Assembly: GCA_965202585.1 (NCBI GenBank)
Contig: OZ241826.1
Coordinates: forward strand, 100,812,001 to 100,852,274
Reading direction: 5' to 3'
Length of the DNA: 40,274 nt
Source: Thalia democratica
Lineage: Eukaryota
Shown here: positions 1 to 40,274 of the stretch, one piece after another
How positions within the stretch are numbered: position 1 is the stretch's first letter
Layout of the letters: each line of letters begins with the position of its first letter
Made by a program: the position numbers and the translations under genes
The notes under the pieces: model-generated
Told to the model about the DNA's origin: nothing
What the model saw: only the letters and a program-made list of their open reading frames with translations
Databases searched by the model: none

Positions 1-843
1 TAAACATTAAAATAATGTTTACTTATTTTTAGAATCTAAAAACAATAACAAAAATATTTTTTAAAAATTAATCAAGATCGCCATCTGGCGACGAAATATA
101 TTTTTTTTTTTCGTAGTAACATTGTAATCATTTTTACTTTTATTTAGTTTGTTTAATAAAACTATGTAAATTTTCAAAGTAAGTACCAAAATGACAATCA
201 AAACTTGTTTTTTCACTATTTTCTTCTAAAGTACAACTATTTATTTAAAATTACAAAAATCAATTTTGATTAATGTTTAACTGCTATGTTTAATTGTAAA
301 ATTTAAAGCGTTCATTTGTAAGTTTAGATATTAAAACTTGTAATTTTTTTAATGGTAACAAATGTAAGTTTAGTGTTACGTTAAAATGATCATATAAACT
401 ATACATAAAATTTAATTTTACACTATAATTTTTATCTTTTTGTTTTTGTTTATAAATTATGCTTATTAGGTCTTTATGATTTGGAATAAAAATTAACTTG
501 AAAATAAGTATAGTTTTATAAAACCAATTAATTCTAAAAAAATAATTTTAAATATTTGTGAACCGTCGTATTTAAATTTACATTTAACACCAAACTGAAA
601 TTAACTTAAGGCTGATTTAGTGCATTTATAATAAGTTTTAACAGTCAGTTCAAAAGATCTTTGAGTTAATCAAAGTTTTCAAAAAACAAACATTGAAGTT
701 ATGTTTTAAATATTTTTTTAAAACATTAGAAGTATTAATACAAAGTTTAAACGTAAAGGATTTTGTAATCTTTATCACAATCTTAATAAAAATATCCAGA
801 CGATAAGCATCGCAATCTAATTTAAAACATTCTGGCGGCCGGT

Positions 844-889
844 ATGGCGACCAAATTTGCAGTTCACTTCAACCTGGCGTTACAAACTG
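844..889 (+). CDS. Candidate first coding exon (MATKFAVHFNLALQT, ends phase 1)
   Basis: ATG at 844, 15 codons plus 1 nt, then G|GTAATT donor at 890. Locally GC-elevated. Possible acceptor ccag at ~799 with all three frames closed before the ATG. Confidence 0.4.
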
Positions 890-3800
890 GTAATTTTTAC
901 TTTAAATTAACTTTTGAAGTCATGAATGTCTAGCCACTTCTTATCAGACAACCTTAAACATAGTTTTTGAAAAATTTTAATATAAAATTTAACTTTAACG
1001 TAAGCCGTTAGTAGAACTGGCTGACACCAAATATAAGTAATTACCAACTGCAGGTGTCTTTGACAGTGCAAATATTGAAAAAGTAATAGTTGCATATACT
1101 TATTTATACCTTCTTATAAATCTTACATATACTTTTTTGTTTTGTAATTAGAGTTTGCAAACCATTTAGAAGATTATTAAAATAATAGTATCTATTCCGT
1201 CTTATTCTTAGTTACTAAAACTAAAAATAATGTTTAGTTTCTTGAACTTTTTAAAGATACTATATGTAATTTTTTCAATCAAAGTTTTGCTTTTAGTCAA
1301 AAAAAAACAAATAGTTGTAACTTTAAGTTAAATATTGTTTATTTACTGACTAAATATTGAACTATGTGGTTTTTTTTGTTTAATTGTAAAAAATACTTCA
1401 TCCTGTTTTATTGGGCAACTGTATAAAACCAATTATTTTTAGTCAATAAGGTTGTCAAAGATCATTTCTAGTGTGAAGTAATTTTGCTAAAGTTCACAAA
1501 AGTACAATAAAAAAAATTAAAATCGATAAATTTTGATCAAACTGTCATGGTTATTTTATTCATGAGCTATTTTTAAAAATATTACTTCAGAAAATACATT
1601 TTGTAAAACAAGAACATTTTTTATCTAACACAAATGTGTTAAGTTTTTATCATTGCAATTTAGGACTAATTTTTTGTTTTTAAAAACAAACAAAAAATAT
1701 ATCAAAAATAGTAGTATAATAAGTATATATTATTTTTATCGTTTTTTATTGATAAAGCTATTAAATTTAATTATTTTTGAGACTATTATTTTAATATAAA
1801 CTTTTCATAAACTAAATTTTCAAACCAAAGTTTAATACATTTTCTAGAATTTTGTCATAAGTTTGTTATAGAACAAAGTAATTAAAACAATTAAAAATTA
1901 AAGTGAATGAAAATTTAATTATTTTAAGTTAAATAAAAGTTTTTACATATATTAGTTTTATTTTTAATATTTTATTTTATTTATTTGAATTTTATTAGCA
2001 ATATAGAAAAATAATATATTAAAATATTAATTTTGGTAAAATAAAGGACAATTTTTTTCGACAGTATGTATTAATCATAAATCGTGATTCTTATTGGTAT
2101 AGAAAAAAAAAGGTTTATAAAAATTAGCATCATCATATAAGAATCTATAAAATTCGTTTTCTTCACATAGAGTATGTAGCAAAAAATAATATCTAGTTTT
2201 TAAATTGTTTAAAACTCTTAACACAAAACTTTAATTTTATTATGGTTATTGCATGATACTTCTGTTGCTGTTGTAATTTTATTTTATCAAAATAGGGTGA
2301 ATAAATAAATTTAAATAGATATTGTAAGTAGTTTAAACTCTTAACGGCACATTTAAGCTACTTTTGTAGTTTAAGTTTTAATATATTTAAACTAAAAAAA
2401 ACTTACAAAAAACGTTTACGTTGTTAACATTAACACAATTATGCTAAGGAGTTTATCATTATAATCTTATAGCTTTTATTTGTGATTTATAGAACTATGT
2501 TTTTTAATTTTATATAGTTTTTGTTTACTTGTTTATACATTTTGCTTATGAGATCTTTACAATTTTAAATTTAGTTAAGTATAGGTAAGTATAGTTACAC
2601 AAAAAATACTTGAAAATTTATTAAACTTAAAAACTAAACATATTTAAGCAAATCTCATATATGTAGTTTGAAAAAAAAACTTATAGCTAAGTAGTACATA
2701 CAAAAAAAGTTTAAAAGATTAAACCACAAGAAGTTTTGTGTTATACAATTAGTGCACAAAAATATAGTCCCACATATAGTTAAATTTTATTTGAAATATT
2801 TTTTCAACGTTTAAGGAACATATATAAAAGTTTTAAACACTATGGTATTTTTTTTAAGTCTTTAATATTAATTTTAGATTTATTACAACATATGACAACT
2901 ATAGTTTCGAGACTGTAACGCATCACTAGTTCGCTGTTTGAAGCAATTAATCATTGTCATTCTGACGTAGTTTTTCTCTTTCTCACTTGCCAATGAAACA
3001 TTTTCCCGGTGTTTTCAAAAGATTTATTTTATATAATTTTCACTTATATTTACGCCTTAAAAAGACAGTTGTGTTACTAGTTCTTAGTATATATATAATA
3101 CAGTAAACAATTGTTTTAAGTCAATTAAAACAAAAATGTTAGATTAATTTTTTTCTTAAACGGTGTAGAAATAGAATATACTCCATTTTAAAAATCAAAA
3201 GAATAATTATTCTACATATGTTTTATGAAAATCTATACGGTTATTCAAAGATAAAATCTTTTCACATTAGTTAATTATTGTTAATTAAACATTTTTAAAC
3301 TACTAACATTAAAGTTACATACCAGCTTTTTTGTATAACTGTTAGTTAGTGTAGATTATAATATGCATATTTTTAAGTAAAGTATAAAATTTAGTTAATT
3401 TTAACTTAATTTAATTTTTTCTTAACAAAAAGTTGAGCTCATAAAAGAAATTAAAATATTGTTTAGTTATTATTTCAATTAATTGTAATTAAAAATACCT
3501 TTAATACAAACTATGATTGTATTGCACTATTTTGTAATCAAAATTTAAAACATTGTTAACTTAAAGAAAGCTGTTAAAATTAATAAAATAGTCTAGAACA
3601 CTTAAAATAATCTTTTTGTTAAAAACCTTTAAACTTTATATGCTTTTAAACATTAGACTACATTTTTTTTGTAACTTTGTACACAATTTCTTTGATAGAT
3701 ATAAATGTTTGTTAAGTAAATTAAAAAATTAAACAGTTTAATTGTGTTGATTAAAATAAATTAAAACCAAAGTTACATTTTTTTTAGCTTGTACAAAAAA

Positions 3801-3964
3801 GTTCACTTTTAAAAGTTTAAAACTTTTAAAATTAATTTAAAATTTTGAAACTTTATTATAGTTATTTGAATTTTTAAGGAATAATATTAAAGTTTTATAT
3901 TTATGAAAAGTTTTGTTACTACTTAAATTATTACTGAACCATTAAAATTACTAAACCGTAACGT

Positions 3965-4105
3965 TTAGACAAGCAAAAAGAGAAAAAAAGAAAAGAAAAG
4001 AGGTTATCAGTATTTCAAAGTGCAAGTCATACGAGTAAATCTCATTTCGAAGCACAGCTAATTTTTTTAGCTCGAGGGTGAAAAAAAACGTTCAACATAA
4101 ATTCT
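3965..4105 (+). other. Candidate non-coding 5' exon (purine-rich leader)
   Basis: AG-rich tract (aaaaagagaaaaaaagaaaagaaaagagg) followed by a GTAAGT donor at 4106, with no ATG ORF. Start coordinate approximate. Confidence 0.3.
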
Positions 4106-4617
4106 GTAAGTCACTTTATTTTGCTTTGTATAAAGTAAATCGAATAGTAATTAACTTTTTTAAACAAGTTAATATTGTCTAACAAATTATTTTCTAAGTG
4201 ATTTGTTAAAATTATATTTTCAATATTTATTTTTTTAAAGTCATTTGATAAAACAATTTTTTTGTTGTATTTTATTTATATATACATATATCTAATTATT
4301 TTGAATATAAACTATTAACTTATTATATAATTAATATTTAATAGAAAGTAGGAGTGTTAGTTAGTAGTTAAAATGTAATAACATGTTTTTTTATTTAGTT
4401 ATAGTTAACTAAACCTCAGCATGTTTAAGTTTAATACCAAATAGTTGTCGCATAATAAAACAATTTACAATGTTGTTTCTGTTTAAGATATATATGTTGA
4501 AATATAAAGTTAAAACAAGGTTCAGTGTGCTAAAATTATTCATTAACAGACCATTTAACCTTCAACTTTTGAACATGGAAACTTTTTCAACATTTTTTGA
4601 AGACAAGAATTTTTCAG

Positions 4618-4634
4618 CCGGATGACTGCCAACG
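4618..4634 (+). CDS. Candidate 17-nt ATG micro-exon (MTAN, ends phase 1)
   Basis: tttttcag|CCGG ATG ACT GCC AAC G|gtaatt: pyrimidine-rich acceptor and donor flank the ATG at 4622. Confidence 0.4.
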
Positions 4635-4739
4635 GTAATTTTAACAACATTGTTTTAATTAGTTTGCTCTTTTATCACTTATGATATTGTAAATATATAG
4701 GGTAAATAACTTCGACCAAGAAACTATTTGTAAAAAAAT

Positions 4740-4895
4740 TGAAATTAACTATGTAATGTATCAGCTTTGATTTTTTTTTTTACAGCAGCACAGCTTAGTT
4801 TAAACTATGCTGTATAGTTTATTTAATTGCTTTGTGTTTGATTAATTTGACTATAGATGTTAGTCGTTTATAACGCAAATGATATAGTTATAACA
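4740..4895. repeat. Dispersed ~150 bp repeat, copy 1
   Basis: Shares tcagctttg...agcacagcttagtttaaa(c/t)tatg...ttgac(t/a)atagat...atatagtta with 8325-8470. Confidence 0.65.
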
Positions 4896-6112
4896 TATAT
4901 TTAAGAAAAATGTACATCTATGTATAAAAATAAATGTTTTTACAGTTTTAAGCTTTATTTAATTAAGCATTTTTATAAAAAAGTAGTGTCGTACATTTCC
5001 CATTAAATTTTTTTACATTAAAAATTTTAATGGGAAAAGTAATAAAATATGTTTTAAAGTGTTAAAATATGTAAAAATATCAAAATAAGATATAATTTGA
5101 ACACTTTAAGTTATAAAAAACCATGTGCACAAACCGACTGATAATTTTTTACATCAATTTTATACGCAATTTTATTTTTTAGATACTTATTTTTCTAACT
5201 TTTTTTTTGTGATAAATATAAAGACATATTGTTTGCAAAAATCAAAATCTTCTCAACAACTTTACAAAATAAAAACAAATTTAGTGACTTTTATCACTTG
5301 ATACCATTTATAAAACAGTTAACAAAAAATTAATGGAAAACGCTGTATAGGTCCTAAATACTGTTTTTTTTATTTTTTATTTCTTTTTTGTTTGGTTTAA
5401 GCTTAAGGCAAGTCGTATTGAAATATTTATAAGTGTGTTTGAAAAACAAAAAAATAAGTTTTTCACTTCCGAGATTTTTTTAAAAGTTATATAAACTTTC
5501 AAGGCTATACTTATTTTAGAGTTCTTATAAAAATTAAAATAAACAAATAAAAAAATAAACTTTAAGTAATTTTGAAATTGTGCTACTTATTGTCAAGTGT
5601 GTTGAAACTTTTAATTAAAATTTAGTATAATTTCATTATAATTTTTAACTTAGTAAGTAAAAGTTTAGTAACTACTGCTTAAATTAATAACTTTGCTAAA
5701 AGTAAAATTTAATAGAAATATATAATTTAACAAGTAGATTATTATATCAACTTAACTTAATGAATAAGATAAGAGTAACTGGTTGTACAAATTTGAAAAC
5801 AACAGGAAAAAGTTTTATAAAAATTTGCTCACGATCACCATCTAAAGTAGATTTTTTTTTGTAATAATATCAAAACAGTTTCAACATTTTCGTAGTTTGT
5901 TAAGTACAACTATGCAAGTATGCTTAATTATTTTTAATTTAAAGTTTATTATACCACAATGATGTTTTTAATCTAACTATACTTTAAAAGTTTAAACATG
6001 AAAGCGTTGAAAATAAAATAAAGATGTAAAAAAATCATAAAATCCAAAAATATATTACGTGTTGTAGTCTTTTTGCAACATATTCTATTTAGATTAAACA
6101 TAATTGAAGTAG

Positions 6113-6606
6113 TAATACTTTTAATATTTTTAACTATTCAAACTATTTTTTTTACCTTAAACGTAATTCATACTTAAAATTTTTTAAAACAACAAAAGAA
6201 ATAAAACAAGTAGTAGTTTATTAAAATTCATTAGCTATTTTATTTTAAAACTCATTTTTAATTGTTTCGGACTTCATTGTTTAAGTGATGTTGTTTTTAA
6301 ATACTGTCTTGAAAAAAATATTTCTTTTTATTTAGTATATTTTTCGTCTAAATAAACATAATACATTTAATATTTTTAAACTATTCAAACTATTTTTTTT
6401 ACCTTAAACGTAATTCATACTTAAAATTTTTAAAAACAACAAAAGAAATAAAAAAAAGTAGTAGTTTATTAAAATTCATTAGCTATTTTATTTTAAAACT
6501 CATTTTTAATTGTTTTGGACTTCATTGTTTATGTGATGTTGTTTTTAAAAACTGTCTTGAAAAAAATATTTCTTTTTATTTAGTATATTTTTTGTCTAAA
6601 TAAACA
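6113..6606 (+). repeat. Tandem duplication, 2 x ~246 bp
   Basis: 6113-6358 and 6359-6606 are near-identical (taatac...aactattcaaac...ggacttcattgttt...gtctaaataaaca) with few substitutions. Confidence 0.95.
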
Positions 6607-7501
6607 CTGTTAAACTTAATGGTACTTTAAAGTTGACTTATAACTTTAAATTAAAATTTTCTAAAAAGCCTTAAGTATTATTAACTTGTTTCAGTTATTT
6701 TAATATTTATACAATTTTGGTATACTGTTAAAAATTAGTTGGTAAGCACTTTAAACTTTACATGGCTTAATGTTTCACGTAGGGGTTAATTGGTTTTCTG
6801 TACTTTTTTATTATTTAAGCTTATTTTTAGTCTTTTTAAAAGACCAAATATGACCTTCATGTGACTTTTTTAATCTTCTTTAAATGCATAGAGTTTGTTT
6901 GTTTTGATTGTTACATGTATAAAACTTTAAAGAAAAAACTTAAAAGTAAAATTTTAAAGGTCACAAACAATTTACATAATGTTTATTCAACAAGTAAAAA
7001 AAAAGCGTTCAAATTGTTTGTTCTTAGATCGTAGGGGTTTATTTCAGAAAACTTAAAAAGATTGATGGTGGTAAAAGTTAGAAAACTAATTTTTGTGTAA
7101 AGTGTAATTTTTATGTTATTTATGTATTTTTTTAATTTAATATTTCACTGAGCAAAAATAAAATTATGCTAGTCAAATATTTTTTTTTAGCGGCAACAGA
7201 TAAACCCTATTGCTTTTTTACAATAAATGCATCTCAATAAAGTAAGACATTAAAGAAAAAATTACCACCTTTATCAAAGTTTACTTAAATGCATTCAAAT
7301 TTTATATATTCTAAAAGTTAAATTAGTTGGTTATTTTTGTGCAAAAAAAAAATAACGTTCATCACAACATTATTTAAATTTTTAATAAAAAAAATATTAA
7401 ATAAAAATTAGAACACTTTTTCTTCTTATCATTTGCTACTTTTAAAAATCAAAAAATATTATAATAACTAAAATCAAGTCAATTAATTACAATATGCAAA
7501 G

Positions 7502-7565
7502 ATGTATGAAACAATACATAAGAAAAAATTCATTGTCATGAGCATTATGACGTTATTTCTTATCG
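7502..7565 (+). CDS. Candidate first coding exon (MYETIHKKKFIVMSIMTLFLI, ends phase 1), signal-anchor-like
   Basis: ATG at 7502 with an in-frame stop upstream, 21 codons plus 1 nt, consensus G|GTAAGT donor at 7566. Basic KKK is followed by a hydrophobic stretch. Confidence 0.5.
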
Positions 7566-8324
7566 GTAAGTATACGATTTTTTGAGATATGTTCACATAC
7601 TTCTGGCATTGTAGAATACTTTTTTTTTATTGTATTATTATTTGAAAATGATAACTATGTACTACTTTTAATAAACTTTCAAAATGTTTTAATTTTAAAA
7701 ATGTTTTTTTTAAGCTGAAATTAAAACGACTGGCAAAAAATAAATAAAAAGAAAGAATATTGGTATTTTAATACAGTCCTACTAAAGTAAAATAAGTTTT
7801 TTGTACAGTCAGTAGTCAGCAAAATTGGTAAAACTTTTTTTTTAAACTGCATAAACTACACACATTGAAGTCTTAAAATATTTCAAAGTTTTAATATTTA
7901 CATCAAAAGTTATTTCTTTCACAAGTTTTGTTTAACAATGCAATATACAACAGAATTTCAAATAACATCACGATAGATATCATCTTAACGAATTTTTTTT
8001 CAATTTTTTATAAGCTATTAAAGAGAATATTTTTTAGTAAAATTAGTTTTGTAAAACATAAATAATTTAAAGAAAAAACTACATCTAACTTGATAACGGT
8101 AAGGTTCTTCGTTAGCAACGTCCAAGAACTAAATATTTTAAGCTTTTTTTTTCGTTTAATTAATTATTTTGAAGAAAAGATTTTAATATTTTACAATTAA
8201 GAAAAAACTTGAACATACGTATAAAAGATTTAGAATATTTTAATTGATAATTAATTTTATTATTTATGACATTTCTAGATGAATTGGTACATTACTTTAT
8301 TTAAGTAACTGTTTGTTATTAATT

Positions 8325-8470
8325 GAAATTATTAAATATTGATCAGCTTTGCTCTATAGTGTCAGAAGCACAGCTTAGTTTAAATTATGTTTTAATATGT
8401 TAATTGATTTTATGTGATTAGCTTGACAATAGATTTAATATTAAAGATATAAGTTGAATATAGTTAAAAT
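8325..8470. repeat. Dispersed ~150 bp repeat, copy 2
   Basis: Homologous to 4740-4895 in the same orientation. Confidence 0.65.
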
Positions 8471-8834
8471 CTAAAATATTGAAAATAAGAAATTTTGTAG
8501 TTTCTGGATTTTTATCTATTTCTGAAATATTAACTAAATTAAGTATTCTCCTAAAGTTAACTTATTCATAAATTATTTAATATAGTTTTTTTACAATAAA
8601 GTAACTAAAATTAATCATATTAAAACATTAAGTTTAAGGATATTTTAGCACAAGTTGTTTACACATATTAGTTTAAGTTTTAGTAGTTTATTTTTTGTTA
8701 GTTTAGAGTTGATTACCAATATTCAAAAAATAAGCATTTAAAAAAAAATTCGACTGAAAAACTTTTTAAAGGTATATACAAGCCATTAACCATGACCGTT
8801 CACGAAAGAGTGAAAAAAGTTTCAACATTTGCAG

Positions 8835-8874
8835 TATCATATAGATGTTCTTAAAAAACGTTTGCATCAGACAA
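8835..8874 (+). other. Candidate 40-nt exon
   Basis: catttgcag acceptor and A|GTAAGT donor. Reads YHIDVLKKRLHQT, or MFLKNVCIRQ from an internal ATG. Confidence 0.3.
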
Positions 8875-9613
8875 GTAAGTATATAAAATTATTATTAAAC
8901 TTTTATTTTATGAGAATTACTTAAAAACTTTAAAAAGAGGTTATATTTTTTATTCTATTTTTTAACGCCTTGTATTTTTGTTTTGATTTTCTAATTTCTC
9001 TTTTTTTTCTAGTTTTTAAAAGCATACTAATCTATATTTATTAAAGATCGTTCAACAACAAACTTATATACATTTTTAAATATACTTAAGAATGTTAGTT
9101 TCACATTAAAATATCTTATATATTGAAGATTTTAGTATCTAAAGAAACTTTCTAACAAAAAATTCTGAACTAATTTAATTAACAACATCAACTTAAACGC
9201 AATATAAACAATTCAAATAAGATATGATTTTTTTATTCTTTTTTAAGACACTTTTCAATTTTGCAATAACAGTAATACAAGTTTTATAAATAATGCATAA
9301 CAGTCTTCACTATATAAAGTCTAGTTAAAAGTCTAAAACGTTGAATATAAATTACAATTAAAATAGTGTTTTTTTTTACTTAAGATAAGTTTTTTTAGTT
9401 TTATTATTTTGTTAACAAAAAAATAAAATCAAGTATAACTAAAAACACAAATCTCTAACATATACTATTGTTAACCATATTTAAACATAAAATAAGATAC
9501 AACACAATTATTTAACATGCTCTCTAGCTTTTTTTTAAGAATTTTTTTTTCTATTTTTGATTACTTCACTCTTAAGCTTCTCTGGTACAACAAAATATTT
9601 TAACCTAACCAAG

Positions 9614-10023
9614 GAAAACATACTTTGAATACATGCAATTTACTTTATTTTCAATAATAATTCTTAGTTTTGAAGAAAGAAATTATTAAATCACGACACA
9701 AATATAATCTATAAAGAGTATTTACAATCGTAAAGTTATATAAATACTAACATTAACTACGCGATGTAGACGTTTTCTTGATTCTCGAAACTAGAAAAAA
9801 ACGTTGAATTTAATCGTAACTTGAAACACAGTATAACTAATTCACCTACTAATCGACTAACGCGTATTTGAAAGACAAACGCAAATATATACGCATTGAA
9901 TTGAAATTAAATCCTTAAAATAAAATAATGTTTGTTATTAATACTAGAAGCACGTCACGAAAACTGCGTAAAACAGTTCACAACTACTCCTTTAAATGAA
10001 TTTTTCGCGTGAATACTGCGACA
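9614..10023 (-). mobile_element. LTR-like repeat copy (solo or orphan LTR)
   Basis: Collinear homology with 23914-24326 and 20283-20420. On the - strand it begins TGTCGCAGTATTCACGCG and has AATAAA near its 3' end. Confidence 0.7.
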
Positions 10024-10099
10024 CACCCATGTTTCAGTTTAAATGTGCATATGTACTAAGTTTAGTTTAAAACGCAATCATTTAAATTTTTTTACTTTT

Positions 10100-12790
10100 C
10101 ACTTATGATCCGTAACAACCACAAAACTTTGCAACCCTTGTGGTTATACTTTGTCTGCTCTAAAGACCCTGCAATGTTGAGCGACTCTTCTGCAATTGCA
10201 TCATTATTTTTTTTATGCTCCATAAAAACCTTGGAGTTGCAAGTGTCACATTCTAACCAGTGGTGCAGCAGTCTGTAAACCAGCTACCGCAATTGCAGTG
10301 TTTTGTATATTGACAGCAGCCCAAGCCTTGCTTTGACCAGTCAGGTCTTAGATATGATTAATCTTGTACACCGTTTCGTTTTGAATCTATGATCATCCTT
10401 ATGATTCAATAAATGCTTGATTTAAATATTCTCATCACATGAGTTTATGTTTTAGACTGAAGAATCTCTAAAAGGTGACATAATTTTATGGAGTTTAGCA
10501 TAGTTTAAAACTAGATTTATTAGCCTAAACTAGCTCCGTATATTTGTGGCAGAATTTAAAATTAGGAATTTTCTAATGGAGTCAAAGTATTTCGACAATC
10601 GATCTATGCTCTAAGAACTTAAACTTCTTTGGATCAAGAATTATACCCGTTTTTCAGAACTTTTTGTACGAAATATACTGTCTCCACCCATGACACTCTA
10701 ACTCAGAAATCATAAAACGTAGTGTCACCTACACATCTTTTTTTTCTTTTCTTAAAAATCTTATAAAATAGCTACAAAACGACGATTTCAACCATCACCT
10801 ACCAATACAAAACCCTGTTGGACTCTAGTAGAACCTACTAAACGCAGTGACAAATGTTGTTAAAAGCTTATCATATTCTCTCACGGTAACTCCTTGATAC
10901 CCCTTCCACGCGTCTGTTAGTCTTTAACGTTTCTTATGGAAGTCTGACGCACATGTCTCCCTCTTGCAATACTTGTTAAGAGGTTAGAGATCTATAGTTC
11001 TTTTAGGTGACGCATATTGTTTCCTGACGATACCAGGTTATAAGTTCACTAAATAGGAGACGTTCTGAGACTTCTTATCCTTGTTAAGTTCCGCTTAATC
11101 TGCTTTTGCCAACGAATTTGTACGTGTGCCTGAGTATGAAAGGCAGGAGGTTCAGCAACGTCTTCTAAATAGATTTTAAAAAGGGGCCTACTTTTTTGTT
11201 TGAGCGGTTTATATGGACATACATAAAATGTAGAAGCTGCAGAAATTTTAATAGCCACTTACGCATCTTATTAATATTTGCAGTTATATCCTTGAATGGA
11301 AGCCTGCTTAGTTTGTCTAGAAATTCCTTTCTTGTTTGAAAGTTGCAGGTTACATCATGTGGGTTGAGCTTATTTTAATCTTTTTTTTTTCAAAATTGCA
11401 ACAAATTTAAGATGCTTATGAGACAGCTGAAAACCAATAATGGAAAAATATCTGTTAGAAATTAGGGGGCAAACCATTATTTTACACAAAAGATAAAATC
11501 CAGTTACTGAGTTACTAACATAAATAATACCATTGCACCTGACTAAATCATTCTTTAGAGATGTTCCACTAAAGTTGGTTTTAAAACACATAAAATTCTA
11601 ACTGGAATTTTAAGTAGCAGCCCGAGTTATGGTTGAAACAAGAAGCAAATAACTTATAACAAAACCAGAATCTTGAAAGATTGGACTGAGCATAAATATT
11701 AGCTAAGGCACTTATTTTAAAAAGTTATTTGTGCAGTATTTAGTAATTTTTATTGATGCACGTGTATGGTCTAAGGACTTGACATTACACAATATTTCAC
11801 AGTCAAGCATAATGTTGCTTTGGTAATTAACTTATTAGCGTGTAATAAAATTGTCCGGGTATCCTGTTGCATAAAAAAGAAACTATCATTTTTGGTTTTA
11901 ACAAAATTAATCTTCTATGACTGGTGCGCCAACAAGATAAACAATAACTAAAATGTTTTAAATTACGAGTTCCTTTATTTTTTCGAATAAATAGAATAAA
12001 TTTTTATAGCGTTGGCTAAGGAGTTGTCAACTTATCTCCTACAATAAATTTCTTTTTCTGACTTCGGAAACAAGAGATCGCTAATACAGCTTTTAATTGT
12101 ATTTCTGTCAATTTCTTTGCTTTCAATAACTAAAATTATTCGGAACGATTATATAGAAAATATATCTTCAGTTGTATGAACTTCTCTTTTTATGTTATTA
12201 CAATTGCAAGCATAATGCCATTTGTTGCCACTTCCATTTAACTTGTCACATTCTTTTTTACACATCCTAACTAACTGACTGATGTGAAGTTACAAGTTTC
12301 CGCTTTGCAGCGAACACGGGTTGCAAACAGTCTGCATAGTTTAGCATGGTCTTAATGCAAGCACTTCATTTTTGAACTTTTGACCCGAATTGCATCTTTT
12401 GTGACTGCTATTGACTCAATTAATTTAGAATAATGTTCTTCTGACATAGCCGTCAGCCTAGGATCATTTGCCATTATAAGTTTGCAAAGTTTGTCATGCG
12501 CGCATTGAAACATTGTATGCTTGTATTCTGGATGCTTATGTTTGACAGAGTTTCGAACCTCCCTTACCAGCGGACGATGTAGGCCATGCCTCATTGGTGA
12601 ACCTTAGTCGACTGTAGACCGAATCAATTTAGGTCCATTCTGTAATATTACAGCTTTTATGATCCATAGTCCTTTCATGTCCCGTTTTGGTCAAGAAGCC
12701 CAGAAACTAAATCACATGGTTAATCTAGCGTTTAATAGCAGCATCAATGAATTTAGAACTTTATTACAACCATTTTACTTTGATAAGATT
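10100..12790 (-). mobile_element. Degenerate Ty3/gypsy LTR retrotransposon internal region (gag remnants, protease, RT, RNase H; integrase absent)
   Basis: Hand translation across frameshifts gives protease ALANIYAQS (ADTGAQS-like, ~11685-11705), RT TDAWKGY (~10900-10918), LLTTFVTAF, RVQQGFVLVGDG, RCVGDT (xxDD site, ~10725), GIILDPKKF (~10635), TNIRS*FRLIN, and RNase H PDWSKQGLG (~10340), EESLNIAGSLEQTKY and VVTDHK (~10105). The order matches gypsy pol. Many stops and frameshifts. The upper (5') boundary is approximate. Confidence 0.92.
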
Positions 12791-13071
12791 AACTAAAGAA
12801 AATGTCCGTGTTTAAATATTTAATTAACAATTAAAAATCTGAAATAAAAACAGGTATAAATATAAAGACATATCTAATTTAAACATTGGTCTATAATAAA
12901 ATGAGCTAAAGTTAAACTACTCTACAATGACACAATAGTATGTCAATACGTTATTTCAGCTATCTTTAAATTTATTATACTCCAGATAATTTATTTTTGT
13001 AATAAAGTATTATATAAATTTAAAATTATCTTTACATAAAAGAGGTTCTTAACACATGTTTTTTATCACAG

Positions 13072-13150
13072 AAGACATAAAGTAGTACAAAATGTTGGTT
13101 TTCTCAATTTTTCAAATAAAAAGGAATTATTTAACAAATTTACAACACAG
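13072..13150 (+). other. Candidate 79-nt exon
   Basis: ttttttatcacag acceptor and CAG|GTAAAT donor. One fully open frame (RHKVVQNVGFLNFSNKKELFNKFTTQ), or internal ATG MLVFSIFQIKRNYLTNLQH. Confidence 0.4.
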
Positions 13151-16100
13151 GTAAATATGTTTTTTGTTTTTAATATAATTTGTATGACAAATTAGTATAT
13201 ATTGCTAAGTTTATAATGTAAGTAATATACAAAAAACTATAATAGTTTACTCTGCAACTATATTTAAGTTGTTTAAAAATTAATTAGAATATATTATCAA
13301 TGTTCTCATTTTCTTTTGAAAGTTTGATATATTGTTCAAGTATTTTGGTCAGCAAATTTTTGATAACTACTAAGTTTTACTTACATTATAAGAAATGGTA
13401 CAAAACATCCGAACTGTTTGTTTTACAACTGATATTTGCTATGATGATATTAAATTAATTTTGTCACTAACTAAAAGTGCTAGTTCAATTCAAAGTTTTT
13501 TTGTAAGTTCTAAATTAAAAATTTCGAAACATAGTTTTGAAAACTTGATATACTGTTCAAGCCATTGAGTATAACAAACGGTGTCACTAATAATTATTTA
13601 TAAAAGTGGTTATTTTGTTTCGTGAGTGTTTTAAACTTATAAGCGTTTAAAACACAAAAGTTACAGAGTGATTTTTTGTTTAAGGTTAAAATCTTCAATG
13701 CTTACCTCTGTTTTTTCGGTTGTCTTAACTGAATTTCCTATGAACCTAGAAAGTTGTTTGATATAAAAACTATGAAATTAAATTGTAGGTTGTTTTAATG
13801 ATAAACAAATTGAATTGTCATAAACAACATTAATATGTCACTAAATACCATTAAATATTTTGAATGTATTCTAATAAAGATAAGTAAGTACATTTATTTA
13901 AAAATGTACTTATTTGTCTTATAACTTTTTTATTTTTAACTTAAAAGTAAACAAAGATGTATTGAAGAACGCTTAAAAAGAGATTTAAGCAACTATTGAC
14001 CACAAAAATAAAATTTTAGTGAAAAAAAAGTCAAACCAAGTGTTATATACTTATACTTAGTTTGAAATAACTGAGTTAAGGTTAACTTCAATTTATTTCG
14101 TTATTTTTTTCAATTAAGCATTTAGAAAATTTTTAAGTTCAAATGCAAGGAGGTTTTGGTATTTTTACGTTTAATAAAAGTTCTGCACAATTTTTTTGTG
14201 AAAAAATGACGCAAAAACACCTGAAAAACTTATTTTTCTTATTAGTACCAAATTTATTGATAACTAAAACTTTACATTCTTTTGAAGTGTAGTGTATATC
14301 GTAAAACGTATAGATATTTTGAGTATTAAATTAAAAGGCATTTTGAAATAATTAAAAAAGTTGTGGTCTCAGAATTAATAGTTTGTGAAGATTTTATATC
14401 TTTTCTATTATGTATATATTCAAGCCAATACGAAATAAAAACGTTATTTTTTTAAAGTCATCAGACCCTCTTTATTCCCCGCAATTACCCAAAACATCCC
14501 TGAACTTTTCAAAAACATAACATTTATTAAACCAAAATAAAAAACAAATAAAATTAAATATTAAATAGCAAATGTTGGTTTATAACTTAAGCTATACCAA
14601 ATCATGTTTACAAAAATTAACAAACACCGAAAGTAAACAAGGTAGTACAGATAACTAAGCGTATTTAATTATAGTTAAATGCATTAAAATTTATATATTT
14701 TTACATAAGAATAGATGCACAAAAGTTTTAAGTATAAATTTTTTGATCAATGTATGAGAGTTGTTAAAAAACTGTTCATGCACGAAATTTATTTTAAACC
14801 AAGTGTTGGTTGGCTACATTGTTTGGAAAATGTATTATATAAACTAATCATAAAATGTTTAAAATCTAGAATTGATTAAACCTCATTTTAATAAGCACTA
14901 ATGTGTCATAAGAACGATTTGAAAAGTGTTTTAGAAAATGTACTTTTTTTGTAGAATTGTAATTTAACCTAAGAAATAAGTTTTGAACAAAGTTGTTTGA
15001 GCAGGTTTTATTTTCCCGACCCTTCAATCCTATTAACGAGGGCTTTGTACTTATACTATTATAAAAAATATACAAATAGCTTGCTACAAACTTTGGCTGT
15101 TTTATATTTAAAACTTGATATACGTGATACTTTGTTCATACAGTTTTGTAGTTTTTACCATAGAAGTTTTGAGTCTTTTTTTTTAATTACCATCAATAAA
15201 ATACTAAGTCTAAACATTTTAGTGATTTGAACAATATCTATTATAACTTGTAAACTTGTGCACGCAAATTCAGTTAAGACTTACGTTACTTTCTTAGTTA
15301 ACCGCTACTTCGATATCCCTAAAATGGGCGGTATTGCTCCTTTAAGAGGTTTTGATTTTAAGAGGGCAATGGATACCAAGAATGGAAAAAGAAATTTATG
15401 TATTATAATCGACAAAATCTAAACAAAGACGGCAAGATTTTCAATTTACCTAGTAATCAATTCTTAAAACAAGTTTTGAAAACTCCAGCTTACGTTTTAC
15501 TACGTTTGATGCAGACTTGAATAAACGAAACGTATAAATTTTTATTTACAATGAAAACAAAATCTTTGTTCTTTTTAAGTTGATGAAAAACTTAGGATTA
15601 ATTAAAAATTGAAGTTGTAAACTTATTTGATTAAAAAACAAAGGAAACAGTAACTTTTATCTTGAATATATAAGTTAATACTCAAACTTTTTTAAAAGAA
15701 AACAGTATTAAGTTTGTAGTTAAATAAATATACTAAAACATGATATATTAACTGTAAATTTCAATTTAACATATGAAATAGTAATACTACTCATAAAGAT
15801 AACTTACTTTTCGATAACTAATTTAAAGTTACAAATCTTTTTGTAATTTGTAAAATATTTTAAACTACGACCTTACAAAACGACATTATACTACGACTTA
15901 ATAAGTTTTAACACTTTAAGATTTGAGAATTGCATTTGTTTAGAGTTTAATTACCACAATCAAAAGAGAAAAATTAAAAAAAAAAATATTGTTTTCTGGT
16001 TTCTGTAATACATTGTTAGTTTTTAAAGTTAGAACGTTTTAATTCAATTATAAAAGTTTTAGTAGTAGTAGATTGAAAGTAATCTTTTTTTCTAGGAAGT

Positions 16101-18543
16101 ATGAGACAAGAGAAACAAAAAAAGTAGACCTGTATAAATAGGGTCTACATTTCATTAAGAAAGTAGTTGTAACAGAAAAGACGACTGCTGCAGCTATTTC
16201 TAAATATATAAAAATTTGATTAAAAAAAAAATAAGACGCAATTGCGCCTTGCAATTAATCAATTGTAATAAAAATGAAAAAAAGATTAAAGCGTTCAATT
16301 TTAATAGAATATGGAATATCATTTCTTAACTATTTTACATATTAAGTAATTTAGAAATATACTTAATTAAGATGGTAAATAAAACAGTTTCGTTTCTCTA
16401 CGTTTTATTTGTGTTTTTAAAGTTTGTGAACAAATAAAACTTTTGTTTCTTTAACTCTTTGGGTTTTTATTCCCTTAAAACCTTTATAAGGTAAAGTTTG
16501 CTTTATCTTTAATAAATCAATATTCAATGTAACAAAATAAATAAGAAAATATTTTAGTTTAAGTAAAGTATCAACAAACTTTAGATTATAATACTTATTG
16601 AACTTTCTTAATTCTACTTACTTATAAAGTAGTTTGTATCATAAAAAAAAGTTAAATTACACAATATGAAGTAAAAAATGCATTTTTAAAACCAAACCGA
16701 TGTATAAAATGTTTTATTTAAATTGTCTGAACTTAAACTGTCATAAATTAATTTTTCCAGATTTTCATCTATGAATTTGAATAGTTGAACTTCAATTTCC
16801 AGGTGTGAATCAGTTTATAAAATTGTTTAAAATGAATTCTTTTGCATTTTATTTATTTCAATAAAAAACGCAGTTTTTTGTTAAGCGCTTTTCTAGAGCA
16901 TTTAAATATGTAAAATCTCATTAACCAAAATCTAATTAATAAGTTAATTTAGAATGGTTGCTGTCTTAATTTAGTTTTAATTGATGTCTATATATTTTTT
17001 GAGTTTTACATATAATTAGTTATAACTATTGCTATTTCATTTTAAATTTGTAGTGATGAGTTTTTTTCACCAACTGTTTTATTTTACATTACATACAGTA
17101 CTAGAACTTAAAACCTAACTTCTTTTTAATATATTTTAAAACATTTTGATTTTAATTAAAGAAATAATCATACTTAGACTTTAAAACGCTTAGTTACATA
17201 TTTTGCTGATTTTAATTTTGGTACTTTAAAAGAATTGTGTAAATGTTAAAGTAAGAATATACTTTTTAATCTTCTTTATAATCATTTATATATTTGGTAT
17301 ACATATACTAACATTTACCTGTTTATATAAATACTATTTATTAAAAATTATTAAAGTTTAAATTAAACGTCATTAGAAAATAAATTGTTTCTACGTTAAA
17401 ATAAATTCTGCTTAATTAACGTATTTAATATTGCTTAACTTTTTCATAAAAACGTGTCATAAACCATAATTATTTAAAGTATCTATTTTAGCAAAAGAAA
17501 TTGAGTATATTAAAAGTATTAAAATATATCTCTTTTCAACATTTCTAAATTTTTTGAAAAGGAAGTAATTATAAAAAAACTCAAAGATTTGAAAACTAGT
17601 TTTGATAATATAAATAATGATATTTTGAAGCAAATCGTATAAAAGTTTTTTTTTCAAGCAACTAAAATATGAGACATTATTTTCATAAATAGCTGTAACT
17701 AAAATTTTAAGATCATTATCAATGAGATGTTATCTGAGCGAATATTTTTTCAAGTTGCAACCAATTTATAAAGATTTTTTCAATAACCTAAATATCTTTT
17801 ACCTATAATGTTTAGCTCAATTCTCGTCTATATTAAAGAGATGTTCAATTTAGATATAACATTTTTTAACTAAGTTATGAAATTTTACAAAATACGTTGT
17901 TTGTTTTCTTTTATCAGACGGTCGTAAAAACTAATTTAATTTTATAAGTTTAAATTAGATCAAGATATTTTTCGTTTAAAAAATTCAACTTCAGTAGTTG
18001 TTATTTTAATTGTGTATTTAAACTTATACGATATTTTCTAAACAGCTTTTAGAAGTCAGTTAAGTTTCTGTTTTTACGTTTGTTTATAGGCTCTTTTAAT
18101 CTTTAAGCCCATGAAGAAAAGTATTTGTTTTTTTGTTTGATTTTTTTTGTCTGCTCTCATTCATTAATAAAATATACTTAAGTATTGTATGATAAAAAGT
18201 ATACTATGTCCACTATTTTTCAACTGGGAAGTGTCAAATATGCACAAAATGTAGGTTTTGGGTTAGTGACTCTTGTAAAATTATTAAAATTTAAGTTAAA
18301 AATCAATAAAAAATTCAGTAAAACCCAAGTTAAATAAAACTCTATTTAAATTTAATTACAAGTTAATTTAAACTAGAGCAAGACTTAAACTAAATAAATT
18401 TACGGGACATTTAAAGTATTGATAAAAAAGTTTTATTCAAACTTGTTTCCAAAATAATTTGTTTTAACTTTAAATTAGAATTTTACTAATTATAAATAAA
18501 ATAAATTCCAAATTTTTATGCACACATTTATTATTTGTTTTAG

Positions 18544-18665
18544 TTTCACGAGAGTCACCCTTGCAAAATTAGCGTATTATGGAAAGATTTAACCTATGCA
18601 AAAATTTCAAACTGAGTAAATCGTGAAAAATTGACAATATGTGCTATTACACTGCCGTTCAAAAG
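18544..18665 (+). other. Weak candidate exon (UTR plus MCYYTAVQK)
   Basis: tttgttttag acceptor, ATG at 18639, AAG|GTTTGC donor. All frames are closed upstream of the ATG. Confidence 0.2.
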
Positions 18666-19698
18666 GTTTGCCATTTTTATTTTTAAAATTTTGTTATTTT
18701 ATTTGTAGGATGTTATAAAATCTAGGTTATTTTGTTTTTTAAACAAACAAACAAAACATCAACAATATTATAAGGGATTAAACATATGTGATACTATAAG
18801 CACGTATTTAAAATAAATGTCTTTCTTTATATAATTTGAAGACTTTAAAAATGTCTTTACGGTGCTTTAAAATACTTTAAAAAGATTTTAAATGCTTCAA
18901 AATATACATATTTTTAATAAGCATAGTTTAATTTTTTGTAGAGCACAAATAAAAGGTTCAGTTTTTGTATATTTTTCAACACATTCTCATTAAGTACTAC
19001 TACCTTAATTTTCAAATAAGTAAAATTATACATTATTAAAACAAGAAAGTATTATTTAATAAAATAATTACAAATGCAAAGTTTATACAAAATATAAAAC
19101 AACAAAAAAACTGGTATACACTAGAATTTTGGAAATATAACCGGTTAATGCTTAATTTAATAGAAATGAACAATAGTCCGTGGTTTAAAGAGTTGACTGC
19201 TCACATTTTTTTAACATGTACAGATTAAATCATTAAATTGTGACACTAATACACATTTAAACATAAAACAGAAAATAAAGTATACAAACGAACTGAAACA
19301 TGAAATATGTTCATATTTTGCATAGAACAGATAAGACATGCATGGTTTCAGTTTTTATAAGTCTCAAATTTAAACTTTATTACAATCTCATTATATATAA
19401 GATGTGCGAAAATAATTTACAAATTGTTTTCTGTAGTATTTCTAATACAATTCATTTTTAGTACAAGTAGATTTAACGTTTTAAAATCATAAAATAAAAC
19501 AAATAAATTAGCGAGTTCATAAGCTTATCGTTTATTAGTAAACAAATTTAACAAACACTTTTTTTGCTAATCTTTTAAAATTTAACACTTATTATACAGT
19601 TAACTACAGGTCAAAACATATCATTTCTTTATTTGGTATATTATTAAAGTAATTTGTCTTTTAAAACTCTATACAAGCCATTTAAGTGAATTTAATAC

Positions 19699-19951
19699 TA
19701 CACTTTTGGACACTTTTCCACGAAAACACCTTCGTACTAACGAAACGAAGGACACTTTTGCACGGCAACTCTTTTTCACGAGCGTCACTTTAGCACAATG
19801 GGACATATTTGCACGGCGTCACTTTCGTACGAAGGGTCACATTTGCACAGCGACACTTTTGCACGCAGGATAATTTTTGCATAAGAGACACTTTTGCACA
19901 CAAAGTCACTTGTGCACGGCGTCTTATTTGCATAACGACAATTTTTCACGA
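19699..19951 (+). repeat. Degenerate ~15-16 bp tandem array (G[A/T]CACTTTTGCAC-type)
   Basis: Repeated ttttgcac units seen directly. Confidence 0.85.
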
Positions 19952-20282
19952 TATCTCAATACAGAGTTGTTCTTAATATAGATGTGTTTAAGGGTAATAG
20001 GAAAAGTATAGCAGATTAATACAACAATCGAAACAAAACTTTATTTTTTTACATAAACAAAAGAAACACAATTATAGCTACAACACACTATACTAAAACT
20101 ACATTTAAACACAAATGATAATGCAATTATAATAAGTATCTTATAACTTATCACGAAAGCATCTTTAGTTTAACGCGTTTGGAATGCATATTAAGTTTAA
20201 GTACATCAATAACTCCCGAGTGGTCATAACTTGCAAAATGTTGTTTATTTTATATCAAAAGCAAAGAAAACTTCTTTTTTCT

Positions 20283-20420
20283 TACGTATTCATTGAAAAA
20301 AATTAATTTCTAACAATAAAAAATGTTTGTTTTTTAATACTGGAAGCACGTCACGAAAACTGCGTAAAATAGTTTACAAAATCTGCTTTTAAATAAATTT
20401 ATCGCGTGAATACTGCGACA
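20283..20420 (-). mobile_element. Partial LTR-like copy (putative 3' LTR of the gag-CSD element)
   Basis: Homologous to the other two copies (ctggaagcacgtcacgaaaactgcgtaaaa...cgcgtgaatactgcgaca). On the - strand it begins TG immediately after a purine-rich tract aaaaacaaaagaaaa (20421-20435). Confidence 0.6.
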
Positions 20421-20663
20421 TTTTCTTTTGTTTTTATTTAAAATTAATGTTGTTTGCACAGATTTTAATAAACACAGACCTAGTTTTTTTCCCAAACCAG
20501 TTAAACAAAAGAACGACCAATGCCGCGGTTTTTCATTTTAATAATTAGTACTCATCCGAGAAACTGTATTACTTATTATCTCATCAAATACATAGTTGTC
20601 AAAAATTAAGATAGTACACAACATAAGGAAAAAGTAAAAATGATAGTCATTTAGTTATCTTCC

Positions 20664-20762
20664 GGCTTCTTGTACTCAGGCTTCTTGTCCTCGGGCTTCT
20701 TGTCATCGGGCTTCTTGTTCTCGGACTTCTTGTTCTCGGACTTCTTGTTCTCGTACTTCTTC
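20664..20762. repeat. 15-bp minisatellite, ~6.5 units (GGCTTCTTGTNCTCG)
   Basis: Direct repeats seen. The - strand reads (E)VREQE repeats in one frame or KK(P/S)E(D/N) repeats in another. Confidence 0.9.
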
Positions 20763-21899
20763 TTTTTCGATATTTGTTTTCAGCAGGAACGAGTTGTTTC
20801 GAATCGCTTGTTCTTCACTAAACTTCAAATTCAAAAATGTATCAAATTCACTTGTTGACATAGAAAATATTCGTCTTTTCATTGTTCATCATTGTAGTAT
20901 TCATTTGAAAAAACTTATGTATAAAAATATGCAGCTCAGAAAAATTAAATTGATTTTCTAACAAGAAAGTTCAGTAAAAGCTACTAAGTTACTATGCTAA
21001 AAGACAATAACGAAACTGTCAGTATTTAATTTCAAACCCATTATTTTATACAAAACAAAAACAAATTGAAGCATTTAAAGATGCATTGAATAGAAAATTA
21101 ATAGTTTGAAACACATGAAACATTTTAATTTTGTTTTTAACTTAAAAAAACATATTTTCTTAATATTTAACTCGCAAACTTTAATAAACAAAACAAAAAA
21201 TATTTTCTTTTAAGTATTTTACAAAACAATAAGTACTATTTTTATACACAAACTTTTATAGGATTCAAGTATAAACTATTTTTTTAAAGCGACACAACAC
21301 TTATGCATAATAAAAATTTTTAAAGAGAAAAATTTAGCGAGTGTTTTGTTTTTAATCGTTAAAAGTCAAAATTAAATGGGAGTTGAAAGTACTTTTAAAT
21401 TTAAAATTTATAGGAAAAATTCATTACAAGTCGAATTTAAAAGCTTTAAACTTTAACTTGATTATTTTACAAACAAAAAAATTGATAATTTAATTCTGTT
21501 TATAACTAGAGAAAATGTAGTTACTCAAGTTTTAATATGAAAACTAGGCTTAATAAACTTTTCTATTGTATAATTGTTATGTCGTAGCTTTTAACTAATA
21601 GTTCAATTACCAAACTGTAATTTAAAATATGAAAAACTTTATAACACATTATTAAAAGTAAAAAAGCTATAAAATTTTACAACTCAGAAATTTTATCAGA
21701 AAAGAATACAAAACAAACACATTTAGTAGTTTCTTGCAGTTTAATTTCTTAAAAACATAACCTGAGTTTGAAAATTTTTTAAATAGATTTTGATGCTAAT
21801 AAAAAATTACAATTTTTTACTTTTATTAAAGTCTGTTTTGTTAGTTTTGTGAAAATATTTATATTTTATCTTCAAAAGGGCTTTATGATAAATATTTAA

Positions 21900-23742
21900 A
21901 GTTTTACACCTGCTATAATTTATTCTGAGTCTTTTCATTCTGTGTTATAATTTATTTTTTGTTAAAGGAATCAAATACTGCCGAATTGTTTTTCTCTTTA
22001 GCAAACACGTTGCTCGATACACTAGTTTCTGATTTTGTTTTTAAAGAATTGTAACTGCCTGAGTCTTGTTTATAACTTTTAAGCTGCAATGTTGGCACCT
22101 TATGTTTTGGTTCGCTACCATATTTTTAATTGTAACTGCTATTTGTCTACTGTTGGTTATGATGTTTTCCTTTGCTGAGCTTACCTTGTTTTGCTGTAAA
22201 AGCAAAAGCTTGCTTATAAGCTCTAATAGCTTTTCTTTTCTGCTGTTGGGGATTACTTGGATAATAGTTTCCGTTTAATCTTTTTTGTTGAAACGTTTGG
22301 TTGTAGTTTGAATTCTTATCTACAGCATACTTAGTCTCTTGAACTGTTTTACGATTAGGACCTGTCACGTTTGCGGTTTCTGACATGATAGTTTTACCTA
22401 CGACAATATCAAACTGGAGCTTTTCTCCTTGTGCAAGAGACCTTAAGAATTAGTTCGGGTTGTTTTTGATGACAGCTGTAAAATGAACAAAAATAAAGCT
22501 GTTTCTATCATCACGATGAATAAAACCGTAACCTCTGTGAAAATAAAACCATACTATTTGACCAGTTAGTCCAATTGCTATATTGTTTTTTGGCTACCTG
22601 AGCTTTTTCTTTGACTGTTTGAAACTCTTTGGTTGTATTAGATGTTTTTTTAGGTAAGTGTTGATGACATGACAAATACTGTGCAATGTTAACACTTTTA
22701 CTACTGTTCCCATTGTATGATTTTCTTGGTTTAAATTTTCTCTAACTTGATTATGTTGACGATAATTGTAATTATGATTAATACCATTATCTCTTAAATG
22801 AAAATTTTGTTGATTATTAGGACAAACACGCTTATGGTAGTTTATTTTAGCCTTATAATGATTTTGCTCATACTGCTGTAATCTATCGTATTTAATTTGC
22901 TTAGGTATTAATGCGTTTTCTTTATAAGCATTCCATATGGCTTGTCCTTTTCTTTTAAAAACTTCTAAGCTTTCATTAAAATGTTCCATAATCTTATCTT
23001 TGATCGAAAATGGCATCAAGTATGCATGAAAAAAGTTAATTCTGTCCTGCTCTAGACATTTAGCCCAGCTTACGGCTGTTAAAAATATTTTATTAAAATT
23101 TTTAGGCTCATTCCATACTTGAACTTTATCTAAAATTTCAGCCAACTGATTGTCGCTATTAACAAAAAATTTAAAAAAAAAAAACTTTAATTTCTTTCAC
23201 CTCGTTCTGTCATTTTATAATAATCTGACAACTCTTCTCTTGGCCAAAACCAAATTAAAAAATTGTATTTCTCTAAATCGCTTACAATACCTTCGTCATA
23301 TAATTCCTGCTCAAAATAGTTTATCGTATCTCGAGGATTCTTTACAACGTCTAACCTCTTAAACTTTTTACTCAGTCTTTGCGCCTTTAATGCGTCGCTA
23401 AAGTTATTAAAATTATTGTGATTACCATTTTGTAACCATTGTAAAAAGGTTCGCGTTTTTCCAGCATCGCACGTTCGTAATGTTGTGATCTAGACTGCTT
23501 TAATCTATTATTTAAATTTTTAATTTTCTTTTGCAAAATTCTTAATTTTTCTTCAGTTGTTAGCTGCTTAACTTCGCTTGATTTTCTGAAATGTTGTTGA
23601 ATACTATTCGACGGCAAAATTTAATACCATTTTCAATCATTTATGCTCGATGATGGTTATTAAGATTGCGATCGTCATTGTTGTTCGTGTGCATTTCTTC
23701 TGTTGACTGCTCAAAGATTCCTAAACCAGAAAATTCAAGCAT
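21900..23742 (-). pseudogene. Disrupted gag-like ORF with C-terminal Y-box-type cold-shock domain and a basic/Gln-Asn low-complexity tail
   Basis: Starts at an ATG ~80 nt after the PBS-like site. Coiled-coil-like segment (EEKLRILQKKIKNLNNRLKQ), then NPRDTINYFEQELYDEGIVSDLEKYNFL (resembles the gypsy gag N-terminal capsid motif; moderate), then the 183-aa ORF 22594-23145, one TAG, and the CSD in the same frame. Several frameshifts and stops. The 3' end is approximate. Confidence 0.6.
22318..22575 (-). pseudogene. Cold-shock domain of Y-box (YBX1-like) type, intronless, one internal stop
   Basis: GLTGQIVWFYFHRGYGFIHRDDRNSFIFVHFTAVIKNNPN*FLRSLAQGEKLQFDIVVGKTIMSETANVTGPNRKTVQETKYAVD aligns almost residue for residue with the Y-box CSD ([81 protein letters not shown]). 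TAA at 22450-22452. Confidence 0.93.
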
Positions 23743-23819
23743 CTTAAGAGACACTGCGTTGTTTCCACTTTAACCAAATAAGTTATTGTATATAGTGGTT
23801 TATGTTTAAGGATTAGATA

Positions 23820-23830
23820 CGTGGCCTCCA
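23820..23830 (-). promoter_or_regulatory. Putative primer-binding site TGGAGGCCACG (tRNA-Thr-like)
   Basis: Complementary to a tRNA 3' end CGTGGCC-U-CCA. A U discriminator with a GGCC 5' end fits metazoan tRNA-Thr. It lies between the LTR-like sequence and the gag-like ATG. Confidence 0.55.
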
Positions 23831-24326
23831 GTAACTTACTTAACTTACTGCTATACTCACGAGTAATAAATAATATGCTATCAGTAAAACGTTATAAAGC
23901 TTATTTCTTGAATAAAACACACTTTGAATAAATGCAATTTACTTTAATTTTAATAATAATTCTTAGTTCTGAAAAAAGAAATTATTAAATCACGACACAA
24001 GAAAAATCTATAAAAATTATTTACAATCGTAAAGTTATTTAAAATACTAAAATCAACTATGCGATATAAACGTTTTCTTTTTTCTCGAAAATAGAAATAA
24101 ATGTTAACTTAAATCGTTACTTAAACGTAACGCGGAACAACTAATTCACCAACTAAGTAACTAAGCGCGTATTTGAAATACAATCGATAATATATACGCA
24201 TTAAAATGAATATTAACTCCTAACAATAACAAAATGTTTGTTTTTAATAAAAAAATGTTTTTTTGTAATACTGGAAGCACGTTATGAAAACTGCGTAAAA
24301 CAGTTTACATCTACCCCTTTTAAATA
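23831..24326 (-). mobile_element. LTR-like copy (putative 5' LTR of the gag-CSD element)
   Basis: 23914-24326 is homologous to 9614-10000. The segment 23831-23913 links it to the PBS and ends ...AAGTTAC on the - strand. The terminal ~25 bp (TG end) is missing. Confidence 0.6.
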
Positions 24327-24740
24327 AGAAAATGAAATTTTAATATCATTTCTTGTTTGTTAAATAATAAGAAATATTATTGTGTGTTCTTATTTGTTTT
24401 TTATCATTCAATTAGCTGATAAATTTAATTATTTTATCATTGCTTTTTAATAGTGATCTTTATTAAAAACGCTTGGAAAAGCCTTATAATAAATTAATGC
24501 TTTAACAAAATCATATGTTATTTGAAAATTGTTTTCGTAATGTAATATTGAAAAAGCAGGTGCTATCTTAAGCTCAAATTCTACGTAGCAGTATTTTTTT
24601 TTTAAGTTGATGAAAATAAAATTTTATATTGAATTTATTTTAATACTTGTATCAGAAAATAAAATCTGGAAGCACGCAAAATTGAAGCTCCATTCAAAAC
24701 TGACGGACTGTTTAAAATTTTTGCAGTGAATAAATATTTA

Positions 24741-25011
24741 CATGAAAATATAACGCCGTGCAAAAGTGACGCCTTGCAAAAATGTCGCCATAAGAATTTA
24801 AAGTTGTGCAAAAGTTTCGACTTGTAAAAATGTTGCCGTACAAAAATGCCGCCATGCAAAAATGACCCTACGAGCTAAAAAATCGCCATGCAAAAGTTTC
24901 CCTCGTGCTAAATTGACGCTCATGCAAAAGTGACGTTGTGCAAAAGTCTCCCTATATGCAAAAGAGTCGCCGTGAAAAAGTGTCCTCTCGTGCAAAAGTG
25001 ACTGCCACCTA
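24741..25011 (-). repeat. Degenerate ~15-16 bp tandem array, inverted relative to 19699-19951
   Basis: gtgcaaaagtgac units on the + strand, with the same ggcgtc/ggcgac-containing subtype as the 19.7 kb array. The outer end reads AGGTGGCAGTCACTTTTGCACG on the - strand. Confidence 0.85.
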
Positions 25012-25751
25012 TTTTCTGTTTTTGTTTTATTAGCATAACAGTGCAAAATTTAAGTTTGTGTACAATGTAAACATAAAATGGGAATAATTTTAAACTTTAC
25101 TCAAAGTTATACTAATTATTTACTGCATAATAATATATTTTCTTAGTATTTGAAACAAAATAAATTAAAATATTTGTAGTTTAAAATATAAATAAAATTA
25201 ATTTAAATATTTGTTGTTTATATTTGTATAAATTTAACTTAAATTTATTTCAGTTATACCAAAGTCAGTCATGCAAAAATTGTGGACTAGTCAATTATTA
25301 ACATGCATGTAAAGTAATCAGATGATAGAACTAAAAAAATATTAGAGACTTGCAAAAAAGATGCAGTGAATAAGTTTGTTGTTGTAAATATTTAAAATTG
25401 TATTTTGTAGAACCTAGCAGATCTTAAAAAAATACTAGTTGTTATTATGTTAAACCAACATTACTTATCTATTATAAAATATATTAACACGTGAAAAACT
25501 TTTTGTATAGTTTTAAATCAGACCACTATATTGTTTAATATTTAAAATGTTCTACGAACCTAAAAAGTATTTTTGATGTGTGTTAGTTATATAAACATTT
25601 TCGCAACTGCTTATAGTACAAAAAAAGCAAACTTGACAATTTAATAAGTACAATTTTTAACAAGTAATATTCTCTACAAACTAGAAATATAACACAGAAC
25701 CATTTATAGTATTATTAAAAAAAAACAATAAGTACAAATTTTATTTTCCAG

Positions 25752-25832
25752 AAGAATCCAGGGTGTGTTTAACTAAAGGAAACATTATGGTCGACAAAAT
25801 AATCACAAAACTCTTGTTTAGTTAAAATAAAG
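25752..25832 (+). other. Candidate non-coding 81-nt exon
   Basis: ttttattttccag acceptor and AAG|GTAAAA donor. All frames contain stops. Confidence 0.25.
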
Positions 25833-26618
25833 GTAAAACTTAAAACTGTTGCGAAAAAAAAAGTTTAAGGAAAAGAAACGATTGACTTAAGTTAAAAAGA
25901 TAAAACTTTTAAGTTTAGGGTTAAAAGGTAATTTGCAGAACGCATAAATGATTTATGAACATTTATGAGGTAATTTGATAAGGCGTTTACAGGTGTTTGA
26001 TTCAAAGACGTCATTGCCCGGGCGTATCACTTGTAATTTTATGCTAATGACCTAATAGGAGGTTATATGGTGATATCGCTAATATCAAATTACAGTGATA
26101 CTGTGTATCTTAAGTGTTATTTCTCTTAAGTTAGACCCTACTTTTGCTAACGTTCACGTTTAATAAAAGTTGTTTTATATTATCATATTCAAGTAGTTTT
26201 AATCTTAATTAGTAATTTTCATATATATTACTTCTTCTAATTTAACTGTAATTTAAACAAACTTTCAATACACTTTGATGCTTGAAAGAAAAACGTTCAA
26301 TTTTTACTACCAAATTAGTTTATTAATCTATTCTATAATCATAAAAGTAAAGCAAAACTTTTTGTACTATAAAATTATGAAGTATTGAAAAAATAAAGAA
26401 CAAATTCTCTTCAATATATACAGGTTAACTATTTTGTAATCATGTACAGTAAGAAATATTTGAAAAATGTTTGAAAGAAAAAAAAAAACAAGTTTTTAAG
26501 ACTTTTTGTTAAAAATTACTTAACTCTTAAGTAAAGGTTAAAATTTGTTTTTTTTTTTTACTTCTATTGATATAAAAAAAATTAGTAAATGAAACATTTA
26601 TATATTTTATTTATCCAG

Positions 26619-26690
26619 AAAAGTTTCTCGATAAAACTTTTAACGAAAGAATTCAACTATCTTGGTACTATTTAAGACAAAAAATTATTG
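26619..26690 (+). CDS. Candidate internal coding exon, 72 nt, phase 1-1 (EKFLDKTFNERIQLSWYYLRQKII)
   Basis: tttatttatccag acceptor and G|GTAAGT donor. Only the phase-1 frame is open. Protein not recognised. Confidence 0.55.
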
Positions 26691-26880
26691 GTAAGTATTT
26701 CTCCAGTGCCTAAAAGTTTTTTTTTATTTTACTTTGTGAAAGTTAAGCATTTAATATAACTTTGTATAACCTTTTTTAGTACTTTGCAACTGAATTTTTT
26801 AAATATAAATGATAATTAATGCTTTTTTATTATCCCTGATCAAAAATAATGAAAAACATAGTCTATTTTTAGTCTCATAG

Positions 26881-26928
26881 TAGATTTCGCTTTTGGTACC
26901 AAGGAAAACGTCTCAACACTGTAAATTT
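26881..26928 (+). other. Candidate small exon with tandem acceptors (tagtag) and two donors
   Basis: Acceptors end at 26880 or 26883, donors start at 26921 or 26929 (GTAAGT). Frame ambiguous, e.g. RFRFWYQGKRLNTVN. Confidence 0.3.
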
Positions 26929-27303
26929 GTAAGTGATGTAGTTTAATAACTTAGAGTGATAAGTTTAGCTTAGTTGAACAAAAACAGACTTTCTTATAAT
27001 TTTATAAGATTCACTAAAGAATGATAATATTTTTGTCTAAATAAGTGTCTTAGTATTTTCTAAAAGTCAACTTTTCCATTTTAAATTTAATTTATATATA
27101 CATGTTGATGTTAGTATATTAATTTATTTTTAAAACATCTCTGTTGATAAGGAATTAAAAAACTTTAACTTTTTACTATTAGACAAAAAACCTTAATTCC
27201 CAATAAAATATACTTAATGATTTTTTTATTAATATTAAAATAGTACATATGTGTATATCTATATATAAATATATATAATAGATTTATCTAAAATTTTGAT
27301 CAG

Positions 27304-27377
27304 AAATAGAACGTAGTGTAGAAGTGGTGACCTTAAAATTGACAAAAAAATAATTATTAGCCAAAAACGTGGAACAG
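27304..27377 (+). other. Candidate 74-nt exon, one base short of a phase 1-1 coding exon
   Basis: ttttgatcag acceptor and CAG|GTAAGT donor. Reads EIERSVEVVTLKLTKK then stop; adding one A to the A7 run gives ...KKIIISQKRGT through to the donor. Confidence 0.4.
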
Positions 27378-28649
27378 GTAAGTAACAGACCAAAAATACA
27401 TTTAAACCAAAGAGTAAACTTAATTTTATAGAAAGTTAGATCAAACTAGTTTTTAACTTTTTTTGATATACTTGTTTTTTACTCAAATGATAAAGCTCAT
27501 GAAACCAGCTGCTTAGTTATTGATTTTGAGAGTTTTATAGTTGAGTAAGATCCTATTTGACATATTTAGGACAAATCTTTTTATAGTACTTAAACAAAAT
27601 ATTATACTTGGTTAGAGATGTTTTATGTTTTGCTTTACAAACCTCTTTGCAGACAAACTTATTTTTCTCAAATTAGCTTTTACTTGAAGATATTTTGTAC
27701 ATTTATGTAACTTACACAATTTAATTTACACAGTTTTAAAAATATTTTACAACCCTTAATAGACGTATAAGTTAAAAATCCTGTTGTTTAGACTTGTAAT
27801 AAAATCTTGGTTAAATGACAATTCAAGTTCGGACAATTCAAATTTTAAATAAGAAATCTTTAAGAGGCTATATCTCAAAAATTAATACATATTTTTGAAA
27901 AATAAAAAAGCGGTTTCAGGTCTAAAAAGGTTATGATTGTAAAAATAAACATTTTGAAGAAAATTAATATGTTTTAAAACTCGTTTTAGCCATAAATCAA
28001 AACAAATTACTAGTGTATATTTCTCTTTTAGTTTTGGCAATGTAAATGTTGACCGAATTGAATAAACTAGTTTTGGTAGACGTGTACGATTTGTTTTGAC
28101 TTTTTTCGAGCTTAACAAAAGCAATTGCTAAACAGCTTAATTGACATTAGTATGAAATATTGAGCATTGGAAACATTTATTTTTATATTTATTTTAGAGC
28201 AAAATACTGATTTAAATGATATTTAAAAATATAGTTAGTAAAAATACATGGTATAATCATTAGGGTAATAGTAACTAAATTCAAAAAACTAGAATAAAAA
28301 GCATTGAGCAAAATTTTTTCAACAATAGATCTGAAATATTAACTTAATAACTAAAAATGTTAAAAAAGTAAAAAAAAAAATACTTTAAATTTGATTGAAT
28401 AAAAATAACATGTCTGTAACACAACTTTAATAAAGTAAGTTTTAAAAAAGACCATCTAAAGCAGCAATTTGTTTGCAAAAACTCAAATTTTTACTATCAA
28501 TTTTCTAAAATGCCTATGGTAATTTATTGATAATGCGTTGTAAGATATTTTAATTTTCACGATGATTACAACAATTTTTTATGAAACAAGTTTTAGACTG
28601 TTACTGTATTTTAAGAACTAATTATTTTTTGACACTTTAATACATAGAT

Positions 28650-29245
28650 TAAAAAAATATACATATGACTAAAATTTCATAACAATATATATTTCATGCT
28701 TATTTTATTAGTTGTTTGCTAAGCAATAAAAATAAAGTTTCAAATCAAGCTTATATAGTAAAAATGTAATCAACGTAAAAGTAATAATATTAAAGCAAAG
28801 GATAATTAACAATACATTATTACCTCCAGTTACAATGCAGCTAAAAAATTAATAAAACATAGTTAAAACTTATAAAACAGTTTATGTAAACAACGAAACA
28901 GTATAATCAAAATCTTTATGTTAACACAATTTAGGTTTTCTTAACATGATAAAAATAGCCAAAAGTTTAAGTAAAACAGAAATTTTAAAACATTTTCTAA
29001 TACTTTTAAATCTTTTCAAGTTATAATTACTTGCACAATCAAGGTTGATAACTAGGTGTTCTGCAATTGCAGATCTTTTTGTAGCATTTACTACTCTGAT
29101 AGAATTAGTTTTCTTAATACTCATTTTACAAAATTCATCAATACTTTTTGGAACATGCTCCATTATCCTTTTGCCAAATTGTCTTTAAGTCATTCTGATA
29201 TAACTAGCTTTTCCAGTTTAACGGCTTTTGTGATATTTGTGCTTT
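28650..29245 (-). mobile_element. Penelope-like element 3' fragment (GIY-YIG endonuclease C-terminus plus 3' UTR)
   Basis: Translation SYIRMT*RQFGKRIMEHVPK...KRSAIAEHLVINLDCASNY...LRKPKLC matches the YIG...R..EH...SAIAEHL pattern of PLE GIY-YIG domains. Confidence 0.8.
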
Positions 29246-29284
29246 TGTTATATCGGTAGTTATATTATGTTATATTTTGTTCAA

Positions 29285-29780
29285 GATAATTTGATGAACT
29301 CTGTAAAATGAGTTATAAGAAAAGTAAATCTATCAGAGTTGTATATGATACAAAAATATCTGCTATTGCAGAACACCTAGTAAACAACCTTGATTGTGCA
29401 AGTAATTATAACTTGAAAAGATTTAAAAGTATTTAACATTTTTTTAACATTTCTGATTCACTTAAACTTGTGGCTATTTGTATTTTGCTCAGAAAACCTA
29501 AATTGTGTAAACATAAAGATTTTGATTATATTGTTTCGTTGTTTTCATAAATTGTTTTACAAGTTTTTACTATGTTTTATTAATATTTTAGCTGCATTGT
29601 AGCTGGAGGTAATAATGTTTTGTTAATTAACCTTTGCTTTATTATTATTACTTTTACGTTGATTATATTTTTACTATATAAACCAGATTTGAAACTTTAT
29701 TTTTATTGCTTAGCAAACAAATAGTAAAATAAGCATGAAATATATTTTGTTCTGAAATTTGAGTCATATGTATATTTTTC
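29285..29780 (+). mobile_element. Second Penelope-like 3' fragment, inverted relative to the first
   Basis: Reverse complement aligns to 28650-29150 (roughly 85% by eye) and encodes SAIAEHLVNNLDCASNYNLKRFKSI. Confidence 0.8.
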
Positions 29781-30059
29781 TAAAGAATTTATAACTATTT
29801 TTATAAAATAAAAAGTGAATATTTTAAAAGATTTTTTAAAAATATTTTTAATGAAATATCTTAGTGAAAGTTAAAGTATTACACTCAAACAACAATTAGA
29901 AATAAAAGAAATTCATTTTATAGTTTTTTTAAATGTACTTGATCAATTTTAGAATCTATTTTAAATTTTTGTTCAAGGTTTTGTTTCTGAATTTCATATT
30001 GTAAATTAGTCTATTATTATATTAGAATATTTACAAAAATAAGTATAAATCATACATTT

Positions 30060-30760
30060 TTTGTTTTTTTACGGCCGTTAACTTGGCAAACTTCCAAAGG
30101 TTTTAAAAAACCACTTAGTGGATGTCTACCAAGTAAAAATTTTTCTTTCTTTTTGGTAACGCGATAACTTTTTAGCTATGGAAATCTTATATAAAACATC
30201 ACAAAATAAAACAGCTTTCTAGCTTTCACCAACATTGTGTTTTTGTCATTTATCTGTAAATATTTTTTTTGGGATTACTATGAGACCTTAAATACTAAAT
30301 CTTAAAGTTTTTGGTTGAAAAAGTTTCTACAAGTAGTATTTATCAGAAAACACATTTTAGTCATTTTAAGACAACTTGAAATAATTTTCACATGGGCACA
30401 TATTGATTTTCTCAAAAAAAAAACTTGAATATAGCGAAAAATACTAAAAATTACAGAAAATCAAAAAATGCCCTGATGAAACTTTCTTCAAATTGTTTTA
30501 AAACGCGTATGTTGTACGTTGCGTTTTGGTGATAATTGATTTAATTTAAAAAAATTCAACCAAAAACTTAAAGGTCGAATTTTCAAGCTCCTACACAGTT
30601 TACATAAGAGTTTTTAGACAAAAATCTCAAAAGCGCAATGTTGTAAACAGCTATAATTTTTTTCTTGCTTAGTTTTTCTATGTGATTTGCCGCGCTGATA
30701 TTTTTTTCCATTAGAATTCTCGAGGGTTGGTACAGCAGATAAACTCTATTGTATATGTAG
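30060..30760. mobile_element. Possible non-autonomous DNA-transposon fragments
   Basis: Elevated CpG and complexity relative to flanks, no ORF, and no TIR pair or TSD identified. Confidence 0.2.
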
Positions 30761-31599
30761 TTACTAATGAAATCATAACGTTTAGTAGAATTTTCTTAAA
30801 AGTAGAAAATGTTTTTCATTTTTGATTTAATAAGCAAATTTATACCAATTACAAATAATCTACCATACAAAACTTTTTATTTACTTTTATCAAATATATT
30901 ATGTTTAATGTGTTATTATAATATATAAACTTTAACGTTTACAGTTGCAACTTAAAATTTCAATTGTAAAATAACAAATTCCTGAGTTTTTTTAACAATA
31001 ATACTTATGAGAAATAATAGTTTGCAAATGATATGTTTTACTTTGTAAGTTTTTTTTTTTAAATGATTTCTATTAGTAGTTTTAAAAAATAGGTTGATAT
31101 ATCTTGGGCCACATTTTACTTCAAAAACTTTGTTTATCGACTTATACATGCGGTTTATACAATTTCCTTTAAAGCGAGATTAAAGCCCATTATGTTTATT
31201 AATTAAAGTTATTTGTTAACAGCTTTGAAGTATGTAAATATGTATAATAATATAATGAAATTAACTGAAGCAATTTTTACTGAGCCAGCCACTAAATATT
31301 ATTGCAAAATTTAACGTTCAAACTAAACAATAAGTATTTGAGTCCTGAACAGCTGAAGTGCAAAGCATTACACTTTATAAAAAATATGTACTGTTTAATT
31401 TGAACTTTATATTTTGCATTCAATTAAATCTACTTGACCTTATTTTGTAAACACAAGCATATTTTGTGAATTATATATATTTACTAAGAAAATTGCTATT
31501 AAAACAAATACTTGAAACTTTGTTAAATAGATTATTATACTATTTAAGTAAGTATCAAATAGTAAAAATACGAACGCTTAAACTCTTTGAATTAAAGTT

Positions 31600-31758
31600 A
31601 AAACCGAAATGTTTCGCTTTCCTTTAAGTTGCAAGATAGAAGTTATGCGTAAAAATTAGTAAAAAGAAAGGAGAGAGAAAAATTATAAGAAAAAGTTTTA
31701 GCCGAGCTTCAGAAAAATTTGAGGCAGAAATAATTTTTTTTGCTTAGTTTTTGTTGAG
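31600..31758 (+). other. Candidate non-coding 5' exon (purine-rich leader)
   Basis: AG-rich tract (aaagaaaggagagagaaa) and consensus GAG|GTAAGT donor at 31759. Start approximate. Confidence 0.3.
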
Positions 31759-32695
31759 GTAAGTTGTAGATGTTAAACAAAGGTTTTTTTGCGCAATCTA
31801 TTGAATGTAAGCTAACAAATTAATTTGTATATTTCTATTTGTTTTATTTCGTTAATAGTCACATAGCATCTATAAAAACAAGTGGACATATACAAATATA
31901 AATATACAATAAAAGTTTAATACCGTGGTGATGAAATTTAGTTATTACAACAAACTAACTTAGCTTATAACAACTAACAAATTAAATTTTATATGAGTTC
32001 GAATTAGTAGATGGTTTAAGTAGTAAAGGCGTATGGTCACCGATTTTAAAATATCTTAATACTAGAATGTCAGTTTATTATACCTATGCTAGTTATTCCT
32101 AATTGTATTTTACTAAATGCTGTAAAATTTATCTTTGTGTGTTTGATGAGCTAAAAAAGTCATTAAGTCACGCAAAAATTAAACTCTAGCGCGATTAGTC
32201 GCAATATTTGTAAAAAACAATTTAATTTGAATTTATTATTTGAGATAAACTACAAAAAAAAAAGTGAAATAACAATTTAATTTAGAACAATTATAACTTT
32301 TATTAAACGTTTGAAAAGACCATTTCACAGCAGTTAGTTTGAATAAAGTAACTTGTAAAATCATTATTTAGGTCTTAGTAATAGGGTTAAGATTTTGTTA
32401 TAATTGAAAAAAATGTTTTATTTTACCAAAAAAGTTCGCTTCTACTAAAAATAGCCATATTTTTATAATTTTTATATCTTTATTTAGCAGTGTAGTCGTG
32501 CACCCTAAAATAAAGTTAAAAATATATGAATGAAGTTATCAACAATTTATTAGTATGTTTTTCTTTGAAGTCTTTGACCGGTTTTCATAGAGATTTTTAA
32601 TTTTAAATTATCGTAGACCAAGTAATAATGTAGTGTACTTTAACTAAAATCTACCTTATTCCCGGTATATTTTAGTTTTAAACAAATTAAATTAG

Positions 32696-32756
32696 AACCC
32701 AAAAAGTCTTTATCTATTATACAAACCAAACGTTTTCCTGAGTCCTCAAAGACGTT
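32696..32756 (+). other. Weak candidate exon (EPKKSLSIIQTKRFPESSKT), phase 1-2
   Basis: attag acceptor, open phase-1 frame, weak GTAATA donor. Confidence 0.2.
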
Positions 32757-32998
32757 GTAATAGAAATATAGTATGTTGATAATTTTTTTTGATTAGACTT
32801 TAGGATTTTAGATATTTGTTAAAAACAAACAGACTTTTTTAAATACAAACAGGAATGTTTGTTTCTAAATTTGTACAGAATTTGAGTTTATAAAATTACT
32901 TTTAAATCTTATTATTCCTATGCAATACTTTATAAAAAGAATTAGATACTAGAATGTATAAATAATGTCTGAATTTTAACTACTTACTTTTTTAACAG

Positions 32999-33094
32999 TT
33001 GTTCAAAGCATTCTAAGAATATCCGCCTACTCTTCTTGTTCTAGGGAAATCCCCTTTGGTGACAAACCTACATCGTTTCAAGAACATCTAAAAG
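32999..33094 (+). CDS. Candidate internal coding exon, 96 nt, phase 1-1 (VVQSILRISAYSSCSREIPFGDKPTSFQEHLK)
   Basis: tacttacttttttaacag acceptor and AAG|GTTGTT donor (weak). Only the phase-1 frame is open. GC-elevated. Confidence 0.5.
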
Positions 33095-34331
33095 GTTGTT
33101 AATTTTCTTAAATTATTATCGTATATGTTTTTAAAAATATTTAATTAAAATGATAAATGTAATTAATGAATACTGAAACAAATAAATAATACTTGTATAT
33201 AACCTTTACTACTAAGAACCAATAGATTTCATAGTTGTGTACACTTGAAATATAATAAAAATAATTTTGAAACCATTTTATTGTTTTTAAACATAAAGAC
33301 ATCAAGTTTTTGTTCTATAAAACTCCTGCTCTTTAAAAATAGTATTATTATAACAGTTCATAATGTGCTATAGCTTCCTTATATCAAAAACTTTGCATTT
33401 TTTTTCTCATTTTTTGAGAGACTATCAACTGTTATTTTATTTGTATTTATAGTGTATTGACGTATAAATTTAAAACCGTTTTATTTTTAACCATTCAGTA
33501 AAGTTCAGGGTTGCCATTTTACACAAAACTAGAAATACCTAAATTTAAAAATTTAGGAAAAAAAAGCAAAAGAACATTTATTTTTAGACAAAACAGTTTA
33601 GAAACTTTTAAAACTACTTGAAATAAGGAAAACTTAAAAATGTATAACCCTGAAATTTAGATAAGATAAGAAAATCCTGTAACATTAGTAGCCTGCTTTG
33701 TAATATTTAAAAAAATAGTTTGTTTAGAAAACATGTGTAGAAACCGACAATGTAATCAATATTTTGCAAGATTTTAAAAAGCTTTCAATCTTAATTTTAA
33801 TTTCATACTGAAAATAGGTAAAAAATTGTAGTTTAAATACTTTAGGATAAAGTTAGAACATCTGGTGAAAAAAACAAGAGCCTGCTTGATATTAATTTGT
33901 AAAATATGTTCACGCTTATGATACATAGAATGGTTATTGATTTTTCATGCTTTATAAAAGTAGTTTTGCTAACAACCAAGAAAAAATTATATTTTATTAT
34001 TTAGTTTTTTTTAATACAATGTTCGCAAAAATTAGAATAACTAATTTAATAACTTGTTTCATTTCATTTCTTTTTGTAAATTGAAATTAAAGCTTATAGT
34101 TGACTTTTCTACCACAGTTTTTGAATCACAGTTTAACAAATGTTTCTAAATTTTTGTAATATTTATATGCCTAGTGGTTAAAGACCTATACTTGGACGTA
34201 ACATGTTTAGTATTCTGACTGTTTTCAGATAACACAATAACAAAGTTTGGCCATATATAAATGAAATAACTTATTCAAATATTAAATTTAAGAAAACAAC
34301 AGTTTCGAAACAAAGAAACATATCTCTTTAG

Positions 34332-34378
34332 AATGAAACTTTTTAATAAGCGAAGTCGTCACTTTGTGGGCTATTTTA
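34332..34378 (+). CDS. Candidate first coding exon (MKLFNKRSRHFVGYF, ends phase 1)
   Basis: ctctttag|A ATG (ATG at 34333), 15 codons plus 1 nt, A|GTAAGT donor at 34379. Confidence 0.45.
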
Positions 34379-35757
34379 GTAAGTCTGCTGTCAATAACTA
34401 GTAAAAGGAATTTCAGTATAGGGAACGATTTGAAAACTTTTGGCATTCAAAATAATTTTACTTTTTAGCTTAAGCTTTTGCTTGAATATTTGACCCTTAT
34501 CTAGACTGAAATAAGTTTATTTTGCTGAAAACAATATAGAAATAAAAAATAGCTATGAATATTTCGGCAATTGCGTCCTTTAAGGTAATTTTAGCCATTA
34601 TAAATATTGAATAATATAATGTAAAATAGTAAATTGGAGTTTAATAATAAAGTAGTGAAATCTAATAAAGAGAGTAATATATTTTATGTATCTGCAAAAT
34701 AGATAATTATGAAAATAAGTTAGGTAATTTCTGTTATAAAATTTTGAGCATCTTAGTTATATACTATTTTATACAGTTTAAAAATTAAAAAAAAAAATAT
34801 ATAAGTTTTACCTTTTATAAATTTATCAGTTTTATACTTAAAAGTTTAATTAGACGAGCATAGACGAGTATGAAAAGCCGTACTGAAATTTAAAGGTTGA
34901 AAAATACTCAAGCAAAAACAGTTCTTTATACTAGATATTCTGAAATTTGTAATGAAGAGTTAAGAAAGACAAAATGTCTTAAATAAGTTTAATTTGGGAT
35001 TTTAAACTTACACTAGGTATTTTAACATTCATAATAAAAAGTAAAAAGAAGGACGATACAAACCTTCGGAGGCAATAATTTATAAGACAACAAAAAGATT
35101 TTCTAAGGTTTGTAGTAACGAATTAAAATAAGGTCTGAGCTATATAATATATGAAAGAATTAAACTATATCTACTGGGCGATCATTGTTAAAAATTAAAA
35201 AAAAAGCGATAATGAAAATACCAGAATCCCGTAATAATACACTTATGTCATTTTATTACTCTATTAGTATTTAAGCAAAAAAAATTGTGGTAGTAAATAA
35301 ATTAATAAAGTTATTCTTCTATTATTTAGTTCATTATGCTTGTTAAACTAGCAGTGTTTATTTATTTTTTTATTCTTTCTAAATCAGAATTTTAAAAAGT
35401 AGACCTTTTTTTGAAGATTTTCTATGTTTGTAGTTAAAGTTTCAATAAAAAACAAAATGTTTAAAGTTTTATTACATCACATTAAGCGTTTTGTATCATT
35501 TGATCTTTGCGAATATTTTTTATTTACATTTACCCTTTCAAAACACTTTATAATTCAAAAAATGTTTTGTTTAAGAAATTTGGTAATAGAAAGTGTTTTA
35601 CGCTTTAAACCGTATTCAAACATCATTTAAAAAACTCTTATCACTAAAGTTTGTTTTAATCTCTTTTTCCTTCTCTCGATTATCATTAACAATTTAACAA
35701 ATTATCTTAGTTTCAGTTAAGGGGAAATTTTGTTTACTGAACAAAAAAAAAAAAAGA

Positions 35758-35797
35758 GAACGACAAACATAAAATAAAACTTTTATGTTTGTCGTTC
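35758..35797. repeat. Perfect 17-bp inverted repeat with 6-nt loop
   Basis: gaacgacaaacataaaa-taaaac-ttttatgtttgtcgttc. Confidence 0.9.
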
Positions 35798-36065
35798 AGG
35801 TGTTATTAATTGCAATATGAAATGTTACGGTTAACATTTAAGATTGTTTTATATATGTTACATTTATTATCTCATACTAATTTAAGTTTTGTTTTGTTTT
35901 ACCCACATTAGATATTTGTTGCATTACTTACAAACAAATTTAGATGTTCTTATTTTATATAACAAATAATTTGTTTTTCAATATTTAACATGTGGTATTG
36001 CCTACAATTTAAATGTTGTATACTTATATAAAGATATATCAGATGTAAACGCATCTAAAGTCCAT

Positions 36066-36340
36066 AAAGACAAAATTGCACGAGGGTACTATATTGCACG
36101 AAGACAAAATAGCACGAAGAGTCAATTTTGCACAAAGATACTTTTTTAAAAAGACAAATCTTCACGAGGAGACACATTTGCAGAAAGACAAAATAGCACA
36201 AAGGGTCAATATTGCACAAACATACCTTAGCATCAAGACAAATTTGCACGAGGGGACAAAATTGCATGAAGACAATTTTGAAGCAAGGGACTATTTTGCA
36301 CGAGTTACATTTTTGCACAGAGGGTCATTTTTGCACGAGA
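36066..36340 (+). repeat. ~15-16 bp tandem array (AAGACAAAATTGCACG subtype)
   Basis: Direct repeats seen. They explain the ORF-track calls 36076+ and 36055-. Confidence 0.9.
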
Positions 36341-36673
36341 GCAAATAAAGAAAAAAAAAATAATGAAAATAAAAGATAAATTATTAAAAAACATAAATCA
36401 ATAAAAAGTTACTGATTTGGGATAAGCATAAGGGGTAACAGTGATAGTAAAAACAAAAATGAAAACATAAGTTATAAAAATATTTAAAAAAAATACAAGA
36501 AAAATAAATTAATTATAATAAATTAAAAAAAAGAAAAAAAAAACTACCCATCGAGGTTAAGGCTTAGGAGTAACAGTGATAGTAAAATTTTAAATAATTA
36601 ATTAGTTGAAAAAAAAACATAGTTAAAAGTAAAAAAAAACATATATAAATAAAACTAAATAAAAATTTTTACC

Positions 36674-36829
36674 CGTGCAAAAGTTTCTCTGTGCAAAAAT
36701 TCTACTAGTGCAAATATATCCCCTCGTGCAAAAGTGTCTTTGTGCAAAAGTGACCAATTGTGCGATTTTGTCTTTGTGCAAGAGAAACTTCATGCAATTT
36801 TGTCCGTTCGTGCAAAGTTGACACCTACC
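36674..36829 (-). repeat. ~15-16 bp tandem array, inverted relative to 36066-36340
   Basis: gtgcaaaagt / ttttgtcttt units. The outer end reads GGTAGGTGTCAACTTTGCACG on the - strand. Confidence 0.85.
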
Positions 36830-37204
36830 CATAATAAATACCGTATTAAAAACAAACAATTTAATAAATAAGATTGTAAGAATTAATTTTAAGATGCTTG
36901 TATTTAAAAAAATTATATGGTAAAATTATATTTTTAATCAAATTTCAGATAAATTTAAAGGTGAAATGACCCCTGTCATGTACTTTTTTCTGACAGTTCC
37001 TATTATAAACCATGTACTAAAAAACAAAAATTACCAAACTTGGCATTACTAAGCTTAATCTTATTATAAGAAGTTATTATTTAATTAAGTTGAGTTTTTT
37101 TATTAAATATTTCGCTATAATTTAGATATTTCTTAAAAAAATTTTAGTTTAAAACAAATAAATCAAATTTACCAAAAGTATTGTAAAAATATGACACTTT
37201 TCAG

Positions 37205-37326
37205 ATGTTAACATGAAATCAGCCAGGAATAGATAAGAGGAACAAGTTTGCCTGTGTTACAAGTCAAAAAATGAACCATGCAATCAAATCCAGAAGCCGA
37301 CCATATTCTTAGAAGCTGAAAAAATG
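37205..37326 (+). other. Candidate 122-nt exon, no fully open frame
   Basis: cacttttcag acceptor, GC-elevated, weak ATG|GTTCGT donor. The phase-1 frame has a single TAA after DVNMKSARNR. Confidence 0.3.
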
Positions 37327-38074
37327 GTTCGTTTTTAAATTCAGTTTCTCACACTTAAGTATAGAACTGCATGTACTAAAGTTCAAGCACGTCACAATAA
37401 AAAAAGGTAAAAACATTTTATCATCTAACTATTTCATTAATATTCGCAATATAAGTAGTTAAAGACTTAATGATTTAATAACATAAGTTATTTATTAATT
37501 GTTATCAAAACAGATATAGTACGCATAATGATTTACTACATTCATAAAAGACAATTTCAAATTCAGTTATAAAAATTTTATTCAGCGTTATTTCACCATT
37601 GTTGTACGTAAAATTGAAGCATTGTTTTTCTAATTTTACATAATCATTAAGTAAACTAATAAAACAATTTAGAAATAAATAAAACACAGTAACTGCAATA
37701 ATAATTAAAAAAAAAAATGCCTAAAGTTAACAAATTACGACTGTATATAAATAAAAATAAAAAATTAATGAAAATAAACATTGTATCATTTAAAACAATA
37801 AATAAAATACATTAAAAAACAAGAAAAATTGTAACTAAAATTGTTATGTTTAAGATGCAAAATATTTATTATTGAAATCGATATGATTTAGAACAATGTT
37901 AATTAAGTTTTTCATAACACTTTTAACTTTAATTTTTTTTTTTTAAATTAGTTGTTGCACAAGCCGAGCACGTACTGAATTAAGCAATATATATGATCGT
38001 TGTATAGCATTGAAGACTTTATTGCAATTCTTTCTTTGTTCATCTGACTAACTGTTGTTTTCTGTACTCTTCAG

Positions 38075-38139
38075 TATAATGATCCTAAAATCTGTTTTTA
38101 AAGTCGTTTGGACGTCATTACGAGATAAAAAATGCTGTA
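38075..38139 (+). CDS. Candidate first coding exon (MILKSVFKVVWTSLRDKKCC, ends phase 1)
   Basis: ttttctgtactcttcag|TATA ATG (ATG at 38079), 20 codons plus 1 nt, A|GTAAGC donor at 38140. Confidence 0.45.
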
Positions 38140-38272
38140 GTAAGCACGCTAGTATGCTTTGTCTACTATGTGGTGTTAACTAGCAAGAATTTGTTATATT
38201 TTTTATTCGAGAATATATCCGCTAAAAAGAGCACGTTAATAGAAGTTCTGTCCGCTATTCGACGCCTTATAA

Positions 38273-38618
38273 CAGGGTCAGCAAGCTGCGGGCCCGCGGG
38301 CCAAATGCAATTTTCAAATCCAAGAGCTGCGGCACCCGAGGTACTTTTTAGCTGAAATCATACTTTTTTGAAACAATAAGAAAAAGTTTTGTAATAAAAA
38401 CTTTAAATCAGGCTTTAAATTCAATAAATACTCCTTACTAGTGATTTACTGTTGATTATTTTGTAGTATTGTTCGTTCAAAACAGTATTTTATACGGATT
38501 ATTACAATTATCTCAAAATAACTGCAGCCCTTAAAGACTTATTTCTAAATAGTGCGGTCACTGAATAATTTTCTCTAGAAAAATTGGTCCGAGAGATACA
38601 AAAGGGTTGCCGGCCTTG
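38273..38618. mobile_element. Non-autonomous hAT element (MITE), ~346 bp
   Basis: Left end CAGGGTCAGCAAGCTGCGGGCCCGCGGGCCAAATGC and right end AAAGGGTTGCCGGCCTTG resemble the CAGGGGTCGGCAAC...GCGGCCC termini of hAT/Charlie-type elements. The 8-bp flanks ccttataa and ctttagag match at 5 of 8 positions. Confidence 0.75.
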
Positions 38619-40274
38619 CTTTAGAGTAATAATATCTTATTTTAGTAAGCAAAAAACTATCCGCTCTACTGTGCTATCGAGTAATCAAATTATCCACAAG
38701 GTTGTGCTATATTGTAATAGACAGTTAAAAGGAACACAATTTTAAGCGTTGCTTGATGCTAGTAAGCAGATGTTTTGTCTATTTAGTCAAATGAGATGCG
38801 CTTGATAATAATTAAATTAACACATTAACAAAATTTCTGAACACAAATTTAGCTTACATTGTTTAAATGATTAGAAAACATGTTTTTATAGCTTTTCTTA
38901 CGCATGAGTTATATACTGTTTTGAATAGTTCGTTTGTAAAAAAATTTTAAAACATAATATTTTGTTATTGAGTTTACACAAAAATTGCTCATGAATAATA
39001 TTCTAATCTATTTTTTTTAATAAATAAGTGTGTTTAAAAAAAACTATATTTATGTTTACTTTATTAGTTTTTAAAAGTTTTAACTTACATTAGATATAAA
39101 TACAATAATTTTTTCCAACATTTCCACTTATATTTTTATTTATAATCTAGCCCTTAATGGTTCTTAATAAACCACTTATAATAAACAAAGTACTTTTTTT
39201 GAAGTTTATGAAAATTTAACATTAAAATTTCTTCTTTATTACAATTACTACAATATTTAAAAATTAACTTTACAAGTAGTTATTAAAATCCTTGCTTAAA
39301 AAAGCGTTCTTACAAGAAAAGAGCTGTAGAATAACTTACTTTACAAAGATAGACTAAATGATGAAGAAAACTAAATTGAAATTTCGAATGATCACTGGTT
39401 TGTTCTGGATTTAAGCTCCAATACCTTGTAAAGTAATTAATGTTAAGCGCAAAATATATCTAGTAATAGTAAAAATATTTATAATCAAGTTATAAAGTGT
39501 TATGTTAGTAACTAATATAATGAATTCTATCAAAAAGTTGTAGAAAATATTTTAAAATTATGTAATAAAATTCTTTCAGACGTTAAAAGACAACACATGT
39601 GTATTAAATATATTCACAAAGTTTATGTTTAGTCACTATATTGTTATATTTGCAAATTAAAATTTAAAATTTTTTTGATTTTTTTACGAAAAATAATTTA
39701 GTATCAATTTAATGTATTCATATTAATATATATAATAAATATATATCAACTGTATTAATATATCAATCAAAATTCTTTCATGTTTTTTTACATATAGCAG
39801 GCGATTAAAATAAATAAATACAATTTTTCTTACAACTTAGTTAATACGTTCTTAGAAAAAAAACTTAATTTAGTAAAAATTTTAAGACGTTTACGTATAG
39901 AAAAGAGTTATGTCATATTTATTTCAAATTATAATCTATTGTACTATTATCATTATTTTAAAAAAACTAGTACAAATATTATTGTGAGGGAAACAACTTA
40001 TCCAAATGCTTCTAAACTGTAATTTTTTTCAAAAATTTTAAAGTTATATTTGAAAGTTATGTAGCAAAGAAAAAGTCTGTTTGAGAAAAAACTATATTTC
40101 TCGTTTTATTAAACAACGCAAAAATTTAAAATCGCTAATTTTTTCTCTCACAGTGTTTTTATGTAAATGGAGTAAAAATGTTTTGCTAAGTTTAAAAATT
40201 TATGAAGTAACTATCTTTAGACTTGTAGACTAATAATAAAAGAATAAGTTAAGTTTGGATTTAATAAAGATGAT

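Follow-up and report, generated by a model that had tools for sequence, protein, structure and literature searches.

A decayed LTR retroelement copy, probably from a helper-dependent family whose Gag carries a YB-1-like cold-shock domain

How non-autonomous LTR elements win packaging in the particle of a helper is an open question, and Gag-only elements have been described mainly from plants. The locus considered here touches on both points. On the minus strand of the window (the whole stretch of 40,274 nucleotides that was analysed) lies a broken copy of a repeated unit of about 4 kb, comprising, in this order, an LTR remnant, a PBS-like TGGAGGC, a single gag–CSD (cold-shock domain) ORF, a 1.4-kb stretch devoid of pol motifs, an A-rich purine tract and a 130-bp piece of a second LTR. 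What sort of element leaves such a copy behind, and what would its Gag do with a CSD? We favor, at a probability of roughly 60%, the interpretation that this is a dead copy from a high-copy, non-autonomous, TR-GAG-like and helper-dependent Ty3/Gypsy (CsRn1-like) family encoding one protein, Gag-CSD.

A first-pass annotation of this DNA had described a unit of about 4 kb with direct repeats around gag-CSD. The repeats are there: 24250-24327 and 20318-20396, on the two sides of the ORF, match at 86% (E 1.7e-18). The upstream copy is a 5' LTR remnant (23831..24345, minus strand). It shares 80% identity over 23914-24323 with a third LTR copy at 9615-10023 (blastn against 9615-9996, 80%, E 1e-103; 328 of 382 paired columns identical). 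This third copy (9615..10023, minus strand, delimited by blastn and alignment) is 3'-truncated and either solo or derived from another element; summed read depth within it reaches 102,524 at 9716 (run X1). The downstream copy (20291..20420, minus strand) holds only the first 130 bp of a 3' LTR, starting with TGTCGCAG, and resembles the 5' LTR (95 of 108 paired columns) no more than it does the third copy (112/128). TGTCGCAGTATTCACGCG opens the repeat both at 20420 and at 10023 (0 expected, from 100 shuffles) and, since the upstream flanks of these two copies are unrelated (score 22 against a shuffled mean of 29), the TGTCGCAGTATTCACGCG edge can be taken as the true 5' edge of the repeat. The description of the repeat as starting with TG thus holds for two of the three copies, the downstream and the third, which have the TGTCGCAG edge; it fails for the 5' remnant, whose first ~17-25 nt are gone and which lacks TGTCGCAG. 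The 3' end of the LTR is seen by homology in no copy; it is presumed to be ...GTTAC at 23831, where LTRs in general have CA and those of CsRn1 AA/TA, and 23831-23913 is assigned to the 5' LTR by position alone. Beyond 20290, the downstream flank of the 3' LTR has no homology to the LTR (score 48 against a shuffled mean of 52). Both flanking copies are incomplete and diverged, as originally noted, with their outer ends lost and no TSD visible, and the LTR-ORF-LTR structure of the family rests on this one damaged copy. A 14.7-kb element reaching from 24345 to the third LTR was considered and rejected, the DNA between being of low read depth. No Pfam family matched 10024-13100, searched in pieces, and no Rfam match was obtained for 19000-25500.

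The PBS-like sequence TGGAGGCCACG (23820..23830, minus strand) lies 136 nt upstream of the ORF start, and its tRNA isotype is a candidate only. TGGAGGC, at 23830-23824, is the sole copy in the window, with 0.19 expected and at least one copy in 15 of 100 shuffles. The motif had been placed directly after the upstream LTR, a statement that holds if the LTR ends with ...GTTAC (23831); the homology shared between LTRs reaches only to 23914, leaving 83 nt to the TGG. The Thr label would presumably follow from metazoan tRNA-Thr 3' ends. Of nine viral loci showing this acceptor-stem pattern, two are tRNAs (Arg and Ile) and none is Thr, an outcome that speaks neither for nor against Thr. No tRNA genes were found within the window, and a literature search returned no relevant paper on the motif by title. 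At the opposite end of the internal region, a purine tract does precede the downstream LTR, as first reported (20421..20440, minus strand; 17 of 20 purines, in the top 0.4% of minus-strand 20-mers), but it is A-rich with a single G and makes a weak PPT candidate. The 3' internal region (20421..21861, minus strand) is part of the repeated unit and lacks pol, its longest minus-strand stop-free stretch being 60 codons. It includes a 15-bp tandem array (20640..20774; TRF period 15, 6.5 copies) that differs in length from one copy of the unit to the next, with joints that skip 58 and 71 nt.

The gag-CSD ORF itself (21862..23694, minus strand; located by tblastn with P0010, P0027 and P0031) is interrupted by five or more frame changes and four or more in-frame stops, and is an inactive pseudogene whose decay is even across domains (73-82%). 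Intact relatives in public assemblies measure 589-637 aa and fall into three subfamilies. The protein consists of a coiled coil, a capsid, an N/Q-rich linker, a Y-box CSD, a basic/Q-rich region and a hydrophobic tail. In the window, all on the minus strand, the coiled coil (residues ~30-70) maps by tblastn to 23485..23608, with a helix at 30-68 in the model of the relative P0009, and the capsid (CA) domain (residues ~100-265) to 22900..23399, with a fold match for 100-183. The Y-box-type CSD and its YB-1 C-terminal extension occupy 22315..22566 (Pfam CSD E 2e-13), partly degraded by one in-frame stop at ~22450, and the conserved tail 21875..21934; the latter is the most hydrophobic 17-mer in each CSD protein tested.

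Structural modeling predicts a retroelement capsid fold for the N-terminal half, in agreement with the earlier identification of the ORF as gag. The P0009 model has pLDDT values mostly of 80-90 over 121-260 (a full-length model, at pLDDT 32.7, was left out of the analysis). In a comparison of residues 100-183, in which the second lobe is barely covered, ranks 1-28 of 48,161 chains were all retroelement CA. Copia gave the best match (rmsd 3.3, 81 aligned) at a Z of 8.3, in the range the structure tool calls common, followed by PEG10 (Z 8.2), with MLV, Arc and Drt2 also among the matches. Foldseek returned no match at E <= 0.001 in PDB and BFVD, its two top rows being Arc CTD (E 0.53 and 1.6), and no Pfam Gag family rose above cut-off (DUF7041, E 0.06 in 2 of 48). 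Retrotrans_gag came out of ESM features at 0.93, which is no more than a lead; in an ESM Atlas search, full-length P0004 gave no score above 0.80.

In the relative P0004, the CSD matches zebrafish YB-1 at E 7.6e-30, with 55 of 88 residues identical as counted from the alignment, and it has the RNP1/RNP2 aromatics and the C-terminal extension of the Y-box type. All 20 relatives listed keep the W-F...GYGFI motif, and the 19 that reach far enough also keep FVH. Between subfamilies, identity is 82-93% in the CSD, 67-85% in the capsid lobes, 75-84% in the C-tail and 41-76% in other regions; by this measure the CSD is the best-conserved part of the protein. Because the nearest Gag-only relatives (P0032-P0034 type) have neither a zinc knuckle nor a CSD, the YB-1-like domain is taken to be an acquisition from the host. 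The proposal that the element had retained an RNA-binding Gag rather than pol therefore stands as to Gag and the missing pol but not as to retention of the CSD. In a tree of 21 rows chosen out of 79 extracted capsid cores, the CSD forms are one group (90/89), nested in a group with knuckle-less Gags (87/98). Two KH domains are fused to Gag in a separate branch (P0074, one sequence) and are most like those of the mRNA regulators IGF2BP and FUBP; the pair appears to have been taken up by a related Gag separately from the CSD.

One could imagine that, in the same element, the CSD acts before assembly as a mimic of YB-1, stabilising or masking the element RNA, boosting its translation or shielding it from small-RNA silencing. 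The YB-1 likeness, C-terminal extension included, speaks for such a role, as does the resemblance of the P0074 KH pair to mRNA regulators. The nearest Gag-only relatives cope without a knuckle, and the persistence of many Gag-only relatives with neither knuckle nor CSD argues that the CSD is not needed as a knuckle replacement. In bird ERVs, moreover, CSDs were captured at varied positions and not in Gag alone (PMC12287698). Against this idea, which we judge unlikely on balance, stands the location of the CSD: in all 13 full-length members it is in frame behind the capsid, in the nucleocapsid position, and by virtue of this fusion it would enter particles.

Protease, RT, RNase H, integrase and GPY/F motifs were sought in every frame of 20421-23830 and none was found, in line with the initial observation that pol motifs are missing between the LTRs. 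The family is amplified and high-copy. Binned depth is 12-28 thousand across 20340-24308 as against 149-1,055 over 10134-19205 and 37-54 for single contigs (all run X1), and the pattern recurs in four of four runs. Contig sizes and the comparable depth of ORF and 3' region suggest that the lack of pol extends across the family. None of the 13 full-length CSD ORFs lies on a contig above 4 kb (maximum 3,422 bp, for an internal region here of 3,410 bp), versus 13 of 17 Gag-only ORFs (Fisher p 2e-5, with contig sizes that are not independent, members being related and assemblies breaking at repeats). Alternatively, the family might be autonomous elsewhere, gag-CSD being ORF1 of pol-bearing elements and the window copy an internal deletion. 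Internally deleted forms do occur (run X3 has a 1,362-nt skip), and no second genomic copy was confirmed among metagenome contigs (86 pattern matches with P0004 and 53 with P0103) or viral contigs (235 pattern matches with alignment A4), so that no full copy was seen in these searches. We nonetheless regard this alternative as quite improbable: no CSD ORF sits on a contig longer than 3,422 bp, the 1.4-kb 3' non-coding region and the ORF are of comparable depth (12-18 against 18-25 thousand, binned, run X1), and the CSD proteins end in a hydrophobic tail and not in the QGN/QKN-type end of the Gag-only forms. These QGN/QKN ends may be frameshift sites. Together with the contigs above 4 kb, this common C-terminus points to pol beside the Gag-only relatives, although a profile search among longer homologs (covering 1,116-3,185 aa) found no Gag-Pol fusion and a literature search no paper on a CsRn1 slippery site.

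Just as improbable is a Gag that serves the host or interferes with the helper family while still spreading as a retroelement, whether as an RNA carrier resembling Arc or PEG10 or as a dominant-negative restriction factor against that family. The coiled coil and bilobed capsid, the presence of PEG10, Arc and Drt2 among the fold matches and the strong conservation of the RNA-binding domain and hydrophobic tail would suit it; high copy number, three diverging subfamilies and even decay (73-82%) are traits of a selfish element.

The element is flanked, outside its own limits, by TTGCAC minisatellite arms at 19745..19950 (plus strand) and, inverted, at 24710..25041 (minus strand), 73% complementary between 19784-19876 and 24910-25002. 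That the gene rides in a foldback-type DNA transposon of 5.3 kb with these arrays as its ends, the supposed LTR being an unrelated repeat, is very improbable: inverted arms do enclose the unit and the 3' LTR is just 130 bp, but read depth between the LTR and the right arm is down to 420-1,292 (at 24675-24682), the same pair of arms is found at 36066-36810, 300 bp apart and without gag-CSD, and the protein is a retroelement capsid behind a PBS-like motif. The spacers next to the element were judged unrelated to the spacer of the 36-kb foldback, scores lying within those of shuffles. Nor is the flanking repeat an independent MITE or Helitron, given the sharp TG edge and the joint amplification of repeat, ORF and 3' region.

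Returning to a helper-dependent family, the following cycle can be proposed. The LTR would drive one RNA, translated into Gag-CSD, which would co-assemble through its capsid with the Gag and Gag-Pol of a close autonomous relative of the P0032-P0034 type, the latter supplying protease, RT and integrase in trans. In a lineage that had earlier lost its zinc knuckle, the CSD would fill the nucleocapsid position, bind and chaperone single-stranded RNA so as to favor packaging of the element's own RNA, and help the tRNA primer anneal at the PBS, after which LTR-bounded DNA would be remade by reverse transcription starting from PBS and PPT. Both the identity of the helper and co-assembly are conjectural, and a nucleocapsid-like role of the CSD, given the architecture, seems to us an even bet. 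YB-1 reportedly promotes strand annealing, as the title of a 2001 paper by Skabkin, cited in PMC3201874, has it. YB-1 is nowhere mentioned in PMC5035971. Precedents include pol-less Gag-only elements that transpose (PMC8704663) and mini-Ty elements that function with proteins in trans, Gag/NC chaperoning tRNA annealing (PMC4974528).

A close parallel is with the plant TR-GAGs (terminal-repeat retrotransposons with GAG domain), which have two LTRs, a single gag ORF and no pol and depend on helpers (PMC8704663). The window copy shares the LTRs, the single gag ORF and the absence of pol, with depth and contig sizes extending the likeness to the family; unlike them, the present element is animal-type and Gypsy/CsRn1-like, its Gag containing an in-frame captured CSD, and no CSD-Gag fusion is mentioned in the passages of that account consulted. 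Lineage is probably Ty3/Gypsy and CsRn1-like, to judge from the knuckle form among Gag relatives: CX2HX9CX4-5C occurs in 14 of 160 proteins compared, from three clusters. The CsRn1 clade (CsRn1, PwRn1, AgCR) is characterized, in section 6 of PMC2582038, by a CHCC signature, CX2HX9CX3C, and a tRNA-Trp PBS, TGGTGAG/CCCCGT/A. Here the LTR likewise starts with TGT, and Gag-only relatives end like a separate gag ORF; by contrast, the gag-CSD family has no pol, its PBS is TGGAGGCCACG, the relatives' last knuckle spacing is 4-5 and not 3, and CHCC is absent from all CSD proteins and P0032-P0034. Bird ERVs, retroviruses, repeatedly captured a PF00313 domain between their LTRs, possibly adaptively in the authors' opinion, with 46 carriers among more than 470,000 and varied positions (PMC12287698); in our family the CSD has a constant in-frame place after the capsid, in an amplified element without pol, and is kept across three subfamilies. 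Y-box proteins such as YB-1 (PDB 6a6j, 6lmr) have the same CSD with C-terminal extension, not fused to a capsid, and no other part of YB-1 was matched. The domesticated Gag capsids Arc, PEG10 and PNMA2 share the coiled coil followed by a capsid fold, whereas gag-CSD is multi-copy and LTR-flanked and has a CSD as its RNA-binding module.

What emerges is an animal-type family in which the capsid was retained, pol was apparently lost and a host RNA-chaperone domain is better conserved than the capsid itself. It is tempting, if doubtful, to generalize that pol-less satellites of this Gypsy lineage have more than once taken RNA-binding modules from the host and placed them where the nucleocapsid would lie, a CSD in one case and a KH pair in the other, with a hydrophobic segment at the C-terminal side of both. 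This would amount to a two-component system in which a knuckle-less helper provides the enzymes and the satellite an RNA-selecting capsid subunit, through which packaging in mixed particles would be biased or even assisted. Were this confirmed, the nucleocapsid position of Gag would prove to be an exchangeable module into which selfish elements put RNA-binding domains of the host, and comparing Gag, Gag-CSD and Gag-KH, which occur naturally on one type of capsid, would test directly what these domains contribute.

Our preferred reading of the minus-strand element is a Gypsy-type retrotransposon lacking pol, with a Y-box cold-shock domain (CSD) captured by its Gag. The LTR-PBS-gag-CSD-PPT-LTR architecture proposed in the first-pass annotation is real but damaged. 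Homology among three minus-strand copies defines the LTR repeat at 23914-24327 (upstream), 20291-20420 (downstream) and 9615-10023 (a third copy, away from the element), in a window that is AT-rich throughout (GC 0.19-0.35 per kb). Since the downstream and third copies both open with the same 18 nt, TGTCGCAGTATTCACGCG, and the flanks upstream of these two starts are unrelated, the 5' edge of the LTR is fixed. The direct repeat, described as starting with TG, does flank the ORF and has this edge downstream, but the upstream copy lacks the start. The downstream copy is only 130 bp long, the adjoining sequence beyond it not being LTR-homologous. Identities over paired columns are 95/108 between the 3' and 5' LTRs, 112/128 between the 3' LTR and the third and 328/382 between the 5' LTR and the third; the two flanking copies therefore do not form a closer pair than either does with the third. 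That both are incomplete and diverged had been recognized at the outset, as had the lack of a visible TSD: none is readable at the window element.

Between the upstream LTR and the start of the ORF (23694) there is indeed a PBS-like TGGAGGC, a putative tRNA-Thr match, but its placement directly after the LTR depends on an end at 23831 that is assumed from the TGG just following, LTR homology among the copies stopping at 23914. TGGAGGC occurs once in the window (0.19 expected; at least once in 15 of 100 shuffles), a uniqueness that by itself is modest evidence for a PBS. An acceptor-stem scan of viral contigs returned nine loci, two of them tRNAs (Arg and Ile). The purine tract annotated before the downstream LTR is present, but it is rich in A and has a single G. 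Some 30 nt in from the start of the LTR, at 24310-24325, 20375-20395 and 9975-9995, a G-rich purine run precedes TGTAAAC/TGTGAAC; this resembles a PPT-LTR junction and could mark an older LTR boundary.

The window copy of the gag-CSD ORF (23694-21862, minus strand) carries five or more frame changes and four or more stops, its decay being even over the domains (73-82% identity to P0010, a related protein). Intact relatives in public assemblies number 13 (589-637 aa, three 90% clusters). Modelled from 48 sequences (mean pLDDT 70.7), the N-terminal 283 aa are predicted to form one long helix and two helical lobes. Compared with 48,161 chains, residues 100-183 match retroelement capsids at all of ranks 1-28, with Copia (Z 8.3, rmsd 3.3, 81 aligned) and PEG10 (Z 8.2) at the top; Foldseek gave no match at E ≤ 0.001 in PDB or BFVD. 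The Z values are middling, and it is the uniformity of the match list that argues for the predicted capsid fold. The CSD of the relatives is recognized by Pfam at E 1e-21, the nearest solved structure being YB-1 (E 7.6e-30); a CSD of this type suggests that the host is an animal. Identity between subfamilies is 82-93% in the CSD, 67-85% in the capsid lobes, 75-84% in the C-terminal tail and 41-76% elsewhere, which suggests that the CSD is under selection. A QCLSCHQ motif (window ~22660-22680; relatives' residues ~338-345) occurs in all three CSD subfamilies inside the variable linker and matches neither CCHC nor CHCC.

When a profile was run against 1.84 billion representatives, 61 matches were returned. 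The closest Gag-only proteins, P0032-P0034, show 65-66% core identity, lack a zinc knuckle and terminate in QGNxxPSSxQ. Gag relatives farther out carry CX2HX9CX4-5C (14 of 160 collected proteins), a motif similar to the CHCC knuckle that marks the CsRn1 clade; by knuckle and PBS the CSD family is not a member of that clade as described in PMC2582038. In a capsid-core tree of 21 rows, the CSD forms make up one group (90/89) nested in a group holding the knuckle-less Gags (87/98), neither branch being starred. On the simplest reading, loss of the knuckle preceded gain of the CSD. P0074 (621 aa, on a 2,494-bp contig) combines the shared core (36% to the related protein P0031) with a fused pair of KH domains (Pfam E 1.1e-17; closest among solved structures to IGF2BP1/3 and FUBP) and has a hydrophobic stretch near its C-terminus; in the tree it lies on a branch apart from the CSD forms. 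A joint CSD and KH clade was rejected (AU p 0.0004, with long branches present). The KH fusion may have arisen in parallel with, and independently of, the CSD fusion, though one sequence on one contig could be a chance chimera.

CSD capture by retroelements is already in print: PMC12287698 describes 46 bird ERVs with CSDs, captured several times at varied positions, and in its table CSD appears 45 times and KH-I or KH_1 not at all. Literature searches of titles and abstract openings turned up neither a Gag-CSD nor a Gag-KH Gypsy family, although Repbase or Dfam annotation may exist; the accessible parts of two papers on captured domains (PMC6431247, PMC9289625) contained no mention of cold-shock domains.

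Binned depth in sequencing run X1 was 12-28 thousand over 20340-24308, 149-1,055 over 10134-19205 and 61 thousand in the third-LTR bin, single contigs having 37-54; this pattern recurred in all four runs compared. Two of the runs containing the sequence bear a marine metagenome label. We infer a family of hundreds of copies, summed depth not being copy number. Dips at 23809, 23340 and 23609 (692-2,294) are attributed to local divergence of the window copy. One contig of run X3 (depth 437) lacks 1,362 nt of the ORF (22176-23539), suggesting an internally deleted sub-family. The 1.4-kb 3' region, amplified as the ORF is, contained no pol motif, in keeping with the initial failure to see protease, RT or integrase between the LTRs. 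Contigs with full-length CSD ORFs reach at most 3,422 bp, close to the 3,410-bp internal region of the window element, and none of 13 exceeds 4 kb, versus 13 of 17 for the Gag-only relatives (Fisher p 2e-5, the sequences not being independent). Metagenome and viral contig searches recovered no genomic loci of relatives, and a family-wide lack of pol is indicated indirectly. A 15-bp tandem at 20640-20774, differing in length among copies, would encode on the minus strand K/E/P-rich or E/R/Q-rich repeats and then a short hydrophobic stretch; it may be the remnant of a second ORF or serve as an RNA signal.

Around the element, inverted arms of a 16-17-bp TTGCAC/GTGCAA minisatellite at very high depth (19745-19950, 24710-25041, 36066-36810) look like ends of foldback-type DNA transposons, and the retroelement sits between one pair. 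Beside the third LTR, 10024-13100 is richer in GC (0.32-0.35), repeated at low copy and broken in its reading frames, with no Pfam match. The window also holds a 502-nt inverted repeat (28640-29141/29291-29792, 90% complementary, 149 nt apart) and a 248-bp tandem duplication (6113-6606, 96% matches).

A translational or anti-silencing role for the CSD is a conceivable but doubtful alternative. Improbable, and about equally so, are the existence of autonomous copies elsewhere and a Gag that serves the host or interferes. That gag-CSD is cargo of the flanking foldback repeat is highly improbable, as depth is low in the stretch from the LTR to the right arm and the arm pair at 36066-36810 has no cargo. 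A nucleocapsid-like CSD is favored because, according to PMC8704663, Gag-only elements without pol are able to transpose when a helper is present and because, according to PMC4974528, LTR-adjacent signals suffice for mini-Ty elements once proteins come in trans, and Gag/NC, which in Ty1 is without a zinc finger, chaperones dimerization, packaging and tRNA annealing. The anatomy is observed; as to how it works we infer, with a probability of about 0.6 for the whole reading, that the family would work like TR-GAG, its CSD doing nucleocapsid-like work inside mixed particles.

Follow-up and report, generated by a model that had tools for sequence, protein, structure and literature searches.

A decayed Gag-CSD element on the minus strand

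The window, by which we mean the whole 40,274-nucleotide stretch of Thalia democratica DNA analysed here, holds a decayed copy of an LTR element family of about 4.4 kb, F1. The element spans about 20290-24361 on the minus strand and thus exceeds the interval 22318..23742 assigned to it by an earlier sequence-only reading. From its 5' end, its parts are as follows.

23769..24361, minus: decayed 5' LTR, outer end approximate (blastn to family LTRs, 72-81%)
Inner end of the 5' LTR, minus: TTTGGTTAAA adjoining the PBS (window sequence)
23750..23767, minus: decayed PBS for tRNA-Arg, with the LTR starting from 23769 (comparison with family PBS variants)
21859..23694, minus: decayed Gag-CSD ORF with 8 indels and in-frame stops; the ORF of unbroken relatives has 611 aa
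22879..23399, minus: capsid (CA) domain, lower end estimated from the alignment (model and structure matches of a relative; Atlas Retrotrans_gag)
22714..22878, minus: truncated, N/Q/R-rich Gag tail without a zinc knuckle
22578..22713, minus: piece matching host YBX exon 1 (5' UTR and first codons), which unbroken copies read as a linker; contains the off-frame TAG
22392..22577, minus: piece matching host YBX exon 2 (RNP1/RNP2 part of the CSD), with a stop at 22450-22452 in the window copy
22297..22387, minus: piece matching the start of host YBX exon 3 (CSD end, ANVTGP, Y-box extension), with weaker likeness on to about 22175
20421..21858, minus: 3' non-coding region that includes, at 20664-20761, a 15-nt tandem repeat
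20290..20420, minus: 3' LTR remnant, first ~130 bases only, with a variant LTR start

The earlier proposal of a YBX-type cold-shock domain (CSD) behind a PBS and an LTR-like repeat agrees with this map: the GYGFI, IFVHF, KNNP and ANVTGP motifs are all present on the minus strand, a 47-aa piece of the window CSD matches Pfam CSD at E=4e-9, and the PBS (23750-23767) and LTR (23769 to ~24361) lie upstream. ARAGORN called no tRNA in the window. The same reading had described a dead copy in which a 183-aa ORF was separated from the CSD by a single TAG. The upstream frame runs for 200 aa from stop to stop (22594-23196, minus; 183 aa counted from TTG), the TAG is at 22594-22596 and the CSD motifs share its frame, but the last ~48 residues of that ORF and the TAG itself are off-frame text, because indels near 22738 and 22590 offset each other. 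Compared with an unbroken natural F1 copy, to which it is 87.7% identical over 1830 bases, the window copy has eight indels (near 23635, 23625, 23431, 23182, 22738, 22590, 21936 and 21879) and a second stop within the CSD (22450-22452), so it is indeed dead and is not a single frame broken by the TAG alone. The fusion itself is real in the family: unbroken copies read from Gag through a linker into the CSD in a single ORF, and this linker (..NIAQCLSCHQ.., straight into the CSD) differs from the one read in the window.

Elsewhere in the window, a second F1-type LTR at 9600-10022 (minus), with nothing next to it that matches Gag, pol or env, is probably a solo LTR, and the GC-richer stretch at 10100-12800, whose frames are short and broken and which matches none of the fetched loci, is perhaps a decayed DNA transposon. 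Arrays of TTTGCAC-type 16-17/34-nt repeats flank the element on both sides (19773-19916 and 24723-25002) and recur at 36063-36820; a 502-nt inverted repeat (90%) lies at 28640-29792.

F1 is a multi-copy family that has spread recently

Searching the genome with the upstream protein yielded 653 candidates, 150 of which were scored, all at E<=2e-50 and many with open frames of 607-611 aa. Among the loci fetched are 38 distinct unbroken F1 ORFs of 600-615 aa; unbroken relatives carry one 611-aa ORF that fuses a Gag of predicted retro-capsid fold to a Y-box CSD, within copies 4.2-4.8 kb long. A scripted LTR scan of 35 F1 loci and 13 others, whose automatic end-finding missed some ends, located both LTRs in 29 copies, with 22 pairs at least 98% identical, three pairs identical, and a matching 4-bp TSD in 17 of the 29. 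The LTR termini are TGT...TTAAA and not the canonical TG...CA, which is frequent among LTR elements but not universal. Some family copies match the end of tRNA-Arg at 18/18 PBS bases, including the added CCA; the PBS pattern has 51 tRNA-like matches in the genome (control, 0), with tRNA-Arg called by ARAGORN at three of four PBS-matched loci, and the common F1 PBS is degenerate against this tRNA end. Downstream of the ORF lies a 1.4-kb 3' non-coding region, and no pol or env remnant was detected in a natural F1 copy. F1 has spread recently; its copies are dispersed, and many, including that in the window, are decayed. RNA runs gave only patchy contigs, possibly contaminated with DNA and with small shares for 7/8 RNA rows, and these are no proof of F1 transcription.

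Two other arrangements were seen among the F1 loci. In L033 and L034 (G000:C5:64692000-64711999), at least five F1 units stand head to tail and share LTRs, and one F1 copy is interrupted, at L038:7153-8457, by an ORF for a reverse transcriptase of a different type (Pfam RVT_1, E=3e-11).

The upstream part is a retroelement capsid

An alignment-based AF2 model of the 174-aa Gag core of an unbroken relative has a pLDDT of 90, and its structural matches 1-28 in a search of 48,161 chains are all retro-capsid lobes, from Copia, Arc, PEG10, MLV, RSV, Ty3 and their kin. The best of them, Copia 8vvw (Z 8.4, rmsd 3.3, 81 aligned), has a modest Z and covers the first lobe, and the Foldseek top five are Arc CA at non-significant values (E>=0.27). 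Atlas assigned the capsid part to Retrotrans_gag at 0.94, whereas a query of CA plus CSD returned only scores under 0.8; Pfam has no Gag family matching F1 Gag or the parent Gag described below. The modelled structure thus confirms a retro-capsid fold for F1 Gag, in keeping with the gag-like capsid first suspected from a motif.

The CSD cassette matches the spliced mRNA of the host Y-box gene

The CSD of an unbroken copy matches Pfam CSD at E=6e-22, and its best match among solved structures is YB-1 (PDB 6a6j, 6lms; E=3e-33), followed by bacterial Csp (~1e-12) and Lin28 (~1e-7). As in these YB-1 structures, the element CSD retains the RNP aromatics and the C-terminal extension; in contrast to YB-1, it stands behind a capsid and keeps only the start of the long charged tail. 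The host-type motif pattern has one match in the genome, in an intact multi-exon YBX gene on contig C9. The match to this gene runs end to end over exon 1, with ~75 bases of its 5' UTR, then over exon 2 and into the beginning of exon 3; the element lacks both host introns (3.9 kb and 2.6 kb) and the optional small exon. For exon 1, an anchored alignment scored 86 in F1 against a shuffled mean of 49, with 0/1000 shuffles as high, and in the related family F3 only 4/1000 shuffles scored as high; in F2 the match was not significant (384 and 213 of 1000 shuffles), nor was an unanchored alignment for L007 (99 against a shuffled maximum of 104). These comparisons show that the cassette derives from spliced mRNA of the YBX gene in this same genome.

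A tree built from 36 CSDs places all 14 sequences from elements together with the host YBX gene at 100/98. Oikopleura supplies the nearest named YBX (87/88), and since the RNA runs that contain the element come mostly from marine samples, a planktonic tunicate is the likely host. A single origin of the element CSDs has a tree support of only 55/86. A derived CLSCH motif, whose codons come from the 5' UTR, is common to F1 and F3 and suggests that YBX was captured once and then swapped between Gag lineages, a question that the CSD tree does not settle. The capture is old, dS relative to the host gene being saturated. Its structure fits LTR-mediated retroposition as set out by Tan et al. 2016 (PMC5131818): as in the retrocopies described there, an intronless, sense piece of host mRNA lies in frame between the two halves of an LTR retrotransposon.

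The cassette takes the place of pol in several Gag lineages

The same genome contains autonomous relatives (P1, P2, P3, P4 and P5) whose Gag has no CSD. P1 consists of gag, a PR-RT-RH-IN pol and a third ORF, and P2 and P3 are gag-pol; the PR-RT-RH-IN order is seen in parents L057, L052 and L160, and we use Ty3/gypsy-type on the basis of this order and the Gag capsid fold. The third ORF of P1 and P5 has hydrophobic ends and conserved cysteines; its single-sequence AF2 model has a pLDDT of 36, Pfam gives a weak match to a rhabdovirus G fusion domain (E 0.2-0.5), and this env-like protein has no match among solved structures. A CHCC knuckle with the spacing CX2HX9CX4-5C is present in the Gag of P2, P3 and P4 and absent from that of F1 and P1; the parents of the F1 lineage function with neither knuckle nor CSD.

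Two other families carry the cassette in different layouts. F2 corresponds to P2, but ~1 kb carrying the CSD stands in place of the gag end, its CHCC knuckle and the whole of pol. F3 corresponds to P3, with ~670 bases where pol was; here the knuckle is kept and the CSD lies in the -1 (pol) frame, following an A-AAA-AAC stretch common to F3 and its parent. Since F3 keeps its knuckle and would reach the CSD only via a frameshift, the CSD is not simply a replacement of the nucleocapsid. Among 118 Gag units in 126 loci (chosen by us and not de-duplicated), 81 have a CSD, 34 have pol and one has both, and in that one the pol piece is located beyond the 3' LTR. The cassette therefore sits where the parents carry pol. 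On a 33-row Gag tree, the CSD label requires six changes, at least four of them via strongly supported branches, and a single CSD clade is rejected (p-AU 1e-4).

The F3 layout bears on one reading of the domain, namely that the CSD serves inside the particle as a chaperone of reverse transcription, in primer annealing and strand transfer, and not as a packaging hook. A CSD in the pol frame behind A-AAA-AAC would be made in the small amounts typical of Pol, provided that the supposed frameshifting works, and the common F1 PBS is degenerate against the tRNA-Arg end. However, helper RNA would gain equally from it, and elements with both CSD and pol would be favoured, of which none was seen within the 118 Gag units. 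We regard this reading as a live but improbable rival.

Relationships between F1 and its possible helpers are visible in chimeras. Four combine F1 with P1 (L035, and L036, L037 and L067, which retain the third ORF) and one, L206, combines F1 with P5, a sign of probable co-packaging with more than one helper. The nearest intact pol-bearing parents have 67-68% CA identity to F1, and neither a search via the full PBS (7 matches) nor one via the pol of L206 turned up an intact element that combines pol with the LTR and Gag of F1 itself. L206 had itself been considered as the pol-bearing parent and was rejected as a chimera with family P5.

The capsids of F1b, F2 and F3 are near-parental. Fv1 and Ty1 p22 are dominant-negative restriction factors, and a Gag without pol but with such a capsid could likewise act against the gag-pol(-env) parents and be favoured by the host. 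On the other hand, the Gag-CSD copies lie scattered, their TSDs fresh and their LTRs nearly identical, many are decayed, and their private variants are nearer neutral than shared ones, which together form the pattern of a selfish element; we therefore give host-favoured restriction little credence.

Some parent and F2 loci have further features. The terminal repeat extends into the start of gag in L067, L102, L160, L164 and L174 (lineages P1, P2 and P3), which places a primer-like TGG site within the coding frame. At L101:1170-5675 (G000:C8:30230000-30239999), and also at L171:1828-8335, an F2 element was seen, the former with LTRs 99.6% identical and a 1502-aa ORF. The first ~860 aa of the L101 ORF match reovirus VP1 polymerase (PDB 7xr3, E=8e-42), and the frame continues from there into Gag-CSD; this RdRp-like piece, which has no match in the phage collection, is a dsRNA-virus segment captured by the F2 element.

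Capsid and CSD are conserved together

For variants common to at least two copies among the 38 unbroken F1 ORFs, the capsid has a pN/pS of 0.19 and the CSD one of 0.30 (p=0.003; few variants, 13 N and 12 S), compared with 0.52-0.80 in the other four segments; because counts are small and transition bias is ignored, we take the tails as an internal baseline. The corresponding values in F2 (8 ORFs) are 0.09 for the capsid and 0.26 for the CSD, and F3 (7 ORFs) has zero shared CSD variants. Between families, the CSD has a dN of 0.21-0.26 and a dS of 1.2-1.9. By these measures, both capsid and CSD are under purifying selection.

Consistent with this, in 81 unbroken element CSDs the conserved W and the RNP2 F are present in 81/81 and the H in 80/81. 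Three positions are altered relative to the host: N-to-K in 81/81, Q-to-Y or H in 81/81, and K-to-V in 74/81. The first two lie near the RNA-binding face, and since they are altered in every copy, binding by the element CSD may differ from that of the host protein.

Alternatively, the CSD might be a passenger of no selective value, a processed copy of the Y-box gene that happened to insert in frame and then spread with the element. This has some precedent: LTR-mediated retrocopies are common and often in frame (PMC5131818), and an F2 copy has also taken up the reovirus-like RdRp piece. A single-copy pseudogene it is not, given a multi-copy family with 38 distinct unbroken ORFs under purifying selection. 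Moreover, 64-74% of residues are kept relative to host YBX despite saturated synonymous sites and a fall in GC3 from 0.76 in the host to 0.24-0.29 in the elements, and the cassette appears at six places on the Gag tree. We consider a passenger origin of this kind highly improbable.

Selection and recurrence also fit a role before packaging, in which Gag-CSD coats its own mRNA in the manner of Y-box proteins and either guards it against decay or silencing or halts its translation. YB-1 stabilises retroviral RNA (PMC6040738), and F1 RNA includes the 1.4-kb 3' non-coding region. Yet conservation of the capsid is no weaker than that of the CSD, which argues that particle assembly matters, and intact host YBX is available in trans, so that a private CSD needs an advantage in cis or in the particle. 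We judge a role of this sort unlikely, though it is the rival that we would take most seriously.

Related Gag proteins carry other RNA-binding domains

A profile search of 1.84 billion representatives returned 84 relatives of this Gag. One of them, P0056, from another source, has two KH domains at the place of the CSD (Pfam E=1e-17) and no knuckle. No Gag-KH fusion was found in the Thalia genome among the 71 scored of 890 candidates. The genome does contain an intronless 534-aa KH gene (L197:4305-5906) that is 44% alike to the KH part of P0056.

Frog proteins that combine PNMA and a CSD are already in databases as uncharacterised. P0044, P0047, P0049 and P0050 include such frog proteins as well as two long proteins, one from pika, with a terminal CSD; a frog CSD query found no long CSD-bearing polyproteins among 12 candidates, which counts as weak evidence. 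The frog PNMA-CSD proteins are altered at the same three positions as the element CSDs, and P0044, P0047 and P0050 have the same K-to-V before the conserved W. Two frog PNMA-CSD proteins stand apart from the element CSDs in the 36-CSD tree, and their domain seems to be a separate acquisition.

A proposed satellite-like retrotransposon

The explanation that we favour, at slightly better than an even chance, is that F1 is a pol-less Ty3/gypsy-type element whose Gag bears a host YBX-derived CSD that likely binds the element's own RNA, so that this RNA is packed and copied in helper particles. In this scheme, YBX mRNA would have been co-packaged and its CSD captured by template switching during reverse transcription; the cassette would later have moved between Gag lineages by the same template-switch route, with pol removed each time. 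Gag-CSD would co-assemble with helper Gag and Gag-Pol, and the CSD, by holding the pol-less RNA, would give it an edge over the helper's own RNA. RNA binding, packaging and helper identity for Gag-CSD are inferred. YB-1 supports HIV, MLV and MMTV production through RNA (PMC6040738), which makes packaging by the CSD plausible without itself testing it.

A broader proposal, to which we give somewhat less than an even chance, is that these elements represent a satellite-like class of retrotransposons in which a portable host RNA-binding cassette repeatedly replaces pol, acquired separately as the Y-box CSD here, as the CSD in frogs and as KH domains in a related Gag, with pol-less RNA gaining in helper particles.

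Zebrafish BHIKHARI is a Gag-only non-autonomous LTR element. Like F1, it and MaLR have LTRs and a Gag-like ORF without pol and are mobilised in trans; elements of this type are not known to carry a captured host RNA-binding domain. MaLR is named among Gag-only non-autonomous LTR elements in PMC5131818. F1 differs from the LTR-mediated retrocopies in the same paper in that its capture is old, present in well over 100 copies, selected within Gag and found in several element lineages.

The parents have known counterparts. P1 and P5 resemble the 'ancient errantiviruses', env-carrying Ty3/gypsy elements that include tunicate ones (Chary and Hayashi, PMC13524379), and Oikopleura Tor (PMC4402516) in gag, pol and a third ORF, whereas F1 lacks pol and env; neither 'cold shock' nor 'non-autonomous' occurs in these main texts. 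With the CsRn1/PwRn1 clade, as presented in PMC2582038, our elements share a CHCC-type knuckle (P2, P3 and P4), a 4-bp TSD and overlapping gag and pol frames. They differ from that account in the knuckle spacing (CX2HX9CX4-5C in P2-P4 against CX2HX9CX3C in CsRn1), in the absence of the knuckle from F1 and P1, in the third ORF of some parents and in the primer, which is tRNA-Arg in F1 and tRNA-Trp in CsRn1. An assignment of F1 to CsRn1 was considered and rejected, F1 having neither the CHCC signature nor the tRNA-Trp primer.

A targeted search of the literature found, among the papers covered, no description of a Gag-CSD element family. We describe F1 and its kin as non-autonomous Ty3/gypsy-type derivatives with a selected, recurring host RNA-binding cassette.

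For annotation, a warning follows: hundreds of element copies swell the number of Y-box genes counted in such genomes. For experiment, one genome offers parents alongside their matched derivatives, the CSD being simply fused in one layout, fused with knuckle loss in a second and frameshifted in a third, and the long-noted link between YB-1 and retroviral RNA becomes testable with a domain already joined to Gag by evolution. These elements also allow one to ask, in a natural setting, what lets a retroelement without pol compete for the particle of its helper. Host genes captured by LTR elements are usually viewed as passengers or as something for the host to build on; in these elements a host domain is kept under selection, in the slot of pol and in several lineages.
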